A DNA stretch of 64,000 nucleotides, taken from positions 2,199-66,198 of IMG/VR virus record IMGVR_UViG_3300026260_000002, one strand, 5' to 3'. Under the pieces are notes generated by a model that made no database searches, had not been told where the DNA came from, and was given only the letters and a program-made list of their open reading frames with translations. The position numbers and the translations under genes were made by a program. The DNA comes from a virus (taxonomy: Duplodnaviria > Caudoviricetes). Of the stretch, positions 1 to 64,000 are shown one piece after another. How positions within the stretch are numbered: the stretch's first letter is position 1; each line of letters opens with the position of its first letter.

Positions 1-515
1 CGTTTAACTCTATGCATACAGTCTGAAGGAAATATAATGGCATCCCCACAATTCATTTTAAAACTAAACATTTTTCTACCAACATACAGTTCAAACTCTC
101 CTCCTTCATACTCTTCTTTGGGAGAGAGACACATGCTGATACTTAATTTTCTTATGTGATTAGGTGGTTGCTCATAATATGCTGGAGAAATATCAGTGTG
201 CCAATGGTAATGTGATTCATTTGTATTGTATACACATAGGTGAATAAAATCTGCCCAGTTATACAGATCAAAATGAAACAAATTAGTATTAGCACAATTG
301 ACAAAATGAGCGAGCATACCTGAGACCCAATGATCCGAAGGGATTCCTTGGGTCAGGCAGTTCCTAATAGTTTTATCACTTTTTCCTGGATCTTTTCCTG
401 ATTCAGTGACCCTAGCTTCTTCTAAATTTAGTTTAGATAATTGATTAATAACAACGTCACTAACAGAACTATCGAGTGCTGTAGGTAAGTAATAATAATT
501 AAGAACTTTGCTCAT
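1..515 (-). CDS. 2OG-Fe(II) oxygenase, 3' end runs off the window
   Basis: Manually translated from ATG at 515: MSKVLNYYYL...HYHWHTD...RKLSISMCLS..EEYEGGEFEL...GDAIIFPSDCMHRVKR; HxD...H facial triad. Not in ORF track. Confidence 0.85.
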   Translation of the reverse strand, partial: MSKVLNYYYLPTALDSSVSDVVINQLSKLNLEEARVTESGKDPGKSDKTIRNCLTQGIPSDHWVSGMLAHFVNCANTNLFHFDLYNWADFIHLCVYNTNESHYHWHTDISPAYYEQPPNHIRKLSISMCLSPKEEYEGGEFELYVGRKMFSFKMNCGDAIIFPSDCMHRVK

Positions 516-520
516 GGGTA

Positions 521-922
521 TCAATCCTCATCTTTAGAAGTTTTATAATCTCCAAAAGTGATAACATCATCACTAAAACTATTACCAATATTAATATTAC
601 CTAGACTACTAAAATCATATGCATGTAAATTATTATCCATAATGTCTAGATCTTTCCCAACCTTAGTAGTAGTTGGATAAGTTCCTCCACTCATTTCAGG
701 ATCTGTGAGATTGAATGTAATATTATCATTCAAATTATCATAGAACTGATTAGTTTGATCTGAAAACCGAATAGTGTTAGAAACTTTCTTTCTCAAATCA
801 CGAACTGAATTATAGTTTTCAAAGAGTTCGTTCAGGTATGCATCTTCGCCCTCTGCAAGAGCGTTGATCAATGCCTGACGGATAGCTTCTTCTGCTTTTT
901 CCAAATGTGATGTAACGCTCAT
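521..922 (-). CDS. hypothetical protein
   Basis: 133-aa ORF tightly packed between neighbours on the coding strand. Confidence 0.65.
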   Translation of the reverse strand: MSVTSHLEKAEEAIRQALINALAEGEDAYLNELFENYNSVRDLRKKVSNTIRFSDQTNQFYDNLNDNITFNLTDPEMSGGTYPTTTKVGKDLDIMDNNLHAYDFSSLGNINIGNSFSDDVITFGDYKTSKDED

Positions 923-940
923 AGTAACCTCTATGTAAAT

Positions 941-1981
941 TTATAAAATGAAAGTAGTAATTGCTGCGTATCCAATTAGTATAGCACACAATCGAGAAAG
1001 GACAACATAATATTTTTTGATGGGTGTCCCAAAATACTGCTGTCCAATCATAAGACACTTGTGTGCAGGTGAGATCAGGTATCCAGAATACTCAGTGCAG
1101 AGAAACCACACAAGATACTGAGGACCAAAGATCAAAACTAATGCAGATGTCATACCAGCATACTTACCTGATGAACCCATGATATAAGCAGCAACCATAG
1201 CTACCAGAGAAGCAGGAATAAGCATCTCAGGTGTTGCTGCCTTAAGATAGTCCATAACGGGACCTTTAATCAGTCCCACTACACCACCAAGAGCAAGGAC
1301 AATAGTTGCAATAATAGCAAACTTACCGTCCAACCATCTACCCCACTTCCAATCCTTGTATACAATCGAATAATAGATTGCCATTCCAAGGAACCAAGGG
1401 AAGAAGAAGATTGCTCCTGCTTTACCTGTATTTAATAGAAGAATAACAGTAGCAATCAGTGGTGCCCAACCAGTTAACGCACGACGCCAGTTAAAGTCTC
1501 GTACATATTCTAGGTTAGGAACAATAGACCTAGCAGGAACCTTAGTGAAGATATACCACCAAGTGTATCCCAAAGTGATAGCAAGAGGGACAATAGTATA
1601 TCCTAGGAATGTTCCATAAGATACACCCATTACTGCCATAGGCAGAACAACTGTCTTCTCTAGTGGAGACCACCAATAGTAATGGTGGACTGATAGGTAA
1701 TCAATCACACCAAAAGCAGAACGCCTCTCCTTATCAGGTGGTGCGATAGCATCTAGGAGTGGTGCTGAGAGAGCAACACGTCCAGGGATAGGTAGGATAC
1801 CACCCAACAGTGAGGTAATAATAACAAGGATACGATGATCCTTAACATATTTCTTTGCTAAAGAATAGACATCTTCTAAAGCACTGTGCTCTCGGATGAA
1901 TCCACCCAAGATCATAATACCAAAGATGTACCCCATGTAGAGTTCATTCTTAGCAATAGATTCTAATGTTTTAGCTAGCAT
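941..1981 (-). CDS. multi-pass membrane permease, DUF401 / ion-transporter superfamily-like
   Basis: 346 aa, roughly ten hydrophobic segments; GILPIPGRVALSAPL and ISPAHKCL..GQQYFG motifs resemble DUF401. Confidence 0.6.
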   Translation of the reverse strand: MLAKTLESIAKNELYMGYIFGIMILGGFIREHSALEDVYSLAKKYVKDHRILVIITSLLGGILPIPGRVALSAPLLDAIAPPDKERRSAFGVIDYLSVHHYYWWSPLEKTVVLPMAVMGVSYGTFLGYTIVPLAITLGYTWWYIFTKVPARSIVPNLEYVRDFNWRRALTGWAPLIATVILLLNTGKAGAIFFFPWFLGMAIYYSIVYKDWKWGRWLDGKFAIIATIVLALGGVVGLIKGPVMDYLKAATPEMLIPASLVAMVAAYIMGSSGKYAGMTSALVLIFGPQYLVWFLCTEYSGYLISPAHKCLMIGQQYFGTPIKKYYVVLSRLCAILIGYAAITTFIL

Positions 1982-2186
1982 CGTCGTGATTTGTCATCAT
2001 GTTTTCCCAATCAGAATCAATAACTTTATCTGATAGTTCTTTATATTCATCAGCAGGGACTGCCATAACAGCACGTCCATCTGGTTGCCTGATTAAAAAT
2101 TGTTCCCCTGCTTCGATCCTATCCATGTAGGTATCGAAGTCTTTTTCAAATTCTTCTACCGTAAGTTCAATCATAATTGGCAGCAA
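1971..2186 (-). CDS. Phd/YefM antitoxin-like small protein
   Basis: LTVEEFEKDFDTYMDRIEAGEQFLIRQPDGRAVMAVP matches the Phd N-terminal pattern. Confidence 0.6.
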   Translation of the reverse strand: MLPIMIELTVEEFEKDFDTYMDRIEAGEQFLIRQPDGRAVMAVPADEYKELSDKVIDSDWENMMTNHDDAS

Positions 2187-2413
2187 ATTTTTTCCTCTCG
2201 CATGTGTTTAATAGAATCTCGACAACCACCTAGGTGAATATCATCAAGAGTCACTTGTGGGAACGTTGCCCCTTCTCCAAATTTAGCATAGAATTCTTCT
2301 CTTGTAAAGTCACGATTAAGTTCATATGATACGTGCTTTACTTCTTCCAACTCCATAACCTTTTTGATCTTTACACAGTAAGGACAACCAGATCTTGAAT
2401 AGATTATAATCAT
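2171..2413 (-). CDS. nrdC: glutaredoxin
   Basis: CPYC active site, TFPQV, HLGGC. Confidence 0.9.
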   Translation of the reverse strand: MIIIYSRSGCPYCVKIKKVMELEEVKHVSYELNRDFTREEFYAKFGEGATFPQVTLDDIHLGGCRDSIKHMREEKICCQL

Positions 2414-3057
2414 GCTTTTAAATTTTTAAAATCGTCTTCAAAAATTGCCAGACCTGCGTCCGTCAAGACATGATTATACATGTTATCAAATACTTTAGTA
2501 GGTAGCGTAGCTACACTCGCTCCATAAGAGAAGCATCTAGAAACGTGATGAACATCACGCAAAGATGCTGCTAGAATTTTAGTTTCAACTCCCTGAACAT
2601 TATACAGTCCAGAGATACCACGTACAAGTTCAACACCACTAAATGAATTGTCATTAAGACGACCCACAAATGGTGAGATATATGTGGCACCTGCTAATGC
2701 TGCCAATGCTGCTTGTGCTACGGAGAAACAAAGAGTTACATTAGTTTGAATTCCTTCATCAGATAGTTCTTTACAAGCAATAAGACCCTCTCTAGTAAGA
2801 GGTAGTTTGATTGTAACTTCTTCACCAATCTGAATATACTGTTGAGCATTCTCAACCATTTCATCAGCAGTATCTCCATTGACTTCTGCAGAGATACTTG
2901 CAAAAGAAAAATCTTTTGACAGAGTAGTAATAAAATCAAGATAAGAAACACCTGACTTACGAACAAGTGTAGGATTGGTAGTAATACCAGCAATTAAACC
3001 AGTTTCATAACGATCTTTAATCTCTTGATAATCAGCAGTGTCTAGAAAAATTTGCAT
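2410..3057 (-). CDS. talC: transaldolase TalC (copy 1)
   Basis: IFLDTAD, GITTNPT, SAEV, TIKLP (Schiff-base Lys), YISPFVGR. Confidence 0.95.
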   Translation of the reverse strand: MQIFLDTADYQEIKDRYETGLIAGITTNPTLVRKSGVSYLDFITTLSKDFSFASISAEVNGDTADEMVENAQQYIQIGEEVTIKLPLTREGLIACKELSDEGIQTNVTLCFSVAQAALAALAGATYISPFVGRLNDNSFSGVELVRGISGLYNVQGVETKILAASLRDVHHVSRCFSYGASVATLPTKVFDNMYNHVLTDAGLAIFEDDFKNLKA

Positions 3058-3058
3058 G

Positions 3059-3277
3059 TTATATGGTACTCAGTTGACTCAAAGGTTCCATTCTCAGGAA
3101 CTGTTCATTCATATTATAATACAATTTATAGTTTGTTGTCAACACGTAGTATCCCTTTATTTCACTACCATCACAATTATAACCGTAGCCCTTGAGAGGT
3201 TCATCAACTCCATCAATTCTGAAGCATTTACTACCATTTTCTAGGTAGTTATGAAATTTCTCGTCTAGGTTGATCAT
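3059..3277 (-). CDS. hypothetical protein
   Basis: 72-aa ORF coupled to upstream gene by ATGA overlap. Confidence 0.6.
   Translation of the reverse strand: MINLDEKFHNYLENGSKCFRIDGVDEPLKGYGYNCDGSEIKGYYVLTTNYKLYYNMNEQFLRMEPLSQLSTI
3113..3142 (-). promoter_or_regulatory. sigma70-type promoter upstream of talC
   Basis: TTGACA-18 nt-TATAAT on minus strand, about 55 nt before the talC start. Confidence 0.6.
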
Positions 3278-3522
3278 CGTTCTTCGTAGGTTAATTTACG
3301 GACTTTTCGTTTGCGTCTGTCCTCTTGGTATTTTAGGTCACTTTCTGTCAGGATACCGTGATTTTTAATAATATCTTTATGTTTTGTTAAAACTACTTGA
3401 TCCAATTCGAGTGCTCCAACGTAATCATCCACAACCCGCATCTGATTGGGACAACCACAGAACTGAACCTTGCTAGTGCTTGCCAGTTCTGTGTTGCATA
3501 GTTTACATCTTGCTGTTAACAT
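3274..3522 (-). CDS. hypothetical Zn-ribbon-like protein
   Basis: CKLC...CGC motif, basic C-terminus. Confidence 0.7.
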   Translation of the reverse strand: MLTARCKLCNTELASTSKVQFCGCPNQMRVVDDYVGALELDQVVLTKHKDIIKNHGILTESDLKYQEDRRKRKVRKLTYEER

Positions 3523-3553
3523 TGTTCTTATGAGCTACTTGGGAATATGGAAA

Positions 3554-3627
3554 CGGGATAGAAGGGACTTGAACCCTCGACCTCCTGCGTGACAGGCAGG
3601 CGTTCTAACCAACTGAACTACTACCCC
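3554..3627 (-). tRNA. tRNA-Asp(GTC)
   Basis: GGGGTAG acceptor, anticodon arm CCTGC-CTGTCAC-GCAGG, T-loop TTCAAGT; no encoded CCA. Confidence 0.95.
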
Positions 3628-3629
3628 AA

Positions 3630-3703
3630 CTCCCCCGACTGGAATCGAACCAGTAACCCCAAAATTAACAGTTTCGTGCTCTGCCTGATTGAGCTACAGG
3701 GGA
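3630..3703 (-). tRNA. tRNA-Asn(GTT)
   Basis: TCCCCTG acceptor, anticodon loop CTGTTAA, T-loop TTCGATT; no encoded CCA. Confidence 0.95.
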
Positions 3704-3985
3704 ATGAAAGGGGCTTCTCACCCCCCTGAACTACTTGGTTAACAAGGCTAGTCTAACCCCGATCTCCCATTCAGGCAGTCGCGAGTTCGCGAGTGCGGGA
3801 GAATGCTACGATATTATTCGCAGCAGGTGTAGATGTTTTTGCATCTGTTGTTTGCTTATCCAAGCAGGTTTCAGTCACAATCGTAACAACCCGTCTAAAC
3901 CGTGGCACCCCCCTGAATGGAGGTGAGGAGAGTCGAACTCCTGTCCGAGCCTATTCGTAAAGTCACCTATTCCTCAAAAGAGGAA
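3704..3985 (-). ncRNA. ssrA: circularly permuted (two-piece) tmRNA
   Basis: Acceptor piece ends ...GGAC-AGGAG-TTCGACT-CTCCT-CACCTCC-A (discriminator 3918). A 5-nt spacer TTCAG follows. Coding piece starts GGGGGTG-CCACGGTTTAGAC at 3912, giving a G3:U70 Ala determinant. Tag frame 3821-3771 reads ANNIVAFSRTRELATA*, followed by a pseudoknot-like GGTTA/TAACC + GACTA/TAGTT. Confidence 0.92.
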
Positions 3986-4057
3986 TGCCACAAGTAGGAT
4001 TCAAACCTACAGTCTACCCATTACAAGTGGGTTGCATTATCGTTATGCTATTGTGGC
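3986..4057 (-). tRNA. tRNA-Thr(TGT), slightly atypical
   Basis: GCCACAA/TTGTGGC acceptor, anticodon arm ACCCA-CTTGTAA-TGGGT; T-loop TTTGAAT. Confidence 0.85.
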
Positions 4058-4059
4058 GA

Positions 4060-4133
4060 CGATCCAGGTTGGATTCGAACCAACGACCGACTGCTTAGAA
4101 GGCAGTTGCTCTATTCCACTGAGCTACTGGATC
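4060..4133 (-). tRNA. tRNA-Arg(TCT)
   Basis: GATCCAG/CTGGATC acceptor, anticodon arm ACTGC-CTTCTAA-GCAGT, T-loop TTCGAAT. Confidence 0.95.
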
Positions 4134-4145
4134 CTAAGCTATTAG

Positions 4146-4748
4146 TTAACTACCTCTTTGCACAACGATTGGGTCACCATCCCACATAGTCTTCCTAACC
4201 TTGTCAACTTTACCCCGTAGGTTAAACACAACGACGGTGCGTGATTTGTCTGACTCATTAGCTAGTGCCTCGTGGTGGACGGTTGCTGGAAAAATAACCA
4301 TGTCCCCTTCCTTAGCAGGTGGAATGAAGGACTCTAACCTACCACTCCAAGGGTTGTTGAAAGGTGAGATGAATTGCGTAGCTTGATGGACTTTTGGATC
4401 GAAGTCCACATAAATTACTGCTGACCATCCACTGTGTCCATGATTGTGGAGACCATGCTTCTGACCTTTAGTATATGTTTGACACCACAGGTCAGTAAAC
4501 TCGATGCGTCTCCGATCAGTAAACTCAGCAAGGTATGGCTCGATAATATCAATTATCGTATCAGCATAGGGTGGCAACTCCCAATTTTCTTCATCTTGAT
4601 GAAAGAAGTCAGTATGCTGCTCACCATTAGATTCTAGATGCTCCCTACCCAGTGTGGGTAGGACAGACATGATCTTCTTCTTATTCTGTTCCCAATTTTC
4701 AATTTCATAGTGTGCAATCGGAATAGAAAATAAAGAATAAATGGTCAT
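4146..4748 (-). CDS. 2OG-Fe(II) oxygenase (TIGR02466-like)
   Basis: HGLHNH..GWSAVIYV...FPATVHHEA..RTVVVFN. Confidence 0.85.
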   Translation of the reverse strand: MTIYSLFSIPIAHYEIENWEQNKKKIMSVLPTLGREHLESNGEQHTDFFHQDEENWELPPYADTIIDIIEPYLAEFTDRRRIEFTDLWCQTYTKGQKHGLHNHGHSGWSAVIYVDFDPKVHQATQFISPFNNPWSGRLESFIPPAKEGDMVIFPATVHHEALANESDKSRTVVVFNLRGKVDKVRKTMWDGDPIVVQRGS

Positions 4749-4954
4749 TTGGTAATCTCAGAGTGTTGTCGTATCTTTTGAGCGAGCGACTCGCTCTCTA
4801 GGTAATCTCCTGTAGCAAGTGCTTCATGTAGTTGATCCACTAGAAATTCGATTGTATAGTTAATCTCATCAATCTCCTCAAGAAATTGATTCTCCATGAT
4901 GGATCCCCTCTCCGGTACTTGTGTAGTATATATGCCAAATGGGTCAGGTGTCAA
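4745..4954 (-). CDS. hypothetical protein
   Basis: ORF in coding-strand run; true start may be internal. Confidence 0.55.
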   Translation of the reverse strand: MTPDPFGIYTTQVPERGSIMENQFLEEIDEINYTIEFLVDQLHEALATGDYLESESLAQKIRQHSEITK

Positions 4955-5282
4955 CCCCGAAGTGTTTGATAAACCATTCGGCGTCCACTACCACTAGAGG
5001 TTGCTTCCTGTTTTTCTTCATAAAAAGAATAGGTTGGTGGTCTCCAGAGTTAGCACATGCCTGATCGTAAGCATCATACACATTTAATTTCTCTACATTC
5101 TTACACTCAATGCTGAAGGGAAACTTCTTCCTAGCATCTCGTGCCATGATAAGATCTTCCCCACCAGCACCCATGCTGCGAGACTCAATGTCTTCTGGGT
5201 GGACATCCCTATGCTCAATAAGCATATCTCTCACCCATTTTTGGAAGTTTCTACCCTTCGCTTTAGCACTCTGTGGTTTCAT
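4944..5282 (-). CDS. PD-(D/E)xK nuclease / resolvase-like protein
   Basis: KAKGRNFQ..., GEDLI...SIECKN motif. Confidence 0.65.
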   Translation of the reverse strand: MKPQSAKAKGRNFQKWVRDMLIEHRDVHPEDIESRSMGAGGEDLIMARDARKKFPFSIECKNVEKLNVYDAYDQACANSGDHQPILFMKKNRKQPLVVVDAEWFIKHFGVDT

Positions 5283-5472
5283 CTACATTCCACTCATCGA
5301 GTGCCTCATGAATAATTTCCTTCAACTCCCGCCGTTCTTCAGGTGTGAATATAGTCTTCTTAACAAATGGCATGGGAGTATAACTGGTTGGTTTATTTGA
5401 TTTACCAGGAAGACTCATGCCCTGTGTATCGATCTTATCCTTCGACATCTTTTGTATCCTTCTTGAATCCAA
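5263..5472 (-). CDS. hypothetical protein
   Basis: 69-aa ORF in coding-strand run. Confidence 0.55.
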   Translation of the reverse strand: MDSRRIQKMSKDKIDTQGMSLPGKSNKPTSYTPMPFVKKTIFTPEERRELKEIIHEALDEWNVDETTEC

Positions 5473-5650
5473 ACGGTGAAGTCTTATCTTCTTCCAGTCT
5501 CAACTTCAGTGCAACAGCACCTAGAGACTCCATAACCTTAAGGATGTCCTCTGTCTTAGCATCACCGCCCAATTCTTTGGCAACATACCAATACTTCTCC
5601 CAAAAAGTATCGCCTGCCTTTTTGTAATCATCTAATGTTAATAGTTTCAT
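5435..5650 (-). CDS. hypothetical protein
   Basis: 71-aa ORF starting just after a terminator. Confidence 0.7.
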   Translation of the reverse strand: MKLLTLDDYKKAGDTFWEKYWYVAKELGGDAKTEDILKVMESLGAVALKLRLEEDKTSPFGFKKDTKDVEG

Positions 5651-5666
5651 AATTAAAAAGAATAAT

Positions 5667-5691
5667 AAAAAAGAGGGGAAGGTCCCCTCTT
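5667..5691 (-). terminator. intrinsic terminator
   Basis: AGAGGGGA-CCT-TCCCCTCT followed by a T tract. Confidence 0.85.
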
Positions 5692-5698
5692 ACTTATG

Positions 5699-5866
5699 CT
5701 ACTTGATGTAGAGTTTTCCACGATAGCAAAAAGTCCCATGAGACTCTTTGGCTTCTGCACAATGTGCATCATACTCCACGCCACGATATGTAGTGTGGTG
5801 AATTTGTGCATTGTGCAAGGCAGATGCCTTTTGGATTCTCGTACGAATGTAGTTGAGTGTGTTCAT
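5699..5866 (-). CDS. DUF4278-like YRG-motif small protein (55 aa)
   Basis: MNTLNYIR...TTYRGVEY...FCYRGKLYIK; AGAGGA SD; not in ORF track. Confidence 0.75.
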   Translation of the reverse strand: MNTLNYIRTRIQKASALHNAQIHHTTYRGVEYDAHCAEAKESHGTFCYRGKLYIK

Positions 5867-5871
5867 GAGTA

Positions 5872-6147
5872 TGTCCTCTGAAGTTAGGGTGGTTTAATCC
5901 CCGTTCCTTCAGTCGTTTGCGTCCCAGTTACATTGTAGGTTTAATACCTCCACTAGATCCTTTTGATAGATCTCTATGATATATTCTTTTTGAGAAGAAG
6001 ATACCGTATTGTTAACTCGTACTTTATCTACCATTTCTGATACATCAGCACAAGTGAAAGCAGCAGCTATTAAAATGTCCATGAGATCAACGCTCCGTTG
6101 CGCGACTTACTTGCGTCCAAAAGGACATGAAGTCCTTTGGATGAACG
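5872..6147 (-). promoter_or_regulatory. glutamine-riboswitch-like element (glnA / Downstream-peptide class) with nested ORF
   Basis: CGTTC-[P2 TCCAAAGGAC/GTCCTTTTGGA]-CGCAAGTA-AGTCG ... CGACT-GAAG-GAACG; downstream CTTCAG complementary to CTGAAG sits beside the SD. Confidence 0.7.
5909..6082 (-). CDS. 57-aa ORF nested in the riboswitch-like RNA
   Basis: MDILIAAAFTCADV...QCNWDAND*; its last codons and stop overlap the aptamer 3' half. Confidence 0.6.
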   Translation of the reverse strand: MDILIAAAFTCADVSEMVDKVRVNNTVSSSQKEYIIEIYQKDLVEVLNLQCNWDAND

Positions 6148-6172
6148 TGTTGTCATGTTACCATGACATCTC

Positions 6173-6179
6173 TATTTAT
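6173..6179 (-). promoter_or_regulatory. T4-type late promoter core
   Basis: ATAAATA upstream of a TGTCATG/CATGACA hairpin and the riboswitch-like RNA. Confidence 0.6.
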
Positions 6180-6188
6180 GCAAGCCCC

Positions 6189-6410
6189 TCACCTGCCACG
6201 TTTCTTTTTGTGACGAGGGTGGGGGTGGTTGCTAATTGGCTTGGTATTCTTTAAGTCCCTCTTGAGTTTCTTCAAGAAGGATAAGTGGTCCCTTATACCA
6301 GGTATCGGGGGTTTCGGAATACCAGTCGATTGTGTCTCGTTTGAATAAAGGAACCTCGGTTGTCTCTTCCAATTTCTTCTCGGCATTGTGATATGTAACT
6401 GGATACCCAA
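6189..6410 (-). CDS. hypothetical basic protein
   Basis: ORF after nrdB (DHLSFLKKLKRDLK); frame uncertain because 6232-6528 overlaps. Confidence 0.4.
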   Translation of the reverse strand: MGIQLHITMPRRNWKRQPRFLYSNETQSTGIPKPPIPGIRDHLSFLKKLKRDLKNTKPISNHPHPRHKKKRGR

Positions 6411-6436
6411 TGGGTATCCGTATCCATTTTGTAATT

Positions 6437-7606
6437 TTATAGCTTAAACCCGCTAAAAGTTTCTGCACTAACATCCTGCTTGATTCCTCCGACGACATAG
6501 GATTCAATCTCAGTTTCCTGAGGGGCATTTTGTTGACCCTTGCTATTTAGCCAGTGCTCTGTCCAAGGCAGAGGGTTGTTTCTAGCAGGGATATCGAATG
6601 CAGGTGCTAGTCCGATTGCTTTCATACGACGATTAGCAATCCATTCAATGTATTGAGAAAGCAGACGCTCGTTAAGACCGATCATGCTACCATTCTCAAA
6701 CAAATAACTTGCCCAATCTTTCTCTTGGGATACTGCGTCAAGGAACATCTGACGCACTGTTTCTCTTTCTTCCTCTACGATGTCCAACATGTCAGGATCA
6801 TCACCCTTCCTCCACTTATAGAGGATCTTCTGGGTCAACGCGAGGTGTTGTGACTCATCCCTGGCAATAAGGGAGATAATTTTTGCTGAACCTTCCATGA
6901 GTTTAAGTTCACCAAAAGCAAAACTACAAGCAAAAGATACATAAAACCGTATCCCTTCCAGTATATTAACATTAGCCATCGCCAGATAGAGTTTACGCTT
7001 AACATCCCTAATAGTCCACTGCGCAGTGGAATGATCACTCCACTCAGGTTTCCACATATTACCAAGTGACCACTCAGTTGCTACCTCAAGGAAGTCATTG
7101 TATGCTTTGCATACTGAAGCAGCACGGTCAAGGATCTTATCATTATCTAATACCGAATCGAAGACCTCTGATGGATTTGAGTATACGTTTTTGATAATAT
7201 GGGTATAGGAGCGGGAGTGAATCTGCTCCATGAATTCCCATACTCCCATACATCCTTCCAACTCTGGAAGACTACAGTAAGGTGAGAATGCCATGCCAGG
7301 ACCACGCCCTTGCACAGAGTCTAGAAGGATCTGATACTTGAGGTTACTGGTGTAGATATGTTTTTGTTGTTCATTCAGTGTCTTATAATCAACACGGTCC
7401 TTCTGTAGGGAAACCTCTTCAGGTCTCCAGAAGTAACCGAGTTGTGTCTGTGTTAGTTTATCGAAGTCGGGATACTTGTATTCATCGTAGCGTTGCATCC
7501 CCAAGGGTGCTCCAAAAAACATTGGTTGTTTCTTGGTGTCTACTTTCTTGTCGTTGAATACAGTCAGTCCCATTGTAACTCCCTTAGATTGTGTGTCTTT
7601 AGACAT
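6437..7606 (-). CDS. nrdB: ribonucleotide reductase class Ia beta subunit
   Basis: FWRPEEV, LLDSVQ, EQIHSRSY, LEGIRFY, RDESQH diiron motifs. Confidence 0.97.
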   Translation of the reverse strand: MSKDTQSKGVTMGLTVFNDKKVDTKKQPMFFGAPLGMQRYDEYKYPDFDKLTQTQLGYFWRPEEVSLQKDRVDYKTLNEQQKHIYTSNLKYQILLDSVQGRGPGMAFSPYCSLPELEGCMGVWEFMEQIHSRSYTHIIKNVYSNPSEVFDSVLDNDKILDRAASVCKAYNDFLEVATEWSLGNMWKPEWSDHSTAQWTIRDVKRKLYLAMANVNILEGIRFYVSFACSFAFGELKLMEGSAKIISLIARDESQHLALTQKILYKWRKGDDPDMLDIVEEERETVRQMFLDAVSQEKDWASYLFENGSMIGLNERLLSQYIEWIANRRMKAIGLAPAFDIPARNNPLPWTEHWLNSKGQQNAPQETEIESYVVGGIKQDVSAETFSGFKL

Positions 7607-9920
7607 TGCAAGCATCGCACTCAGACTCTTCGCCTACATCAATCTCCGCTAAGAGATTGTCTAGTTTGGAAGCAGTCTCATCGACCCATCCAATGGAATG
7701 AGCAGGTTCGTCTACATCTTTTTTAGCGTCATAAGTATTCTGATAGTAAGATGTCTTCCACCCATACTTGTATGTCATGAGTAGATCCTGTGCCATAACG
7801 GATACGGGCACTTCGTTATTGTCGAATTTCTCTGGATTGTAAGACCAGTTACCAGAGATGGATTGGTCAAAGAATTTCTGCATCACTGCAACAATCTCAA
7901 TGTATCCTTTGTTGGATTGCAATTCCCAGAGGAGAGTATAGTTATTCTTTAATGTAGTAAATTGAGGGACAATCTGCTTAAGAGGTCCTTTCTTTGATTT
8001 CTTAATGGACAAGTAATCACGCGGTGGTTCGATTCCGTTTGTTGCATTTGACACAACGGAACTGCTTTCCGATGGCATCTGTGCCGACAGAGTGCTGTGC
8101 CTGAGTCCGTATTCGTCGATAGATGACCTAAGAGAATCCCAATCATACTTATATTCTATTGATACCAATTCATCCACGTCCTTCTTATATGTATCAATTG
8201 GGAGAAGTCCATCAGAATACTTTGTGCGGTGGAATGCTTCGCATGGACCACGCTCTTGAGCGAGTCTATTAGATGCTCTCAGCAGGTAGTATTGGAATGC
8301 TTCAGTCAACTCATGGACGAGTCTCAATGCACCTTTGTCATCGTAATGCTCACCATTCTTAGCAAGGTAGTGTGCTAGTCCGATGTATCCAATGCCCAGA
8401 GAGCGACGTGCAAAGGTGCTACGCTGAGCAGCAGCAACTGGATACTCCTGGTAGTCAATCAACTCCTCCAGACCCCTCACAGAGAGGTCACAGAGCTCTT
8501 CCATCTCATCCAGTGACTTCAATTTACCTACGTTGATAGCAGAGAGAATGCACAAAGCAATCTCACCACCACGATCATCGATGTGATTGATAGGATCAGT
8601 AGGTAGAGTGATCTCCTGACAGAGGTTACTCATATTCACCTTGTCCTTGAAGGAGGAGTGACTATTGCAGTGGTCGATATTCATGATGTAAATACGACCT
8701 GTCTCTGCTCTCTCCTTTAGTAGATCAAGGAAGAGCTCCTGTGCATTAATAGTTGATCTCGGAATGCCCTCCTTCCGCTCGTATTCCATGTAGAGGTCGT
8801 CGAAGTCCCCAGTACCAAAGCTATCATAGAGGCCAGGAACATCGTGAGGACTGAATAGAGAAATGCTCTCGTTACGAATGAATCTTTCATAAAATAATTT
8901 GCTAATTTGGATAGAATAGTCAAGTTTTCTTACACGGTTGTCTTCTGTTCCTTTGTTGTTTTTGAGAACGATGATGTCTTCGATCTCCCTGTGCCAGATT
9001 GGGAAGTGGACTGTTGCGCTTCCACCTCTGACGCCATTTTGAGTACAACATCTGACAGTGCTCTCAAACTTTTTGAGGAAAGGGATAACACCTGTGTGCT
9101 GAACTTCTCCACCTCTGATTTTGCTGTTGATGCCACGGATTCTGCCTGCGTTGATACCAATGCCTGCCCTTTGAGCAACGTAGTAGCCAATAGCCATGTC
9201 GCTGCTAAAAATGCTATCGAGGGTGTCATCAGCATCAACAAGAACACAGCTAGCAAATTGTCGTAGAGGTGTCCTGACCCCTGCCATGATTGGCGTCGGG
9301 ATGTTGATTCGGTGTTTTGAGATTGCGTTGTAGTATCGTCTGACATAATCAAGTCTTGTCTCTTGTGGGTAAGTTTGGAAGAGAGTTGCTGCGATCATGA
9401 TGTACATCTGCTGGGGTGTCTCATACACCTCCCCAGATGATCGATCTTGCACGAGATATTTATCAACAACTTGCCTTAGACCAGCATATGTAAACAAATA
9501 GTCACGGTCATGATCAATGAATGATTCAATCTGATCCCACTCATCGTCTCTGTATGCTTTGAGGATGGACTTGTCATAGACACCACGCTCAATACATCCC
9601 CACACATGCTCCTGAATATGAGGACGCAAGTCTGGGTGTCCATTATACACCTGCTTACGGAGACCAAACAGGAGCAGACGTGCTGCTACAAACTGATAGT
9701 TTGGTGCCTCCAATGTAATCAAATCATTAGCAGAGCGCACAAGGATCTCTTGGATGTCACTGGTCATGATGCCATCGAATAGTTGTAGGTTAGCATTCAT
9801 TTCGATTGCTGACTCTGACACACCAGCAAGTCCTCTGCAAGCGTGCTCTACCATTTCATGGATTTTACTAAGGTGGATCTCTTCCACCTGTCCGTTGCGT
9901 TTGACAACTGTGTTGCTCAT
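7599..9920 (-). CDS. nrdA: ribonucleotide reductase class Ia alpha subunit
   Basis: ATP cone VVKRNG, SCVL, SNLCQE, C-terminal CDAC. Confidence 0.97.
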   Translation of the reverse strand: MSNTVVKRNGQVEEIHLSKIHEMVEHACRGLAGVSESAIEMNANLQLFDGIMTSDIQEILVRSANDLITLEAPNYQFVAARLLLFGLRKQVYNGHPDLRPHIQEHVWGCIERGVYDKSILKAYRDDEWDQIESFIDHDRDYLFTYAGLRQVVDKYLVQDRSSGEVYETPQQMYIMIAATLFQTYPQETRLDYVRRYYNAISKHRINIPTPIMAGVRTPLRQFASCVLVDADDTLDSIFSSDMAIGYYVAQRAGIGINAGRIRGINSKIRGGEVQHTGVIPFLKKFESTVRCCTQNGVRGGSATVHFPIWHREIEDIIVLKNNKGTEDNRVRKLDYSIQISKLFYERFIRNESISLFSPHDVPGLYDSFGTGDFDDLYMEYERKEGIPRSTINAQELFLDLLKERAETGRIYIMNIDHCNSHSSFKDKVNMSNLCQEITLPTDPINHIDDRGGEIALCILSAINVGKLKSLDEMEELCDLSVRGLEELIDYQEYPVAAAQRSTFARRSLGIGYIGLAHYLAKNGEHYDDKGALRLVHELTEAFQYYLLRASNRLAQERGPCEAFHRTKYSDGLLPIDTYKKDVDELVSIEYKYDWDSLRSSIDEYGLRHSTLSAQMPSESSSVVSNATNGIEPPRDYLSIKKSKKGPLKQIVPQFTTLKNNYTLLWELQSNKGYIEIVAVMQKFFDQSISGNWSYNPEKFDNNEVPVSVMAQDLLMTYKYGWKTSYYQNTYDAKKDVDEPAHSIGWVDETASKLDNLLAEIDVGEESECDACNV

Positions 9921-10909
9921 ACCATTTTCCAATCTGTAAGTTGTACCTTTGCTGTTAATCCTGAAAAGGTGTTGGTCTGTATTATAGCAGAAGGGTCAAG
10001 ACCTGCCAACACCATGTCATTAATATCTTTTTGTTTTACTGACTTTGGCCAGATGACTACTTTCTCACCTGCCTCAACTGCCCTGTCGATCCGTTGCACG
10101 ATTTGTCTATTTCGGGGCTCATTATCAAAGACCCAGACCCTATGTCTATAAGGTAGACTGCTATGGTCAACATCGCTGCCACACATAGCAACAGCTTGTC
10201 GAATGAAAGTGGAGTCAAAGGGTCCTTCTGTGACATAAACTGTCTCCTCTGGGTTTACATTGTCTTGTCCGAATAGTTTGAGTTTATCCTCAAACATCAC
10301 AGTGATGTATCGTAGCGTAGAAGTTGCCGCCATAGATCTACCCTGAATGCCAAACCAATTACCGTCCTTGTCAATGAGAGGGATAATAATTCTAGGTCTG
10401 TCATTCTGAAGGTTGTCAAATGTCTGGCGCTGAGTATTAACCCACCTCTTAAACTTATCAACATAGAAGAATCTACCCAGTTGATCCTCTGGAATTCTTC
10501 TATCGAGGAGATACTTCTTGGCGGGGTGCGTTGTATTTAGCTCGCTGATTGGAGTCAGATCAGTAACCTTATTAGCAAACTTTGGCTTAGCACCTTTATA
10601 TTCTGGCGTGGGTGTGTGTCTGCCCCTACCAGTCATCCCCTGCTTATACTTCTCCATGAGGTACTCAGCATGGAGGTCAACCGCATTGTCCTTTAAAAAA
10701 TTAGACAGCGATCTACCCATGCCACAGTTGTGACACTTGAAGATGTATTCAGTCTTCTTCAGAAAAAAATACCCCCGTGCCTTATTCTTATGCTTCTGTG
10801 AATCACCACAGTAGGGGCAGCGGAAGTTATAGAGTCCTGATTTAACGTGTTTGTATTTCTCTAGCCTGGTGCTGAGAAGTCGGATGTATTTGTCATCGAC
10901 GTAATCCAT
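9917..10909 (-). CDS. gp61: DNA primase
   Basis: CPYCGD..CHNCG zinc finger, TOPRIM VTEGPFD, FDNE, KDIND. Confidence 0.95.
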   Translation of the reverse strand: MDYVDDKYIRLLSTRLEKYKHVKSGLYNFRCPYCGDSQKHKNKARGYFFLKKTEYIFKCHNCGMGRSLSNFLKDNAVDLHAEYLMEKYKQGMTGRGRHTPTPEYKGAKPKFANKVTDLTPISELNTTHPAKKYLLDRRIPEDQLGRFFYVDKFKRWVNTQRQTFDNLQNDRPRIIIPLIDKDGNWFGIQGRSMAATSTLRYITVMFEDKLKLFGQDNVNPEETVYVTEGPFDSTFIRQAVAMCGSDVDHSSLPYRHRVWVFDNEPRNRQIVQRIDRAVEAGEKVVIWPKSVKQKDINDMVLAGLDPSAIIQTNTFSGLTAKVQLTDWKMV

Positions 10910-11292
10910 GCAGGGGACTCCACTGCAGGTAGTATAGCAGATGGCGCACTAGGTGTCAATGATCTAAGCAGTACTTGACCTGGCACACTGACGAGGAAAG
11001 AGATCACAGCGAGACCACCAAAGATGGTCCACATCTTTTTCTCCATGACTTGAAGACGGTCATCGACCTTGCGGATATCCCTTTCACAACCTTTCTTAAT
11101 GAGATCTGTCTCTTTATTAAGGTCACCGTGTACACGGTCAACCTTGTCAAATAAAATCCTATCAGTTTGACTGTGACTATCTAACTTCTCATTATGTACA
11201 GCAAGAAGTTGCCCCATCTTCATGGAATTATCCTGCAAACTATCCACAACCTTCTCTAATCGTTCTAGAATTGCTGAGTTAATTTCTGACAT
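10861..11292 (-). CDS. hypothetical coiled-coil protein with C-terminal TM segment
   Basis: heptad-rich N-terminus, then WTIFGGLAVISFLV. Confidence 0.7.
   Translation of the reverse strand: MSEINSAILERLEKVVDSLQDNSMKMGQLLAVHNEKLDSHSQTDRILFDKVDRVHGDLNKETDLIKKGCERDIRKVDDRLQVMEKKMWTIFGGLAVISFLVSVPGQVLLRSLTPSAPSAILPAVESPAWITSMTNTSDFSAPG
10931..10959 (-). promoter_or_regulatory. sigma70-type promoter for primase-nrdAB
   Basis: TTGACA-17 nt-TATACT with TGn extension, inside the upstream ORF. Confidence 0.75.
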
Positions 11293-11696
11293 TATTCGGA
11301 TCTAAGTGCTGCTTGTCGTTTTTTCCAGTAAAACTGGATTACATCATTAGGATACAGACGTTTGACATCTAACTTTTTAAAGTTTTCTGGTCGATATATC
11401 TTGCGAAGCTCTATCTTCAGTCGTGCCTCAGACCTACTATACAATACATACTGCTCTGCTCCATCATAGGAGATGAGGAATGGTAAGTATGAAGTATCTT
11501 TCTGTGCTCCCTCAGTCGCTACCATCTGTGAGATGTCGGACTGAGAAATAGTATAGCGACGACGCTTCTTAGGTTTCTTTTTCGACTTCGATCCTCCTAG
11601 TAGAGGAGTAAAGCCAGCATTGGGTCCAGTTTCATCAGCAGTGTTGCTGAAACCACCATCGCCTGCGCTCATTGTAGGTGCATCTTCATTCATCAC
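11292..11696 (-). CDS. hypothetical protein
   Basis: 134-aa ORF, ATGA-coupled. Confidence 0.7.
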   Translation of the reverse strand: MMNEDAPTMSAGDGGFSNTADETGPNAGFTPLLGGSKSKKKPKKRRRYTISQSDISQMVATEGAQKDTSYLPFLISYDGAEQYVLYSRSEARLKIELRKIYRPENFKKLDVKRLYPNDVIQFYWKKRQAALRSE

Positions 11697-12064
11697 AGAT
11701 CTTCTAGTAATTCTTCTACGTCGTTATCGGTATCAACAAAGTCAAGACATCCAGCAGGGATCTGAGGATATCTATTCAAATAGACCAAGAAAGTCTTGAT
11801 GAGAGACCAATATTCTCTCTCTAGTTTATACATCAGTAGCGGGATCGTCCCGTCACCAAACACATTAAAAAGAATGATAAGATGATTGAGTATCAGATTA
11901 ACACGGAGGACACCCGTTTTCAAATACCTCTTGAGTAACCTCTTAAGGTATTTGAATTTCTTCATGTCCTCCATAAAATCATCTACGGTAACCGACTGGG
12001 GATTATCATAATGCTGAATAGCAAACATCAAATAGTTTTTTTCATTAAGTTGATCAAAATGCAT
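11693..12064 (-). CDS. conserved T4-like phage hypothetical protein
   Basis: FAIQHYDNPQ...FKYLKRLL...LILNHLIILFNVFG. Confidence 0.75.
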   Translation of the reverse strand: MHFDQLNEKNYLMFAIQHYDNPQSVTVDDFMEDMKKFKYLKRLLKRYLKTGVLRVNLILNHLIILFNVFGDGTIPLLMYKLEREYWSLIKTFLVYLNRYPQIPAGCLDFVDTDNDVEELLEDL

Positions 12065-12083
12065 TATGTAAAAAAGTCAATTA

Positions 12084-12908
12084 TCAAGACCCGAAGGTTA
12101 GTGTTGCGACGCCATCGGTGATGACTTCTTCTGTGCCACCTGCTGAGGTAATCTTGACGCGATACTTATAACCGTCCAGAGTGTCGCCAGCGAGAGCACT
12201 ATAAGCAAGAGTTGCGGTCGTGAAGTCTGCATAGGTGATGCCAGTGTCAAGGGAAGCAGAGATGTTAGTCCACTTCTTAGTTGAGGCAGCAGTCTGACGT
12301 TGCCAGACGTATGCAAGTGTTCCAGGTGTGCCTGTGGTAGTAGTGCTGAGCGTAAATGTGCCAGCGCCAGAGGATGAAGTGGAAGCAGCAGGTTGTGCCG
12401 AAACAGTTACAGCAGATGCAACATCAGCAACGATGGTGTCATCAGCGTCGTCACCAGCAGCAGCAGCAGTAGCATGGACGAATGCAATGCACTCAGACTT
12501 ATGCTTGGTGTCGCCATTACCAGTAGTGTATGTGCGATACTGCCACCAACCAGGACCAGTGATACCGCGAGACTTATTCTCAGCGAGAAGCATCTCAGTG
12601 GTGTCAACAAATACGAGATCGTATGAGTTGCTATCGCCACCTTTGATTACATACTCAGCAACCGCCTTAGGAGCAGTCCTACGGACAGCGCCAGCGAGTG
12701 ATGCAGCAGTGCTACCTGCGTATGCTTTGTGCAATTCAATTGCAGTGGTGCTAGTAACTTCTTTAACGATGTAAGCAACGTTAGAGAGTTCTAAAATGTC
12801 GCCCACGACGACAGTATCCGCAGCATTCTTTGTAACAGTGGCGTCACCATTGGTGACCGCTACGTTATTTGCGAAGGTTGCGGCATCAATTTTTCCAAAT
12901 ACAGCCAT
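12084..12908 (-). CDS. putative virion structural protein with C-terminal Ig-like domain
   Basis: Thr/Ala-rich beta content, YVWQ...YKYRVKIT Ig-like signature, late promoter upstream. Confidence 0.7.
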   Translation of the reverse strand: MAVFGKIDAATFANNVAVTNGDATVTKNAADTVVVGDILELSNVAYIVKEVTSTTAIELHKAYAGSTAASLAGAVRRTAPKAVAEYVIKGGDSNSYDLVFVDTTEMLLAENKSRGITGPGWWQYRTYTTGNGDTKHKSECIAFVHATAAAAGDDADDTIVADVASAVTVSAQPAASTSSSGAGTFTLSTTTTGTPGTLAYVWQRQTAASTKKWTNISASLDTGITYADFTTATLAYSALAGDTLDGYKYRVKITSAGGTEEVITDGVATLTFGS

Positions 12909-12941
12909 TGTTCTCCGGGTATGAAGATTATTCCTATAAGT

Positions 12942-12949
12942 TATTTATA
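12942..12949 (-). promoter_or_regulatory. T4-type late promoter
   Basis: exact TATAAATA. Confidence 0.8.
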
Positions 12950-12950
12950 G

Positions 12951-13127
12951 CTATTCTTCTTTCTGAAACAGAAGTGACTCAACTACGTCCACAGCCTTGT
13001 CATCCAACTTGTTATCAGTTGTAGACACTAGCGAGCGCAGCACGTCCACGATAAAGTGACGAACTTCGTCTTTACCGAGTAGTCCGACAATTGTTTTCTT
13101 TGCTAATGGTAAAAAAAGTGCCAACAT
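12951..13127 (-). CDS. small protein (58 aa), possibly holin-like
   Basis: MLALFLPLAKKTIVGLL...TTDNKLDDKAVDVV; AAGGA SD; not in ORF track. Confidence 0.6.
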   Translation of the reverse strand: MLALFLPLAKKTIVGLLGKDEVRHFIVDVLRSLVSTTDNKLDDKAVDVVESLLFQKEE

Positions 13128-13128
13128 A

Positions 13129-13163
13129 ATAGATCATCCTTAAAGGGGTTTGATCTATATATG
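13129..13163 (-). promoter_or_regulatory. RBS-enclosing hairpin overlapped by a late-promoter-like CATATATA
   Basis: ATAGATCA...TGATCTAT 8-bp arms enclose AAGGA and end 1 nt before the ATG. Confidence 0.45.
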
Positions 13164-13170
13164 CGATTAC

Positions 13171-13590
13171 TTATCGCCTGGCTTCTTTCTTCTTTCGATC
13201 GAAATCGATTGTAGCTTGAATCATCTTCTGCTTCATGCGCTCTTTAGCAGCCTTCTTTGCAGCGTCATCTGCTACGTTGTCTGTCTTTGATTGTGCTTCT
13301 TCTAACTGATCTAATGCTTTACTTGACCAGTATACTTCTGCTTCTTCTTTCTTGACATCTTGACCAGGCTCATACCACTTGCCGTCGCCGTCAGAATCCT
13401 GCCAACGATTGCCTGCTCTTGCTGCTTTAATGTTTTTGTTTTTTTTCTTAGCAGCTTCCTTGAGTGCTTCTACGCTACTCAGGACTCTACTTCTCAGATG
13501 TTCAGACATAAGGTCCTCTTTCTTTGGATTGATGGTGACATTTCCTTTCTTGGTTGTCTTTAGAGATGATTCTTTATGACCAGGCTTCAT
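13171..13590 (-). CDS. hypothetical Lys/Glu-rich protein
   Basis: 139-aa ORF, RWQDSDGDGKWYE motif. Confidence 0.7.
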   Translation of the reverse strand: MKPGHKESSLKTTKKGNVTINPKKEDLMSEHLRSRVLSSVEALKEAAKKKNKNIKAARAGNRWQDSDGDGKWYEPGQDVKKEEAEVYWSSKALDQLEEAQSKTDNVADDAAKKAAKERMKQKMIQATIDFDRKKKEARR

Positions 13591-14420
13591 TCAATCTCCC
13601 CCATCATTTGCAACTCCTTCTCAGTAAACAATCCTGAGTCGGACAGTTTATTTATAAACTCTTCGTTGCTCTTCTTGAGATTCACTTTACGGTAAGCGAG
13701 ATCTGCCTTAGCACCAGAAGTCATACGACCCTGACCAGCAGGTTTCTTGCTGCCACCAGCAGGATTAGGACCAGTGCTGCTCAAGCTACGCGAAGCGTAT
13801 CTTGAACCACTGCCTTTACTATCACCTGAGACCATCTTGCCGCCATCAGAGCGACTGTCTTGATACTCTTTCTCAGTCTGTCCGTGCTTACCTTTGTAAA
13901 GTTCTGTCACGTCTTCTTCTTCGACACAATTTGTTTTGTATCCGTCCCAGCACTTGCTAGCACCTAGGATCCTCATAGATCTATTAAGATCTTCAAGCAT
14001 TTCTTGATGGAGGTCATCGATATCAATGCCGACCACTTCTTCTTTAGCGGTCACGCCGAGGTCAGCAGCATCTCTCGCTGACTTCTCGCCTTTCTTACCG
14101 ACAACAATGTAACGACCGTCTGTCTTCCTACCAGTGATGAGCATAGATTCACCACCTGATGATTGGACAACACGACCAATATTTCGATCATCTGGACGCT
14201 CTGCTTTCTTCTTGGTGACAGAGTTACGATCAATTTTGAATCCCGCATAGCCTTCTACTGTAGGCTCATAAGCATCGAATGCTTCCATCACTTTCATGAC
14301 ACCTGTGTGGAGTCTCTGTGATTTTGGAAGAGTATCTTCTTCGATTGCCTTTAGGATATATGCCTGCTCAGTGGGATTATAATCCATGAGTGCCACAGAC
14401 ACCAGCATTTCTAACGTCAT
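13587..14420 (-). CDS. hypothetical protein
   Basis: 277-aa ORF, ATGA-coupled. Confidence 0.7.
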   Translation of the reverse strand: MTLEMLVSVALMDYNPTEQAYILKAIEEDTLPKSQRLHTGVMKVMEAFDAYEPTVEGYAGFKIDRNSVTKKKAERPDDRNIGRVVQSSGGESMLITGRKTDGRYIVVGKKGEKSARDAADLGVTAKEEVVGIDIDDLHQEMLEDLNRSMRILGASKCWDGYKTNCVEEEDVTELYKGKHGQTEKEYQDSRSDGGKMVSGDSKGSGSRYASRSLSSTGPNPAGGSKKPAGQGRMTSGAKADLAYRKVNLKKSNEEFINKLSDSGLFTEKELQMMGEIE

Positions 14421-14450
14421 GTTTCTAAACCGAAATGAATTTCGCTAATA

Positions 14451-15566
14451 CTATTTAGTTACAGCAATTTTTCTGAAATCTGAGAATTTAATTGTCTTTT
14501 GACCAGGGGTCATGTCCTGAAGTGCTTCACGATAGCGATCAGTACCTGCTTTCCAGGTGTTACCACTGCCATCATCGGCACTATAGTTGCTTTGATCCTT
14601 AGTAGTGTCAGCAGCAACCTCTTGCTTGTGACTAAGATCTGATGGTCCTAGTTGTGCAACTTCACTGATGTGCTGCAACCAGCAGCGGTGCTCGCCACCC
14701 CAACCATCACGCATGATGATGTAGTTAGTGCCACGGTGAGCAACCATACCACGGATACCACTGTCATCATGCTCTACAATTGCACCCACCTTATAGATGT
14801 GGTTGAGCATGTAGTGATCACGGAAGGCATCAAAGTCAAGTTTAGGAGCGTATGTCCACAGAGATTCATGGACAGACTCACCCTTCTTACCCTTCTTCAC
14901 TTTAGGTGGAGGTGTCATCCCAGTGATGACATCACCCATCAGTTTCTTAGAGTCCTTATATCCACCAGTCCCAACGTGGAATGATTCATGGTCACCCACT
15001 TGGGCGTGTTTACGCATTGCTGATGCAGACATATTCTCGATAGGATCATCACTATCAGTAGCACGCTGACCTGCAGACTTAATGTTAATAGACTTGAAGT
15101 CATAATGCATACCATTATATTTGTTAGCAAGAGTCTCAAACTCTTTCACACGGTCGTCTCCGACCACCATGGTTACATGCTCATGTCCTTCATCATGAAG
15201 GTCACGAAGGATATCAAAAATATTTCTGTGCGATTCGTTGTTTTGGATAGCATCCTTGTGCCCCTTAAACATCTTACGCATGTGATCCACCTTCTGTTGT
15301 GCAGTCAGTGGATTCTTCTTATGATCTTGTGATCTAGAGGGGTAGATACGATAGTTACCTGAGTCACCACCATGTGACTTGACTGCATCAAGGAGTTTAC
15401 CATGACCAGCATGAGGTGGATTGAATCTACCAAAGGTGATAGCAACATGCTTATCATCAATCTTCGCTTGAGCAGCAGGAGACTTACCCTTACTAGACGT
15501 GGAAGGTTTCTTAGCAGCAGGTTTTGCTGCAGCAGTTGCCTCCCTGATGAATTGAATAAATCTCAT
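14451..15566 (-). CDS. cytidyltransferase-like (HxGH) nucleotidyltransferase
   Basis: TFGRFNPPHAGH, MVVGDDR, MSASAMR. Confidence 0.85.
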   Translation of the reverse strand: MRFIQFIREATAAAKPAAKKPSTSSKGKSPAAQAKIDDKHVAITFGRFNPPHAGHGKLLDAVKSHGGDSGNYRIYPSRSQDHKKNPLTAQQKVDHMRKMFKGHKDAIQNNESHRNIFDILRDLHDEGHEHVTMVVGDDRVKEFETLANKYNGMHYDFKSINIKSAGQRATDSDDPIENMSASAMRKHAQVGDHESFHVGTGGYKDSKKLMGDVITGMTPPPKVKKGKKGESVHESLWTYAPKLDFDAFRDHYMLNHIYKVGAIVEHDDSGIRGMVAHRGTNYIIMRDGWGGEHRCWLQHISEVAQLGPSDLSHKQEVAADTTKDQSNYSADDGSGNTWKAGTDRYREALQDMTPGQKTIKFSDFRKIAVTK

Positions 15567-16756
15567 TAACCCCAGTCCTTTGCGACAGTAAAGTTAGCTC
15601 TGGAAAACTCCAGTCTATCAACAAGTTTGAGTGCTGCGCCATCTTTAATGGCAACAAATCCCTCAGGACTTGTAGCTCTCATTCCATTCTCATCTTCTAA
15701 GAATGTTCCCACACTCTTAATCTTCACAAGTTTATTTATAATCTGCACCTTAGCATCCATCAAAGATTTGAATCCTCTAAAGGCAGATAACATTTGTGTC
15801 TTGTTACTATTTAGATATTTCAAGTCTACTCTACGTCTGGATCTCCAATCGTTACGTGCCTTTGGTGTCTTCTTCTTCACAATCTCAGAGTCATACTTAC
15901 TCTTAACAAAAGCACCAAATCCTTTTGCCATACCCTCAGAAGTAGGGACAACACCGCCCCTGACTACCTGGTTGAAGTATACTTTAAACAAAGCAGGAAT
16001 ACTAAATGGTCCCTTACCAGATTGGACATCATTAAGGAATGATTGACCTCTTCTGAGGTCTCTCTCAGACCTTACAATGACCGCATTCAATGCATTCTTC
16101 TCAGTCTGTGAGAGATTTGCCATGCCATTTATATTCTGAAACTCAGAGGAGAATACTGCTACTTCCTTAACACCCTGTAGTCCTGATACATTGCACCCAA
16201 AACCAGCAGACATTGTTGATATAGTATTACCTTTATACTCTGTATGGAATACTATACCCAACTTACTACCACCAACCTTACTACCTAAGGCTGAATACTT
16301 AGGGATAGTATATGTAATAGTATTAGGTTTGAATCTATAATGGGGTTTCTGATCCTGGGATATTACTGATGGAGTAGACTGATACAGTAGGTCACCCTGC
16401 AAGACACCCTCTATAGGTAGCTTGGAGAGATAGACTAGACACTTCTTAAGTATATCTCCTACGGTAGACCCTGCATAATATTTGTCTGCATCGTTAGAAG
16501 AGTATACAATCTTAGGGTCAACCTTATTAAAGACACTCTTAGTACCAACGAAAAACTTACCAGTCTGAGGATTCCTACCACATATAATAGCAGGAGCACC
16601 GTCCCACTTGGTTGTAACCTTCACAGAACTACCACCAGAAGAATCTGACAGCATGTCACGTAGGGACTTCAGGAAGTTGACAGCATTAGTTGCACCAGCA
16701 TATCCTTGGTTGAATATGTCATCTTCTAAGTGCTCTAGGTGTGTGTTCTTTGCCAT
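15566..16756 (-). CDS. conserved phage protein with ligase-like KxDG motif
   Basis: THLEHLED, TTKWDGAP, LQGDLLY, PEGFV, ALKLVDR. Confidence 0.65.
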   Translation of the reverse strand: MAKNTHLEHLEDDIFNQGYAGATNAVNFLKSLRDMLSDSSGGSSVKVTTKWDGAPAIICGRNPQTGKFFVGTKSVFNKVDPKIVYSSNDADKYYAGSTVGDILKKCLVYLSKLPIEGVLQGDLLYQSTPSVISQDQKPHYRFKPNTITYTIPKYSALGSKVGGSKLGIVFHTEYKGNTISTMSAGFGCNVSGLQGVKEVAVFSSEFQNINGMANLSQTEKNALNAVIVRSERDLRRGQSFLNDVQSGKGPFSIPALFKVYFNQVVRGGVVPTSEGMAKGFGAFVKSKYDSEIVKKKTPKARNDWRSRRRVDLKYLNSNKTQMLSAFRGFKSLMDAKVQIINKLVKIKSVGTFLEDENGMRATSPEGFVAIKDGAALKLVDRLEFSRANFTVAKDWG

Positions 16757-16762
16757 GTCTGT

Positions 16763-16771
16763 ATTATAACA
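16763..16771 (-). promoter_or_regulatory. extended -10 promoter
   Basis: TGTTATAAT a few nt upstream of the ATG at 16756. Confidence 0.55.
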
Positions 16772-16817
16772 GTGTTTAGGGGGTAGTGGGGTGGTGAGTG
16801 GACACTAATCCAACTGG

Positions 16818-18410
16818 TTAGTATAGTTTATAGTAAGTGGAAGACTTCTCAGTCTGTGAAGATGCATATAGATACATTTCTTTGCATGCTCTGTTTCTTT
16901 CCGTAACACTTTGTATCTTACATATCCAATCTAACAGTCTAAGTCCTGCTAGTTTACTGTACCTCCAAGATGTATCCTTCGTAGATATCTCCATCAACAT
17001 ACTTTCCTTGGCAGTAGGTGAACCATCCCAATCTCTTGCTGAACAATACTTCTTTAATAAAGTATAAATCTCTTCACTAATTTTAGCCTGTGCCTGGGAC
17101 ATCTTCTTGCCTTTTTGTTTAGCATAGAAGTTTTGTGCCTCCATATCAGTTGACTCTTTACATTCGGTACTAAAGTTTGGTTCCTGAGGGACTGCTGGGA
17201 AACCCCCAGCATCAGTTAAGAGATCTCTCATAACCTTACCTTGTATCTTACCTTGTGCTGCATACTCACCTTTCAATTCTAACTTCCAGTCACCAGCACT
17301 CTGTCCTGCAAAGTTTCTACACTGAAAACTATCCTTTTGTTTAGATGCATTAGGACTCATCAGAATGTATACATCCATAGCAGAGAAAGCAGTCAACTCA
17401 TTAAGTGTCTTCGTCTTTTGAAAAGATATATTCTGTGCCTTCTGCATCTGATTAAGACCAGGTGCATTCATTATAGTAAAGTTAACATTGGGACCAAGTT
17501 TCTTCAGTGATATACCAATGAGAGACTTAGGAGTAACATTCTTACCAGATTTATTAGGCCAACCTTTATCTGAAAATGCTAGAGCAATATAATTATTCAA
17601 ACAATCAATTGTATTCTCTTTGTCTAAGAGTTGTGTAATCTCAGACTTCTTATTCTTTTGTACCATCCATATATCAGAAGGGTTCCACTTGTCTTCGTTT
17701 GCTAGTCCAGATTTCTTCTTAACTCTAGCAAATGCTCTCTTAATTGAACCATCATCTATACTACTATCTCCTCTAACATATACCCAGTTGGATCCCTGAA
17801 CCTCCGCAGCAATCTTATTGGCACCCTTTATACATGACTCCTTCCAACTCGCATCTAATCCCATTATCTCCTCAACTGTAACCTTACCAGCACAGTCAAC
17901 CTGTTTTAACCCTTTAATATAATCATCCTCATCTATACATCCATCTGACCTTGAAGGATGACACTCAAGGGCTGTGCCCTTATCATATCTCATTGCAAGA
18001 AACGTTGCTAGAGCAGTCTCTTGTACAGTAGTTGCAGCACTACCACCACCAGACCCACCACTATTGATTGGTTTAATTGCAATCCTAATTACTTCAGTTG
18101 GATTCTCTCTTACTATAACATCTAACGTTTCCTTATCAGGTTTAGATTTGGTACCTAAAGTAACGTCAACGATATCAAGTTGACCCTTATCAGCCTGCTC
18201 CCCCAAATAATCAGCAACCTGATCTCTAACTCTAAGTCTCTTACCAGATTCAACATGCACCTTACACGATATTTTAATCCTCTTAGTTGAATCACCATCC
18301 TGTTGCTCAAACTTAGATATAGGTATCACATCATTGTCAGTTGCGTTTGCGAACGCATCTAGCACAGCACGAAACTGATCTTCATTCTCCTGAAGAATTG
18401 TAATAGCCAT
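16818..18410 (-). CDS. putative PD-(D/E)xK-like endonuclease
   Basis: TTVQE, KWNPSDIW, LIGISLKK; visibly AT-richer than flanks. Confidence 0.5.
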   Translation of the reverse strand: MAITILQENEDQFRAVLDAFANATDNDVIPISKFEQQDGDSTKRIKISCKVHVESGKRLRVRDQVADYLGEQADKGQLDIVDVTLGTKSKPDKETLDVIVRENPTEVIRIAIKPINSGGSGGGSAATTVQETALATFLAMRYDKGTALECHPSRSDGCIDEDDYIKGLKQVDCAGKVTVEEIMGLDASWKESCIKGANKIAAEVQGSNWVYVRGDSSIDDGSIKRAFARVKKKSGLANEDKWNPSDIWMVQKNKKSEITQLLDKENTIDCLNNYIALAFSDKGWPNKSGKNVTPKSLIGISLKKLGPNVNFTIMNAPGLNQMQKAQNISFQKTKTLNELTAFSAMDVYILMSPNASKQKDSFQCRNFAGQSAGDWKLELKGEYAAQGKIQGKVMRDLLTDAGGFPAVPQEPNFSTECKESTDMEAQNFYAKQKGKKMSQAQAKISEEIYTLLKKYCSARDWDGSPTAKESMLMEISTKDTSWRYSKLAGLRLLDWICKIQSVTERNRACKEMYLYASSQTEKSSTYYKLY

Positions 18411-18435
18411 AAAAAAGAGGGTATCTCTACCCTCT
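18411..18435 (-). terminator. intrinsic terminator downstream of mazG
   Basis: AGAGGGTA-GAGA-TACCCTCT-TTTTT abutting the next ATG; ATAAATA at 18435-18441. Confidence 0.75.
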
Positions 18436-18463
18436 ATTTATTCCTTTGTAATGGTGTAGGAGG

Positions 18464-19126
18464 TTAGATGTCACCAGGAGCACGGTTTTCACTGTAGTGA
18501 GGATCAAACATACCCTCAGGGTAACGTGCTGCCAGTTTCAGAGTGTTGATGTAGATGATCTCATCAAGACGCATGTCCAGTGCCATAGCAGCATTGGCAA
18601 TATACCACATGATATCACCCAACTCTTTCTGCAGGTGCTCCTTGTTAGCAGTGTCCCATGGCTTCGCTTGGAATTTGATCTTCTTAACGATCTCCATAAA
18701 CTCACCACCCTCTGCACAGATACCTGCTGCAGCAGTGTCTAGACGCTCGATGTTACAACCTGCTTGATGCAACTCAGTCAGACGTTCGATGTAAGAAACA
18801 TAATCTTTACTAGCAGAAGAGGTAACACGATCTACAAACTCACAATAGCGATCAAGATCCACTTCAAACTTTTGCTTGGCACCCGCAGTTGATGCATCTG
18901 CCGCAGCTGCCTTTTTCTCCTTCGCTTTTTTTTTAGTTTTTGGTGCCACAACATCAGGGTTGTTGAGCATCTCCTCAGGAGTCTTGGGAGTAGAGTCTGC
19001 GACTTCTTGAGCGCGTTGCTTCTCCTCTTCAATCTTCTCTTGGGCATCACCAGAGATTTTTTCTGTCTGTTGCTCCAATTCATAATTAGGCTCACCTTGA
19101 TTGGTAAACTTGTTAGGGTCACTCAT
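18464..19126 (-). CDS. mazG: MazG nucleotide pyrophosphohydrolase with N-terminal extension
   Basis: AEGGEFMEIVKK, KELGDIMWY, KLAARYP. Confidence 0.9.
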   Translation of the reverse strand: MSDPNKFTNQGEPNYELEQQTEKISGDAQEKIEEEKQRAQEVADSTPKTPEEMLNNPDVVAPKTKKKAKEKKAAAADASTAGAKQKFEVDLDRYCEFVDRVTSSASKDYVSYIERLTELHQAGCNIERLDTAAAGICAEGGEFMEIVKKIKFQAKPWDTANKEHLQKELGDIMWYIANAAMALDMRLDEIIYINTLKLAARYPEGMFDPHYSENRAPGDI

Positions 19127-20499
19127 ACTTTGAATCCGTCAAAACTTTTTTTAGTGTCGGTGAATGCGTCATCACTGATGTCACCAGCATCAATGATGTT
19201 GTCCTGAGCGGACTGATCACAATCATACAGCCTCATCTTCGCCCTGTCAATCCCTACAACAAATCGCTTGTATACTGTGGGATCATTGTATCGATTTTTA
19301 AGTTGCTTGACCATGATCTGACCAAGTTGCTCCATCTCTTCTGTGGATATAAGCGCGACCATAAGGTCAGCAGTAGCAGGCAGTCCAAAAGACTCGCTGG
19401 TATCAGTAATATCCACATCAGAGTTTCCATATCCGCTTCTCGTAGTTTGGGTAGCAGAGACAATAGGGACATTCAACTTTCCAGCGAGTCCTCTCAATTC
19501 CTCTGCGATAGACTTAACATATGTATAGGAATTTACAATGGTCCCTTTGTATCGTGAGGATGCACAGATATTAAGGTAGTCAACAAATACAATGTCAGGA
19601 TGGAAACCTTTCTTGAGTGACAACTCATTCAAGAGTGCTTCAAAGTGTCCCACATGTGCAGACGCTGTGGGATACTCTTTAATAACTAAGCGACCTTGTG
19701 TTTTCTTCTTAAGAGAGTCCACCTTCTTGATGTATCTCTCTTTAGTAAACATCGGATCACTCAATTGTTGGATCGGGATATCCAGGAGGTTGGCATCAAT
19801 TCGCTCAGCAATCTTCTCCTCTGCCATTTCAAGTGTAATGTAGAGTACGTTCCTCCCCTGCAGGAGACTGGCACTAGCGCAGTGGCACATGAATAGAGAC
19901 TTCCCGACGCCTGTACCAGCAAGTGCGATGTTGAGAGTCTTATTAGGCAACCCACCTTTTGTAATTTTGTTAAAATAGTCGATGTCAAAGGGAATCTTCT
20001 CCTCTTTCCTGTGGTAAAAATCGTAACGGTCTGCTGCATCAGAGATGTAATCGTGACCCACATGATCATCAAAACAGACGCCCAATGCCTCAGACATAAT
20101 GCTGGGTATGGCGTCCTTTGTCCTAGTCTTATCTTGCCCATCAGCAATCTGAACCGACTCCATGAGAGCAAGGTAGACTGCACGCTCTTTACACCACTTC
20201 TCAGTGGTCTCCATCAACCATTCATCATTGTAAGAATCACGATCTAAGTTATCAAGGAAGGTTTCAATCTCCTTGTAAGTATCCTCCGTGATGTCACGTC
20301 GGTTTTCAATCTCAATCTTCAGAGCATTGGGCTCTGGATTGATGTCATACTCACTGATGTATTCCTGAATCGTCTGAAACAACAGACGGTTAGTAAACAT
20401 ATCGAAGTATTCATCCTTAATGAAAGGCAAAACCTTTCTACAGTAATCTTCCTCAAGGATAAGTTTACTGAGTGCAATTTCTTCGATCTTTAGGCTCAT
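19123..20499 (-). CDS. gp41: replicative DNA helicase
   Basis: AGTGVGKS Walker A, ITLEM, VDYLN, SESFGLPATAD, KQLKNRY. Confidence 0.97.
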   Translation of the reverse strand: MSLKIEEIALSKLILEEDYCRKVLPFIKDEYFDMFTNRLLFQTIQEYISEYDINPEPNALKIEIENRRDITEDTYKEIETFLDNLDRDSYNDEWLMETTEKWCKERAVYLALMESVQIADGQDKTRTKDAIPSIMSEALGVCFDDHVGHDYISDAADRYDFYHRKEEKIPFDIDYFNKITKGGLPNKTLNIALAGTGVGKSLFMCHCASASLLQGRNVLYITLEMAEEKIAERIDANLLDIPIQQLSDPMFTKERYIKKVDSLKKKTQGRLVIKEYPTASAHVGHFEALLNELSLKKGFHPDIVFVDYLNICASSRYKGTIVNSYTYVKSIAEELRGLAGKLNVPIVSATQTTRSGYGNSDVDITDTSESFGLPATADLMVALISTEEMEQLGQIMVKQLKNRYNDPTVYKRFVVGIDRAKMRLYDCDQSAQDNIIDAGDISDDAFTDTKKSFDGFKV

Positions 20500-21056
20500 T
20501 GATAATGTAGATAGGTGGTCAATTCATACTTGTCATTACTGATAGGAGCGTTGTCCGAGTAAGGAAACGTCCATCCAGGTGGATATAATACCACATCACC
20601 TTGCTGTGGTTTAATTTTGAGTCCAACTTGAGGAAATTCCATCTCGCCTCCCTCCTCAACATCGTTAAGGAATAATTTGTATGCTAGGAATCTCTTAGCA
20701 GAGTCGGCATCACCAACGTCAATGTGGAGACCGAAGTTATCTCCAGTATCAACATTGTATTTATTCAATTTGATTTGCTCAAGATTATTTTTGGATGCCC
20801 AGAATCTCTCGCAGTCTAATTCCTTCATATATTCATGTGCAGACCACTGAATGATGGGTACAATCTGTTGTTGGATTGCATTCCACTCGTGGTCTCCCTG
20901 GTCTGCTAGGTAGGAAACATTGATGATGTCATATTTTGGGACACCATCATCCCACCTCATCACCTGTGTGCAACTCTTTGCATTGTTGATAGCATTGCGG
21001 CATACGTTTGGATCGAGTGCCTTAGGATAGATTTTAATCCATTCCTTATGCTCCAT
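20496..21056 (-). CDS. 2OG-Fe(II) oxygenase-like, distal His apparently missing
   Basis: LHID...[11 protein letters not shown]...[12 protein letters not shown]. Confidence 0.75.
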
Positions 21057-22059
21057 AGGAAAACTCCTGCTCTGCTGCTTTGTCAAGTTTAACCATCACT
21101 TCAGGAGTGAAGTATTTTTCAGGATCAGAAAGAATAGACTTAGGATAAACAGAAGATTCACCAAACTTGATACGATTACCGACCCGTTGGAAGACTCCAT
21201 ACTTCTCACCCAATTCCAGTAGTCCGAAATAGCGGTCAAGTCCACGCTCGTCGTAGTAAAGACGGGTTTCAACAACAGCATTCTCCTTACTCAGACGCGA
21301 CTTAGCAGTCTTAGCTTTGATAATGTTTCCAATGACTTCCTTGCCATCCTTCTCTTTTTTCTTTGAGAGATAGATGATTGTAGATGCAGCATACTTGAGT
21401 CCACTGCCTCCACCCATTTCCTTTGTAGGAACGTAAGATCCAATAACATCGTAAGTGTGGTTAGTAACGATCATGGGCACGTTTGCTTTACCCAGTTTGA
21501 GAGTGAGCACACGGAAGATAGACTTAACTACCTGCGCTCGTGACATATCGCGAGTCTCTTTACCCGCCTCGGTGTCCTCAATCTCCTTAGAGGTTGAGAG
21601 CATCCCTAGTGAGTCTAACACAAACATCATGGGTTGGCGAGACTCTTCAGGCATCTGTAGATACTTATCAATAATCTTAATTGCCTGCTGCCTAAACTCC
21701 TGCACTGTTGTAACAGGGACAATGACCATACGATTTGAATCAATCTTACGAGATTCGATCATGCTTTTACTGATGGCAGACTCAGATTCAAAATAGATTA
21801 CACCTGCATCAGGATCCATGTCAAGAAAATGCTTAACAATTCCAAGACAGTAGAAAGTCTTACCAGTTGAAGACTCACCTGCTAGAGCAGTAATTTTATT
21901 AGATGGGATTCCACCATAGATCGATCCAGATACCAGTCCATTGAAAATATAACTGCCAGTATCGATATAGGAGGTGGTATCACCTGCTGCAACTCCGTCT
22001 GAAACCAGACCAGCGTATTCATTATCGATCTCCTTTACGATATCGGAAAGAAAATTCAC
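21046..22059 (-). CDS. uvsX: RecA-like recombinase
   Basis: [28 protein letters not shown]; GTG start overlapping the gp43 stop. Confidence 0.95.
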
Positions 22060-24551
22060 GACCACAATGCCTCCAGGGTGTTTATTTTTTCGGGTTTCCA
22101 ACCAATGGTGTCTAGGATTACAGTCAAAGGGTCAAGAAACGACTTCTTAAATTGTAAGTCATAGTCTATGCTTTTGTCAAGTCCAAACTCGGTTGGAAGA
22201 GTCTGGAAGAATGAGATCACATTCTCGTTGATCTTGTTTGGTGTCCTCAGCATCACATATTTAATCTTCTCACCCTCTTGAATGATGGGATATTTGTGTG
22301 AGAGTTTTCTCTTCTTAATATAGAAGTTATACAGCAGTGCTCCTCGCACATGCATGGGACATCCCTTGCCATAGATGGTAGCAGGTGACGAATTCTTTGC
22401 CACGTTGTTACATCCACGGGGGAATGCGATCTCTTCTACAGGCATCGCTTCAAACTTCTGACGGAAGTCTGCAATAAACTTTTGCAATTCTTCCTCTGTC
22501 CCATTCATAATTACCTTTAGAGCGTCCTTAATGGCGGTCCTACATGGTGCTGGTGTGGAAGATTTGACTGCCTCAATGCCGTTGATCTTTAGTTTAGGAG
22601 TCTTGTAACGGACACCCTCACTATCAAATACATTGAGGATGTATCGTTTCTTTGCTGTCCAGATGCCACGGTTAGCGATATTCTCTCGCTTCATAAACAT
22701 CTTCTGGTCATATGCATTTACATAGGTTGCCAACGCTTCATAAGAATTTCCAATATACTTCTCAAATTCCACTTCACACACCTTGTTAAGGAACCTAACA
22801 ATACTATCATCGCTCTTCTCTCTGCCCTTGAATACCTTGTCAACAAAAGGACCCAGATTGAGATAGATGGAATCAGTATCAGCAGCAATAACGTAGTCAA
22901 CATTAGTCGTCCTCAAAATTTTATTAAGGTAAGCATTCATTTTGTTTTGAATCCATCGGATGCTTACCTGTCCCGATAGAGTAATCGCCTCAGCATTAGC
23001 CAAGTTGTAATATCTAAAGTATTGATTTCCAATGGCACCATAAGCCGAATTGAGTTGGATCTTTCGAGCCATTTGGATGTTATTGAATTTACTAATATCT
23101 CTTTGTAGTTTGGCACTTGGGTGAATTTCATTATCCCCCTTCGCTTTAAGCATGGCCTTCTTATAAATCGTTCGCTCATCATAAATCTTCTGCATCATTT
23201 GAGGAAGGAAACCTAGTATGTCCTTACGATACTGAGCACCGTTAGCACATACACAACCGTCTCCATCGAAGACTACTTCTTGATTAAGTATTCGATCAAC
23301 AGTAACCGTTGGGTGTCTTTCGTCCAAAAGTGTCTCGGGTGAGATGTTGTACTGCATGATAAGATGAGGGTAGAGAGAGTTAAGGTCAAAAGACACAACC
23401 CAATCATAGCTTCCAGGAATCGGTTCTTTGACATATGCCCCCGCATACTTGTCGTCCTTCTTAGTAGTTAGGCGAGGTGGCACCACAATGTTACGACCCT
23501 TAAGATCATTGTAGATCAAAGTGTCCCACATGCGGACCTGAGAATATACATCCTCAAGGTTTACCTTAGCGTCATACGCCATAGTAACTGCCAACTCGAT
23601 TAACTTCATCTTATCTTCCAGACTGTCAACGAGATTAACGTCATGGATGTTGTATTCCACGAAGCGTTGCCAGTCAGACGTATAGAAATCCTTGAAGTTT
23701 TCAAACTCAGAGTGGTCCAACTTCTTATCACCCAACTCGACCATAGCGATATGGTCTAGGCGATAGGATTCCTGGTTAGTATAAGTGAATTTCTTATAGA
23801 GATCGAGATAATCAAGGATCGCTACACCAGTTATTTCATACGCTATATTGGTGCGTCCCATCATCTTAATCTCTCTGTCAATCACCCTATTCCAAGGGGA
23901 CAAAGACTTCTTCCACTTCTCACCTAGCACCCGCTCGATACGACGACAGATATAAGGAATGTCATACAGGTTGTTATTCCATCCAGTAATGATATCAGGG
24001 GTATTCTGATTCCACCATGAGTGAAAGTCCTGTAGCATCTCCTTCTCTGTCCAGAAGACACGGTATTCAATATCCTTAGGAGTTACAAACTCTCGGGTGC
24101 CCCAAGTGATTGTCTCTTTGGTATTGAAGTTCTTCATCGTAATGCACAGCATCTCCTCAGCAGATGCTAGCACGTCTGGGAATCCATTCTCACAGGCAAC
24201 CTCAATATCAATGGTCCAGATTTTCATCTGGGACATGTCATAATCAATCTCACCTTTCCATTTTTGAGCGATGTGTTGGTAAACAAACCGCTCATATCCA
24301 TGGACTTCCAGACCCGATGCGCCCTCATACTGTTTGATAAACCCCCGTGCTTCACGGGCACCATCAAACTGTTTAGGGAAAGCATAACGACCATCTAGTG
24401 TCTTAAACTTACTCGTCTTCTGCTGTGCCTGAGGCACTAGAAAAAGAGTAGGGCGAGACTTCTCCCGATACTGCACAGGGGATCCCTGCTCGTAACCTCG
24501 GATGAGAACGTCATCGCCCAGTAGACAGACACTGGTGTAAAAATCACTCAT
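22056..24551 (-). CDS. gp43: family B DNA polymerase
   Basis: DIEV exonuclease, [22 protein letters not shown]. Confidence 0.97.
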
Positions 24552-24789
24552 TAACTGCTTTCTGGTATGCTGCCAGCACTACGGGTGCAGGATCCAGTAT
24601 AGACATAATATCGGTGGATGTCAAGAAGATAAATCGTTGGTCGGTGTGGAGAGGATACACTTGCACAGTGCCATCCACCTGAATCACATGCGAGTCTTCC
24701 AACAGGAGACTAGGTTCTTCGTCCAGCTCAGTAAGTTTACCAATGAGGTAAGTGTCTGGATTGTTTTTTAGAATTAAAACTTTAATCAT
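24544..24789 (-). CDS. hypothetical protein (Sm-like family candidate)
   Basis: MIKVLILKN...YLIGKL; short beta-rich ORF. Confidence 0.65.
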   Translation of the reverse strand: MIKVLILKNNPDTYLIGKLTELDEEPSLLLEDSHVIQVDGTVQVYPLHTDQRFIFLTSTDIMSILDPAPVVLAAYQKAVNE

Positions 24790-25178
24790 AGGTCTCTTGC
24801 AGTGGCATCTTGCTCATCAAAGTATACGCTCATACCAGCAGGTTTGTGCGACTTAAGTATAGCCTTGTAACTCTCAACCACGTTTTCGTGAGGGTCACCA
24901 AGACTCACAACTGACACTACAGATACGATGTTGCTACCTACAGTCAGTGGAGACCATGGAAACAATTTGATCTGCACATCAGCGAGGTCCATCTCGTCAG
25001 GGACAGTCTCCTCCCCCTGAAAATCAAACATCTTGTCTGCAGGTTGCTCAATCACCACTGAATAGGGTTGATTAAACTGATATGCGAGAGGCAGAGTGTG
25101 GTCTTCGGACGCTCTGACTTCTCTAATGTCAGCGATTACGTCCTCGCCGCTTTGCATTCTTGCGATTTTTACGCTCAT
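24786..25178 (-). CDS. hypothetical protein (Sm-like family candidate)
   Basis: VKIARMQSGEDVIADI. Confidence 0.7.
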   Translation of the reverse strand: MSVKIARMQSGEDVIADIREVRASEDHTLPLAYQFNQPYSVVIEQPADKMFDFQGEETVPDEMDLADVQIKLFPWSPLTVGSNIVSVVSVVSLGDPHENVVESYKAILKSHKPAGMSVYFDEQDATARDL

Positions 25179-25386
25179 AATCTTTTTCCATTAGTTGTTC
25201 GTAAGTGCCTTGCACCATGTCTTGAAAGGCACGGTGTGCTGAGATGTTTTTCTCTTCCGAAAGGACATGGACATACTGCATAAGCGAGTCCATCAGATCA
25301 GGTGGCACGTCAAGAGTAAGGGTTTCACTCTTCTCTGTGTATGCTGGACACAGGTTAACATACATATTCATTAAAATCAACTCCAA
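25129..25386 (-). CDS. hypothetical protein
   Basis: ORF after terminator; start uncertain. Confidence 0.5.
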   Translation of the reverse strand: MELILMNMYVNLCPAYTEKSETLTLDVPPDLMDSLMQYVHVLSEEKNISAHRAFQDMVQGTYEQLMEKDYERKNRKNAKRRGRNR

Positions 25387-25387
25387 A

Positions 25388-25416
25388 CAAAAAGAGACCC
25401 CACAAGGGTGGTCTCT
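25388..25416 (-). terminator. intrinsic terminator
   Basis: AGAGACC...GGTCTCT followed by TTTT. Confidence 0.75.
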
Positions 25417-25439
25417 TCAGTTGCACATTATATATGCCA

Positions 25440-25649
25440 CTAACGGCTGTATCTTTTGCAAATCTCTTTGTTTTGATCTGAAGACTTACACCATTGTCTG
25501 ACGTAAGTATCTGCATCCTGAGTCATGTAAAAATGTGCATTGTTGTGGATCACTCCAATAAAAATCATAGTGCCCATAACCAGAATGTTAATGTGGGTCA
25601 CTGGGTGCGTCACTGCCACCTTGAGGTACTGTAGTATCTTGGATTTCAT
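25440..25649 (-). CDS. hypothetical membrane protein
   Basis: hydrophobic INILVMGTMIFIGVI segment. Confidence 0.6.
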   Translation of the reverse strand: MKSKILQYLKVAVTHPVTHINILVMGTMIFIGVIHNNAHFYMTQDADTYVRQWCKSSDQNKEICKRYSR

Positions 25650-26076
25650 AAACCTTCAGTTTCTGGTGGTCAGGAATAATCTTCTGCAATTCTACCATAA
25701 GCATACCATTTGTGAATCTGACTGTGCCAACTTCCAAATCGTCAGACAGATTGAAACCTCGTGCGAAAGACCGAGATGCCACACCTCTGTGGGCATACTC
25801 CTCCTCGTGTGCCTTCGCCGACTTTGACTTGACGATCAGGACATTGCTCTCAGTATTTACCTCAATGTCTTCTGGTGACCATCCAGCTAGTGCCACTTCT
25901 ATCCTCCACTTAACGTTTGATTCCTTGACGATATTGTATGGAGGATAATGACCGCCTGGTGATCCTACTCCGTAGGAATGCAAGCGATGAAATAGGTCGT
26001 CAAAACCTACTGAAAATCTTTGAGACGCATCAAAAATAGCGTCAATGTCTTTCGACGTAAACTTAGTAATGTCCAT
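25588..26076 (-). CDS. hsp20: small heat-shock protein
   Basis: YPPYNI, EVALAGW, HRGVASRSFAR.F.L, NGML. Confidence 0.93.
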   Translation of the reverse strand: MDITKFTSKDIDAIFDASQRFSVGFDDLFHRLHSYGVGSPGGHYPPYNIVKESNVKWRIEVALAGWSPEDIEVNTESNVLIVKSKSAKAHEEEYAHRGVASRSFARGFNLSDDLEVGTVRFTNGMLMVELQKIIPDHQKLKVYEIQDTTVPQGGSDAPSDPH

Positions 26077-26135
26077 AGCTCCTTATAAAGCGAGTTTGTA
26101 TTGTGTGATCCCCGAAGGCAATCACAGTTATTTAT
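26077..26135 (-). promoter_or_regulatory. hsp20 leader: late promoter, UUCG hairpin, SD-pairing hairpin
   Basis: ATAAATA; TGTGATTGCC-TTCG-GGGATCACA; CTCGCTT-TAT-AAGGAG. Confidence 0.5.
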
Positions 26136-26201
26136 CTAATTCGACCAAACGGTTTACCGTAAACATACTTACTTGTCTAAATAAATTAGATCTTTATTTC
26201 G

Positions 26202-26705
26202 ATGGAAATGAGAAAATCTCTGCTTCCTATCGTTATGTTATTGATGACAACAAATGCCGCCCATGCAGGTGGTCTTGTTACTAAACATGCATCTAGTGTG
26301 CAATTGAATGTTGATGCAGCAATGTCTACCGTTTCCAGAGTAGGTAACAGTTACGCTATCTCGGGTAGTGGGATAAACACCACAGATGGCACTACTGCTA
26401 ACACTATATCTACTGGGACAATCACCAGTGGGATCGTATCTCCTGGCAATATTGCAGCGACCCAACACACAGCAGGCAATTCATTCAGCTATGCTCAGTC
26501 ATTTACTCAAGGTGATGCCATTTCAACAAGCGCACCAACTGTAGGCACGGTGGGTAACTTCTCCAGTCAGACTTCATATACTGCTGGTGCCAAAGACACC
26601 CTTGCAGGTACTGTCTTGACCAGTGGTGCCCTTACGGTGACGGCTGGTGGGGCTGGCACATCTGCGACGGGACAATTTGTGTCTGAAATCACTGTCATTG
26701 ACTGA
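26202..26705 (+). CDS. hypothetical secreted or structural protein
   Basis: signal-peptide-like N-terminus, Thr/Gly/Ser-rich; CTAAATA just upstream on +. Confidence 0.75.
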   Translation: MEMRKSLLPIVMLLMTTNAAHAGGLVTKHASSVQLNVDAAMSTVSRVGNSYAISGSGINTTDGTTANTISTGTITSGIVSPGNIAATQHTAGNSFSYAQSFTQGDAISTSAPTVGTVGNFSSQTSYTAGAKDTLAGTVLTSGALTVTAGGAGTSATGQFVSEITVID

Positions 26706-26713
26706 GAATAAAT

Positions 26714-27151
26714 ATGACTAGATTACAAGAAGCAATCGGTCTCGGATTAATTCTTGGTGCTTTACATGGGGCTGTTGCAAAGGCAGTCCCCGTAGTCCCA
26801 AATTTCACTCAGGGATCAATGACCAGCCACACAGAAACAACCAGTAAGGTAACTGAGACCATAAACAGTATGGACTACAACACGGGATATCAATATTCCG
26901 TTACTGGATCAGGAGTTACCGCTTCAGGTAACCTAAATCCTGGTACAGGATCAAACAATGTAACTATTGATGGAGTGACTTCTTCATGGACAACGCCGAC
27001 AAACAAACCGGCCTTTACTCAGACAATACCTGGCGCAGCGTTTCAGTTCACAGAAACACTAAGCGGACCAGGATTGACTCAGCAGACCATCATTCAAAGA
27101 GTGACAGACGTTACAAGCGTCAGCGATACAACAAGTATTTTTACTCAGTAA
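26714..27151 (+). CDS. hypothetical secreted or structural protein
   Basis: hydrophobic N-terminus, AVPVVPNFTQGSMTS. Confidence 0.75.
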   Translation: MTRLQEAIGLGLILGALHGAVAKAVPVVPNFTQGSMTSHTETTSKVTETINSMDYNTGYQYSVTGSGVTASGNLNPGTGSNNVTIDGVTSSWTTPTNKPAFTQTIPGAAFQFTETLSGPGLTQQTIIQRVTDVTSVSDTTSIFTQ

Positions 27152-27996
27152 TAGCACTTGCAGCGACAATATCTACCCCCTGTCAGGTTTTTGCTGAAAC
27201 TATTGGCGGTGTATCCGCTACTGCTAGCCCTATTGCTAATAGTTCTGGCTCTGTCACAAACCAAGCTATCCAAGTTTTACAAGGACCATACATTACCAAC
27301 ACCTACGGTAACGGTATCCAATGTCAAGGACCAACGTTAAACTTCACACCCTATGTGACAGGCACAGCATCAACATCTAAACCATATGAGCCATACTATC
27401 AGGATCCTGTGTATGACATGCGAGACATAAATGAAGATGGTGTATTAGACAATCCTGGTGACATTCTCTACCATGTCCCTACTAGGACTGGACAGAAAGA
27501 TAACTATAGTGTTGGTGTGGGGTTCTCTGCTACATGGTCTAAACCATTAGATAAGACACTACAGGACCAATGTAAACAAGCAGCTGCTGCTAACATCCAA
27601 ATGATGCAGCAACTAACTGCTAATAAGCGTCTCGACTTTGAGATCGCTAGACTAAAAAATTGTGGAAATTTATTGAAGGAAGGTATTCGCTTTGCACCTG
27701 GTACAAAGTATGCTTCTATCTGTGCAGATGTGCAGGTTGCTAATGTAAATATATTAAAGAATCACACTCACACTATTCCCGCCCCTTCAAAATCCGAATT
27801 GCCTTATTCCTCTGACGCTGCTGACCTTGGCGCTCCTTTGATGACTCAACCGGAGGAGTCTTCCCACGAATCGCAGCAATCTTCTTCATTACCTTCTTCA
27901 CAGTCGGCTTCACCGCTTTCAAAATTAGATCAGCAAGCGGTTTTGAAAGCAGTGCAGCAGTCGTTGCAACGACAGCAATCGATGCAGTCGCCGTAA
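26986..27996 (+). CDS. hypothetical protein, start codon unclear
   Basis: long ORF; signal-like segment near 27110-27195; CQG, C..QA, LKNCG..C motifs. Confidence 0.65.
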   Translation: MDNADKQTGLYSDNTWRSVSVHRNTKRTRIDSADHHSKSDRRYKRQRYNKYFYSVIALAATISTPCQVFAETIGGVSATASPIANSSGSVTNQAIQVLQGPYITNTYGNGIQCQGPTLNFTPYVTGTASTSKPYEPYYQDPVYDMRDINEDGVLDNPGDILYHVPTRTGQKDNYSVGVGFSATWSKPLDKTLQDQCKQAAAANIQMMQQLTANKRLDFEIARLKNCGNLLKEGIRFAPGTKYASICADVQVANVNILKNHTHTIPAPSKSELPYSSDAADLGAPLMTQPEESSHESQQSSSLPSSQSASPLSKLDQQAVLKAVQQSLQRQQSMQSP

Positions 27997-28552
27997 CAGC
28001 ACCAGCACTAGGGAGATTACCTACAACCTGATCAGGAATGGATAGTTTATCTGTTACCTGAATACATTCCTTACCAACCAGTTGATACCCAGTGACCTTC
28101 TTGTCACCCTTGATGTGTCCAACTGGTTCTTTTAATGCTTGCGCTTGTGTAGGACAGTCCACCTTAGCGGTGCTTACACTCGTGTCCTTAGGGATCTCTG
28201 GTGTGTCATGATCTGGTTGCTCTTTAGGAGATATAGGTGGGACTGGAGTGTCATACTCAAAGTCCATCTTATTAGTATCGTAGTCAAGAGGATTGAAGTT
28301 TGGCATACCAGCATCGCAGTATGTTACCACTCCATTCTCATCATCTACACCGACAGTATTAGAATTATTATTTGATTCGTGTGCCTCTACACATCCAGGC
28401 ACATCTACAATAGGTACACCTACCTGCTCCGTGATAGGGACGCTAGGTGGGATTGCCGTTGGAGGATTTACAATCCAATCACGAACTTCGGGAATACGAA
28501 GATTCCCGATGTTTATATCATTTAATTGGATATCCCTGATTTCCATTAACAA
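27773..28552 (-). CDS. hypothetical membrane-anchored protein
   Basis: Pro-rich, paired Cys, C-terminal hydrophobic and basic tail. Confidence 0.7.
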   Translation of the reverse strand: MLMEIRDIQLNDINIGNLRIPEVRDWIVNPPTAIPPSVPITEQVGVPIVDVPGCVEAHESNNNSNTVGVDDENGVVTYCDAGMPNFNPLDYDTNKMDFEYDTPVPPISPKEQPDHDTPEIPKDTSVSTAKVDCPTQAQALKEPVGHIKGDKKVTGYQLVGKECIQVTDKLSIPDQVVGNLPSAGAVTATASIAVVATTAALLSKPLADLILKAVKPTVKKVMKKIAAIRGKTPPVESSKERQGQQRQRNKAIRILKGRE

Positions 28553-29130
28553 TCATTAAATACTGTCCCAACTTGAGACCCTAGCTCAGACCCTGCTTTC
28601 TGTCCTAGAAGCAGTGCCCAACCACCTGCTAACCATCCAACATAGGGGATGCTAGAAACAGCAGGGACGATGATGCCAGCACTAATTGCTGTGCCTGCCA
28701 TTGCACCTTGAGACCGTGCGCCAGCGTCCGCCGCTATGCACTCGGCGCTTACACCCCCGATCTTTCCCGATTCACCTATTTCACCTCCCATATTTCGGGT
28801 GCCTTCCATAGTGAATTGATCACTACGATGCTCTGATCTAACTTCATTTCTGTTACCACCAAAGAAACCACTACTAGATTTGTCTAAATCTAATGATCTT
28901 TGTGACTCAAGAATAGCAGGATCATTTGCCTTGTATTCAATAGTGTATCCATCCTTACCTGCCTCAATTTTATATGAAGAGTATGGAGTGCCTCGTGGAA
29001 TATTAATGGTAGGGACCTGAGTTACCTTAGGTTGCTCCGGCCTATGGATTACATAACCAAGTAAACCTATATGTGCGACAGCGAATAGACCGCCAACCGC
29101 ACCTGCTGCTATCTTTAGTTTATTATTCAT
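28546..29130 (-). CDS. hypothetical membrane protein with glycine-zipper-like tail
   Basis: N-terminal TM; GAMAGTAISAG...GWLAGGW..LGQKAGSELG. Confidence 0.75.
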   Translation of the reverse strand: MNNKLKIAAGAVGGLFAVAHIGLLGYVIHRPEQPKVTQVPTINIPRGTPYSSYKIEAGKDGYTIEYKANDPAILESQRSLDLDKSSSGFFGGNRNEVRSEHRSDQFTMEGTRNMGGEIGESGKIGGVSAECIAADAGARSQGAMAGTAISAGIIVPAVSSIPYVGWLAGGWALLLGQKAGSELGSQVGTVFNDC

Positions 29131-29375
29131 GGCAGACCTGGTAGTCTACCAGCTGGTATAGATGCACCTCCAGTTGCCTTAGGCAACTCTGGCATGGATC
29201 CTTCTACAAGACTAGGTAGACCAGAAGCGATTGCTTCTGTTGCTGCTGCAGCAACCTTGCCCATTAGTTGTGCGGCAATTGCATCTTTCTGTACATACAA
29301 ATAGGTGCCACCACCAACGATGGATGCAGTCCCAAGAAACGAAAGGACTGCCATAGCATTAATTAACTTTTGCAT
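29127..29375 (-). CDS. hypothetical membrane protein
   Basis: MQKLINAMAVLSFLG..., Pro-rich tail. Confidence 0.7.
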   Translation of the reverse strand: MQKLINAMAVLSFLGTASIVGGGTYLYVQKDAIAAQLMGKVAAAATEAIASGLPSLVEGSMPELPKATGGASIPAGRLPGLP

Positions 29376-29661
29376 TGTTGTTTTCCTCGTGTTTACCGAT
29401 TGACGGGGCTTTCTTTGGAGCACTACCACCACTCTTCGCTGGACTAAGGCCAAAGGCAGCGAGCGATCCGCTGAAGACCGAAGCTATGAAGGTAGGATCG
29501 AAATCTAAGATTTTTTGTCCGTTAGGAAGTCGGACGTAGCTAAATGTGAGTAGGGATGCGGACCAAATAAGGACCGTAACTTTCACCAAATTACCAAGTA
29601 CTTCACTCTTATCTTCATTATTATCCTTCTCACCATCAGCAGAGTCAAATGTATCTGCCAT
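29359..29661 (-). CDS. hypothetical two-TM protein
   Basis: LVKVTVLIWSASLLTF, DPTFIASVFSGSLAAFG. Confidence 0.7.
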   Translation of the reverse strand: MADTFDSADGEKDNNEDKSEVLGNLVKVTVLIWSASLLTFSYVRLPNGQKILDFDPTFIASVFSGSLAAFGLSPAKSGGSAPKKAPSIGKHEENNNAKVN

Positions 29662-29667
29662 GTTGAG

Positions 29668-30090
29668 TTATACCTCTGTGGGTTGTTTTTTCTTTCCAAT
29701 ATTATATTTAGACTCTAAAGTCCATTCACCTTTATCCTTAAAGGACAAAACTTTAATTTGGTTAAGGGGAGCAAGGTTTAATCCCTCTTCCTCGCGAGCA
29801 ATGTCAATCAGACCCCAGTCCGACAACAGTTTTGCAATGCGATTTCTACGCTCGATATCATTCGTAGTGATGTTTGTTGGTTTACCATCCAACGCAAACA
29901 ACTCTTTAAAGTGTACGACGTAATACTTACCACGTTTGTGGAGAATGTGACAAGACTGATACAATTTGCGCTCTTTCCTAGACGCAACACCAATACGGGT
30001 GAGGGTTTCTCTTACCTTGAGAAAATCGTCGGGTTCTTTAAGCGTCACTTCCAACATCATGTCTTGAGACCATTGGATCTCATCGCTCAT
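29668..30090 (-). CDS. regA: translational repressor RegA
   Basis: FLKVRETLTRIGVAS, QSCHILHKRGKYY.VHFKELF. Confidence 0.95.
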   Translation of the reverse strand: MSDEIQWSQDMMLEVTLKEPDDFLKVRETLTRIGVASRKERKLYQSCHILHKRGKYYVVHFKELFALDGKPTNITTNDIERRNRIAKLLSDWGLIDIAREEEGLNLAPLNQIKVLSFKDKGEWTLESKYNIGKKKQPTEV

Positions 30091-30479
30091 TTCTTACCTC
30101 CAGTATTCAATTTAGATGCAATAATTTGTAATTGGTCCTGGGTTAGAATCTTTAACGCCGCTTGTGCTTTCTCAGTGTTATAACCATAGTATCGTTTAAC
30201 TAGGTCAAGATCACCGTCCTTTATCTTCTTGTCCCATGGGGAGAATCTCTTGGATTTCCTAACACTATATAGGTAATAGGAATATTGTAAGTCGCTGTCT
30301 AAATTTTGACATGCATTCATCTCATTAGCGTGCATCAACGTATCAACGTGATGCATCATACACTTGTTGATAACAAATGCTGGATACTTTTTCATGGCAA
30401 CAGGATCCTCTGAGAGATCCCCTTGCTTTAGATTGATACTGTTGAGATAATCTTTGAGAGGAATGTCATACTGTTTCAT
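30087..30479 (-). CDS. gp62: clamp loader small subunit
   Basis: KYPAFVINK, ANEMN, LVKRYYGYNTEKA. Confidence 0.9.
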   Translation of the reverse strand: MKQYDIPLKDYLNSINLKQGDLSEDPVAMKKYPAFVINKCMMHHVDTLMHANEMNACQNLDSDLQYSYYLYSVRKSKRFSPWDKKIKDGDLDLVKRYYGYNTEKAQAALKILTQDQLQIIASKLNTGGKK

Positions 30480-31314
30480 AAAGAGATGCCAGAGGAGTGG
30501 ATTCGGTGAAGTTAGTAACTAACAATTCGGTCTTGAGTTTATTATCTACTCTGTGCTTCATACCATAGGTGATACGAAACTCTTCTTGATTGAAGTCCTT
30601 GTATGCTTCTTTCAACTCATCATCAACGTTGTATGTAACCAACCAGTTGTGAGGACATACCTTACAGTCTTCTACAAACTTAATGTGATTAAAATTCTTA
30701 TGCATCTCTGCGTTAGTGCCGTAGAGATATGTGTTGATCTTGTAGGGAGGATCTAGGAAAATGAATACATCTTTACTATTCACCATCTCCCGATTCATTA
30801 CAAACTCATAGTCGTGGTTGCTAATGTGCCAGTGCTGAATAATCTCAGAGATATTCTTCAGGTGATGAGCACCACGGGTGGTGAAGTTTTGATTAGATGC
30901 AGTCTTAGAGAAGGAAGAGTTTTCAGTCAACCCGCTATAACTACACTTATTAAGAATCCAAAAGAGCACAGCTTGGCGAAATTGATCTGCGTTGGATATC
31001 TCTGTTTTAGCAGATATGAATAACTCCTTCGCTTTTTCTTCTGTACTGTTTTCGACTTTGATATTATAGAGAGTATCCGATAACTCATCGCCACGCTCTT
31101 GGAGCATCTTCCAAAAACTGTAGAGGTATTCATACTTATCATTAATCCATACAGGAATGTCAGGATACTTCTGGGAGAATAGCAGTGCCACACTCCCACC
31201 ACCCACGAAGGGCTCACGGAATTCTTTGATCTCACTTGGGAATTTCTCAAGCAACATCTTTGCTACCCTTGATTTACCACCAGGATATCTGAGGGGTGTT
31301 TTATAATACTTCAT
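30466..31314 (-). CDS. dam: DNA adenine methyltransferase (Dam-like)
   Basis: LRYPGGKS, EPFVGGGS, FLDPPY. Confidence 0.9.
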   Translation of the reverse strand: MKYYKTPLRYPGGKSRVAKMLLEKFPSEIKEFREPFVGGGSVALLFSQKYPDIPVWINDKYEYLYSFWKMLQERGDELSDTLYNIKVENSTEEKAKELFISAKTEISNADQFRQAVLFWILNKCSYSGLTENSSFSKTASNQNFTTRGAHHLKNISEIIQHWHISNHDYEFVMNREMVNSKDVFIFLDPPYKINTYLYGTNAEMHKNFNHIKFVEDCKVCPHNWLVTYNVDDELKEAYKDFNQEEFRITYGMKHRVDNKLKTELLVTNFTESTPLASLYETV

Positions 31315-31955
31315 TGTATAGAGACGTGTAGTTGTGGCATTTCAAATGGACCAACATTCACCTTACCACATGGGAATACGTTGAGTGCGATAGTCCAACG
31401 GTCATAATCATCTAGTTGACGACCTGAGTAGTGTCGCAACCAGGAGGGAAAGATGAGCAGTTTATTCTCCTCGGCATCAACCTTTTCATTGATGCCCCAT
31501 TCACTCTCCATCTTATCATATTGGAAGACATCTAGTGTGTCATATGTGCGAGGTGTAACAGGATCGTCAAAGAAGGTAGGAGCACCAGGAGTGAGGTAGT
31601 AGACAGCACTTATATAAGACATTGGATGCCTGTGTAAAGGGTGTCCAAACCCACTCCCAGCAGGTGCATAGTTAAACCACATAGAGGAGATCTCTAGGGC
31701 ATCACAGTAGAGTTTGTAGGCATACCTATACTCTGCTAGACAGTCCCAGAAAAATTGCCTCAACTCTGTGATAGGACCCTCTTCTACCTTATGGAGATCA
31801 GGACGTGAAGTGATGACACCTTCAGGAAAGTTAGACTGCTGAGAAGGATACCCATCCAGCGAGTCAATCACACGTTGATTGAGAGTCTTATCAGGTTGTT
31901 GATATGTCCTGCATACAACAGGAAACAAATGTAATTCAGTCCCTTGCATATTCAT
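31311..31955 (-). CDS. 2OG-Fe(II) oxygenase (TIGR02466-like)
   Basis: HPLHRHPMSYISAVYY, FPSWLRH, RWTIALN. Confidence 0.85.
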   Translation of the reverse strand: MNMQGTELHLFPVVCRTYQQPDKTLNQRVIDSLDGYPSQQSNFPEGVITSRPDLHKVEEGPITELRQFFWDCLAEYRYAYKLYCDALEISSMWFNYAPAGSGFGHPLHRHPMSYISAVYYLTPGAPTFFDDPVTPRTYDTLDVFQYDKMESEWGINEKVDAEENKLLIFPSWLRHYSGRQLDDYDRWTIALNVFPCGKVNVGPFEMPQLHVSIQ

Positions 31956-32598
31956 CTAAATTCAATGGACCAAGATCCTTCCATCCTTCAGTCTTAACTC
32001 TGGCCATGGGTAAACCATGCCCACCTAGATTGATGTCACCTGAGGGGAATGTATTAAATGCCATAGTGTATCTATCAACATCTTCTGTATTGGGAGCAGT
32101 TGCATGTATAATCCAACTAGGAAATAGTAGCAGACCACCAGCACCACCATGATATGCCAACTCAGTGTTGACTCTACCATCCAAGTAAAAGGATCCCCAC
32201 TCCCTCTGGAAGAGAGGGTCAATGAATATCGTAGGAGCACCAGGTGTGAGGTAAAGGATACCACTGTAGTATGACATAGGATGCCTGTGAGCGTCGTGGT
32301 GGTGACCAGACCCTGCTGCAGACTTGTTTACCCATGACTTATTAACTACCAACCTATCACAGTTAAGACCCGTATCAACGTGCATTGTGTCAATACACTC
32401 TTGAAACCATGACATGAGTGGAGCGAAACTTTCCTTCTGCTGAACGTCAGAAGAAGTAAGGACACCTGTAGGTTCGTTAAACGATCGATACTCTAGACCT
32501 TTTACAATACCTAGAGTAGTGTCCAGAAGAGATTTATCACAACTAAAACTATAACACTGGACGGGAAAGAAGTTTAGTGGTTGGTAATTTTGTCTCAC
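31936..32598 (-). CDS. 2OG-Fe(II) oxygenase (TIGR02466-like)
   Basis: HDAHRHPMSYYSGILY, FPSWIIH, RYTMAFN. Confidence 0.85.
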   Translation of the reverse strand: MRQNYQPLNFFPVQCYSFSCDKSLLDTTLGIVKGLEYRSFNEPTGVLTSSDVQQKESFAPLMSWFQECIDTMHVDTGLNCDRLVVNKSWVNKSAAGSGHHHDAHRHPMSYYSGILYLTPGAPTIFIDPLFQREWGSFYLDGRVNTELAYHGGAGGLLLFPSWIIHATAPNTEDVDRYTMAFNTFPSGDINLGGHGLPMARVKTEGWKDLGPLNLDEYARD

Positions 32599-32798
32599 AT
32601 GTAACCCTCGTATGAATTGGGTTTGACTTGTAGCATTACAGCGTTAACCTTATTTATTAGATCTTCCATAGAGTAATGCAACATTCGGTATCCGCTGCCA
32701 ACATAGAGTTGACCTGCGAGTACTGAGATAGTAGCAACTCCCCAGAAGATATAATAAAATCTAGATTTAACCTGTGCTCTCTTCTTCTGATTGGTCAT
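32595..32798 (-). CDS. hypothetical membrane protein
   Basis: basic N-terminus followed by a TM segment. Confidence 0.65.
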   Translation of the reverse strand: MTNQKKRAQVKSRFYYIFWGVATISVLAGQLYVGSGYRMLHYSMEDLINKVNAVMLQVKPNSYEGYM

Positions 32799-33088
32799 AA
32801 CACCAGTCTTTTATTACTAGGAGTTTCAATGATACTAAACATTTGCTCAAACTGTTTGACCACTGCCTCTTGAGTGTCAAGAGGACCAAAGACAATGTAG
32901 TCTTTGGGGACAGTCACAGGTGCGTCACGTCCATTCAGAAGTGGTGCCCAAGGAGCAAACCCCAGTCTACCTTCTCCACTAGGGATAGCGACAATAGGGT
33001 TACAGAAAGTGACACTATCTTCAGTGTCTTCGATCAGGTCTGCAACGACATCTTCGCCAGACCGCATACGGAATAGTTTTACATTCAT
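32795..33088 (-). CDS. hypothetical protein (Sm-like family candidate)
   Basis: VKLFRMRSGEDVVADL, FAPW. Confidence 0.75.
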   Translation of the reverse strand: MNVKLFRMRSGEDVVADLIEDTEDSVTFCNPIVAIPSGEGRLGFAPWAPLLNGRDAPVTVPKDYIVFGPLDTQEAVVKQFEQMFSIIETPSNKRLVL

Positions 33089-34032
33089 TTGAATTCACAT
33101 CTCATCATTAATTCGGTTAGGAATGCCACCATGTTGATCTCTTGGTCAACAACGAAAGCAGACTTATACTGATACTCAGAGATGACCAGCACTGCTTCAG
33201 GAATTGACTTTGGTTGGACATGGTTGTAGAGGTTGTCGTAGATCTTTCTCATAATAGAAATAGGCTCGTTGTCCATATTCTGAGTCACCCACTTCTTCAT
33301 GTTGGTAAACTCTTTGTTACGAATATATCCTACGAGGTTGGTAATGTTGATGTCATTGGAGACACCAAGGATACCTGTATCAATCTTCCCCGAAGAAGAA
33401 TACCGTTGCAACTCATTGAGTGTGCGACGGAAGTCAGGGAAATGTTTCTGGACCACCTCAGCGACAACCTTTGGCTCATAGTTGACGCCTTCACTATCTA
33501 GGATAGTTTTAACACGGTTGAAGAATGCCCCTGCTAGTGCTTGCTTATCCTTACCCTTAAGTGCAAAGTCAATAACAGAGCACCGTGAGTGTAGAGGAGA
33601 GATAATCTTATTCTTGTAATTACAAGTAAAGATAAATCTACAATTCTTTTGAAACTCCTCAATGCAAGCACGGAGAAGCATCTGCACATCAGGTGTGGTG
33701 TTATCTGCCTCATCAATAATGATGACCTTATGCTTAGCAGTGGAGGTCAAAGAGACTGTAGAGGCATACACCTTTGCCTGGTTACGTACGGTATCGAGGA
33801 AACGACCTTCGTCAGATCCGTTGATAACCAGACAATCGGCACCTAACTCCTTACACAGTGCCTTGGCGATAGTAGTTTTACCAACACCAGCAGACCCTGA
33901 GAGTAAGAGATTAGGGATCTCACCTTGATCCAGGAAACCTTGAAAGATTTCCTTAGTGCTTCCTGGTAGAATGCACTCCTCAATAGTCTGAGGACGATAC
34001 TTTTCTACCCAGAGAAACAATTTATCATTCAT
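33085..34032 (-). CDS. gp44: clamp loader large subunit
   Basis: WVEKYRP, GSAGVGKTT, IIDEAD, LHSRC. Confidence 0.97.
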   Translation of the reverse strand: MNDKLFLWVEKYRPQTIEECILPGSTKEIFQGFLDQGEIPNLLLSGSAGVGKTTIAKALCKELGADCLVINGSDEGRFLDTVRNQAKVYASTVSLTSTAKHKVIIIDEADNTTPDVQMLLRACIEEFQKNCRFIFTCNYKNKIISPLHSRCSVIDFALKGKDKQALAGAFFNRVKTILDSEGVNYEPKVVAEVVQKHFPDFRRTLNELQRYSSSGKIDTGILGVSNDINITNLVGYIRNKEFTNMKKWVTQNMDNEPISIMRKIYDNLYNHVQPKSIPEAVLVISEYQYKSAFVVDQEINMVAFLTELMMRCEFK

Positions 34033-34034
34033 AA

Positions 34035-34751
34035 TCAGGGCTCAAGAGCAATAAAATAGTTGAGGGAGGAGTTGGAGAGACTAGAGAAGTTAGCGATGTT
34101 ACGTCGTGAGAGCGTTACATGATAACTACCAGTCATCATTTTCAGATTCTCAACCTTGAAACAATAACAGAATGTCATACGCTCAACTGTCATATTCTGC
34201 GGGTCATTAAAGGTTGGTTTCTTCAGTGGCAGGGAGAAGACATTAGACGTGTCATTCTTCTTGTCTTTCACACAGATACTATACTCACCTTCAAACCCAT
34301 AGATGCAGAGATCTTCCACACCATAGACCTTAGATGCCTGCATGAGTTGATCCAGATCCTGCTGTGGCAGGTCAAAGAACAATTCCGGGTCAGGGAGATC
34401 AGGGTTAAACTCAGGGACCCTACCGATGATCTCGGGGTCACTGTAGTAGAAGGTGGTCTTGCCCTTGGTGTCCTCGTCGTAGATCACAACCTTCTTGTTA
34501 TCAGGGAAGAAGAGAATGGGGGTCTTGAAGAGTGACAGAGCACCGAGGAAGAGAGGCAGATCATAAATTGCCATCTGCTCAGGGATTCCCTCACGGATAT
34601 CGCTTGCAGCGATGATATTCTTATTGACTGACATCGTTTCTATAAACTTACCAGGATCAATAAGAATAGACTTATTAATAGCACTGAAGTTGCGAAGCAC
34701 CTCAATGGTTTGCTTGCTCAGTTTAACTGTTTGTCTTGCTTCAGGTTGCAT
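34035..34751 (-). CDS. gp45: sliding clamp
   Basis: LRNFSAINKSI, IYDL..FL, FKVENLKM, YFIALE. Confidence 0.93.
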   Translation of the reverse strand: MQPEARQTVKLSKQTIEVLRNFSAINKSILIDPGKFIETMSVNKNIIAASDIREGIPEQMAIYDLPLFLGALSLFKTPILFFPDNKKVVIYDEDTKGKTTFYYSDPEIIGRVPEFNPDLPDPELFFDLPQQDLDQLMQASKVYGVEDLCIYGFEGEYSICVKDKKNDTSNVFSLPLKKPTFNDPQNMTVERMTFCYCFKVENLKMMTGSYHVTLSRRNIANFSSLSNSSLNYFIALEP

Positions 34752-34753
34752 AA

Positions 34754-35044
34754 TTACTGGGGGTAAGTTTCGAGTGTTGCCGACTGGTCACTGAAGTGAA
34801 TCAGTAACACAGCATAGTGTAGCACCTTCATGAGATCACGTCTAGCGGTGCCTTTCTTGTCATAGCGAGAGGCATACTTCAGGATGTTGCTCCTACAGAA
34901 TGCCTCAGCGTCACCACAAGCATTGATGAGATCAAGGGTCTGGATACCTTCACCGTTACCACTGGAATAGTGCTGCTGGTAGGTAGCGCAGATGTAGTCT
35001 TTCAACTCCTTGATAATCTCATCTTCGTTATACTTGTTTGCCAT
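34754..35044 (-). CDS. conserved hypothetical (DUF3310-like)
   Basis: HYS...FCRSNILKYASRYDKKG...DLMK. Confidence 0.7.
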   Translation of the reverse strand: MANKYNEDEIIKELKDYICATYQQHYSSGNGEGIQTLDLINACGDAEAFCRSNILKYASRYDKKGTARRDLMKVLHYAVLLIHFSDQSATLETYPQ

Positions 35045-35072
35045 AATAAACAGAGATTATCTATAAAGGATA

Positions 35073-36155
35073 TCAGAGACTGAGAGGATTGTCAACCGAC
35101 ACGTCAACGTCAGCATCAATCTTATCATACAATTCGATGAATGACTGCTTAGTCTCATCATCGAAACGGTTGAGGCAGACCTTGATTGCCTTCACACGGT
35201 CAGAGAAGATGCTGTAAGCACGGATGATGTGGACAAGGCGACGGGTGGAGACCACCTCATCGACACCACCATCCTTAAAAGTCTTACGGATGATGTCTGC
35301 CCATGCAACCAGATTCTTGATGTAGTCATCGTCACAGCACTGCAACTCAGCACAATAGTTGTTGAGCATCTTAGTCTCAATAGAAGGAGCAGGATACTCT
35401 TGCTCAAAGGTCACAGGGAAACGCTCAAGGAATGCTTCGTTGAGCACGTTGGTGCCGATGAAACGACCATCTTCGCTGCCTTTACCCTTAGTATTAGCAG
35501 TAGCAAAGACGTTGAAACCAGCAGCAGGAGACACCTGACGACCGATCTTCTTCAGGAAGACACCCTTACCTTCAAGGATAGACTGCAGACAGAGGATCTT
35601 GTTAGATGCAAGGTCGATCTCGTCAAGCAGCAGGATAGCACCACGCTCAAGTGCTTCGATCACGGGACCGTTGTGCCACACAGTCTCACCGTTGACGAGA
35701 CGGAAACCACCGATGAGGTCATCTTCATCAGTCTCAACAGTAATGTTTACGCGGATCAACTCACGTCCGAGTTGAGCGCAGGATTGCTCCACACCAAGGG
35801 TCTTACCGTTACCAGAGAGACCAGTGATGAATGTAGGGTAGAAGATCTTAGACTTGATGATCTTCTTGAGGTCAGTGGCATTACCAAAGGGCACATAGTT
35901 AGCATCCTTAAGGGGAATGAGTGACTCACTATGCTTCACGACAGTCTCAAGTTGTTGCTTGACTTCTTGCACAGAGAGATTCCACTTGCCGATACCAGAC
36001 TTGTGGTCCTTGAGGCGCTTCTTGACAGTAGCGAAGGAGCAAGAGAAATGCTCAGCAGCACCAAGTAATTCTGTGGTCCCAACTTGCTCGCCATGCTTTG
36101 ATATGAGGTAGTTAACGATATGATCAGTGGTCACTGGGTGTGCTGCGAATGGCAT
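35073..36155 (-). CDS. cobS: CobS-like MoxR AAA+ ATPase
   Basis: GLSGNGKT, LLLDEID, ATANTKG, LNEAFLERF. Confidence 0.9.
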   Translation of the reverse strand: MPFAAHPVTTDHIVNYLISKHGEQVGTTELLGAAEHFSCSFATVKKRLKDHKSGIGKWNLSVQEVKQQLETVVKHSESLIPLKDANYVPFGNATDLKKIIKSKIFYPTFITGLSGNGKTLGVEQSCAQLGRELIRVNITVETDEDDLIGGFRLVNGETVWHNGPVIEALERGAILLLDEIDLASNKILCLQSILEGKGVFLKKIGRQVSPAAGFNVFATANTKGKGSEDGRFIGTNVLNEAFLERFPVTFEQEYPAPSIETKMLNNYCAELQCCDDDYIKNLVAWADIIRKTFKDGGVDEVVSTRRLVHIIRAYSIFSDRVKAIKVCLNRFDDETKQSFIELYDKIDADVDVSVDNPLSL

Positions 36156-36181
36156 GTGTTTCTTTGTTGTGTATACAGTTA

Positions 36182-36718
36182 TTATACACGGGTGAGGGGG
36201 GAATGGTAGTCTACCCATGACGGTTTCCTATCTGGCACACGCAGGTAGTTGGATGCCACCCATGGTTTGCTTGCCACATACCGTCTATATGCTTCGATAG
36301 TAGAGATACTATCATCATACTTAAACTCGTCTGGCATAGCACGAGCGAATGGCGTGTGCTGGTCAGGACAACCATACTGATACGTCAGACCAGCAACTAC
36401 AAGTGTTGATTGACAGGAGTGTCTTTTACCGTATCTATATGTATACTCTTCACACAGAGAAATACCATGCTGCAGTAACCACTGGATATTGTGGTCAGAC
36501 TCTGCTACCCACTTAGTGCAAGGGTGATTACGAAATGCACCCTTCTCTGTAGCATAAGGAGTCCCATCCTTCTTCAGGACAGGACCCTCATTGAGATACC
36601 ACTTACTGAATACAACAGCGAGCATTTGGCAACACTCTAGTGGCATCTTAACGATGTGTTTGTCTGGCAGACAACATGCTGCCAGGACAGGATCATCATC
36701 TACTGCAAATACATTCAT
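36182..36718 (-). CDS. pyrimidine-dimer DNA glycosylase-like (DenV-related family)
   Basis: MNVF...DKHIVKMPLE..QML, HPCTKW, EYTYRYGK.H. Confidence 0.75.
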   Translation of the reverse strand: MNVFAVDDDPVLAACCLPDKHIVKMPLECCQMLAVVFSKWYLNEGPVLKKDGTPYATEKGAFRNHPCTKWVAESDHNIQWLLQHGISLCEEYTYRYGKRHSCQSTLVVAGLTYQYGCPDQHTPFARAMPDEFKYDDSISTIEAYRRYVASKPWVASNYLRVPDRKPSWVDYHSPLTRV

Positions 36719-38832
36719 GCAATTTGATTGATAAAGGACGAGAGGATCTTTTTGTTGTTGGACTTTGCCTTAAGGGTCTTCTTGAAGGCACGAGTAATCT
36801 GTGCCTTGGATGCATCCTCCTCTACATCAAACTCTACCTCCTCATTCAACTTGTTACTTTGAATTAGAAACAATTCTTGATAACCCATGATTGGAGCAGA
36901 GATTGACTTAAACTTCTTGAATACATCAGCAGCAGTCTTTCTCTCCTTTTGAGTAAGAGAGTTGAAGTTTTGGATGATGTAACCAATGTCACGGGCATTA
37001 CCAAGACGGAAACCTGTGAAGTTACACTGTGGGAAACGACCTTTCATGTAACGCAAGATGGTTTCAGTCATGTAATTACCCCACTGAGGTGCCGTATAAG
37101 TACGACCAGTCTTACGGCAACGGATAGCGGCGTTGTATGGCATTCCAGAGCGATGGATCTTATCGTCGTATGAAGACTTGACCCAGCATCCAGACCAGTT
37201 GCTCTCACCATCAGACAGGACACTAACGTGACACTTCTCAACACCATACTTAGCAGTAAATGCAGGGATCAGAGTCTGAAGACACAAGAGTGCCTCATTT
37301 AGAGGAGTGCCAGCGAGCATAAGGTGACTAGGCATAGCATCAGGCACTGGACGTGAATGGAAGGGATGAAGGTTGCCGTAGCGTTGCTCATACATCTGAG
37401 TCACACGGAAGAGATTCCTAGCATATCTATCAAAAACACTGTTGTTTAGGTCACCGTTAAGGAATTCTACAAGGTGGAAGCGACTACCAATATAGAAGTC
37501 ACCTTCCTTTCCAACAACCTCCTCATAGTTACGAAATTCTGCGTATGAAGCATCATTTACGAAGGCATATACACTGAATGGGATGCCAGACTTGCGACAG
37601 AAGAAACAAAGTGACAGCAGTTGCTTGAAAGTATCGTGGAGAATTTCTGCCATGGACCCTGACCAGTCCATGAGGAAGATCAGACCATGATTTTTACCGT
37701 CAGGAGTGACTGTAACCTTCCTAAAGAGGTCTTCATTGTAAAGATACTGATGGAGTTTAGCAGTGTCAAGCACACCAGTCTTAGAGATAGATTGGCGAGC
37801 ATGTGCTGCTGCAGATTTCTTCATCTCAAACTCTTTCTGAAGATATGACACCTCACGGGTGCAATCTTTCTTGAAATTCTGGTAATTTTGATCTGCAGTA
37901 GAGAAGTCAAGTATGCTGTCTGGGAATCCAGTTTGGGTCCATGAAGACCAGTAATCCTCAGACATAGTATTGACCATTTTAGGGTCAATAATGACGTGTT
38001 TTAGGTTAACATCAGGGACCTCAAGATACCTAGTCTCGTTGCTACTGTTTTGACTTGCGATGTCCTGCAGTGCTTCCTCAAGAGACTCAACAGTCGATGC
38101 CTCTTCACCACCATTGCGAGTGAATGAGGGTGTATCAAGGTCAGGATCTTGCTTGGATTCTTTATCACCTTCTTGCTCGTCACCCTCATCACCTTCAGAT
38201 GAAGGTTGCTCATCTTGTGCCTCTTGCTCGTCGCTACCACCACCAGAATTGTTGTCTAATTGTGGAAGATTATCAAGTTTTTGCGGATATACTTCTACTT
38301 TTTCAAACTCTTTGATAGCGACAGCAGCAGCGATAGCATCCTCAAAAGTCTCTGCATCACCAACTGCATCACGAAGAGGCAACTCCTCATCAGAGAAGGG
38401 GAGGAAGTGATTTGCACCCAGTTTATAGTAAAGATTGATGCGGTCAATCAGTTTGAGACTGTCAGCATTGATGTCCTTGACAGAGAAGAAGTCATCTTCG
38501 TGAAGTTGCTTGTATCCACCGTAGAAATCCTTGGCAATACCTGCAAATTTACGTTTCATCAGTTTCTCAATGCGAGCATCCTCGGTCACATTAACATAAG
38601 ACTTAGGGCAAGGAAGATCGTCTAGAAGGTCACCGTCTGGGGTGAAGAGAGCGTGTCCCACTTCATGCGCTACCAGCAAGTTGGAGACAATTTCCTTAGC
38701 ATTCCAGATAGGGAGGATCAAGACGCGCTTATTCACGTCAAAGGATGCTGTGCTGACTACTCTGTGCTCAACAGTGAGGTTTTCAGCGGCGAGTAGTTTG
38801 GCGAGGGTGCCTTTTACTTCTTGTACGGTCAT
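36715..38832 (-). CDS. CobT-like peptidase/VWA-domain protein
   Basis: HEVGH, VTEDARIE, acidic linker, MIDAS DWSGS, GTPLNE, LSDGES. Confidence 0.8.
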   Translation of the reverse strand: MTVQEVKGTLAKLLAAENLTVEHRVVSTASFDVNKRVLILPIWNAKEIVSNLLVAHEVGHALFTPDGDLLDDLPCPKSYVNVTEDARIEKLMKRKFAGIAKDFYGGYKQLHEDDFFSVKDINADSLKLIDRINLYYKLGANHFLPFSDEELPLRDAVGDAETFEDAIAAAVAIKEFEKVEVYPQKLDNLPQLDNNSGGGSDEQEAQDEQPSSEGDEGDEQEGDKESKQDPDLDTPSFTRNGGEEASTVESLEEALQDIASQNSSNETRYLEVPDVNLKHVIIDPKMVNTMSEDYWSSWTQTGFPDSILDFSTADQNYQNFKKDCTREVSYLQKEFEMKKSAAAHARQSISKTGVLDTAKLHQYLYNEDLFRKVTVTPDGKNHGLIFLMDWSGSMAEILHDTFKQLLSLCFFCRKSGIPFSVYAFVNDASYAEFRNYEEVVGKEGDFYIGSRFHLVEFLNGDLNNSVFDRYARNLFRVTQMYEQRYGNLHPFHSRPVPDAMPSHLMLAGTPLNEALLCLQTLIPAFTAKYGVEKCHVSVLSDGESNWSGCWVKSSYDDKIHRSGMPYNAAIRCRKTGRTYTAPQWGNYMTETILRYMKGRFPQCNFTGFRLGNARDIGYIIQNFNSLTQKERKTAADVFKKFKSISAPIMGYQELFLIQSNKLNEEVEFDVEEDASKAQITRAFKKTLKAKSNNKKILSSFINQIA

Positions 38833-38897
38833 GCTTTATTTGTGTATGCATCTATTATACACAGACACACGGTCCCCGAAAGGGGGAAGGTGCCACT

Positions 38898-40613
38898 TTA
38901 TAGACTGTCCTGCTTCATGGTTGAGAAATCACCCACCTTGTCAAAGGTGACCACAGTATCAAACTTGTCCAGAAGGATGTCGCCCTTGTGACTGATCACA
39001 AATAGGTTGGTCCTGTCGTCCATACCCTTCAGAATCTTCATCAATTCGTCTGTAGCAGCAGTATCAAGAGAAGAATCGAATACCTCGTCAAGGATGAGGA
39101 GATTGGTCGATGCAGAGTTTTTCATCTTAGCAATGTCACGCCAGCAAAACAGCAAAGATAGGTCAATTTTCTGCTTTTCACCCTCTGAAAACGATGCATA
39201 AGAGAATACATCACGGTAACGAGACTTGATGACTTCATTGAATTCTTCGTCCAGTGTAAAATTGACAAAGAAGTCCATGCACTGTAGATATTTATTGATC
39301 AAACTGTTAAAAATAGGCACAAATTTGCTGATAACCTTGCTCTTAATACCACTGTCTCTGAGTAGAGTAGAAACAACTTTCAAGTTGTCAAACTCCTTAC
39401 TGACACCAGCACAACACTCTACATTTTCAGCAAATTCTACCTCATATTCGTCTAATTTTACCCTCTCTGCATCAATATCTGGGGTCTCTTTGTTGCACTC
39501 GGCCATGATGTCTTCATTATCCTTAAGCAGTCGCTTGATCTGCCTATCAATGCTCAGATTATCGCTCTGGAATTCAATAATTGACAGACCATAACCCTTC
39601 AGATCACGTAGTTTATCATAGAGAAGACTGATCTGCTCATCGATCATTTTGTAACCTTCTTTGTACTTGTCACGACGTGACTCAGCATCCACAAGTTGAC
39701 GATGTTTGTGCTCTTCTTCTAGGGTTTGACTGCATGTTGGACACTTATCATGCTTGGTATAAAACTTATGATCTTTCTCTGCCTTGTTTTTATTCTGCTC
39801 GATCTTAGATCGCATGTCACGGAGACTATCATACTTCTCCTGCACGTCGGCCTGGTTACTAACACTATGTGCTAGCACACTCATGGAGTGATCATTCTCC
39901 TTCTTGCGTGTATTCAGGTTGACAATGCCATCTTCGTTAGTAGTAAACTTGTTTTGTAGTTTTTGAATCATTCCTTCCTGCAACTCAGTGAGTTTGTGGA
40001 TGGATGCACGTTGGTGATTTAATTTTGTCTCACAAATCTCCAGCGTGTGCTTACATGATGTGAAATTATCCTTATTATCCTTAACTCTATCCTTTAAGAT
40101 AGTATTCATCTTAGAAAAGATTTTGATATCCAGCAGGTCTTCGACTACCTCTCTCCTATGTGTAGCAGGAAGTTGCATGAAAGGCACAAATGTACTGCTA
40201 CCTAGTATAACAACCTGAGTAAATGACTTATAGTTAAACTTGAGAATACTTTGCTCAAGATATTTTTGGTAGTCTTTGTTTGCAGCGGTCTGATCAAGGA
40301 GTTGTCCGTTTCTATTGACCTTAAATACGTTGGGTTTGATGCCTCTGATGACATGGTAATTTACTTTACCAATAGAAAACTCAACCTCTACAACGCACTC
40401 TTTCTCATTGACACTGTTGACCAATTGAGACTTGCTAATTTTACGGAAAGGTTTATTAAACAGCACAAAGCACAGGGCATCCAGCATAGTGCTTTTGCCC
40501 GCCCCATTTGACCCAATAACAAGCTGTGATTTGGACTCGTTGAGAGTCATTTCTGTAAACTGGTTGCCGGTACTTAAGAAATTCCGCCACCTAATTTTCT
40601 CAAATACGATCAT
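38898..40613 (-). CDS. gp46: recombination ATPase (SbcC/Rad50-like)
   Basis: GSNGAGKS, CPTC zinc hook, FSEGEK, LDEVFD. Confidence 0.96.
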   Translation of the reverse strand: MIVFEKIRWRNFLSTGNQFTEMTLNESKSQLVIGSNGAGKSTMLDALCFVLFNKPFRKISKSQLVNSVNEKECVVEVEFSIGKVNYHVIRGIKPNVFKVNRNGQLLDQTAANKDYQKYLEQSILKFNYKSFTQVVILGSSTFVPFMQLPATHRREVVEDLLDIKIFSKMNTILKDRVKDNKDNFTSCKHTLEICETKLNHQRASIHKLTELQEGMIQKLQNKFTTNEDGIVNLNTRKKENDHSMSVLAHSVSNQADVQEKYDSLRDMRSKIEQNKNKAEKDHKFYTKHDKCPTCSQTLEEEHKHRQLVDAESRRDKYKEGYKMIDEQISLLYDKLRDLKGYGLSIIEFQSDNLSIDRQIKRLLKDNEDIMAECNKETPDIDAERVKLDEYEVEFAENVECCAGVSKEFDNLKVVSTLLRDSGIKSKVISKFVPIFNSLINKYLQCMDFFVNFTLDEEFNEVIKSRYRDVFSYASFSEGEKQKIDLSLLFCWRDIAKMKNSASTNLLILDEVFDSSLDTAATDELMKILKGMDDRTNLFVISHKGDILLDKFDTVVTFDKVGDFSTMKQDSL

Positions 40614-40879
40614 TCTTGTGTGGGCGGAATAACAAATTTATCAGCATCAATAATGGTAAAACGATACCCGTATTGACGACAGTTTTCTTTGACAGTATCT
40701 TCATCTACCTCTGTGACGGAGAGATCACGGGGGTATTCGTCTGCCTTCAACAATATATAATAGCGTACTGCGTCATCCTTGTCAACAAACAACTGGACGA
40801 CACGCTCGACTGCATCATCGGCTCTAATATCCCTAACAGCATAGACTCCACCTGATTTATTGTCAGTCAGGACAAACAT
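40610..40879 (-). CDS. DUF3110-like protein
   Basis: GGVYAV...VQLFVDKDDAVRY..LL.A, VIPP. Confidence 0.6.
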   Translation of the reverse strand: MFVLTDNKSGGVYAVRDIRADDAVERVVQLFVDKDDAVRYYILLKADEYPRDLSVTEVDEDTVKENCRQYGYRFTIIDADKFVIPPTQE

Positions 40880-41904
40880 TAGACCTCCAACGCTTCCACA
40901 TATAGGGATTTTAAGATACCAAAGATCTCATCGTGATTTTTATACTCCGAGACGCATGATTCTAGGATAGAAAGAGTGTCTTCAACCTCAATCTCTTCAT
41001 CAATTTCACCTAACTCCTCAGTCATGTCTTCAACAATCTTTAAGTCTGCTAGGTCAACCTGCTGAAGTTTCCTTACACATCGATCAAACTTAACTTGATC
41101 CTTATCATCTCCCACAATTAGTTTAACGTATGTCCCTTCCAACTGTGGGAAAGTAGAAACGTCAATATCATCTTTGTAGTAGACTTTATTGAATGTGTTG
41201 TATGGATTTGTAATGAATTCCATCGACAAATCCTCTGTATTTAGGACGTGAAACCCACGATCATACCCATAGTCATTCCAATACAGTTGATAAGGATTAC
41301 CCAGATACTGGATGGGACCCTGCTTACTCTTCATATGAAAGTGACCAGAGCATGTCAGGTCAAACTTCTCGAAGGGAGAGCGATCAATACCATGATCCAT
41401 CTTGAAACCAGGGATAACCTCAAACCCATTCAACTCAAGGTGCCCTAAACACACTCGTGCCTTGGATGCTTTCACCTTTTTCATGGCATGATCCTGATTT
41501 TCAGGACAGATCCATGGGAGAAGAAGGAAGTTTGTCTTACCAAACTTCTTGGAGGTAGGTTCTGTAATGATCTCGATGTTGTTGTAGTCACCCAGAAGCA
41601 ACTCAGGTGCATTCACCTTGAGAGTATTCTTGTAGTAGATGTCATGATTACCGAGGAGCATGGACATACGGATGCCACGCTCTGCCAGTGGATCAAACCA
41701 CATCTTTCTTGCTGCTTCTAGTGAATTAAAATTCACATACTTCCGACGATCAAAGGTATCACCTAGGCACAAGACCTGAGTAATACCTTCTTTGTCGATG
41801 TAGGGTAGGACTACATTTTCATAAAATTTCTGATACAGTTTGGTGTAAAAAGAATTGTCATTCCTAACACCAAAGTGCTGATCAGATATCAGTAGTAGTT
41901 TCAT
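40879..41904 (-). CDS. gp47: recombination nuclease (SbcD/Mre11-like)
   Basis: SDQHFG, LGDTFDRR, GNHD, GHLE, SGHFH. Confidence 0.96.
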   Translation of the reverse strand: MKLLLISDQHFGVRNDNSFYTKLYQKFYENVVLPYIDKEGITQVLCLGDTFDRRKYVNFNSLEAARKMWFDPLAERGIRMSMLLGNHDIYYKNTLKVNAPELLLGDYNNIEIITEPTSKKFGKTNFLLLPWICPENQDHAMKKVKASKARVCLGHLELNGFEVIPGFKMDHGIDRSPFEKFDLTCSGHFHMKSKQGPIQYLGNPYQLYWNDYGYDRGFHVLNTEDLSMEFITNPYNTFNKVYYKDDIDVSTFPQLEGTYVKLIVGDDKDQVKFDRCVRKLQQVDLADLKIVEDMTEELGEIDEEIEVEDTLSILESCVSEYKNHDEIFGILKSLYVEALEV

Positions 41905-42025
41905 CCCTCTTACCATTCTCTCGTTCACGAAGGCGACGACGCCAATAACCACGGTCGTTTTTATCAGTGCAAGGGTTGTCACGCTCTTGAGTGTCATGCA
42001 ACTCTTTATTTCCGTCTTGTGCCAT
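41882..42025 (-). CDS. hypothetical 47-aa protein
   Basis: MAQDGNKELHD...DRGYWRRRLRERE; fills the gap between genes; not in ORF track. Confidence 0.45.
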   Translation of the reverse strand: MAQDGNKELHDTQERDNPCTDKNDRGYWRRRLRERENGKRDETTTDI

Positions 42026-42026
42026 C

Positions 42027-42614
42027 TTAGTTGTAGTCGAAGTTTCCATTGAAATTAATAGAGATTGCTACCCGCTTTCCGATCGCAGGTTGTGTGCGAT
42101 GCCTCACCCAACCAGGAAACAAAAGGAAGTCACCTGTGGTGCATGGCATCGACTCAGATATTATAGCATCTCCTGCAGGTTTGGCAAGGGGGGTAAGGCG
42201 ACGGATGCAGTCCAGAGGGTCACAAAATTCAACGTCACCACCCTCACCCTTTTCCAAATAGAAGGCCGATGCGACATGTGCTTGGCGAATACCATCACTA
42301 TGGGAATGCTCTTTTGTGTAGTCACCATCTTCATGTAGGTTTGCCCATGATGAGACTGGTTCGATACTTGCCGGGGCATATTTCAGGTCTTTGTCCCAGT
42401 AATTAATTACATGAGGAATCATCTGACTTATAATCCAGTCAAACTCTTGGTATGCGTGTAGATCTAATGCTTGCTGACCAGTACTTAGTCCTGTCTCACC
42501 TGACCATACACCTCTATCACAATAACTCCACATGTCTTGTAAGATATCCCACGTCTGTTTGATTTCCTTTGGAGTGCCAAAGATATAACCTTTCTTAATT
42601 GGAATATCAAACAT
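42027..42614 (-). CDS. 2OG-Fe(II) oxygenase (TIGR02466-like)
   Basis: KEHSH, ASAFYL, FPGWVRH, RVAISIN. Confidence 0.85.
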   Translation of the reverse strand: MFDIPIKKGYIFGTPKEIKQTWDILQDMWSYCDRGVWSGETGLSTGQQALDLHAYQEFDWIISQMIPHVINYWDKDLKYAPASIEPVSSWANLHEDGDYTKEHSHSDGIRQAHVASAFYLEKGEGGDVEFCDPLDCIRRLTPLAKPAGDAIISESMPCTTGDFLLFPGWVRHRTQPAIGKRVAISINFNGNFDYN

Positions 42615-43090
42615 TAGTTTCGCATGTTAGTTTCGATACGACTCTTGATGGAATTCATATCAGCGTGATTGTCATTGTCATCTGAGTGGAAGACCTGATC
42701 GTAACCATTCTTCTCAATGAGTTTGTCACGGATGTCCATCTGACGCTTCTCTTTGGCGATACGTCTTAGGAATGCATAATATACAATTTGTGTAAAGTAT
42801 GCAAACGGATTCTTGCTCTTAGCAGGATCGAAGTTATCGATATATTGGACACAATTTTCCACACCATCGGAGACCATATCCTCCTTATACATGTAGTTAA
42901 TAAAATTAGGTCTATACGACAGGTGGGTAGCAATCTTCAAGAAGCATTCACCTAGGTAATGAGTAATCCTAGGTTTCTCTTTATCTTGTATCTTGGCAAT
43001 CTCAACTGCTTCTCGGTACTTAACGATCTCCACAAGAAACTTTTTATTGTCAACGTAATGTTGTTTTTTCTTAGGAGGCATTATAGTCAT
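42614..43090 (-). CDS. gp55: late-transcription sigma factor
   Basis: HYVDNKKF, KIATHLS..PNF..Y.Y.EDM.SDG, NPFAYFTQ. Confidence 0.96.
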   Translation of the reverse strand: MTIMPPKKKQHYVDNKKFLVEIVKYREAVEIAKIQDKEKPRITHYLGECFLKIATHLSYRPNFINYMYKEDMVSDGVENCVQYIDNFDPAKSKNPFAYFTQIVYYAFLRRIAKEKRQMDIRDKLIEKNGYDQVFHSDDNDNHADMNSIKSRIETNMRN

Positions 43091-43112
43091 ATTTAGTTTT
43101 GCTCACCAGATC

Positions 43113-43172
43113 ATTATAAAGGTTTGTATCCTAGAAGTCAAGCTTGACAACTCTAAGAATAATCATTATACT
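43113..43172. promoter_or_regulatory. back-to-back divergent sigma70 promoters
   Basis: minus: TTGACT(43141-36)-17-TATAAT(43118-13); plus: TTGACA(43144-49)-17-TATACT(43167-72). Confidence 0.7.
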
Positions 43173-43199
43173 CAACCATGTAAGGGTTGGAAACAAGTA

Positions 43200-43628
43200 C
43201 TACTTAGAATTCTTCCACTGCTCCTCTAGTTTCTTTCTCATCTCTGAGACTTTGCCGATTAGACCCATATTTTCATTCATGGGGACACCAGGATCTATAT
43301 CGTTTTCTGGTTTACCGTCTCTCCTCCACCACATTTTATACATCATGATTGCCTCAGAGGACATCGGGGCAATGGTCATGATATCTGGCTCTTGGATAAT
43401 ATAAAACTCTTCAGCTGACCAGAGCATCCACTTAGTAAATCCTACTACCATTCCCATCTCACCATCAGGTTTCTCTATAGGAGTGAGTGAAGGAGCCAAA
43501 GGGTCTGACACATATACCATTGTGCAATTATCTTCATTGGTGGCAATCATTGATCCCATTACCTCTTCACCAGATACTAACTTGACGATGCCATAGAATT
43601 CATTATCGTGACGGATGTAGTTAATCAT
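43200..43628 (-). CDS. hypothetical protein (Sm-like family candidate)
   Basis: YGIVKLVSGEEVMG. Confidence 0.75.
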   Translation of the reverse strand: MINYIRHDNEFYGIVKLVSGEEVMGSMIATNEDNCTMVYVSDPLAPSLTPIEKPDGEMGMVVGFTKWMLWSAEEFYIIQEPDIMTIAPMSSEAIMMYKMWWRRDGKPENDIDPGVPMNENMGLIGKVSEMRKKLEEQWKNSK

Positions 43629-45085
43629 TGTCGTAAATTTACCTTAGTGATCTCATAATCGAATTTCTCTTCCTCATAGATTTTCAATCTTTCGATGAGG
43701 TGACGGAGAGTATAATTATGCCTACTACCTCGGGAGCAGTCATCAGCAATGTCATACAACACTGCTTCTGCTTTGTTATCCCCCTTACGCAAGACACGTC
43801 CAATGGACTGGAGGTTTCTTACTCGTGATTTAGATGGACTCGCAAAGATTACATTATGTAGGTTGCGAATGTTGATGCCTGTAGAGAATGTGCCGTAAGA
43901 TGCAAGGATAATTGCATCCTTCTCCTGCTCACATATCTTGCGAGCCTCTTCTCTTTCAACAGCATCTACACCACCATGAATAAAGAAGATCTTCCGATCT
44001 TTGCTCACCTTAGTATTTAGCATCTCCCACAGAGGGTCACCGTGCTTCTCGATGTAGTTGAATAGGATGAGTGTATTGCCACCTATGTCTTCTGCTAGGT
44101 TACAGATTAGGTTATTTCTCTTGGGATGCGATACTATATAATCCATCTCTTGCTGATAGGAATCGAATGGCACATGACCATGCTGCAACAAAAGACATTT
44201 CACTTTCAGTGGAGTCAGCTGACCCTTCTTCATCAGGTCAACAGTGGTCGTCACCATGTCGCAACGCCCAAATAAACCTTCCAGCACAAGTTGATGACTG
44301 TACATCCCATCCAACGTGCCTGTCAGCCCGACTCTATACTTTGCGTCATGACACTTATTGAGAATACCTGACAGTGACTTTGCCTTGTAGAGATGTGCTT
44401 CATCACCAATGATTACATCAAACCTTTTAAAGAATTTCTTAGGTTCCTTGTAGATACTCTGCCATGTAGAGATGACAACAGGTGCTTCTACATACCTCTC
44501 CTGACCACCCATGATTTGATGGACATAATGATCTGCTTTCCACCCGTAGTCTTTGAAGTCTTGCGTTAACTGCGAGACTAGAGAGACTGTAGGCACAATG
44601 ATTAGGATCTCTCGTTTTGCTTTAAGATGCCATCGGACCAGACCATATATGATCAGCGATTTTCCAGATCCTGTAGGCGAGAGTAGTAACTTGCGACGCT
44701 GCTTAATTGCCGTGAAAAGTGCTCTGAGTTGGTAGTCGCGAATCTTAAATGGCAGTCCCAAAGATCTAACAAAATACGCCACTGATTCTGGTGATACATA
44801 CTCTTCTTCCTCATTTGGTATACCAAAGAATTTGCTATCTTTGATAGCATACTCATATCCTTTCTCTTCAAGATAGTCTGTTAGGTAATCATATAGACCG
44901 ACATAGATCTCCCCTGTGCCAGGAGAGTACAATCGAATCTTACCGTCCCATACTCTCTTCTTATACTGTGGCATGAATTTAGCACCAGGCACTTCAAACT
45001 GAAAGTGCTCGCTTAATTCTTTATGGATGTGTTGCTCGCCTTCTACTTTGAGAAAAACTTCATTTTTCTTTTCAATAGTGATCAT
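43625..45085 (-). CDS. uvsW: SF2 helicase
   Basis: RDYQ, SPTGSGKS, GDEAH, GLTGT, QSIGRVLR. Confidence 0.96.
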   Translation of the reverse strand: MITIEKKNEVFLKVEGEQHIHKELSEHFQFEVPGAKFMPQYKKRVWDGKIRLYSPGTGEIYVGLYDYLTDYLEEKGYEYAIKDSKFFGIPNEEEEYVSPESVAYFVRSLGLPFKIRDYQLRALFTAIKQRRKLLLSPTGSGKSLIIYGLVRWHLKAKREILIIVPTVSLVSQLTQDFKDYGWKADHYVHQIMGGQERYVEAPVVISTWQSIYKEPKKFFKRFDVIIGDEAHLYKAKSLSGILNKCHDAKYRVGLTGTLDGMYSHQLVLEGLFGRCDMVTTTVDLMKKGQLTPLKVKCLLLQHGHVPFDSYQQEMDYIVSHPKRNNLICNLAEDIGGNTLILFNYIEKHGDPLWEMLNTKVSKDRKIFFIHGGVDAVEREEARKICEQEKDAIILASYGTFSTGINIRNLHNVIFASPSKSRVRNLQSIGRVLRKGDNKAEAVLYDIADDCSRGSRHNYTLRHLIERLKIYEEEKFDYEITKVNLRQ

Positions 45086-45525
45086 CGGATTCCATAATAT
45101 TTCACAATTTCGATAGTATTCTTGATAGCAAATCCACGACTGTCGATCTGTTTAAGTATCCTATCAATAGAATTTATACAAGTTTCAAGATAGTCTATTT
45201 TTTGCTGTGCTTTAGTGAGGTCTGGGTCACTATCAATGTACACATGGAGGTCACCCTTGAGCACCTTAAGTGCAAAGGGTTTTTCTTTATAGACTGTGGC
45301 AGGTGCTTTACCTGAATAGTATTCAAACTTCTCACGCAACAATACCTTGCGCTTTACCTCTGCTTCTGATAGCATGAGTTTGAATTGATTAATAAATTGC
45401 AAATACTTTGCATGGAGTCTGGGAGTTTCCATACTGTCATTTGCCAGTAACTCAGGCAACTCCCGGTGATCAAAGAATCTCTCAGAATCCTTTGCCCACA
45501 TCTCCTCAATTTTTTCTAGATTCAT
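45082..45525 (-). CDS. uvsY: recombination mediator
   Basis: LHAKY, YYSGK, RGFAIKN; position next to uvsW. Confidence 0.88.
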   Translation of the reverse strand: MNLEKIEEMWAKDSERFFDHRELPELLANDSMETPRLHAKYLQFINQFKLMLSEAEVKRKVLLREKFEYYSGKAPATVYKEKPFALKVLKGDLHVYIDSDPDLTKAQQKIDYLETCINSIDRILKQIDSRGFAIKNTIEIVKYYGIR

Positions 45526-46079
45526 TAAGTAAGTCGCTTATCACGCGAGTAATTGACGGTATCCTGAATCTCAAAGCGCATGTATTGGAATGTTACTTGT
45601 GCCATAGCATACTCAGTACCATCTATTGTAGCATTAAATTCTAGTGCATTCAACCCAGTAGGAATCAGTCCCTCAAACTGGACGTTGAAATTCATTTTGA
45701 AGTTGCTGTTGAGCACAGACAGTGTTGCGTCAGCATACAGGTCATCATTGCCAAAGAGTGCAGTCATCTTATTCCTGAAGGCAAGTCTCTCTTGAGTATC
45801 ATCTGGTGTGCCGAGAGCACGAATCCAGTTATGCATGATCATGTAGTTAGTCATGTCCTCATCTACAAGGAATGATAACGTGAAAGGATCGTACGTGATA
45901 AAACCTTCCAGAGGTAGTGCTCTGAATGGTGTGGGTTGTTGCTGAATACCCAACGTCATCGATGGGATGTTTGCAGACTGTGCAAAATATGCAACCTTAG
46001 GATACTTGGCAAGGGTAAACCTAAATCCAATAGGCGACAGGAAATTCCTGTTTTCAATTTGCTTATTCCAAGTTGCCAT
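45525..46079 (-). CDS. gp3: tail completion / tube terminator
   Basis: NFLSP.GF.F, FLVDEDM.NY..MHNW; late promoter upstream. Confidence 0.85.
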   Translation of the reverse strand: MATWNKQIENRNFLSPIGFRFTLAKYPKVAYFAQSANIPSMTLGIQQQPTPFRALPLEGFITYDPFTLSFLVDEDMTNYMIMHNWIRALGTPDDTQERLAFRNKMTALFGNDDLYADATLSVLNSNFKMNFNVQFEGLIPTGLNALEFNATIDGTEYAMAQVTFQYMRFEIQDTVNYSRDKRLT

Positions 46080-46103
46080 GTCTTATAGGATATCTTGTCC
46101 TAG

Positions 46104-46111
46104 TATTTATA
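46104..46111 (-). promoter_or_regulatory. T4-type late promoter
   Basis: exact TATAAATA before gp3. Confidence 0.8.
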
Positions 46112-46316
46112 GCAAAGTATGTATATCCAACCATGGTACTAGTGGTGGTATTATTCCAATGAGTCTAAGAAGACCCTCAGCAAAAAGTGCGAGAACAATC
46201 CAACCAATACACACAGAGATAATTGTAGCATTATGATTATGTTTTCGTATTGCATCATCAATCATCTCTTGACATTCTTCTTTGGTTATGTAATGACTAG
46301 GTTTTATTTCCACCAT
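46107..46316 (-). CDS. hypothetical membrane protein
   Basis: EMIDDAIRKHNHNA followed by a TM segment. Confidence 0.65.
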   Translation of the reverse strand: MVEIKPSHYITKEECQEMIDDAIRKHNHNATIISVCIGWIVLALFAEGLLRLIGIIPPLVPWLDIHTLL

Positions 46317-46437
46317 CCTCACTCTCGTCAGTCCAAAATTCTTCCCAATCTCTAGCATCGGCATCGGTAATGTTTTCGGATTTTCTCTTACCGATACGAT
46401 GCTCAAGGAAGTCATCGATGAAATCTAAATCTTTCAT
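46297..46437 (-). CDS. hypothetical acidic small protein
   Basis: MKDLDFIDDF...; ATGA overlap with upstream gene. Confidence 0.5.
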   Translation of the reverse strand: MKDLDFIDDFLEHRIGKRKSENITDADARDWEEFWTDESEDGGNKT

Positions 46438-46598
46438 TCTGAATATTCTTGTAGATGTTCTAGTACTTTGTTTAAAGCATGGTGCGCACCTTCGTGCCAC
46501 TGACCTTCCTTTTTATCATACGTACCATTATATAGATCTGTCTTCAACTTGTATATCTTAGTGAGGAGATCGCCCTTTCGCATTCTAACCCGCGACAT
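46434..46598 (-). CDS. hypothetical small protein
   Basis: GAGGA SD; IYKLK.DL...W..GAH.ALNKVL. Confidence 0.6.
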   Translation of the reverse strand: MSRVRMRKGDLLTKIYKLKTDLYNGTYDKKEGQWHEGAHHALNKVLEHLQEYSE

Positions 46599-46630
46599 AG
46601 TATCCTCACAGTATACCATAGTATTTAACG

Positions 46631-46653
46631 AAAAAGCACCCACTAGGGGTGCT
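46631..46653 (-). terminator. intrinsic terminator
   Basis: AGCACCC-CTAGT-GGGTGCT followed by TTTT. Confidence 0.75.
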
Positions 46654-46680
46654 CTGAGAAGGTTTACTGTGAGGGGATTC

Positions 46681-46839
46681 TCACATAAGGAGCTCCCTAC
46701 AGATCCGTTTACATGTAGTTTGATTCTGGATATCGCACTCAATTAGACATTCATAATAATCATTTAAGCTTTCCTCTTCAATAGTTTCCTCAAAGTGCCT
46801 CCACTCATTGAGTTGATTTCTTGATGTTAAGCTGTGCAT
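46681..46839 (-). CDS. 52-aa four-Cys protein
   Basis: GAGGA SD; NDYYECLIEC..QNQTTCKRIC; not in ORF track. Confidence 0.65.
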   Translation of the reverse strand: MHSLTSRNQLNEWRHFEETIEEESLNDYYECLIECDIQNQTTCKRICRELLM

Positions 46840-46997
46840 TTAGTATCCTCTGTAACGTTAGTATGTTCTTTTATCTCATAATCAAGAGAGACTAGGATTC
46901 ATGGCAACCTCCATATTCTACTACTATCTAGGTTAGTAATTGCTGACATTCTAACCTTATGCAACGAATATTATTGCCTACTAACTTATACCTAGAC

Positions 46998-47025
46998 AAA
47001 AAAAAGACCCCTCAAAGAGGGGTCT
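46998..47025 (-). terminator. intrinsic terminator after gp23
   Basis: AGACCCCTC-TTT-GAGGGGTCT followed by a long T tract. Confidence 0.9.
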
Positions 47026-47055
47026 GTGGAAGTGATATGCCCAATAGGGCTGACA

Positions 47056-48417
47056 TCACATCAGATTCGTCACCTTAACACGTCTGTAGTAACGGTTGGC
47101 GTTAGCGGTGAGAGCACCTTCACCTTGTGTAAGACCTTCAGCGAATGGGTTAGCGACCATTCCGTAACGAGTCTTAAATCCAATTTTTGGTTGGAAGGTA
47201 TCAGGACCCACAGCGCGGACCATCTGGAGGGGCACATAAGGGCAGTAGAAGAGACCTGCGTCATAAGCACTGCTGCCTTTGTAACCAGCCACATAGAAGT
47301 GAGCATCGGAAACGTTAGCAGAGTAAGGATCGACGTAGACCTTAATACGACCGTTAAGTGTACCAGCAAGGGTGCTGCTGTTGTCGTCGGGCAGCAACTG
47401 AGCGTTACCAGACAGAGCAGGGGTGTAGTCAAGCACACCAGCCATAGACAGAGCAGATGCCACATCAGCAGAGCAGATGAGGATGTTGCCCTTTCCACGA
47501 CGAGTCTCGTGACCAATCGCATTCATGTCTCTCTCAATTTGGAAGAGAAGACCTTTGAATTTCTCAACTGACCAGCGACCGTTGGAGTCAACGTCGAGGT
47601 CAAACACACCTGCAGTTGCAGTGTTGTTTTGAGCACCAGGACGAGCGATCTTGTAAACAGTACGGACAACCTCACGGTTGATCTCTGCCAGCACTTCAGT
47701 GCTGAGAATGTTTGCAAGCTCACTTTCGGCATCCAAACCATGGACTGCCTTAAGGTCCTGAGCAAGCTCAAGACTGTATTCTGCTTTCAGAGCTCTTGAC
47801 TTCGCAGTAACGGTGACCTTCTCAATCGAGAAGCCCATTTCGTTGAAGTGGTTGTTAGCAGCATCACCCAGTGCTTCAGACTGGGCAGTAGTCATACCTT
47901 GACCACCGACGGTATACTGACCAGCACCATCAGCAAGCAGACCTGGGTTAGATCCAGTCTGAGTATTAGATGCAAGACCGTTACTATCGTTCTCAGATGA
48001 ATGCTCGGTGTTAACTTCGTTGAAGAAAGTCTCAACGCCGCTGTTGTTGATGTCTCTGTTGGTGCCCGTTGTGGAGCGCATTGCAAAGATCAGTCCAGTA
48101 GGACCAGTCATTGGTTGCACGCCGCAGATGTCATAAGCAATAAGCTTAGGCATGGAGCGTCTGATCAGTGAGATCAGCACAGGGTCGAAACCTGCAACAG
48201 GACCAGTAGCAGTACTGCCAGCTGAGTAACCTGTCCCTCCCAAGGAGTTAGTAGGAGCTGCTTCTGTTACCAGACCGCGCTCTTCCTTGAGGAATTTTTC
48301 TTGGTTTTCCAGGAGGACTGAGGTAACCGCCTTTCTATAGGTATCCTTAATAGGATCGAGCTCATTGTGCTCAAGAATGGGGTTCCACTTTTCCTGGAGT
48401 GCTTCTGCGTTAAACAT
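47056..48417 (-). CDS. gp23: major capsid protein
   Basis: LLENQE, LISLIRR.MP, VQPM.GPTGLIFAMR, KAEYSLELAQDLKAVHG, GFKTRYG. Confidence 0.98.
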   Translation of the reverse strand: MFNAEALQEKWNPILEHNELDPIKDTYRKAVTSVLLENQEKFLKEERGLVTEAAPTNSLGGTGYSAGSTATGPVAGFDPVLISLIRRSMPKLIAYDICGVQPMTGPTGLIFAMRSTTGTNRDINNSGVETFFNEVNTEHSSENDSNGLASNTQTGSNPGLLADGAGQYTVGGQGMTTAQSEALGDAANNHFNEMGFSIEKVTVTAKSRALKAEYSLELAQDLKAVHGLDAESELANILSTEVLAEINREVVRTVYKIARPGAQNNTATAGVFDLDVDSNGRWSVEKFKGLLFQIERDMNAIGHETRRGKGNILICSADVASALSMAGVLDYTPALSGNAQLLPDDNSSTLAGTLNGRIKVYVDPYSANVSDAHFYVAGYKGSSAYDAGLFYCPYVPLQMVRAVGPDTFQPKIGFKTRYGMVANPFAEGLTQGEGALTANANRYYRRVKVTNLM

Positions 48418-48448
48418 TTTAGACTCTTAGGTTAAATGAAAGGGTAAA

Positions 48449-49483
48449 TTATTTGCTCCAGCGAGAAATCGCTTGGGCATATGATGCCATAGCGTCTCCA
48501 ACAGGACCGTTCTCGACTTCGACATCTTCGGTGACAGTAGTCACTTCAGGCTTAGTAGAGAAATACGACTCACGGAGGGTAGAGACCTTCGCACGGAAAG
48601 ACTCTTCATTTTCAAACTCAACAGCTTCCGCCAGGGAGGCAATCTTCTCGCGTTGCGAGAGAGATAATCCCTCAGCGATCTCTGTCACAATCCCATTCTT
48701 GATATAGGTGCCGACGCTCTTGGAGAGCTCGACATTTTCTTCAATAGACTCGTTGAGTTTTGTTTCCATAACATCAAGTTGTGTCTGAATTTCTTCGACG
48801 ACATCAACTTTTTCTTCGGGGAGATCAATATAATTCTCCACGAAAACTTGTTTGAGACCTGCAAGCATGGACTCAGCCATTTCGGTTTTGATACCTTGCT
48901 CAATGGCGAGCTCATTCTTAGTCATCCATTGACCAACCGCATAAGTCAGATACTCATCGACTTTTTCTGCGAGGTCGGACTTAACAGACTCAATTTCTTC
49001 TTCAAGGACTTTAGCGTAGTCCTCGTGCATACGCTCCAACTCTTCGTTGATGCGAGATACAACTGCTGCTTCAAAGATAGTCTTTGCTTTTTCTTTGAAT
49101 TCTTCAGTCAACTCCTCACCTTCAGTAAGAGCTGCAACATCAGCAGACAGATCGACTTCGATCACAGTCTCCTGAGGTTCTTCAGCAATCACATCGCCTT
49201 CGGGCTCGTGACCTGCCTTCACATCACCCTTAGCAGAGAATTCTGCTTTGCTGCCAGAGGCATCAGAGGGTTTTGTTGTGGGGGAAGAAGCATTTCCACC
49301 AGCAATAGTCTTATACTTATTGCTGTCATCTGTGGGTTTGCTATTCTGTGGTGTTGGACCACCGAGATCTTGTACTCCAGCGAGACTACTACCGTCAGCG
49401 CCCAGTTTGGGCTGTGGGTCGGCAGGTTTTGCGCCAGCGGTTACACTCGATTCATCCAGAGTTGTTTCAATCTCTTGTGACAT
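48449..49483 (-). CDS. gp22: prohead core scaffold
   Basis: EEFKEKAKTIFEAAV, VDEYL.Y, acidic coiled coil. Confidence 0.93.
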   Translation of the reverse strand: MSQEIETTLDESSVTAGAKPADPQPKLGADGSSLAGVQDLGGPTPQNSKPTDDSNKYKTIAGGNASSPTTKPSDASGSKAEFSAKGDVKAGHEPEGDVIAEEPQETVIEVDLSADVAALTEGEELTEEFKEKAKTIFEAAVVSRINEELERMHEDYAKVLEEEIESVKSDLAEKVDEYLTYAVGQWMTKNELAIEQGIKTEMAESMLAGLKQVFVENYIDLPEEKVDVVEEIQTQLDVMETKLNESIEENVELSKSVGTYIKNGIVTEIAEGLSLSQREKIASLAEAVEFENEESFRAKVSTLRESYFSTKPEVTTVTEDVEVENGPVGDAMASYAQAISRWSK

Positions 49484-49523
49484 TTTGTCTCCTGGTTTAC
49501 AAACGTGCGATATTTGCTATAGT

Positions 49524-49531
49524 TATTTATA
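49524..49531 (-). promoter_or_regulatory. T4-type late promoter
   Basis: exact TATAAATA before gp22. Confidence 0.8.
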
Positions 49532-49533
49532 GA

Positions 49534-50181
49534 TTAAAGATTTTTGATGAAGGAGTGAAACGCGGAAAGTTTCAACTCATCCAACTGAGAACGGTGGGCG
49601 TTATCAATTCTCTGTTTAATCTGCTCGATTTTTTGCTCTTGGATTGCGCCACCAGCAAGAACCCACTCCTTTCCTTCCATGATGCCATTGACAAAAGCGT
49701 CAGGGGCAGAAGGATCTGCTACGATATCAGCAGCAGTGGCAAGCATAAAGTCATCAGCGACAACTTTGACACCACCTTCTTCCTTGATAGATCCAAGACC
49801 TCTAGAAGATACACCTAGTTTTACACCCTCGTCAAGCAGATTCTTTGCGATGTTACCCATAGGGGTATCGAGAAGTCTTGCTTTACCTACGAAGTTGTTA
49901 CCTTCTCTTTGTAGAGAAGTGATGAGGTGAGACACGCGATCAAGGTTAATAGTAGGACCATCGGGATGACCCAATTCACCTAGTGCGCGACCTTTACTAA
50001 TGTATTGCTCGTTGTATTTAGCAACTTCACGTTGAAGTGTTTCTGCACGATACATACGACCATTTCTATTCTTGATTTCACCCTGCAAGAAGACACCTTC
50101 GATAAAATGGCGTTTTTGTCCATTCTTACCTTCGGTAATCGTTACCTTTGCGGATTCAATCTCCTCCCTGATTAGTCTCAT
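49534..50181 (-). CDS. gp21: prohead protease
   Basis: KNRNGRMY, GELGHP, GVSSRGLGS, DIVADPSAPDA. Confidence 0.96.
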   Translation of the reverse strand: MRLIREEIESAKVTITEGKNGQKRHFIEGVFLQGEIKNRNGRMYRAETLQREVAKYNEQYISKGRALGELGHPDGPTINLDRVSHLITSLQREGNNFVGKARLLDTPMGNIAKNLLDEGVKLGVSSRGLGSIKEEGGVKVVADDFMLATAADIVADPSAPDAFVNGIMEGKEWVLAGGAIQEQKIEQIKQRIDNAHRSQLDELKLSAFHSFIKNL

Positions 50182-50404
50182 CTGTAGTTTCCTCTGGTGG
50201 TGTATCAGTTACTTCGGTCTCTGCAGATGCTTCGACTTCAGATTCGGTATCGGGATCCTTAAACATTGAGGATCCGACCTCTTGCTTCTTGGCGTCAATT
50301 TGATCAACCGCTACAACTTTCATAGCAGAATCAACATAGTCTGATAGGTCTTTTTGACCTGCAAACAATGCGTTGACGATCTCAAGTGCGGATTGTGTTG
50401 GCAT
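50156..50404 (-). CDS. small prohead core-like acidic protein
   Basis: position between gp20 and gp21; acidic tail. Confidence 0.6.
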   Translation of the reverse strand: MPTQSALEIVNALFAGQKDLSDYVDSAMKVVAVDQIDAKKQEVGSSMFKDPDTESEVEASAETEVTDTPPEETTDETNQGGD

Positions 50405-50429
50405 AATATTTAGAATTCAGTAATACTAT

Positions 50430-52061
50430 TTAGAAATCTCCTTTTTTACGATCCGCAGGATCGATTCCCTGCTGCGCGTATTGATCCATAGCTTGTTGCT
50501 GAGGGTCAACTGGCTCAGGTTGCATAGACATTTGCATCTGCTCGATTTCCATTTGAGGCATGGTATTCGGGTCAATGACCTTACCATCTGCAATCTCAGT
50601 CTCCATATCCTTATCAATGTCCTTAAACAAAGCATCAGGTTGCTTCAGGATCTGACGACGTATGTATTCTAGTGAGAAATATTTACCCACGAATGGGTCC
50701 ATCTGCTGTAGAAGTGCCATACGAGCATTCATAATCTCCTGCTCTTTCAGCTCGGAGAAGTAGTTGTCAGCAATAAAGTCATACTGGATATGCTCTTTAA
50801 CTTCATCCCACTCATCAGGTGTAAAGACACCTTTCAGAATAAGTTGAGTCTTGAGCAGATCATTAAACAGATCACCAAACTTCTTGCGGAGTCTAACGAC
50901 AAATTTTTGGAATTTAACTTCATCGCGAGTGATCTCTGCAGACCTACCAACGTTAAAAGAAGAGTCAGATTCCAGACGTGACTCAGGTACATTCAGTGAC
51001 CTGTAGAGTTTCTTCTGGAAATACTTGACATCCTCTAACTCACCTAAGTTTTGTCCACCTGGTAGTGTGGTGATCTCAGTGCCACGTCCACCTTCACGTC
51101 TTGGTAGCCAGAAGTCTTCCAGCATAGACATGAATTTCTTGTCATCGCGAATCTCACCAGTGTCAGCGTTATATACCAACTTGTTTCTATAGCGAGACAT
51201 CACCTCTCTGAGGTATTGCTCTGCCTTTTGCTTAGGCAAATTACCCACGTCGATATAGAAAATACGACGCTCAGGTGCGCGAGAGAGACGATAGATAACC
51301 AGCGAGTCCTCAATCATTCTCAGTTGATTGAGTGCTTTAATTGCTTTATGGAGGTGTGACAGCACAGTGTTGCGCTGCATATCAAGGTTTCCTGAGTGAG
51401 CATAGCAAATTGCATCAGGTGCAATCTTGATTCCATTATTTTCGTAACCACGTAGACCCTTAGGAGCGTAAATATAATACTCAACTGCCTTAGGAATCAG
51501 CACAGCCTGTGGATCTGCAGGAGAAATGCGATCCTTGGGTTTATCATACTCGATAACTTTTTTGATTTTGCGAGGATCAATATACCTCAACTCTGTAATC
51601 CCTTCCTTAGGATGATCAGGGTTAATCATCTTATGATAGAAAAGGCGACCATCGATATACCATCTACGGAAGATGTCGTATGCCCTTCTATCAAAATCGA
51701 GGAGACTGAGAACATTCTCAAACTCCTCGCGGATGCGTGTCTTCATAGAATCAGACACTTTAAGATTAGAAAGCTCAATATCAACAGGGTGATCGTCCAG
51801 ATCTCCAGCGATTGCCTCATTCACAATGTCATTAATTGCTGCATCCGCTTCTGGATGCAATGACATTGCACGATACCGACCGATAAGATCGACATCACTC
51901 GACTTATTTGCCGAGTCTCCCAGATCTACATATTGACCAAAATGCCCACCCGCCGCAATGGGCATCGCAGCATCGTCATTGTCTTTATGTACGAAAGAAG
52001 GACCCTTCGCAGAGCCCTTACTCTTCTTTCGATCTAGGGAATAACCAAATAGTTGTGACAT
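50430..52061 (-). CDS. gp20: portal vertex protein
   Basis: RRWYIDGRL, EDSLVIYRLSRAPERRIFYIDVGNLP, EDFWLPRREGGRGTEI. Confidence 0.98.
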   Translation of the reverse strand: MSQLFGYSLDRKKSKGSAKGPSFVHKDNDDAAMPIAAGGHFGQYVDLGDSANKSSDVDLIGRYRAMSLHPEADAAINDIVNEAIAGDLDDHPVDIELSNLKVSDSMKTRIREEFENVLSLLDFDRRAYDIFRRWYIDGRLFYHKMINPDHPKEGITELRYIDPRKIKKVIEYDKPKDRISPADPQAVLIPKAVEYYIYAPKGLRGYENNGIKIAPDAICYAHSGNLDMQRNTVLSHLHKAIKALNQLRMIEDSLVIYRLSRAPERRIFYIDVGNLPKQKAEQYLREVMSRYRNKLVYNADTGEIRDDKKFMSMLEDFWLPRREGGRGTEITTLPGGQNLGELEDVKYFQKKLYRSLNVPESRLESDSSFNVGRSAEITRDEVKFQKFVVRLRKKFGDLFNDLLKTQLILKGVFTPDEWDEVKEHIQYDFIADNYFSELKEQEIMNARMALLQQMDPFVGKYFSLEYIRRQILKQPDALFKDIDKDMETEIADGKVIDPNTMPQMEIEQMQMSMQPEPVDPQQQAMDQYAQQGIDPADRKKGDF

Positions 52062-52086
52062 TCAACTGTCCCTATACATTATGAAT

Positions 52087-52094
52087 TATTTATA
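52087..52094 (-). promoter_or_regulatory. T4-type late promoter
   Basis: exact TATAAATA before gp20. Confidence 0.8.
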
Positions 52095-52773
52095 CGTCGG
52101 CATTAACCGCATTACCAGCGTTGTTATCGTTGGCGTATGTCCAGTACTGAACCTGGAATTCAACAGTATACTCTTCAGGAGTATCGTTGCTATCCCATGC
52201 AAGGTCGATTGCACTGATGTTTGAAGGCCAGATGCCAACAAACTGATACGATCTAACGACACCACCCTGTCTATCATACTGACGCACAAGTGCGCTAGAC
52301 TGATATTCAGCGATAGTCTTAGGTGTTTGCAGGTTTTGCTGAAGGTTTTGGATCTTAGTGGACCACTCTTCAAACTTAGAGCGCAGTGCAAATCCTTTGT
52401 CGTTAAGGACAGTAACTGTCCAAGGCTCAAAGGTTCTGTCACCAGCGATCTTAAGTGTGCGACCTCTGTAAGGGACCTCAATCACACCCACTGTAGAAGC
52501 AGGAATGTTTGCTGCCTTCACAAGGAAGGTGGCGAGAGATCCAGAAGACGCCGAGGATCCTGCTTGGGAAGAACCAGCAGATTCCTGCTCACGCTTCTCT
52601 TGAGATCCAGGTGTGGCACCCGATGCAGGGGTGCCTTCATCAACGATGCCTGGGAAACCGATTTCCACTTGGAAAAGGTTGGGGCGGGCGAGGTCCCCTA
52701 TTCTGTTTCTGAAGTCAAGGATAGGTGCATTGACCGTCTTGCCTTCTGTCTGCCCTGGGTATTTGTCAGCCAT
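52090..52773 (-). CDS. gp19: tail tube protein
   Basis: LARPNLF.V, KIAGDRTFEPWTVT, WPSNISAIDL; Ser/Gly-rich insertion. Confidence 0.95.
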   Translation of the reverse strand: MADKYPGQTEGKTVNAPILDFRNRIGDLARPNLFQVEIGFPGIVDEGTPASGATPGSQEKREQESAGSSQAGSSASSGSLATFLVKAANIPASTVGVIEVPYRGRTLKIAGDRTFEPWTVTVLNDKGFALRSKFEEWSTKIQNLQQNLQTPKTIAEYQSSALVRQYDRQGGVVRSYQFVGIWPSNISAIDLAWDSNDTPEEYTVEFQVQYWTYANDNNAGNAVNADV

Positions 52774-52823
52774 TATGGTGAATTACTCCGATGTTTATTA
52801 ATGGGTTTTAGATGGTTAGATGA

Positions 52824-55595
52824 TCAGGAGACGAGCTCTGTGAAGCTTGCGCCAGTCCTTGTTGCCGTGAAGGTCAAGGTGATGAAGTTGATGGATCTTG
52901 TGGGCTTCACAAAGATCTCAGCGTAGAATTCACCACGGTCGATTGCCTCTGCAGGGTTGTTGGTGCCATCACAGACAACCAGGAAGTCAACAATACCACG
53001 ACGTGATTGGACAGATCTCAAGAAAGGCTCAACGACATTCTTGAATTGTTGGCGAGTAAACTCATCATTCAATTCAAAGAGTTGAGTCTTAGCAGCGCTG
53101 CTAATCGCTTCTTCGATAACGAGGAAGAGACGGCGGACGTTGATTCTGTCGAATGCAGATTGATAACCCAGTGCAGTCTTGTCTCCGAAGAGGACCGTAC
53201 CCTGACCAGGGAATGCGACGATAGGGTTAACTCTTGCTGCATAAAGCAGATCTCTGTGATCCTTCAAAGGAGAATAAGCAAGTTTGATGCTGTTTCTCAG
53301 GTTACCACGGTTGAAACCTGCAGGTGAGAACCATGCCTCTTGATTAAGAGTGGTGCTCAATACCAGACCTGCCATGTCACCGTTACAAGGAATGTAACGA
53401 TAGACATCATTATACTTGTCGTAGATATACTTGTAGTTATTATCGAAGACAGTATAAGAGGAAGATCCAAGTTGATCGAAGTACTCAACCGTGCGTGTCA
53501 CGATCGTAGGCACAGAAGCTTGTCCGACAACATCGCCTCTGAAAGGTGAGATGAAAGCGATACAATCCTTACGCTCATCTGCAATGCCGATGATGTGTTG
53601 TGCCTTAGCAATAGTATCATTCAAACTATTCATGCTAGGACCCATCAGGATGTAATCCAGTTGGACCGTTTCAGCATCGTTGAAGAGACTATATGCACCC
53701 AAGATGTTAGGACGTGAGATGGTATAACCATCAACACCACCTTGCAGTGAATAACGCAACGTTGCGCGACCCTTTGTACCAACTAGGGGCACAGCGAGTG
53801 GGTTGAGACCAGTAGGATCGTCCAGGTTGTTGAGGGACAGATCAGACTTAATCAGGTCAAACTCTCTGTTAACACCACTAAGACCGAAACTACCCGTAGT
53901 ATTACTGTCGCGATCATAGATGTTACTGGTTTCATGCGATCCCCAATACAGGAATTGCGAGAATTGTTTAATAATATTCTTGTAGAAGATGTTATCACCC
54001 TGAGGAGACTTAGCGTCGTTTGCCTTAGACACGTTGAGGTGCTTCTCAAGGAGAGCGCCAGGTGTGCCAGTCAGTTTACCGTCGCCGTCAAGGATCAGGA
54101 TGTGCATCAGGTCGTTGTAACCACCTCTATCTTCCACCCATGCGGATGTAGTAGGACGAGGAGCGATGTTAGCCCATCTCTGATTCACCCCATAAAGGCG
54201 GGTGTCGTAGTCATTCTCAACTGCTGCAATCCCAACGGTAGCAGCGTTTGCGTCATCAACATTCTGGTTTGCTTGGAAGTTGGGAGATCCAGGGTTAAGA
54301 GAAACTCTCAACTCTCTGCGGATTGACTCAACCGTAGCAGCATCGCCAGTTGCACTACCAGGAGTATTGCTGTTGTTTGCCAACTCGGAAACAAGGTCGC
54401 CAACTTCCAGCACGTCAGCGGAGGAAGAATCGATAGCAACTTCAAGTTGACGAGTCTCAGGATCGTAAGCAACAACGCGACCAGTAACACCACCACTAAC
54501 AGCAGTGACGTAGTTGTCCTTCTCAAAGGATCCAACCAGAGTATTATCGTCAACAACAGTTACGATAGTATCGTAGGTGTAAACCTTACCGTAGATGTTA
54601 GCAGCAGAGTATGCAACTTCTGCACCGTTGACGAATTGCCACTCAGTGCTAGCAGGTTGTGCCAAAGACAACACCTGATCAGCACCAGCGTCGGTCACCA
54701 CCACGCGGATGGAGTTACCATGGAGACCAGAAGATTTTGCTGCCCACTTCCAGTTGTTTGCTGCGTTTTCAACGTTAGTTTCATACTCTTCGTCATTCTT
54801 AACGAGAGGAGCAGTAATACCAGTTGCGGTGGTTTCGTTGATCTCAGTCTTCTGTGCTGTAACCAGATCCAGTGAGACGGTAGATCCATCGGTGTGTGCA
54901 GCAGCAGTAGTGCCGAGCAGACCGCGAGTAACGTTGAGATTATCACCAGAAACACCAGTGATTTGCATGATCTCGTCGTCAACTCTAATGTAAGAGTTGG
55001 TGCCAGCACCAAGTGTAGATGCAGAGGTCACAGTCAGAGTGCCGTCTGCGTCAGTGAAGGTAGCTCCTTCGTTAATAGTAGATGATGTGCCAGCAGGCTC
55101 AATCAAAGTGATTGGAGCAGCAGCAGCGTGAGATGCAGCGGATGTTGCAAGTTGACCGCGAAGCACAGTAACGTCGTTACCAGAAACTGCTTGGACAACC
55201 AACAATTCTGCGTCGATGAGAAGCAGATCGTTAACGTCGAGATCAGTTGCTGATGTAACAGTCAGCGTAGTATCGGTGCTGCTAAAGGTTGCAACGATAT
55301 ACTGTGCAGTATCGATTGCGTTCTTGAGCGAGTCATTCATTGCACGGACAACCTTTACGGTGCCGCCATACAGCAAGAATTGTGCTGCAGAAAACCAGTA
55401 TTCGTAGTTGTAACTGTTAGGACGCCCAAAGATCGACAGGAGCTCGCGCTCGCTGGTGACCGTGGTCATTGCCTCAACGGGTCCTTTTTCAAAGGATCCC
55501 ACAATAGCAGCAACATTATCAACTGTTGCGTTGGCTACGGAGGTAAGGTCTCTTTCAAGTACAACAACCCCTGGTGAAAGTTGTGTTGATGCCAT
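52824..55595 (-). CDS. gp18: tail sheath protein with inserted domains
   Basis: SPGV.V.E.D, GLVLST..EAWFSPAG.NRG, FDRINVRRLF, KPTRSINFI. Confidence 0.96.
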   Translation of the reverse strand: MASTQLSPGVVVLERDLTSVANATVDNVAAIVGSFEKGPVEAMTTVTSERELLSIFGRPNSYNYEYWFSAAQFLLYGGTVKVVRAMNDSLKNAIDTAQYIVATFSSTDTTLTVTSATDLDVNDLLLIDAELLVVQAVSGNDVTVLRGQLATSAASHAAAAPITLIEPAGTSSTINEGATFTDADGTLTVTSASTLGAGTNSYIRVDDEIMQITGVSGDNLNVTRGLLGTTAAAHTDGSTVSLDLVTAQKTEINETTATGITAPLVKNDEEYETNVENAANNWKWAAKSSGLHGNSIRVVVTDAGADQVLSLAQPASTEWQFVNGAEVAYSAANIYGKVYTYDTIVTVVDDNTLVGSFEKDNYVTAVSGGVTGRVVAYDPETRQLEVAIDSSSADVLEVGDLVSELANNSNTPGSATGDAATVESIRRELRVSLNPGSPNFQANQNVDDANAATVGIAAVENDYDTRLYGVNQRWANIAPRPTTSAWVEDRGGYNDLMHILILDGDGKLTGTPGALLEKHLNVSKANDAKSPQGDNIFYKNIIKQFSQFLYWGSHETSNIYDRDSNTTGSFGLSGVNREFDLIKSDLSLNNLDDPTGLNPLAVPLVGTKGRATLRYSLQGGVDGYTISRPNILGAYSLFNDAETVQLDYILMGPSMNSLNDTIAKAQHIIGIADERKDCIAFISPFRGDVVGQASVPTIVTRTVEYFDQLGSSSYTVFDNNYKYIYDKYNDVYRYIPCNGDMAGLVLSTTLNQEAWFSPAGFNRGNLRNSIKLAYSPLKDHRDLLYAARVNPIVAFPGQGTVLFGDKTALGYQSAFDRINVRRLFLVIEEAISSAAKTQLFELNDEFTRQQFKNVVEPFLRSVQSRRGIVDFLVVCDGTNNPAEAIDRGEFYAEIFVKPTRSINFITLTFTATRTGASFTELVS

Positions 55596-55677
55596 TAGAT
55601 TCTCCTGATTAGATTCCTAGTCGGATGCTGAAACTATTTAGAATAACATGGTTTTTCAGAGGGTAAACACGACGAAA

Positions 55678-55944
55678 TCACCAGTCAGGATAAATGTCTG
55701 GTCCGAATCTAGGGACAGGATCATATGGTATGTCTGGTTTATCTTTCCTCTTTTTCCTATTAGCAGCATTACGTTTTACCTGACACTGTTTACAGGTATA
55801 CGAATACGCTGAAGCATTCTTACCTCTATCAGGTCTAGTCCTGTAGAAATGATCTACCAGTGACAGGATGCGAAGACATTTACGGCACTGCCGATCTACA
55901 AATAGAAACTCTTCTAAATCTAAGTTGTCTTCAAAGTCCATCAC
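55678..55944 (-). CDS. hypothetical CxxC...CxxC protein
   Basis: CRKC...FYRT...CKQC. Confidence 0.7.
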   Translation of the reverse strand: MMDFEDNLDLEEFLFVDRQCRKCLRILSLVDHFYRTRPDRGKNASAYSYTCKQCQVKRNAANRKKRKDKPDIPYDPVPRFGPDIYPDW

Positions 55945-57608
55945 CTATAATCCCACATATAAGACATGTCACCATACTCAGCAATAGATTCTCTTTCTGC
56001 ATTATGCCATGTCTGTCCTTGTGGATCTACGGTTACTTCTTCTTGAAGACCATCATCCATAAATCCAAACGGTGCCATGTCTGCTTCGATTGCTTCCTTC
56101 TGCTCCAGATACATTCGCGTCCTGACATCATTGTCATGCAACTCTCTGAAGTAGTCTGTGGTCGCTAACCAAGAGAATATGACCAGACACATAGAGAGGT
56201 CATCATTACATCCTTCTTCAGCTTCCCATGCCTGCCCCTTCTGGATGAATGTAGTTAACTCAGCAATAATATCATAGTCATTAAAGATAAGTTTGTCATC
56301 CTCAATCAACTGTTTCATGTTTGCACACCCAGTTTTCTTGACTGTGGTAGACATCTTAACACCTAGTTGCACCTTAGACCCAGAGAATCCCTGACCAACA
56401 ACCTGCCCAGCACGTCCTCGCATGGATGACATCAGGAGGTTATCATACTCCAGATCAAACTGCATAATATCTGCTACCTGTCCACCAATATCATTAACTT
56501 CAATCAAGGTAAAGGCATGATTGTAACTCGTGACTACCTGATGAATGATGTTGGGGAAGAGTAGTGGTTTAACTTTATTGTTTCTATACTTCGCTACTAA
56601 CTTATACGGGATCGTCGTGGTATCAATAACACAGAATGCTGAGTAATCTTTAGTTAAACCACGAGCAACGTCCACCGTGCATATATAAGTATGTTCAGGT
56701 TTAGGCTCTTCATACACATCTAGTCCTTGACTGGACTTCAAAGGATCATCGTATACCAAAGTTTTTAATTTGGATGATGTAATGAGAGTGTTGACCGAAC
56801 CCAAGAACTCACATTCAAATTCCTGGTTAAACTGCTCCTCGGATGTGTTACGGATGGTCTGCTCTTTCCATGCAGCATCCCTACCAGGCACCTCAGACCA
56901 GTGGACATCTGTGGTAGTATATTCATTCCTGCCCCTCTCTGCATCATGCCAGAGTTTATAAAACATATTCATACCCTTAGGGGTAGAGATGATTATAACC
57001 TTAGTTGACTTACCTGAGGATATAGTAGGATACACAGAGCTAAAAAACTCGTCAGCAATATGAGTTGGAATGAACGCGAATTCATCGAGAAATATAATAT
57101 TAAACGACATACCACGGACAGCACTAGCAGAAGTAGAAGCAGCCATGATTTTGCTGCCATTCTCCAATTCCAGACTACCTCTGTTCCAGTTGACGACACC
57201 TTGCTGGAGCCAGTTTGGGAGATTTTCATAGGATAGTTGCAAACGTTGTAACATCTCTCGTGCAGTCGCTGCCTTGTTAGCAAGGATTGCTACGTTAACA
57301 TTGTCATTAAAGATAATAAACCACAACAAGTATGCAGTAACAACAGTTGACTTACCTGACTGTCGTGGTAGTTTTGCTATATTAAATCTATTGGCATGAA
57401 ATCTTTCCACCATCGTCTCTTGAAAGTCGTACAACTCAAATGGAATCAAACCACGATCTAGTGAGATGATTTGGATGTAGGTTTTAATAAAGTAGACAGG
57501 ATCCTCAGCACACTTGATAAACTCTTTTACCTGATCATCGGTGATATTCTGTACTACGTTGGCTCTCTTTAGGTTAGGATTACCTAGATAGATTTCATTT
57601 TGGCTCAT
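55941..57608 (-). CDS. gp17: terminase large subunit
   Basis: RQSGKST, FLDEFAF, STPKG.N.FY, DVARG, DDL. Confidence 0.97.
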   Translation of the reverse strand: MSQNEIYLGNPNLKRANVVQNITDDQVKEFIKCAEDPVYFIKTYIQIISLDRGLIPFELYDFQETMVERFHANRFNIAKLPRQSGKSTVVTAYLLWFIIFNDNVNVAILANKAATAREMLQRLQLSYENLPNWLQQGVVNWNRGSLELENGSKIMAASTSASAVRGMSFNIIFLDEFAFIPTHIADEFFSSVYPTISSGKSTKVIIISTPKGMNMFYKLWHDAERGRNEYTTTDVHWSEVPGRDAAWKEQTIRNTSEEQFNQEFECEFLGSVNTLITSSKLKTLVYDDPLKSSQGLDVYEEPKPEHTYICTVDVARGLTKDYSAFCVIDTTTIPYKLVAKYRNNKVKPLLFPNIIHQVVTSYNHAFTLIEVNDIGGQVADIMQFDLEYDNLLMSSMRGRAGQVVGQGFSGSKVQLGVKMSTTVKKTGCANMKQLIEDDKLIFNDYDIIAELTTFIQKGQAWEAEEGCNDDLSMCLVIFSWLATTDYFRELHDNDVRTRMYLEQKEAIEADMAPFGFMDDGLQEEVTVDPQGQTWHNAERESIAEYGDMSYMWDYR

Positions 57609-58203
57609 ACGGGAATGGTCTCCTGTTTTTCTCCTGCCCTACTGCGTGTGCTTCTACAACCTCTTCCTGGCCAGGACAGAATTGGAAGACTACACTATAT
57701 CTAGCAGAAACAGGACAATGTTTTGTTGGCGCTCTACCAGCGTGTGGGACTAATCCGGGAAACACTACAATCCTTCCGGGTTTAGGAATGACTGTATCTG
57801 TGATTCGGTCGCCCATCATAAAGATAGTCTCCCCACCCCATTCAGGCAACCATGCCTTGTTAGTATAGACAAGGAAACTAAGAGCGTCTAACTCTTCTCC
57901 ATCGACGTGGATAGAAGGAGAATCACCAAAACGGAAAGCATTATAAACGACTCTATGAAATGAAGGAATGGGTATCCCTGCACGTTTGAAAGCGTGGTCT
58001 CTACAAAAGTTTTCAAACTCCCCATAGTTGGGATAGTCGATTGCTCTGCCTAGTGAATAATTGGAAAGTTTATCGTCTGGACTATCATCAAAGATGAGTT
58101 GCCATCCGTCAAAGTGGGTGAAGTATGTATCCATATAAAGGATCTCTTCATCTGTGAAGAGATCATCAATGACCATCACCTGATCATATTTCATTATATC
58201 CAT
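57595..58203 (-). CDS. 2OG-Fe(II) oxygenase
   Basis: IHVD, WLPEWGGET, FPGLVPHAG, RYSVVF. Confidence 0.85.
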   Translation of the reverse strand: MDIMKYDQVMVIDDLFTDEEILYMDTYFTHFDGWQLIFDDSPDDKLSNYSLGRAIDYPNYGEFENFCRDHAFKRAGIPIPSFHRVVYNAFRFGDSPSIHVDGEELDALSFLVYTNKAWLPEWGGETIFMMGDRITDTVIPKPGRIVVFPGLVPHAGRAPTKHCPVSARYSVVFQFCPGQEEVVEAHAVGQEKNRRPFPYEPK

Positions 58204-58664
58204 TACTCAACTAGCGTGCCGTGCGCCCTCCTAATTTCTCTCAATTCTTCAAAGTTTTTCTGCTTAGTGCCTCCGTCGTATTCCCAAGCATATCCTTCTT
58301 CAATCATTTGTTCGTTGAGTGACACTGACTCGTCCCCCACGTATAACCACCCCAGAAGACGGCCATATTTGCCGACACCGCCAACAAGTTCAGTCCTAAC
58401 AGACAACTCATCATCACCAGCCAAAGTGCTTTCGAGATGTGTTTTGAGCCATTCAGTTGCGTCTTTTCCAAGTGCTTTCTCCTCTAAATTTCTTGTTCTC
58501 TTTTCTGGGGTATCAACACCCGCTACCCTTACACGTTCCTTTTTGTATAAGTCGAAACCAAGATCTATGAGAACGTCCAAAGTGTCACCGTCCAACACTT
58601 TCACTATCTCTGTTACTCTGAAGTTGTAGCAAGACTTCCTGCTCGGCGGGGTCATCTTTCCCAT
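58203..58664 (-). CDS. thermonuclease (SNase-like)
   Basis: VLDGDT, RVAGVDTPE, GKYGRLLG, MIEEGYA. Confidence 0.9.
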   Translation of the reverse strand: MGKMTPPSRKSCYNFRVTEIVKVLDGDTLDVLIDLGFDLYKKERVRVAGVDTPEKRTRNLEEKALGKDATEWLKTHLESTLAGDDELSVRTELVGGVGKYGRLLGWLYVGDESVSLNEQMIEEGYAWEYDGGTKQKNFEELREIRRAHGTLVE

Positions 58665-58800
58665 TTTCTATTTCCGTAAATGCATCGGTTAGTATTGTAT
58701 ATATGTAATAAGTGACACCTATTAGGAGAATGATCAATGAGATGATCACACTCCATATAGGATCGTTAGCATTATCAAGTTGTCTGAATAATAAGTTCAT
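58585..58800 (-). CDS. small single-TM protein
   Basis: WSVIISLIILLIGVTYYIY. Confidence 0.6.
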   Translation of the reverse strand: MNLLFRQLDNANDPIWSVIISLIILLIGVTYYIYTILTDAFTEIENGKDDPAEQEVLLQLQSNRDSESVGR

Positions 58801-58883
58801 TTCTTAACTGGCCAAGTAATCTCCATCCCCACAGTAAGTAGGATAATAAATCCAAATACAAATATTCCAGCACTCATACTCAT
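58797..58883 (-). CDS. 28-aa single-TM micropeptide
   Basis: MSMSAGIFVFGFIILLTVGMEITWPVKK; ATGA-coupled on both sides. Confidence 0.55.
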   Translation of the reverse strand: MSMSAGIFVFGFIILLTVGMEITWPVKK

Positions 58884-58954
58884 TTCTTAGGCGTTAATTT
58901 ATATGCACCGACACTTGTTGCTAAGATTAGTGCAGCAATTACTATAAGTTCCAT
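58880..58954 (-). CDS. 24-aa single-TM micropeptide
   Basis: MELIVIAALILATSVGAYKLTPKK. Confidence 0.5.
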   Translation of the reverse strand: MELIVIAALILATSVGAYKLTPKK

Positions 58955-58959
58955 AATTC

Positions 58960-59199
58960 TTATGCGTTTGTAGGGTTAATTTCTAAACTAATTAGGTATC
59001 TTGTCCACCAGTCTGGATCCTTTCGTTTCCATTCCGGGACATTCTTTCCATGGAGAGAATAATACTCTCCAATCGCTTCATCGATAATCCGTGCGATCTG
59101 TAAATTCTTCTTCCTCTTCATCAACGTCTGCATATGGGTTTGCCACATATGGTCCTCGTTTGCGTAAAGGTTCTCGTCTGACATAATCAGTCTCAGCAT
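58960..59199 (-). CDS. hypothetical protein (start probably internal)
   Basis: ARIIDEAI..YYS...P.W..KDPDWW. Confidence 0.5.
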   Translation of the reverse strand: MLRLIMSDENLYANEDHMWQTHMQTLMKRKKNLQIARIIDEAIGEYYSLHGKNVPEWKRKDPDWWTRYLISLEINPTNA

Positions 59200-59284
59200 C
59201 TACAGCAAACATCCAGACTACAAGTTTCATCATGATGAATATGATCCCCGCAGGCGCTAAACATAGTAGAAGTTTTTCATTCAT
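59078..59284 (-). CDS. small membrane protein with acidic tail
   Basis: N-terminal TM, NPYADVDEEEEEF. Confidence 0.6.
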   Translation of the reverse strand: MNEKLLLCLAPAGIIFIMMKLVVWMFAVDAETDYVRREPLRKRGPYVANPYADVDEEEEEFTDRTDYR

Positions 59285-59487
59285 TCATCGACATCCATGT
59301 AGCGAAACTTGTAGTCTAATACTGTTTTATATATCTCATCCCTTAACAGACGCAGATGCTCCTGCTCTTCATAAGGGCGAGCGGGAGCACCCGGCCACAG
59401 TCTTATTGTTTCGCATACACAGTGGTAGAGTAAGTAAATGTCTTCTATGGTCCACTCATATCCAATTGCACCTTCATCCTTCTCCAT
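59281..59487 (-). CDS. hypothetical protein
   Basis: DIYLLYHCV..WPG.PARP..EQEHL. Confidence 0.65.
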   Translation of the reverse strand: MEKDEGAIGYEWTIEDIYLLYHCVCETIRLWPGAPARPYEEQEHLRLLRDEIYKTVLDYKFRYMDVDE

Positions 59488-59538
59488 ATTTTTTATGAAT
59501 GGTTCCCCAATACTCCCATCTATATTTATGTATTGTAG

Positions 59539-59625
59539 TCAATGGTAGTATGCATTTTCTAATCCCCATCTAACAGAATACCCTACCGCCCCAAAAAGTG
59601 CAATTGCTTGGACCGCTAACCCCAT
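59539..59625 (-). CDS. 28-aa single-TM micropeptide
   Basis: MGLAVQAIALFGAVGYSVRWGLENAYYH; not in ORF track. Confidence 0.45.
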   Translation of the reverse strand: MGLAVQAIALFGAVGYSVRWGLENAYYH

Positions 59626-59837
59626 TTTTTCCATGGATCCTCTTTGTGCAGGCAAGAATTAGGATGTGCCCACCCCTTATTTAATTCTTTTAACTTCTGC
59701 TTGAGGATGTTATTTTCGAGTTTCAACATATAATTTCGATGTTGCAACCACTTTATATATTTCATCCCTATCCATCCGATAGATTCACATCTCATCATAT
59801 AAATTAGATGTTGCAACTTTTCAATAGGGATCATCAT
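59616..59837 (-). CDS. hypothetical protein
   Basis: ORF in coding run; start uncertain. Confidence 0.4.
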   Translation of the reverse strand: MMIPIEKLQHLIYMMRCESIGWIGMKYIKWLQHRNYMLKLENNILKQKLKELNKGWAHPNSCLHKEDPWKKWG

Positions 59838-60060
59838 ACCTTTTTTTCCAAAGCTCCAAAAAATACCTATCTACCTGATATAGATCAGATATTGGAGCAA
59901 ACGATCTATCTATATCTTCAGACCAAGACTTACATAGAGACCTCATCTCTAGATCAATACCATATGGTCCAAACATTCTAGCGAAAGATGACATCGCAAA
60001 TGCATATCGGACCCTAACCTGCGCTAGAGTCATGGTGTTGTGAAGTTTGCAGATTCCCAA
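59821..60060 (-). CDS. hypothetical protein
   Basis: RYAFAMSSF.RM..., YQVDRYFLELWK. Confidence 0.55.
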   Translation of the reverse strand: MGICKLHNTMTLAQVRVRYAFAMSSFARMFGPYGIDLEMRSLCKSWSEDIDRSFAPISDLYQVDRYFLELWKKRYDDPY

Positions 60061-60689
60061 TCCTTCTGAAATAGATCAAGTCCTTCACGAGTCAAGACAT
60101 GATCATACATCTTCCAGAAGATCTTAGGTGGCATAGTAACGGTACTAGCACCATAAGTATAGCACCTTGAGACGTGATGCACATCCCTCAGAGACGCTGC
60201 AAGTATCTCAGTGGTCATCATCTGCACACTGTATGTATTAGCGATTGCACGAACCAACTCAACGCCACTGAATGAGTTGTCATTACAGCGACCAATGAAA
60301 GGAGACACATATGCTGCTCCTGCCTTTGCTGCTAGCAGTGCCTGTGCTACTGAGAAGATTAGAGTTACATTAACCTTGATGCCTTGATCTGAGAGGATCT
60401 TACATGCCTTCAGTCCCTCTACAGTGCAAGGGACTTTGATTGTAACTGCTTCACCTAGTGGGAAATAAGTCTTTGCTTGCTCAATCATTTCGTCAGCTGT
60501 CTCTGCAACCACCTCCGTGGAGACGCTGATAAGGTCTGGACATTCTTTTAGTAGTCTTGATGCTACATTATAAAGAGTATCACCCGATCTCAAAATTAGT
60601 GTCGGATTTGTAGTGACGCCATCGATCAACCCTGTGCTGTATGCCTTCTTAATTTCAGAGACATCAGCAGTATCTAAAAAGATTTTCAT
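60030..60689 (-). CDS. talC: transaldolase TalC (copy 2)
   Basis: IFLDTAD, GVTTNPT, STEV, TIKVP, YVSPFIGR. Confidence 0.95.
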   Translation of the reverse strand: MKIFLDTADVSEIKKAYSTGLIDGVTTNPTLILRSGDTLYNVASRLLKECPDLISVSTEVVAETADEMIEQAKTYFPLGEAVTIKVPCTVEGLKACKILSDQGIKVNVTLIFSVAQALLAAKAGAAYVSPFIGRCNDNSFSGVELVRAIANTYSVQMMTTEILAASLRDVHHVSRCYTYGASTVTMPPKIFWKMYDHVLTREGLDLFQKDWESANFTTP

Positions 60690-60740
60690 AATTTAGTTAA
60701 CGTGAATAGTGCCTAAGTTATGTAGGTCCCCCACCAACAC

Positions 60741-61034
60741 TCAAGTGTCAAGGTCTCGTAACTGTTCCATTGCATCAATTTTACCCCTCATCGCCCCATC
60801 AATATATCCTGCTCTATACTCCCAAGTTTGTCCACCATCCTTTCCTTTCATAGGATTAATGCATTGATGGTCACCTAGTTTGTTGCAAACAAGACCAGCA
60901 AGATCTAACTCAGAAGAGTCTCCTGATGATCCAGTGCCACGCCAGACATGCTTACCATTAATCCAAGTCGCTCCACACTTCCCACATTCAGTCCTCTCCA
61001 ATTTAAGATCGGAGAAATCCATACCGTCTGACAT
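60741..61034 (-). CDS. hypothetical Cys-containing protein
   Basis: CGKCGATWING.H.W.GTG, LAGLVCN..C.NP. Confidence 0.7.
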   Translation of the reverse strand: MSDGMDFSDLKLERTECGKCGATWINGKHVWRGTGSSGDSSELDLAGLVCNKLGDHQCINPMKGKDGGQTWEYRAGYIDGAMRGKIDAMEQLRDLDT

Positions 61035-61051
61035 AATCTATACCTCAAAAA

Positions 61052-61282
61052 TCAATCTTTGTCTTGCAAGAAACTAACAGGAGATTTCTTATCGTCATCC
61101 TTTCTCTTCTTGGCACCTTTCAGCACCTCCCTCATCTTCAGCGCATGGGAAACACCCCTACGTTTAGCTCCTCTGCGACCACCTGGTGCGGGTACAGTCT
61201 TATCAATCGCTCTCGCTATTGATAGACCAATGCCTTCATCTACGTTGTCTTGCTCTAATATAAATTGGGAAAAGGACTTCAT
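61052..61282 (-). CDS. small basic protein with capsid-targeting-like N-terminus
   Basis: MKSFSQFILE resembles T4 internal-protein leader MKTYQEFIAE. Confidence 0.6.
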   Translation of the reverse strand: MKSFSQFILEQDNVDEGIGLSIARAIDKTVPAPGGRRGAKRRGVSHALKMREVLKGAKKRKDDDKKSPVSFLQDKD

Positions 61283-61476
61283 TGTTCTTTATTCTTAGGG
61301 TTACGAGCACAATTTAACTCGTGCTTTTCAATCCACGTCTTAGGACGTTGGTGTCCAACGGGCACAGTGATGCCACAGTACTGACACTTTTTAACGTTAT
61401 CCATAATGATACGCTCCTTTAGTAGTTTTCTTAGGTAATTTACCACCTCTAGCTTTGGTGCCAGAAGTTTCACCAT
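61279..61476 (-). CDS. small Zn-finger-like protein (start probably about 61400)
   Basis: CQYCG...HELNC. Confidence 0.5.
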   Translation of the reverse strand: MVKLLAPKLEVVNYLRKLLKERIIMDNVKKCQYCGITVPVGHQRPKTWIEKHELNCARNPKNKEQ

Positions 61477-64000
61477 ACCCTTCGGGATGTTTGCCTGCTT
61501 TAGTTTTACCGATACTATCGGACTTCGCCTTACTACCCTTCTCAGTATAGTGCAGTTTTGCAGATTTGTCTTTGTCTTTAGTGATCACGGATTCTTGCCC
61601 ATGCTTGCGACCCAATCGTCGCATAACTTTACCAAATCTACGCTTGCTCATCTTATCAGGTTTTGAAGTTTGATACGAAACTTCACGACCAGTTTCACCA
61701 CTGCCATACTTGTATTCGCCCACACCCTTCTGGTGACCGATACCATGCTTCTTAAGGTCTTTCTCTAAACCTTTACGACCTTTACGATTCTTGTTTTCGT
61801 CTGTCCCTCTGTCAGCACTGATGTTTCCAGTAACCTGAGTCTTCGACTTTGTTAACATTCTAGTGGTAGGATTACCTTCTGAAAGGAATGCACTGAATGA
61901 AAGTGTAGATTGCTCATACTTGAGACCCTGAGCTCTCATAGCAGCCCTTTCTTTAGCAGCAGCCTTTCTGTCAGAAGAAACTTGTTTCTTATACTTACCA
62001 ACTACTAGCTCAACATTTTTAGGTTTTGATTTACCTAACCCACCAGCACCACGAATGTTCATACCACCCATAGATGCCCCACCAGTAACGGATCTACCTT
62101 GACGGTTTACATTACCCTTCTTACCCTGCATTGCAGGAGTACTTACGGATCTAAGTGAGTTACCATCTGCCTTAGTATTTCTTGCTTCAGATACTTCTAA
62201 ATCTTCTTTAAAGAATGCACCGAATGAAAGTGTAGATACTTCCTCACGCTTGATACCACCGATCTTATCGATAGCACGACCGATTGCTTTACCGATCTTA
62301 TCGCGCTTACGCTCTTTGGGTTTGATGTTAGCACCTAACTTATTCAGTCTTTCAGTTGGAGTGCTACCACTCTTCTTGTAAGAAGACTGACGCTTAGAGT
62401 AGTCCATATAGGACTCACCAGATCTCAGTTTCTTAGGGTCTGCCTTAGGTTTTGCTGCATCAGCACGATCTTCACGGGCACGGGCATTTGCACCAGGACC
62501 ACCTAGTTTACGATCCTTGTCAGGATCTGGATGCCAAGTATCTGCACGCTCAGTGATAGACTCTTCACCCAGTCTGCGTGCTACGTTACGAGCACCACGG
62601 GAAAGGGATCTTGCACCAACACCAACTGCTCTCTTGATACCACGCTTCAGTTTGCTACCAATTCTGCTGAGTAGACCAGGCTTCTTAGACTTCTTAGGAC
62701 CTGAGTCACTACTGCTAGAGGAAGAATCAGAAGATGACGTAGTGGGATTGGAAGAAGTAGTTTCAGAATCCTTATCAGGGGAAGACGATTGAGTAGACTT
62801 GTAACCACTCTTAGCGGCACTACCCATATCTTTTGCGAGATTTTTCGCGTGTCCTGCTGCCTTACCAGCAACTTCAGCACCTTTAACAGCACCTTTGCGT
62901 GCCAGTGTGGCACCAGTCTTAAGACCAGACTTCAATGCAGACCCAACCTTCTGAGCAGCACTCTTAACTTTAGCAAGTTTATCGGATCTTGATGAAGATC
63001 CACTTCCAATACGACTCCTTGCTTCAGCACCAGCATCCCTACCAGCAGTCTGACCTTGACCAGAAGCAGCAGATGATTTGTCCTTCAAGCGAAGAGCATT
63101 GACCTTAGCAGGACTGGTGACCTCAGTAAGTAAACTCAGTGAGTAGTCAACAGACTCACAGAGCATATCTGTGACGTTATCAATATCTCTACCTTCTACC
63201 ATCTCCTCAACGAAGACTTCTGCCACGATCTCTTCAATGAGATCATCACTAAGGAGTGAGATCTCCCAGTCATTCATCTCAGCAAAGATGTCAACCTGAT
63301 CGAAGACACTTTCTTTCCGCATCTTTACCTTTGCTTTGGCAATTTTGTCAAGGAATGCTTCCCCACCTTTTTCTTTTTTGATTTCACCATCACTTCTAAC
63401 TCTACCAACACCAGGTCCGCCAGATTCTTTATCTTTAATTCTTTGGAATCCTACTTGCTGTGCAGATGCACCTTCAATTACTTCACCTTCTGGTTGATGT
63501 TCTGCTGATAATGCTGCATAAGGAACTGCTTTCCTATCCTTAATGGCTTTTTCTTTCTTTGCTTTCTTATCTCTTTCCAATCCTTTCGTAACACCTTTCT
63601 TAACAAAATCAACCACACCTTCAACACCTTCAGACTTTGTAGACTTTGTAAGGGCACCCCTACCTCTAATTGGACTCACAATTGCACCAGGACCATGCTT
63701 GTCAGTAATTTGCTTCTTGACAATATCCAGTGCAGATGGACCACCAGAAGGTTTCTTCTTACCAACCGTATTTGATGCAGCAGGTTGTTTATCATACCTA
63801 ACATTGCCATCCACACCACCACGTTCCATGCGGCGATCCTTCAGTCTATCTGCACCTTCCTCAGATACAGTCTTCTTAACATCCTTAGCAAACTTAACAG
63901 CAGTCTTCACACCAGATTTAACACCTGCTGCAAATTCCTTAGCACGTTTCTCAGGTACCTTACCCTTAGCACGTTGCTTCTTATATGCTGCTTTAGTATC
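61397..64000 (-). CDS. large Lys/Gly-rich modular protein, 5' end outside the window
   Basis: frame stays open from 63910 to 64000; repeated STLSF..F..E modules. Confidence 0.8.
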   Translation of the reverse strand, partial: DTKAAYKKQRAKGKVPEKRAKEFAAGVKSGVKTAVKFAKDVKKTVSEEGADRLKDRRMERGGVDGNVRYDKQPAASNTVGKKKPSGGPSALDIVKKQITDKHGPGAIVSPIRGRGALTKSTKSEGVEGVVDFVKKGVTKGLERDKKAKKEKAIKDRKAVPYAALSAEHQPEGEVIEGASAQQVGFQRIKDKESGGPGVGRVRSDGEIKKEKGGEAFLDKIAKAKVKMRKESVFDQVDIFAEMNDWEISLLSDDLIEEIVAEVFVEEMVEGRDIDNVTDMLCESVDYSLSLLTEVTSPAKVNALRLKDKSSAASGQGQTAGRDAGAEARSRIGSGSSSRSDKLAKVKSAAQKVGSALKSGLKTGATLARKGAVKGAEVAGKAAGHAKNLAKDMGSAAKSGYKSTQSSSPDKDSETTSSNPTTSSSDSSSSSSDSGPKKSKKPGLLSRIGSKLKRGIKRAVGVGARSLSRGARNVARRLGEESITERADTWHPDPDKDRKLGGPGANARAREDRADAAKPKADPKKLRSGESYMDYSKRQSSYKKSGSTPTERLNKLGANIKPKERKRDKIGKAIGRAIDKIGGIKREEVSTLSFGAFFKEDLEVSEARNTKADGNSLRSVSTPAMQGKKGNVNRQGRSVTGGASMGGMNIRGAGGLGKSKPKNVELVVGKYKKQVSSDRKAAAKERAAMRAQGLKYEQSTLSFSAFLSEGNPTTRMLTKSKTQVTGNISADRGTDENKNRKGRKGLEKDLKKHGIGHQKGVGEYKYGSGETGREVSYQTSKPDKMSKRRFGKVMRRLGRKHGQESVITKDKDKSAKLHYTEKGSKAKSDSIGKTKAGKHPEGYGETSGTKARGGKLPKKTTKGAYHYG
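61886..62237. repeat. 25-nt direct repeat (1 mismatch) encoding STLSF(S/G)AF
   Basis: GAATGCAC(T/C)GAATGAAAGTGTAGAT at 61886-61910 and 62213-62237. Confidence 0.85.

Follow-up and report, generated by a model that had tools for sequence, protein, structure and literature searches.

tmRNA is the RNA that frees stalled ribosomes. Permuted tmRNAs have been listed for the phages S-CAM1, S-CAM3, S-SSM7, S-SSM6a, S-CRM01, S-CBWM1 and AG-345-P14 (Buchholz et al. 2022, Table S1; PMC9004378), in a table that gives the ARAGORN call alone, structure and tags not being analysed there, and the same paper counts 53 two-piece molecules among 133 unique phage tmRNAs. The 2025 tmRNA database contains 79 phage sequences. 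For the ssrA of Methylophilales phage Melnitz, Buchholz et al. 2022 (PMC9004378) proposed a role in maintaining the hijacked translation machinery, as is proposed here, while Hudson et al. 2014 (PMC4131195) reported that a TLD-only RNA strongly inhibits tmRNA, perhaps via titration of SmpB. Integration also often takes place at tmRNA genes, and prophages can contain fragments of ssrA (PMC4383910, PMC9004378). In the searchable literature we found no paper dedicated to cyanophage tmRNA, and none on its expression, processing, charging, tagging or SmpB binding. The preliminary description of the present DNA mentioned only one-piece phage tmRNAs and so implied novelty, which the seven cyanophage records and the 53 of 133 two-piece molecules contradict; the search of other cyanophages and tmRNA databases that it proposed does turn up permuted cyanophage precedents (PMC9004378 Table S1). 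A two-piece tmRNA in a cyanophage is an already known kind, of which the present gene is a further example. What is new here is a phage-only clade, a 21-nt insert at the resume site, tags ending in -[AV]TA, and the missing GenBank annotation.

Results

The window, by which we mean the whole stretch of 64,000 nucleotides that was analysed, comes from an uncultured T4-like cyanomyovirus fragment (about 35% complete by CheckV), to which the nearest isolate genomes, S-WAM1 and S-RIM12, are only about 75% identical. Judged from its sequence, positions 3705-3985 on the minus strand are a complete circularly permuted (two-piece) tmRNA gene (ssrA). The Rfam model cyano_tmRNA (RF01851) matches 3710-4001(-) over its full length, 1-288 of 288, with 122.8 bits (E 8.5e-33; gathering threshold 70 bits), tmRNA_permuted (RF04321) matches with 65.6 bits (threshold 47 bits), and ARAGORN calls a 'tmRNA*' (permuted) at 3680-4009(-). 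The permuted order can be read directly, the acceptor 3' strand ending at 3918, the spacer occupying 3917-3913 and the 5' strand beginning at 3912. The precursor MFE fold gives the 5' hairpin, the T-arm, the acceptor stem and the tag-region hairpins, with z = -4.31, and none of 200 shuffles fold equally well. Thus Infernal with Rfam models (both above threshold) and ARAGORN in permuted mode, the checks named in the preliminary description, bear out its proposal of a permuted, cyanobacterial-type phage tmRNA within a tRNA array, and the sequence features that it named are all present on the minus strand. Of its coordinates, 3704-3985, the upper is exact, 3985 being the first base 3' of tRNA-Thr, but the lower is off by one base, 3704 being already base 1 of tRNA-Asn (ARAGORN). 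The gene and its neighbours are made up as follows.

4146-4748 (-), upstream ORF, 200 aa, putative 2OG-Fe(II) oxygenase (ORF list; Pfam PF13759, E 6.1e-14)
4060-4133 (-), tRNA-Arg (TCT), first gene of the array (ARAGORN; Rfam tRNA 71.8 bits)
3986-4057 (-), tRNA-Thr (TGT) (ARAGORN), its 3' end directly adjoining the tmRNA acceptor piece
3918-3985 (-), tmRNA acceptor piece (sequence; Rfam alignment; covariation)
3985-3970 (-), 5' hairpin of the acceptor piece
3967-3946 (-), helix 2 (inter-piece), 5' strand
3946-3943 (-), GGAC (sequence)
3942-3926 (-), T-arm, AGGAG (3942-3938) / CUCCU (3930-3926), loop UUCGACU
3925-3919 (-), acceptor 3' strand CACCUCC, then discriminator A3918
3913-3917 (-), spacer UUCAG between the pieces, 5 nt (sequence)
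3705-3912 (-), tmRNA coding piece (Rfam alignment; structure on alignment A1; MFE fold)
3912-3906 (-), acceptor 5' strand GGGGGUG, giving G3:U70
3901-3893 (-), D-region GGUUUAGAC (sequence)
3893-3873 (-), helix 2, 3' strand
3865-3854 (-), hairpin GCUU/AAGC, upstream of the tag
3822-3842 (-), phage-specific insert, 21 nt (alignment columns 196-216)
3771-3842 (-), tag frame AKTSTPAANNIVAFSRTRELATA + UGA (ARAGORN call); the shorter frame of the preliminary description, 3821-3771, is ANNIVAFSRTRELATA + UGA
3773-3771 (-), tag stop UGA (sequence)
3767-3737 (-), post-stop helix
3753-3749 with 3733-3729 (-), downstream pseudoknot, GACUA pairing with UAGUU
3726-3708 (-), terminal hairpin of the coding piece
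3629-3704 (-), tRNA-Asn (GTT), beginning a few bases past the tmRNA terminal hairpin (ARAGORN; Rfam tRNA 62.6 bits)
3553-3628 (-), tRNA-Asp (GTC), last gene of the array (ARAGORN; Rfam tRNA 72.1 bits)

Both ends of the tmRNA gene abut tRNA genes, tRNA-Thr and tRNA-Asn, the former missing from the Rfam listing because of clan competition with cyano_tmRNA. The stop codon of the upstream ORF lies 12 nt ahead of the RNA array, and a scan for sigma-70-like promoters (phage-type promoters being outside its scope) found none between that ORF and tRNA-Arg. CCA is not encoded at the 3' end of the acceptor piece. The spacer UUCAG is predicted to be excised in maturation; spacers are 4-11 nt long in 70 of the 83 unique phage homologues among the matches listed. 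The terminal hairpin is followed by UUUCAUU and could terminate some transcripts before tRNA-Asn. Of the PK1 region upstream of the tag, the hairpin GCUU/AAGC was the only structure found, and a possible PK1 pairing of the loop GGAU with AUCU would compete with the hairpin of the insert.

The 16 GenBank phage records that contain a homologue all lack a tmRNA annotation, 'hypothetical protein' or nothing standing in its place, and the expectation that annotation would miss or miscall such a gene was therefore correct for all 16. It could be asked whether a small protein ORF is the real gene and the RNA signal incidental, as an ORF of 45 aa (3771-3908, with a GTG start at 3908) overlaps the coding piece and similar ORFs are annotated as 'hypothetical protein' for Sf-FS3, S-CAM3 and S-SSM7. 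However, the 45-aa ORF has no Pfam match, its 5' half consists of the D-region and a helix 2 strand in which variation tracks base pairing and not codons, and neither an RF01851 score at E 8.5e-33 nor the ARAGORN call can come from a protein gene by chance, making this explanation scarcely credible.

Alignment A1 comprises 69 sequences, 60 phage and 9 host homologues, across which 85.8% of cells are paired, vs 75.5% in shuffles, with a covariation score of 0.318 vs 0.155 shuffled (0.318 being reached in 0 of 500) and 0.07-0.11 with slid partners. Pairing is 100% in the seven-pair acceptor stem and in the T-arm, and all 69 sequences have G3:U70; acceptor pair 5:68 is found as G:C, A:U, C:G and U:A, and the T-arm has double changes at all five of its pairs. 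Among the matches listed, the acceptor strands are complementary in 102 of 102 unique phage and host genes. Helix 2 has 15 of 17 standard pairs in the window, and its halves are 97.1% and 79.4% paired across the alignment with double changes at nine pairs, while the downstream pseudoknot has double changes at all five pairs with 82.7% of cells paired across the 69 sequences. In the D-region GG..U.GAC, positions G109, G110, T113, G115, A116 and C117 are invariant in A1. Invariant columns are concentrated in the tRNA-like domain, the most conserved part, in which the window gene has the shared base at all positions where phage and host genes never differ, including the alanine identity set of a seven-pair stem, G3:U70 and discriminator A. 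In the tag region, insertions and deletions come in whole codons only (6, 18, 21 and 24 nt) and the frame stays open; G3:U70 and the open tag frame are lost in none of the 83 unique phage genes among the matches listed.

The core of the window gene is 98.5% identical to the homologue L018, 83% to Sf-FS3, 75% to AG-345-P14, about 70% to S-CAM1, S-CAM3 and S-SSM7, and 62-65% to host genes. The phage sequences form old, well-supported clades apart from a single host clade, with at least 83 unique phage versions in two IMG/VR scans, and these sequence comparisons place the window gene in a large phage-only clade. Low host identity (just 62-65%) and the failure of GenBank annotators to see the gene would be compatible with a non-functional relic, either a captured host ssrA that is drifting or a mere processing spacer in a tRNA operon. 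Such a relic is nonetheless very improbable: all helices are kept, by compensatory changes, in the at least 83 unique phage versions, and so is an open tag frame, the phage clades are old and well supported, and drift would lose G3:U70 and the frame, which are lost in 0 of 83 among the matches listed.

The preliminary description gave a tag of 16 residues. It was right as to an open frame ending in ANNIVAFSRTRELATA but probably began seven residues late at the N-terminus, the reading frame being open for seven codons upstream of the start that it chose. These seven codons are the insert, GCA AAA ACA UCU ACA CCU GCU (AKTSTPA), which hosts lack, as do 12 of the 60 phage sequences of A1, and which is located exactly at the resume position. 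Together with the four preceding bases it forms a hairpin, AGAUG (3846-3842) / CAUCU (3835-3831), in which compensatory swaps from AGAUG/CAUCU to AUCUG/CAGAU are seen in A1. There are three GCN codons at which translation might resume, GCA 3842, GCU 3824 and GCG 3821. An invariant A at -4 precedes GCA 3842, as it precedes host resume codons, and the distance from the preceding hairpin to GCA 3842 is 11 nt, compared with 12 nt in Synechococcus hosts. Since the conserved pre-resume motif stands before GCA 3842-3840, not before GCG 3821-3819, the tag is more likely to be 23 residues than 16, and probably consists of AKTSTPA + ANNIVAFSRTRELATA with resumption at GCA 3842. Frame 0 of the insert has no stop in any of 25 unique inserts, which is weak evidence because frame 1 has none either. 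Codon-position entropy was considered as proof of insert translation and rejected: variation runs third > first > second, but codon 7 and the Val codon pair with each other through their third bases (U:A in 34 sequences, A:U in 14) and codons 3-4 lie within the insert hairpin, and the third-position variation is discounted as a coding signal because RNA pairing partly explains it. At its other end the tag has the tail TRELATA, ending in -LATA. Ends of the form -[AV]TA occur in 36 of 83 unique phage genes among the matches listed and in 0 of 19 host genes, and the tag of the window differs from every host tag checked.

SmpB (PF01668) was not found in this record, in agreement with the earlier reading of the window, and its absence means little alone because the record is a fragment, 35% complete. 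Four cyanomyoviruses with a tmRNA gene, represented by five complete genome records, also lack SmpB, and a CCA-adding enzyme (PF01743) was found neither in this record nor in four of those five, so host factors are needed. A gene without its own SmpB (in this record and in complete relatives), whose tRNA-like domain is the most conserved part, might alternatively be a decoy or competitor that binds host SmpB, displaces host tmRNA and damps or redirects host trans-translation instead of rescuing ribosomes to the phage's benefit, a role already proposed for the TLD-only RNA of mycobacteriophage DS6A (PMC4131195). We think this unlikely, as a decoy needs no tag frame, whereas here frame, stop, tag hairpin and downstream pseudoknot are conserved and covarying and tag-region indels come only in multiples of three. 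Competition with host tmRNA would follow from full function anyway, and the decoy is therefore more a side effect than an alternative. An ssrA piece serving as attP for integration into the host tmRNA gene, such as many temperate phages and genomic islands carry, was also considered, tmRNA genes being frequent integration targets (PMC4383910, PMC9004378). That reading is effectively refuted, with a negligible chance of being correct: the gene is full length and not a 3' fragment, its host identity is 62-65%, the record has no match to an integrase (PF00589), and the genome belongs with those of lytic T4-like phages.

Discussion

We consider it likely that this element is a working phage version of the two-piece tmRNA (ssrA) of picocyanobacteria. 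How it would work can be outlined from what is established for permuted tmRNA and for the processing of tRNAs. One precursor would carry tRNA-Arg, tRNA-Thr, the acceptor piece, the 5-nt spacer, the coding piece, tRNA-Asn and tRNA-Asp. Processing of tRNA-Thr at its 3' end would leave the acceptor piece with a free 5' end, host RNase P would cut ahead of G3912 and also ahead of tRNA-Asn, the latter cut setting the 3' end of the coding piece, and the spacer would be trimmed to A3918, to which the host CCA-adding enzyme would then add CCA. The acceptor stem and helix 2 would hold the two pieces together, and host alanyl-tRNA synthetase would charge the RNA via G3:U70. Broken mRNAs are plentiful in an infected cell, and host SmpB and EF-Tu would bring the charged RNA to ribosomes stalled on them. 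Translation would be taken up again in the tag frame, with GCA 3842 as the likeliest codon, which would release the ribosome and add a phage-specific -ATA tag. The benefit to the phage may be that the pool of free ribosomes is kept up late in infection.

Two features of the message, the 7-codon structured extension and the -[AV]TA end vs the host -VAA, raise the tentative and rather doubtful idea that phages rebuilt it in such a way that tagged products are handled differently. If so, tagged products could have a slower turnover or go to a different protease or adaptor with ribosomes still rescued, and Clp capacity could be spared or the fate of truncated proteins changed during infection. Peptides ending in ...RELATA in proteomes of infected cells would provide a simple handle on function, resume site and marked proteins; a junction X-AKTSTPAANNIV... 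would mark resumption at GCA 3842 and X-ANNIV... at GCG 3821. A large share of the picocyanobacteria in the ocean die of cyanomyovirus infection and, to our knowledge, little has been established about what limits protein synthesis of these phages late in infection. That a tmRNA is so widely conserved among the phages suggests that ribosome stalling carries a real cost in infected cells. The annotation would be corrected by screening cyanophage genomes with ARAGORN or with Rfam RF01851/RF04321.

Compared with known systems, the RNAs of the mycobacteriophage Bxz1 group, Bacillus phage G and DS6A (PMC4131195) are likewise phage-encoded and dependent on host SmpB. Those of the Bxz1 group and phage G are one-piece and unpermuted whereas the window gene is permuted, and the DS6A TLD-only RNA has no tag frame, whereas the window gene keeps its tag frame and downstream helices. 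Melnitz and the pelagimyophages (Buchholz et al. 2022) are lytic T4-like marine phages with a full permuted ssrA and no smpB, but the Melnitz gene is of the alphaproteobacterial type and has a glutamine riboswitch within the 3' domain; when 3300-4400 was scanned with Rfam (E up to 1), neither that nor any other riboswitch was matched within or beside the window gene. To the gene family of the window belong the tmRNAs of S-CAM1, S-CAM3, S-SSM7/S-SSM6a, S-CRM01, S-CBWM1, AG-345-P14 and Sf-FS3, all permuted by ARAGORN and all with the 7-codon insert. Sf-FS3 (PV340856, not in PMC9004378 Table S1) also shares the TRELATA tail, with tRNA-Thr upstream and tRNA-Asn downstream, while S-CAM1 and S-CAM3 differ in lacking the 5' hairpin and the upstream tRNA and in tags that end in STVAA, and S-SSM7 has an additional 24-nt in-frame insert.

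With the two-piece tmRNA of picocyanobacteria (Prochlorococcus, Synechococcus, Cyanobium; RF01851) the window gene shares the permuted order, GGAC, the T-loop UUCGA, G3:U70, discriminator A and the D-region GG..U.GAC, all invariant in A1, as well as helix 2, the tag hairpin, the post-stop helix with pseudoknot, the terminal hairpin and a spacer that is short in Prochlorococcus also (6-9 nt). The tag core ANNIV.FSR is held in common, and host genes do encode tags starting ANNIV or ANKIV, as the preliminary description had stated. The phage gene differs in a core identity of just 62-65%, with phage clades outside the host clade, in a genome record without smpB, and in its place among tRNA genes where the host gene stands alone. 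It differs further in its message, which has a structured insert of 21 nt at the resume position and the tail TRELATA where hosts have Q[AT]APVAA.

Structure and conservation of the tmRNA gene

The permuted tmRNA belongs to a group of five adjoining RNA genes on the minus strand of the window, and a putative 2OG-Fe(II) oxygenase ORF (4146-4748, minus; PF13759, E 6e-14) is the immediate upstream neighbour of this array, as an oxygenase of the same type adjoins the tmRNA in S-SSM7 and Sf-FS3. The IMG/VR record has 66,198 bases (window, bases 2199-66198) and a CheckV completeness of 35%. The first 20 kb of the window are ~75% identical to the T4-like cyanomyoviruses S-WAM1, S-RIM12, and ACG-2014a, with matches spanning ribonucleotide reductase, DNA primase, transaldolase, and neighbouring genes.

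RNA genes called by ARAGORN, and anatomy of the tmRNA gene from the window sequence read against the Rfam alignment
4133-4060, minus: tRNA-Arg(TCT), ARAGORN
4057-3986, minus: tRNA-Thr(TGT), ARAGORN
4009-3680, minus: permuted tmRNA ("tmRNA*"), ARAGORN
3704-3629, minus: tRNA-Asn(GTT), ARAGORN
3628-3553, minus: tRNA-Asp(GTC), ARAGORN
3985-3918, minus: acceptor piece, first base directly after tRNA-Thr
3985-3970, minus: 6-bp hairpin of the acceptor piece
3967-3946, minus: helix 2, 5' strand, in the acceptor piece, followed by GGAC
3942-3926, minus: T-arm, AGGAG-UUCGACU-CUCCU
3925-3919, minus: acceptor 3' strand, CACCUCC
3918, minus: discriminator A
3917-3913, minus: five-base spacer, UUCAG
3912-3705, minus: coding piece, beginning with GGGGGUG
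3912-3906, minus: acceptor 5' strand, GGGGGUG, yielding G3:U70
coding piece, between GGGGGUG and helix 2 3' strand, minus: GGUUUAGAC
3893-3873, minus: helix 2, 3' strand
3865-3854, minus: small hairpin preceding the tag region
coding piece, minus: tag region, then post-stop helix with pseudoknot
3726-3708, minus: terminal hairpin, tRNA-Asn within a few bases

The preliminary description had recognized a permuted two-piece tmRNA here from the sequence alone, and as to the identity of the element it is confirmed. Every structural feature it named was found in place, ARAGORN called the gene as permuted, and two Rfam covariance models matched, RF01851 (cyanobacterial tmRNA) at 4001-3710 over the full model length with 122.8 bits (E 8.5e-33; gathering score 70) and the newer, general RF04321 (tmRNA_permuted) at 3967-3771 with 65.6 bits. 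Most mapped helices were recovered in the minimum-free-energy fold of 3985-3705 (z = -4.31 vs 200 shuffles).

Homologues were collected by two IMG/VR pattern scans, the first targeting the tRNA-like domain and the second the tag, followed by ARAGORN. There were at least 127 cyanobacterial-type permuted tmRNA calls and at least 102 unique sequences, at least 83 of them from viral contigs or phage genomes and at least 19 from Prochlorococcus, Synechococcus, or Cyanobium genomes. In an alignment of 60 phage and 9 host sequences (A1), with pairs counted on the structure mapped from the window, 85.8% of cells were standard-paired vs 75.5% in shuffles, the covariation score was 0.318 vs 0.155 (reached by 0/500 shuffles, and 0.07-0.11 with partners slid), and two-sided changes occurred in 43 of 71 pairs vs 34.6 in shuffles. 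In every A1 sequence the acceptor stem and the T-arm were paired and G3:U70 was present (69/69), with pair 5:68 occurring as G:C, A:U, C:G, and U:A and the post-tag pseudoknot showing double changes at all five pairs. Acceptor strands were complementary in all 102 unique genes among the matches listed, and all tRNA-like-domain positions invariant in A1 hosts were invariant in its phages too. Because pairing, covariation, G3:U70, and acceptor complementarity have been kept across homologues, the tmRNA is, judged from these sequence comparisons, a maintained RNA rather than a decaying copy. A relic would leave the covariation across at least 83 phage variants unexplained, and an RNA acting purely as an SmpB decoy would leave unexplained the conserved tag frame and the structure downstream of it.

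An attP fragment was ruled out by full length, low host identity, and lack of an integrase, none being found in the record. A 45-aa ORF placed here by gene callers was also rejected, having no family match and variation that follows base pairing. "Hypothetical protein" CDSs lie over the tmRNA gene in PV340856.1 (SfFS3_24), KU686198.1 (T040910_205), and NC_015287.1 (SSSM7_025); such small CDSs in isolate genomes are probably gene-caller artefacts reading the tag frame and upstream RNA. A blastn-detectable homologue is present in 16 GenBank phage records, which represent five phages, and 0/16 annotate a tmRNA, as expected from the earlier suggestion that standard annotation misses the gene.

Resume codon and tag sequence

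ARAGORN sets the resume codon at GCA 3842-3840 (tag AKTSTPAANNIVAFSRTRELATA). The preliminary description had chosen GCG 3821-3819, which does align with host resume codons. Exactly 21 extra bases are present in 48 of the 60 phage sequences (A1 columns 196-216), inserted ahead of the ancestral GCG and after the motif found before resume codons in hosts. In A1 a motif whose A at -4 never varies stands before the first GCN of insert-bearing phages, and likewise before the resume codon in hosts and insert-less phages, with no comparable conservation before GCG or before the GCU ahead of it. In E. coli tmRNA the resume codon is determined by the bases just upstream, above all by the A at -4. In L061, an insert-less phage locus, the window's own motif CAACAGAT is followed directly by GCA AAU AAC AUU GUA, and the preceding hairpin is 11 nt from GCA 3842, compared with 12 nt from the resume codon in Synechococcus hosts. 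The insert has zero frame-0 stops and varies mostly at third positions, but this apparent coding signature is confounded because the insert is structured and the third base of its last codon is paired. AGAUG (3846-3842) pairs with CAUCU (3835-3831), with the compensated form AUCUG/CAGAU in seven A1 sequences, and the last insert codon lengthens the conserved tag hairpin, its third base covarying perfectly with that of the Val codon (U:A 34, A:U 14). Upstream motif and hairpin distance favor GCA 3842, and a 23-residue tag resuming there is, on this sequence evidence, the somewhat probable product; the 16-residue tag from GCG 3821 is rather unlikely, and resumption at GCU 3824 more unlikely still.

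The host tag is ANKIVSFSRQTAPVAA in Prochlorococcus; in Synechococcus and Cyanobium it is ANNIVRFSRQ[AP]APVAA. These sequences bear out the beginnings ANNIV and ANKIV given earlier. Phage tags have ANNIVAFSR in common and diverge after it, with tails TRELATA (window, Sf-FS3), STVAA (S-CAM1, S-CAM3), [IV]LTREFARTxEL[AV]TA (S-SSM7 group), PVSPVRTRELVAA, SKSTALV, and others; tag length differences in A1 (6, 18, 24 nt) are all whole codons. Among the matches listed, phage tags end in -[AV]TA in 36/83 unique genes and in -VAA in 24/83, and host tags in -[VI]AA in 19/19; by these counts the -ATA ending characterizes a clade and is no isolated case.

S-SSM7-type relatives (e.g. locus L239:1448-1799(-); A1 columns 243-266) have a further 24-nt in-frame insert within the tag, and another phage group has an 18-nt in-frame insert at the same columns. 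The S-SSM7-group insert and flank form an 8-bp hairpin, judged by eye (UUCUCUCG...CGAGAGAA), and tags in these phages seem to grow by adding structured whole-codon modules.

Relationships and spacer variants

Identity of the window to L018, a contig from IMG/VR, is 98.5% over the trimmed core; it drops to 83% for Synechococcus phage Sf-FS3, to ~70-75% for AG-345-P14, S-CAM1, S-CAM3, and S-SSM7, and to 62-65% for the tmRNAs of hosts. In a quick maximum-likelihood tree from A1 the nine host sequences formed one clade (SH-aLRT 99), and the window fell inside a clade of 44 phage sequences (support 95). Because the tree is unrooted and has 263 columns, it shows a long-standing phage lineage, not a donor.

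There were complete tRNA genes filling the intervening spacer in 12/83 unique phage tmRNA genes among the matches listed, unlike the spacer of the window, with 5 nt only. The nested gene is tRNA-Tyr-GTA in L245, L246, L273, L283, L290, L296, L306, and L330 (e.g. L245:1234-1645(-)) and tRNA-Asn-GTT in L279, L282, L291, and L323, and Rfam still matched the full tmRNA model across the insert. Because just 2-4 nt separate the nested tRNA from the discriminator of the acceptor piece on one side and from coding-piece G1 on the other, processing of this tRNA would free both tmRNA pieces. In one further phage tmRNA (L342:5774-6336(-)) the intervening segment is 220 nt long, and ARAGORN found no tRNA in it; the gene still matched the full cyano_tmRNA model with 97.7 bits (Rfam).

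Proposed expression and function

The following working scheme draws on known tmRNA and tRNA biology. The simplest reading is that the whole array would be one precursor cut by tRNA-processing enzymes, since the genes abut and the stretch from the upstream ORF to tRNA-Arg shows no recognisable promoter. The 3' end of tRNA-Thr would set the 5' end of the acceptor piece, RNase P would cut at G3912 and at the 5' end of tRNA-Asn, and the 5-nt spacer would be trimmed back to A3918, where CCA, which is not encoded, would be added. As the preliminary description had noted for the window, no SmpB is encoded in the record (35% complete), nor is a CCA-adding enzyme; SmpB is also absent from the complete genomes of four relatives that carry the tmRNA (five records: Sf-FS3, two S-CAM3 isolates, S-CAM1, S-SSM7), and a CCA-adding enzyme from the four records checked for it. 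Because of these absences, and because host-invariant positions of the tRNA-like domain are invariant in phages, the RNA must, on this analysis, depend on the host for AlaRS, SmpB, EF-Tu, and the enzymes of its processing. The probable benefit would be to keep ribosomes free while mRNAs break down in the infected cell, as proposed by Buchholz et al. for phage Melnitz (PMC9004378).

In S-CAM1/S-CAM3-type relatives (L237, L238; A1 columns 1-38) the acceptor piece has neither a preceding tRNA nor the 5' hairpin and is preceded by a conserved AT-rich block (GCTA[AC]TATATACAGTGTTC). This block may be the gene's own promoter, in which case there would be two different ways of expressing the same tmRNA gene.

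Comparison with known phage tmRNAs

The preliminary description was wrong on novelty. It had described phage tmRNAs as one-piece, and its examples, mycobacteriophages and Bacillus phage G, belong to an older list (Hudson et al. 2014, PMC4131195). A survey of 18,146 phage genomes with ARAGORN (Buchholz et al. 2022, PMC9004378) has since given 133 unique tmRNAs, including 53 two-piece forms, of which 50 belong to phages of marine or aquatic origin, and the cyanophage precedents sought are in Table S1 of that paper, which lists as "Permuted" S-CBWM1, S-CAM3, S-CAM1, S-CRM01, S-SSM7, S-SSM6a, and Marine virus AG-345-P14. A 2025 paper on the tmRNA database (PMC11915505) counts 79 unique bacteriophage tmRNA sequences. 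It reports one nested case, in which the inserted gene is tRNA-Ala and the source is a nominally archaeal MAG, and describes that case as unique. Our literature search found no paper analysing cyanophage tmRNAs beyond listing. Compared with these lists, some value remains in three points: the phage-specific tag, which ends in -ATA and is probably extended by 7 codons; the systematic mis-annotation of the gene; and the relatives in which a tRNA is nested within the tmRNA gene.

Follow-up and report, generated by a model that had tools for sequence, protein, structure and literature searches.

Can an RNA that senses a metabolite hold a complete protein gene within one of its helices? The question is raised by a minus-strand element in a 64,000-nt stretch of Caudoviricetes DNA (IMGVR_UViG_3300026260_000002, positions 2,199 to 66,198). 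This whole stretch is called the window here, and all coordinates refer to it. A preliminary description saw in the element a glutamine-riboswitch-like aptamer around a 57-codon reading frame, ORF1. The comparison of homologues given below points to a small, self-contained operon at 6179-5671 (minus strand), whose leader would be a nested double glutamine aptamer. The outer core would be a type-1 (glnA) aptamer, and its P3 would lead into a second, circularly permuted core whose hairpin contains ORF1; we put the probability of this reading at roughly 0.7. Thus, a marine cyanophage leader with two sensor cores, one inside the other, probably senses glutamine ahead of a gene for an IF17-like peptide (Table 1). 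A search of the literature found no published description of a gene nested in a double glutamine riboswitch.

Table 1. Features of the operon, in 5' to 3' order of the transcript
Feature	Position	Strand	Remark
ATAAATA, T4-type late-promoter-like box	6173..6179	-	upstream of the unit; putative promoter
5' hairpin GUCAUG-guaa-CAUGAC	6151..6168	-	likely transcript start
C1 CGUUC, 5' strand of outer P1 (P1o)	6143..6147	-	invariant in all parsed units with an upstream half
hp1 UCCAAAGGAC-UUCAU-GUCCUUUUGGA, P2 of type-1 aptamer, directly after CGUUCA	6116..6141	-	compensatory changes
Outer J23 CGCAAGUA (DNA CGCAAGTA): ligand-site CGC and E-loop strand AAGUA	6108..6115	-	invariant in alignment A1
S1 AGUCG, 5' strand of shared helix (outer P3)	6103..6107	-	pairs with 5915-5911
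P1i local hairpin G-CAACG-GAG-CGUUG, P1 of inner permuted aptamer	6088..6101	-	covariation
hp2 5' strand UCUCA	6082..6086	-	last A is the A of the ORF1 AUG; pairs with 5926-5922
ORF1, 57 codons, inside inner aptamer hairpin	5909..6082	-	ends W-D-A-N-D-TGA; phrog_504, T4-like gene cluster 430
hp2 3' strand UGGGA (ORF1 codons W-D)	5922..5926	-	covariation
Inner J23 CGCAAA, ligand-site CGC, without E-loop	5916..5921	-	CGCAA at 5921-5917
S2 CGACU, 3' strand of shared helix	5911..5915	-	covariation
GAAG E-loop strand (5910-5907), then GAACG (5906-5902, P1o 3' strand), then G41	5901..5910	-	GGAACGG invariant
Expression platform, stem CUGAAG (5912-5907)/CUUCAG (5883-5878)	5878..5912	-	covariation and minimum-free-energy fold
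AGAGGA, ORF2 ribosome-binding site	5874..5879	-	overlaps sequestor stem 3' end
ORF2, 55-aa DUF4278/YRG peptide, IF17-like	5699..5866	-	motifs TYRGVEY, CYRGKLY
Intrinsic-terminator-like hairpin and U run	5671..5691	-	end of unit

Conservation of the layout

Blastn finds the same layout in 361 phage records, and it is kept in the 188 homologous units that were parsed from cyanomyovirus contigs. In an alignment of 60 sequences, the paired fraction of the nested structure is 99.6%, and both partners have changed in 6 pairs; the covariation counts given here come from related sequences, among which recombination is likely. None of 500 shuffled controls reached the observed value, and sliding the partners by 1 to 3 columns brought pairing down to 28-57%; the layout is above the level of chance. 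Covariation demonstrates the helices of the nested fold at the level of sequence. The comparison of the 188 units indicates that the pairings are under selection, and therefore that the element is probably a glnA-type (type 1) glutamine aptamer with a nested inner core. We infer, in addition, that the ligand is glutamine, in which direction it regulates, and that sensing is coupled to translation.

The gene content of the two hairpins differs among relatives. Either hairpin, both, or neither holds a gene, and all four combinations are found within the 188 units. Most cyanophage units have a gene inside one or both hairpins, and in most cyanomyoviruses at least one hairpin of the doublet contains a complete protein gene.

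The outer core

The pieces on which the preliminary description was built are present on the minus strand: CGTTC (6147-6143), AGTCG (6107-6103), CGACT (5915-5911), GAAG (5910-5907), and GAACG (5906-5902). Their glnA-type arrangement also holds, with CGUUC/GAACG as P1, a hairpin as P2, CGCAAGUA and GAAG as the strands of the E-loop, and a long-range helix around the ORF as P3. P1o, in which 6147-6143 pairs with 5906-5902, is formed in 60/60 sequences with zero variation. Because neither strand ever varies, P1o itself shows no covariation, and its partner was assigned by exclusion, by the geometry of the linker and E-loop, and by folding the compact forms de novo with RNAalifold. Doublets with an altered first CGUUC would give such covariation, and a scan for them gave spurious doublet matches only, in which CGTTGA belonged to upstream coding sequence or to the loop of hp1. 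In that scan, the C5:G36 swap was seen in singlets only.

The equivalent of hp1 holds a whole gene ending G-R-K-stop in 46 related units. The outer J23 has the signature of the Rfam glnA consensus, CGGAAGUA. At the outer end of the shared helix, J23 lies on one strand and GAAG on the other; both are invariant, or vary between G and A, in homologues. In CU[G/A]AAG, the G/A variation always leaves a stop codon, UGA or UAA. The UGA of ORF1 lies at 5911-5909, and the final codons of ORF1 together with this stop do constitute the 3' core of the aptamer, as had been proposed. The C of CGC and the G after GAACG are present in both cores and are invariant, with zero variation in the set. The long-range pair that they would form, between the junction strand and the nucleotide 3' of P1, would be C...G here, which is the type-2 orientation, whereas the Rfam type-1 consensus is G...C (PMC6698751).

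The shared helix and the inner core

In glnA type 1, P3 is local; here it is a long-range helix, whose 190-nt 'loop' contains the second core and a complete gene. S1 and S2 occur in 23 combinations with compensatory changes at several positions, among them AGACU/AGUCU, AGUCA/UGACU, and AGCCGAC[U/A/G]/[A/U/C]GCCGACU. In the 19 compact units, pair columns 42/88 are AU in 8, UA in 8, and GC in 1. AAGUA is found in unit 1 only and GAAG after unit 2 only, and the nested fold alone places them opposite each other; in singlets of this flavour, AAGUA and GAAG are separated by AGCC-loop-GGCU. Covariation of AGUCG/CGACU and of UCUCA/UGGGA had been named beforehand as a check, and both pairs covary across homologues.

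The preliminary description also offered a second, interleaved reading. Its pieces, CGTTGA (6092-6087), TCTCA (6086-6082), TGGGA (5926-5922), and CGCAA (5921-5917), are present and belong to a real second core, but the partner of CGUUG is the middle GCAACG (6100-6096), with which it forms a local hairpin, and not the 3' GGAACG. Therefore, the two cores are nested, with AGUCG/CGACU common to both, and are not rival readings of one 3' half. The evidence for the local hairpin, P1i, comes from a swapped base pair. In the 60-sequence alignment, columns 75/88 are GC in 51 sequences, CG in 9, and unpaired in none. Across the 188 units, GGAACGG occurs with CGTTCA in 176 and GCAACGG with CGTTGA in 12, and there are no mixed forms. 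Thus, the change from G:C to C:G (middle G36/second C5) is joint in 12/12 cases, with at least 7 changes on the downstream-gene tree (independence tree based on 165 nt). A Shine-Dalgarno-like GGAG (6096-6093) stands 10 nt ahead of the ORF1 AUG, and GAG loops are restricted to ORF-holding units.

The stem that encloses ORF1, hp2, is contiguous over 5-8 bp in 136/148 ORF-holding units, with many compensatory variants, and is also present in the unconstrained minimum-free-energy fold. The earlier suggestion that this stem includes the start codon of the gene is borne out in 147/148 ORF-holding units, where ATG is at offset 3-5 of the hp2 5' strand. The inner J23 is kept in both ORF-holding units and ORF-free compact units. 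Against the nested reading, the inner core is without an E-loop, and its P1 loop is only 3-6 nt and must also provide G41, so that this core is at most a candidate for ligand binding. De novo folding of the compact units with RNAalifold gives the nested P1o/P1i arrangement. The doublet appears, from its covariation, to be an interlocked fold whose inner core is circularly permuted.

Family scans and alternative readings

Rfam models, which had been proposed as a further check, do not recognize the element. glnA (RF01739, gathering threshold 35 bits) gave no match in the window at E<=10, nor in the 66-kb record at E<=1, and Glutamine-II (gathering threshold 33 bits) gave a match of 18.9 bits that covers the 5' part only (6150-6089). 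Compact relatives yield two adjacent glnA matches, of 35 and 28 bits, and reach 34-35 bits in one unit only. A custom covariance model (R1, built from the 19 compact units with the nested structure) found the 5' part of the window only, at 15.4 bits, leaving the 165-nt insert unbridged. Family scans miss the element, which an interlocked doublet with a complete gene in one or both hairpins would explain. A pattern scan of genome contigs for the inner junction gave, among the matches listed, chance matches in unrelated bacteria only. A type-2 pseudoknot of the 5' CGUUC with the GGAACGG loop of the 3' hairpin was rejected, since it depends on pairing of the first C5 with the middle G36, positions that give a C.C mismatch in the window and all swapped units.

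A more familiar arrangement would be two independent aptamers in tandem. Unit 1 (first CGUUC/middle GCAACG) would then be a 5'-UTR riboswitch for ORF1, and unit 2 (second CGUUG/3' GGAACG, with ORF1 in its hairpin) would control ORF2, leaving AGUCG and CGACU as unpaired linkers or tiny local P3 hairpins. This is how the family models divide the RNA, in the Glutamine-II match to 6150-6089 and in the adjacent glnA matches of the compact relatives. The 2010 glnA alignment likewise handles the units singly, and a review lists tandem glutamine riboswitches as 157 doublets, described as pseudo-cooperative, and 4 triplets (PMC9481103). However, the tandem register puts C.C and G.G mismatches in both P1 helices of the window and of 11 other units (in the 60-sequence alignment, the same 9 sequences are mismatched in both), whereas in the nested register the changes compensate each other. 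Of the 19 compact units, 9 have breaks in the local mini-hairpins that the Rfam reading needs, while the inter-unit pair covaries and takes three Watson-Crick forms, and S1 and S2 of the window type (AGUCGC, AACGACU) are incapable of local hairpins. Unit 1 would also carry an AAGUA E-loop strand without its GAAG partner, and a 1-nt linker is too short to return both ends of an 8-bp inter-unit helix to one junction. We consider independent tandem aptamers improbable.

Alternation between the tandem and nested registers, with the exchange acting as the switch or as a source of cooperativity, seems to us no better a candidate. Its attraction is that 176/188 units have two identical copies of CGUUC and two of GGAACGG, so that either register pairs perfectly, and domain swapping has been seen in a glutamine-II crystal (PMC6698751). 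Yet the sole variation at P1 positions favors the nested register alone, no other register suits the covariation of the shared helix and the shortness of the linkers, and no tandem-specific sequence feature covaries. Slightly less credible again is the idea that the pieces are real but the long-range fold is rare in vivo since ORF1 is translated; the element would then survive chiefly as a relic or as a scaffold for recombination, in which repeated aptamer halves shuffle small genes, and ORF2 would depend on the local 3' hairpin alone. Cassette exchange at repeats would fit the facts that the two units are direct repeats, that gene-holding and gene-free hairpins occur in all four combinations, and that the genes of units L042, L126, and L205 are unrelated; furthermore, a 5-bp stem closing 170 nt is weak alone. 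Against a mere relic, both the stem that spans the ORF and the shared helix carry compensatory changes, which demand selection for pairing across the gene, nucleotides of the binding core are equally conserved in ORF-holding and ORF-free units, and the start codon is fixed in its position inside the stem in all but one of the 148 units.

Relation to known RNAs

The nested element shares features with both types of glutamine riboswitch, for which the core nucleotides and the C19:G41 pair have been described (PMC6698751). With type 1 (glnA, RF01739; the Synechocystis gifB/IF17 leader, PMC6212724; structure 5DDP as cited in PMC6698751), it has in common P1 CGUUC/GAACG, a hairpin after CGUUCA, AAGUA/GAAG E-loop strands flanking P3, a conserved CGN ligand-site strand, a DUF4278 gene downstream, and a helix beside P1 that reaches the ribosome-binding site and forms in competition with the bound state. 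Among its differences is that Rfam gives no glnA match in the window. With type 2 (Downstream-peptide, RF01704; PMC2864571, PMC6698751), it shares the core nucleotides CGUUC, CGC, and GGAACGG, including those of C19:G41, the setting of marine picocyanobacteria, and a short downstream YRG/DUF4278 peptide. Unlike type 2, it has no H-type pseudoknot of the 5' CGUUC with a 3' hairpin loop, and the local 18.9-bit reading is contradicted by covariation. The tandem doublets (PMC9481103; the S-PM2 doublet in the 2010 glnA alignment) have the same sequences in a compact, gene-free form, two units in about 90 nt before a YRG gene. In the literature these are independent and pseudo-cooperative; covariation here points to an interlocked fold, with swapped P1 partners and a shared helix. 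Phage riboswitches are thought to be rare, and a 2017 survey had only two cyanophage glutamine aptamers (PMC5473149).

Like the tandem glycine riboswitch, the nested element would join two homologous aptamers for one amino acid in one folded unit with one expression platform. However, the glycine aptamers lie side by side and make tertiary contacts, whereas here one core, circularly permuted, is nested in a helix of the other. Group I introns hold ORFs in peripheral loops, with the coding frame within a functional RNA fold, and in phage MS2 the 'Min Jou' interaction, a long-range pairing that spans a gene under translation, links that translation to the accessibility of another start site. These are a ribozyme and a viral genomic RNA, respectively, which have no ligand and are not metabolite sensors. 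If the nested reading is correct, this riboswitch architecture is new, and it would provide a natural case in which translation and ligand sensing compete for the same nucleotides. It would also imply that phages, by way of IF17-like peptides, control the nitrogen status of hosts that are the most abundant phototrophs of the sea. The compact natural forms, of about 90 nt, open the structural claim to direct test.

Flanks, expression platform, and ORF2

At the position of the ATAAATA box, homologues have a box that is (A/T)TAAATA-like or is TTGAC-N17-TATAAT. At the position of the 5' hairpin, their sequences differ yet are self-complementary.

The CUGAAG/CUUCAG stem surrounds a small hairpin (5902-5887) in which G40 and G41 take part, and it is incompatible with the shared helix, the E-loop, and P1o. 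Its pair columns 324/359 are GC in 33, AU in 25, and GU in 2. Of 104 unique 3' segments, 96 have this two-level hairpin as their minimum-free-energy fold; on its 3' side it runs up to the ribosome-binding site, which the sequestor stem overlaps by only 1-2 nt. In constrained folds, the nested state is at -74.1 and the stem state at -78.2 kcal/mol, making the nested state about 4 kcal/mol costlier.

ORF2 matches Pfam DUF4278 (E=1.9e-4; homologues 18/18, best E 5.4e-7) and phrog_545 (E=6.7e-30). The YRG motif is found in Downstream-peptide ORFs (PMC2864571), and DUF4278 has been linked to IF17-like proteins; glutamine riboswitches before DUF4278/IF17 genes are ON switches, as shown for Synechocystis gifB (PMC6212724). 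The earlier proposal that the downstream gene is the target of the riboswitch is thus supported as to the kind of gene, a typical riboswitch-controlled DUF4278/YRG peptide, while its control would follow from the folds described above.

Proposed mechanism

Glutamine binding would stabilize both cores and the shared helix. The stabilized cores would draw CU-GAAG-GAACGG away from the competing CUGAAG/CUUCAG stem and so free the ORF2 ribosome-binding site (ON), while the inner core would simultaneously bury the GGAG and AUG of ORF1, which would tend to be OFF. To pass through ORF1, ribosomes would have to open hp2 and the shared helix and, on reaching the stop codon, the outer P1 as well, and because of this, ORF1 translation and sensing would be mutually exclusive. 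Given these overlaps, the preliminary proposal that the transit of ribosomes may gate the sensor is a reasonable one. A reciprocal, translation-gated nitrogen switch is conceivable, although we regard it as a tentative and rather unlikely proposal: inner binding would turn the nested gene OFF, outer binding would turn the IF17-like gene ON, and ribosomes on ORF1 would transiently erase both sensors. If such a switch exists, the nesting of genes in aptamers would be a general design principle of cyanophages and not an accident of compaction.

The nested gene

ORF1 matches phrog_504 (E=4.5e-12), and its homologues are annotated as T4-GC 430 in P-SSM7, S-ShM2, and S-MbCM100. Judged by its pattern of substitution, ORF1 is coding: conservation is highest at codon position 2, and the median dN/dS is 0.46. 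After masking of the C-terminus imposed by the RNA, 124/127 nested proteins fall in one diverse family, which weakens the idea that the nested gene is freely swapped; the few genes unrelated to the others are those of L042, L126, and L205. A search for function gave 0 Pfam matches, the PHROG class 'unknown', and unnamed viral clusters as Atlas neighbors. The AF2 model of ORF1, which had no match in the PDB at E<=0.001, is a two-helix hairpin, and Cys11 and Cys51 are invariant.

Genomic setting and layout of the unit

The window, part of a 66-kb IMG/VR virus contig, comes from a T4-like cyanomyovirus and carries nrdA, nrdB, tRNAs, and a tmRNA. All of the pieces named in the preliminary description are found where it placed them, on the minus strand within 6150-5860. 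From promoter-like box through terminator-like hairpin they form a self-contained unit of ~500 nt with two small genes: ORF1, nested among the aptamer pieces, and ORF2, which follows them and encodes a 55-residue peptide. The unit is flanked downstream by a 71-aa gene (5435-5650, minus) matching phrog_2171 and upstream by a 98-aa gene (6232-6528, minus) with no family match; in other cyanophages it sits between nrdB and talC. Three tRNA genes on the minus strand (3554-3627, 3630-3703, and 4060-4133) flank the tmRNA, a phage-encoded, two-piece RNA of the permuted cyanobacterial type, also on minus (RF01851, 122.8 bits, 3710-4001; RF04321, 65.6 bits).

Features of the unit and the neighboring nrd genes, in window positions
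Feature	Position	Strand	Remark
nrdA	9932-7599
nrdB	7615-6437
ATAAATA box	6179-6173	minus	upstream of aptamer pieces
5' hairpin	6168-6151	minus	upstream of aptamer pieces
First CGUUC	6147-6143	minus
First hairpin, 10 bp	6141-6116	minus
CGCAAGUA	6115-6108	minus
S1, AGUCG	6107-6103	minus
Inner P1 hairpin, G-CAACG-GAG-CGUUG	6101-6088	minus
A-UCUCA	6087-6082	minus	final A is A of ORF1 AUG
ORF1, 57 codons	6082-5909	minus
UGGGA	5926-5922	minus
CGCAAA	5921-5916	minus
S2, CGACU	5915-5911	minus
GAAG	5910-5907	minus
GAACG-G	5906-5901	minus
Stem CUGAAG/CUUCAG	5912-5907 with 5883-5878	minus	end at AGAGGA ribosome-binding site
ORF2	5866-5699	minus
Terminator-like hairpin	5691-5671	minus

The nested doublet is widespread in cyanomyoviruses. 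By blastn, the region is matched in 361 cyanophage records, and the order of pieces is identical in S-CAM22, P-SSM7, S-MbCM100, ACG-2014j, S-ShM2, and ACG-2014d, six phages in which two small genes are annotated, T4-like gene cluster 430 and then cluster 937 or 542. Eighty IMG/VR loci were gathered via the ORF2 protein and 120 more by a pattern fixing only the junction strand and the AACGG of the middle piece (GCAACG or GGAACG); from these, 188 complete units were parsed by script.

Two cores that appear to share one helix

The sequence indicates a new structural type within a known riboswitch class, for which ligand binding and regulation are predicted. The E-loop strands of the type-1 aptamer are split, AAGUA lying after the first hairpin and GAAG after S2; bringing them opposite one another requires S1:S2 to be P3 of the outer aptamer, which argues for a nested fold. 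The glnA layout proposed earlier holds, with P1, hairpin, split E-loop strands, and S1:S2 as P3. Singlet aptamers of the same sequence flavor in viral contigs have a compensated P1 (CGUUG...CAACG), and between their CGCAAGUA and GAAG lies a P3 hairpin of the ordinary kind (AGCC-loop-GGCU); the outer core therefore appears to be such a singlet whose P3 loop is replaced by a second core. L395, L407, and L431, singlet type-1 glutamine aptamers with these features, lie on viral contigs upstream of other small genes.

By its arrangement, the inner core appears to be circularly permuted, with an open P3 and a P1 closed off by a loop of 3-6 nt starting with G41. It is without an E-loop, since CGCAAA and a single C form its junction strands. 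Both cores retain the nucleotides that contact glutamine in solved structures: C1, G2, U3, C17-G18-C19, A38, C39, G40, and G41 (PMC6698751).

Nested versus tandem register

Glutamine doublets have been catalogued as tandem, pseudo-cooperative riboswitches (PMC9481103), and the compact, gene-free form had already been recognized as paired glnA hits, with the S-PM2 doublet present in a 2010 alignment. In a tandem register, the first CGUUC would pair with the middle piece and the second with the 3' piece. The decisive pair joins G36 of the middle piece to C5 of the second CGUUC: in a 60-sequence alignment it is GC in 51, CG in 9, and never unpaired, and in the tandem register the nine CG sequences, the window included, yield C.C and G.G mismatches. 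The second, interleaved reading of the preliminary description thus captured a real second core but misassigned the partner of its CGUUG, which is the middle GCAACG and not the 3' piece. Moreover, Rfam's P3 consists of two local mini-hairpins that are disrupted in 9 of the 19 aligned compact units, and the linkers (1 nt from S1 to the middle GGAACG, 0 nt from AAGUA to S1) are too short in the tandem register for an inter-unit helix of 5-8 bp to rejoin one junction at both ends.

Applied to the same 60 sequences, the nested structure reaches 99.6% pairing, and 6 pairs differ on both sides; none of the shuffles attained these values, and sliding the partners collapsed the pairing. Across the 188 units, GGAACGG occurs with CGTTCA in 176 and GCAACGG with CGTTGA in 12, there are no mixed forms, and the first CGUUCA and last GGAACGG are invariant. 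The G36:C5 swap needs at least 7 changes, counted on a tree of the downstream gene only (165 nt, with recombination likely). Unguided RNAalifold of compact units also gives an outer P1 enclosing an inner local P1 hairpin.

The S1:S2 helix occurs in 23 combinations with compensatory changes, among them AGUCG/CGACU (78 units); others include AGUCA/UGACU, AGACU/AGUCU, AGCCGAC[U/A/G] with [A/U/C]GCCGACU, and AGCCAACU/AGUUUGCU. Within the 19 compact units, columns 42/88 are AU in 8, UA in 8, and GC in 1. Homogenization of repeats was rejected as the cause, since the correlated positions are not equivalent between the two direct repeats. The stem enclosing ORF1 runs unbroken over 5-8 bp in 136 of 148 gene-holding units and has many compensatory variants. 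Both long-range stems singled out in the preliminary description covary. In a P-SSM7-like subfamily (L094, L101, L107, L129, L137, and others; e.g., L094:3069-3160), the shared helix pairs AGCCGACU with AGCCGACU; two symmetric C.A/A.C mismatches, kept in most members and repaired in some relatives (AGUUGACU), may reflect either protonated A.C wobbles or a weak point that has been tuned.

Family scans miss the nested variant. Rfam at gathering thresholds gave no match in the minus 6150-5860 region. Of the two models suggested earlier, glnA found nothing there even with permissive settings, and Glutamine-II (Downstream-peptide), the only permissive match, scored 18.9 bits over 6150-6089, where the gathering score is 33. 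A search of the entire 66-kb record with RF01739 gave no match at E<=1. In a 2017 survey, the cyanophage examples found numbered only two, and phages were concluded to use riboswitches rarely (PMC5473149); our literature search found no account of a fold that is nested or permuted, or of aptamer hairpins containing genes.

Genes within the hairpins

ORF1, first described as a nested ORF, is a real gene. It matches phrog_504 (E=4.5e-12) and is annotated T4-GC 430 in isolates; conservation is highest at codon position 2, and dN/dS has a median of 0.46 across a family that is very diverged. The protein has two invariant cysteines, and AF2 confidently models it as a two-helix hairpin (mean pLDDT 83). 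In 147 of the 148 gene-holding units, the ATG is placed at offset 3-5 within the enclosing stem's 5' strand. The final codons and stop are, as had been noted, aptamer core: nested proteins end in D-A-x-(x)-D-stop because GAC GCA AAx GAC UGA is that core. G/A variation in CU[G/A]AAG retains the stop, UGA or UAA, and the partner in the downstream stem shifts C/U alongside.

A gene can also occupy the first hairpin; it belongs to a 2-Cys family of ~67 aa that ends G-R-K-stop because of GGA CGC AAG UAA. All four combinations are present among parsed units: only the second hairpin holds a gene in 118 (the window type), both do in 26, only the first in 20, and neither in 20. Units with both genes (~26) include L097, L111, L120, and L163. 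The first-hairpin family is weakly similar to the second-hairpin family (blastp E ~1e-3 to 1e-4), and the two may be paralogues from duplication of a unit. In the first hairpin of L087, L089, L140, and L044, the start and stop codons lie in opposite strands of one stem (UCUUAUGG with CCAUAAGA), so that the first and last codons are paired together.

Expression platform and proposed mechanism

The CUGAAG/CUUCAG stem covaries (GC in 33, AU in 25, and GU in 2 sequences). It overlaps the E-loop strand and the final two base pairs of the shared helix, and inside it sits a small hairpin, also covarying, to which G40 and G41 contribute. Folded by minimum free energy, 96 of 104 unique 3' segments adopt this two-level hairpin, whose 3' end touches the ribosome-binding site at its first G. 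Forcing the nested helices on the window RNA gives a best fold of -74.1 kcal/mol, compared with -78.2 kcal/mol for the sequestor stem (the unconstrained optimum); a ligand-stabilized state could plausibly surmount this computed gap of ~4 kcal/mol.

ORF2 has two YRG motifs, with a DUF4278 match in 18/18 homologues tested. YRG peptides of this kind come after Downstream-peptide and glnA motifs (PMC2864571) and are regarded as IF17-like glutamine-synthetase inactivating factors, whose translation is under glutamine-activated control (PMC6212724). In the proposed mechanism, glutamine would lead both cores and the shared helix to form, opening the sequestor stem and allowing translation of ORF2. 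In the inner core, G40-G41 and the loop make up GGAG 10 nt before the ORF1 AUG, itself inside the enclosing stem, and thus the glutamine-bound state should repress ORF1. A ribosome on ORF1 would melt the enclosing stem and S2 and, at the stop codon, cover GAAG-GAACGG; because it would occupy aptamer nucleotides, ORF1 translation and sensing would be mutually exclusive, as the preliminary description proposed. Inner P1 loops starting GAG, which place CGGAG ~10 nt before the nested AUG, occur in 38/94 unique gene-holding and 0/35 compact units, counts confounded by kinship; the loop (6088-6101, minus, and homologues) may double as a ribosome-binding site.
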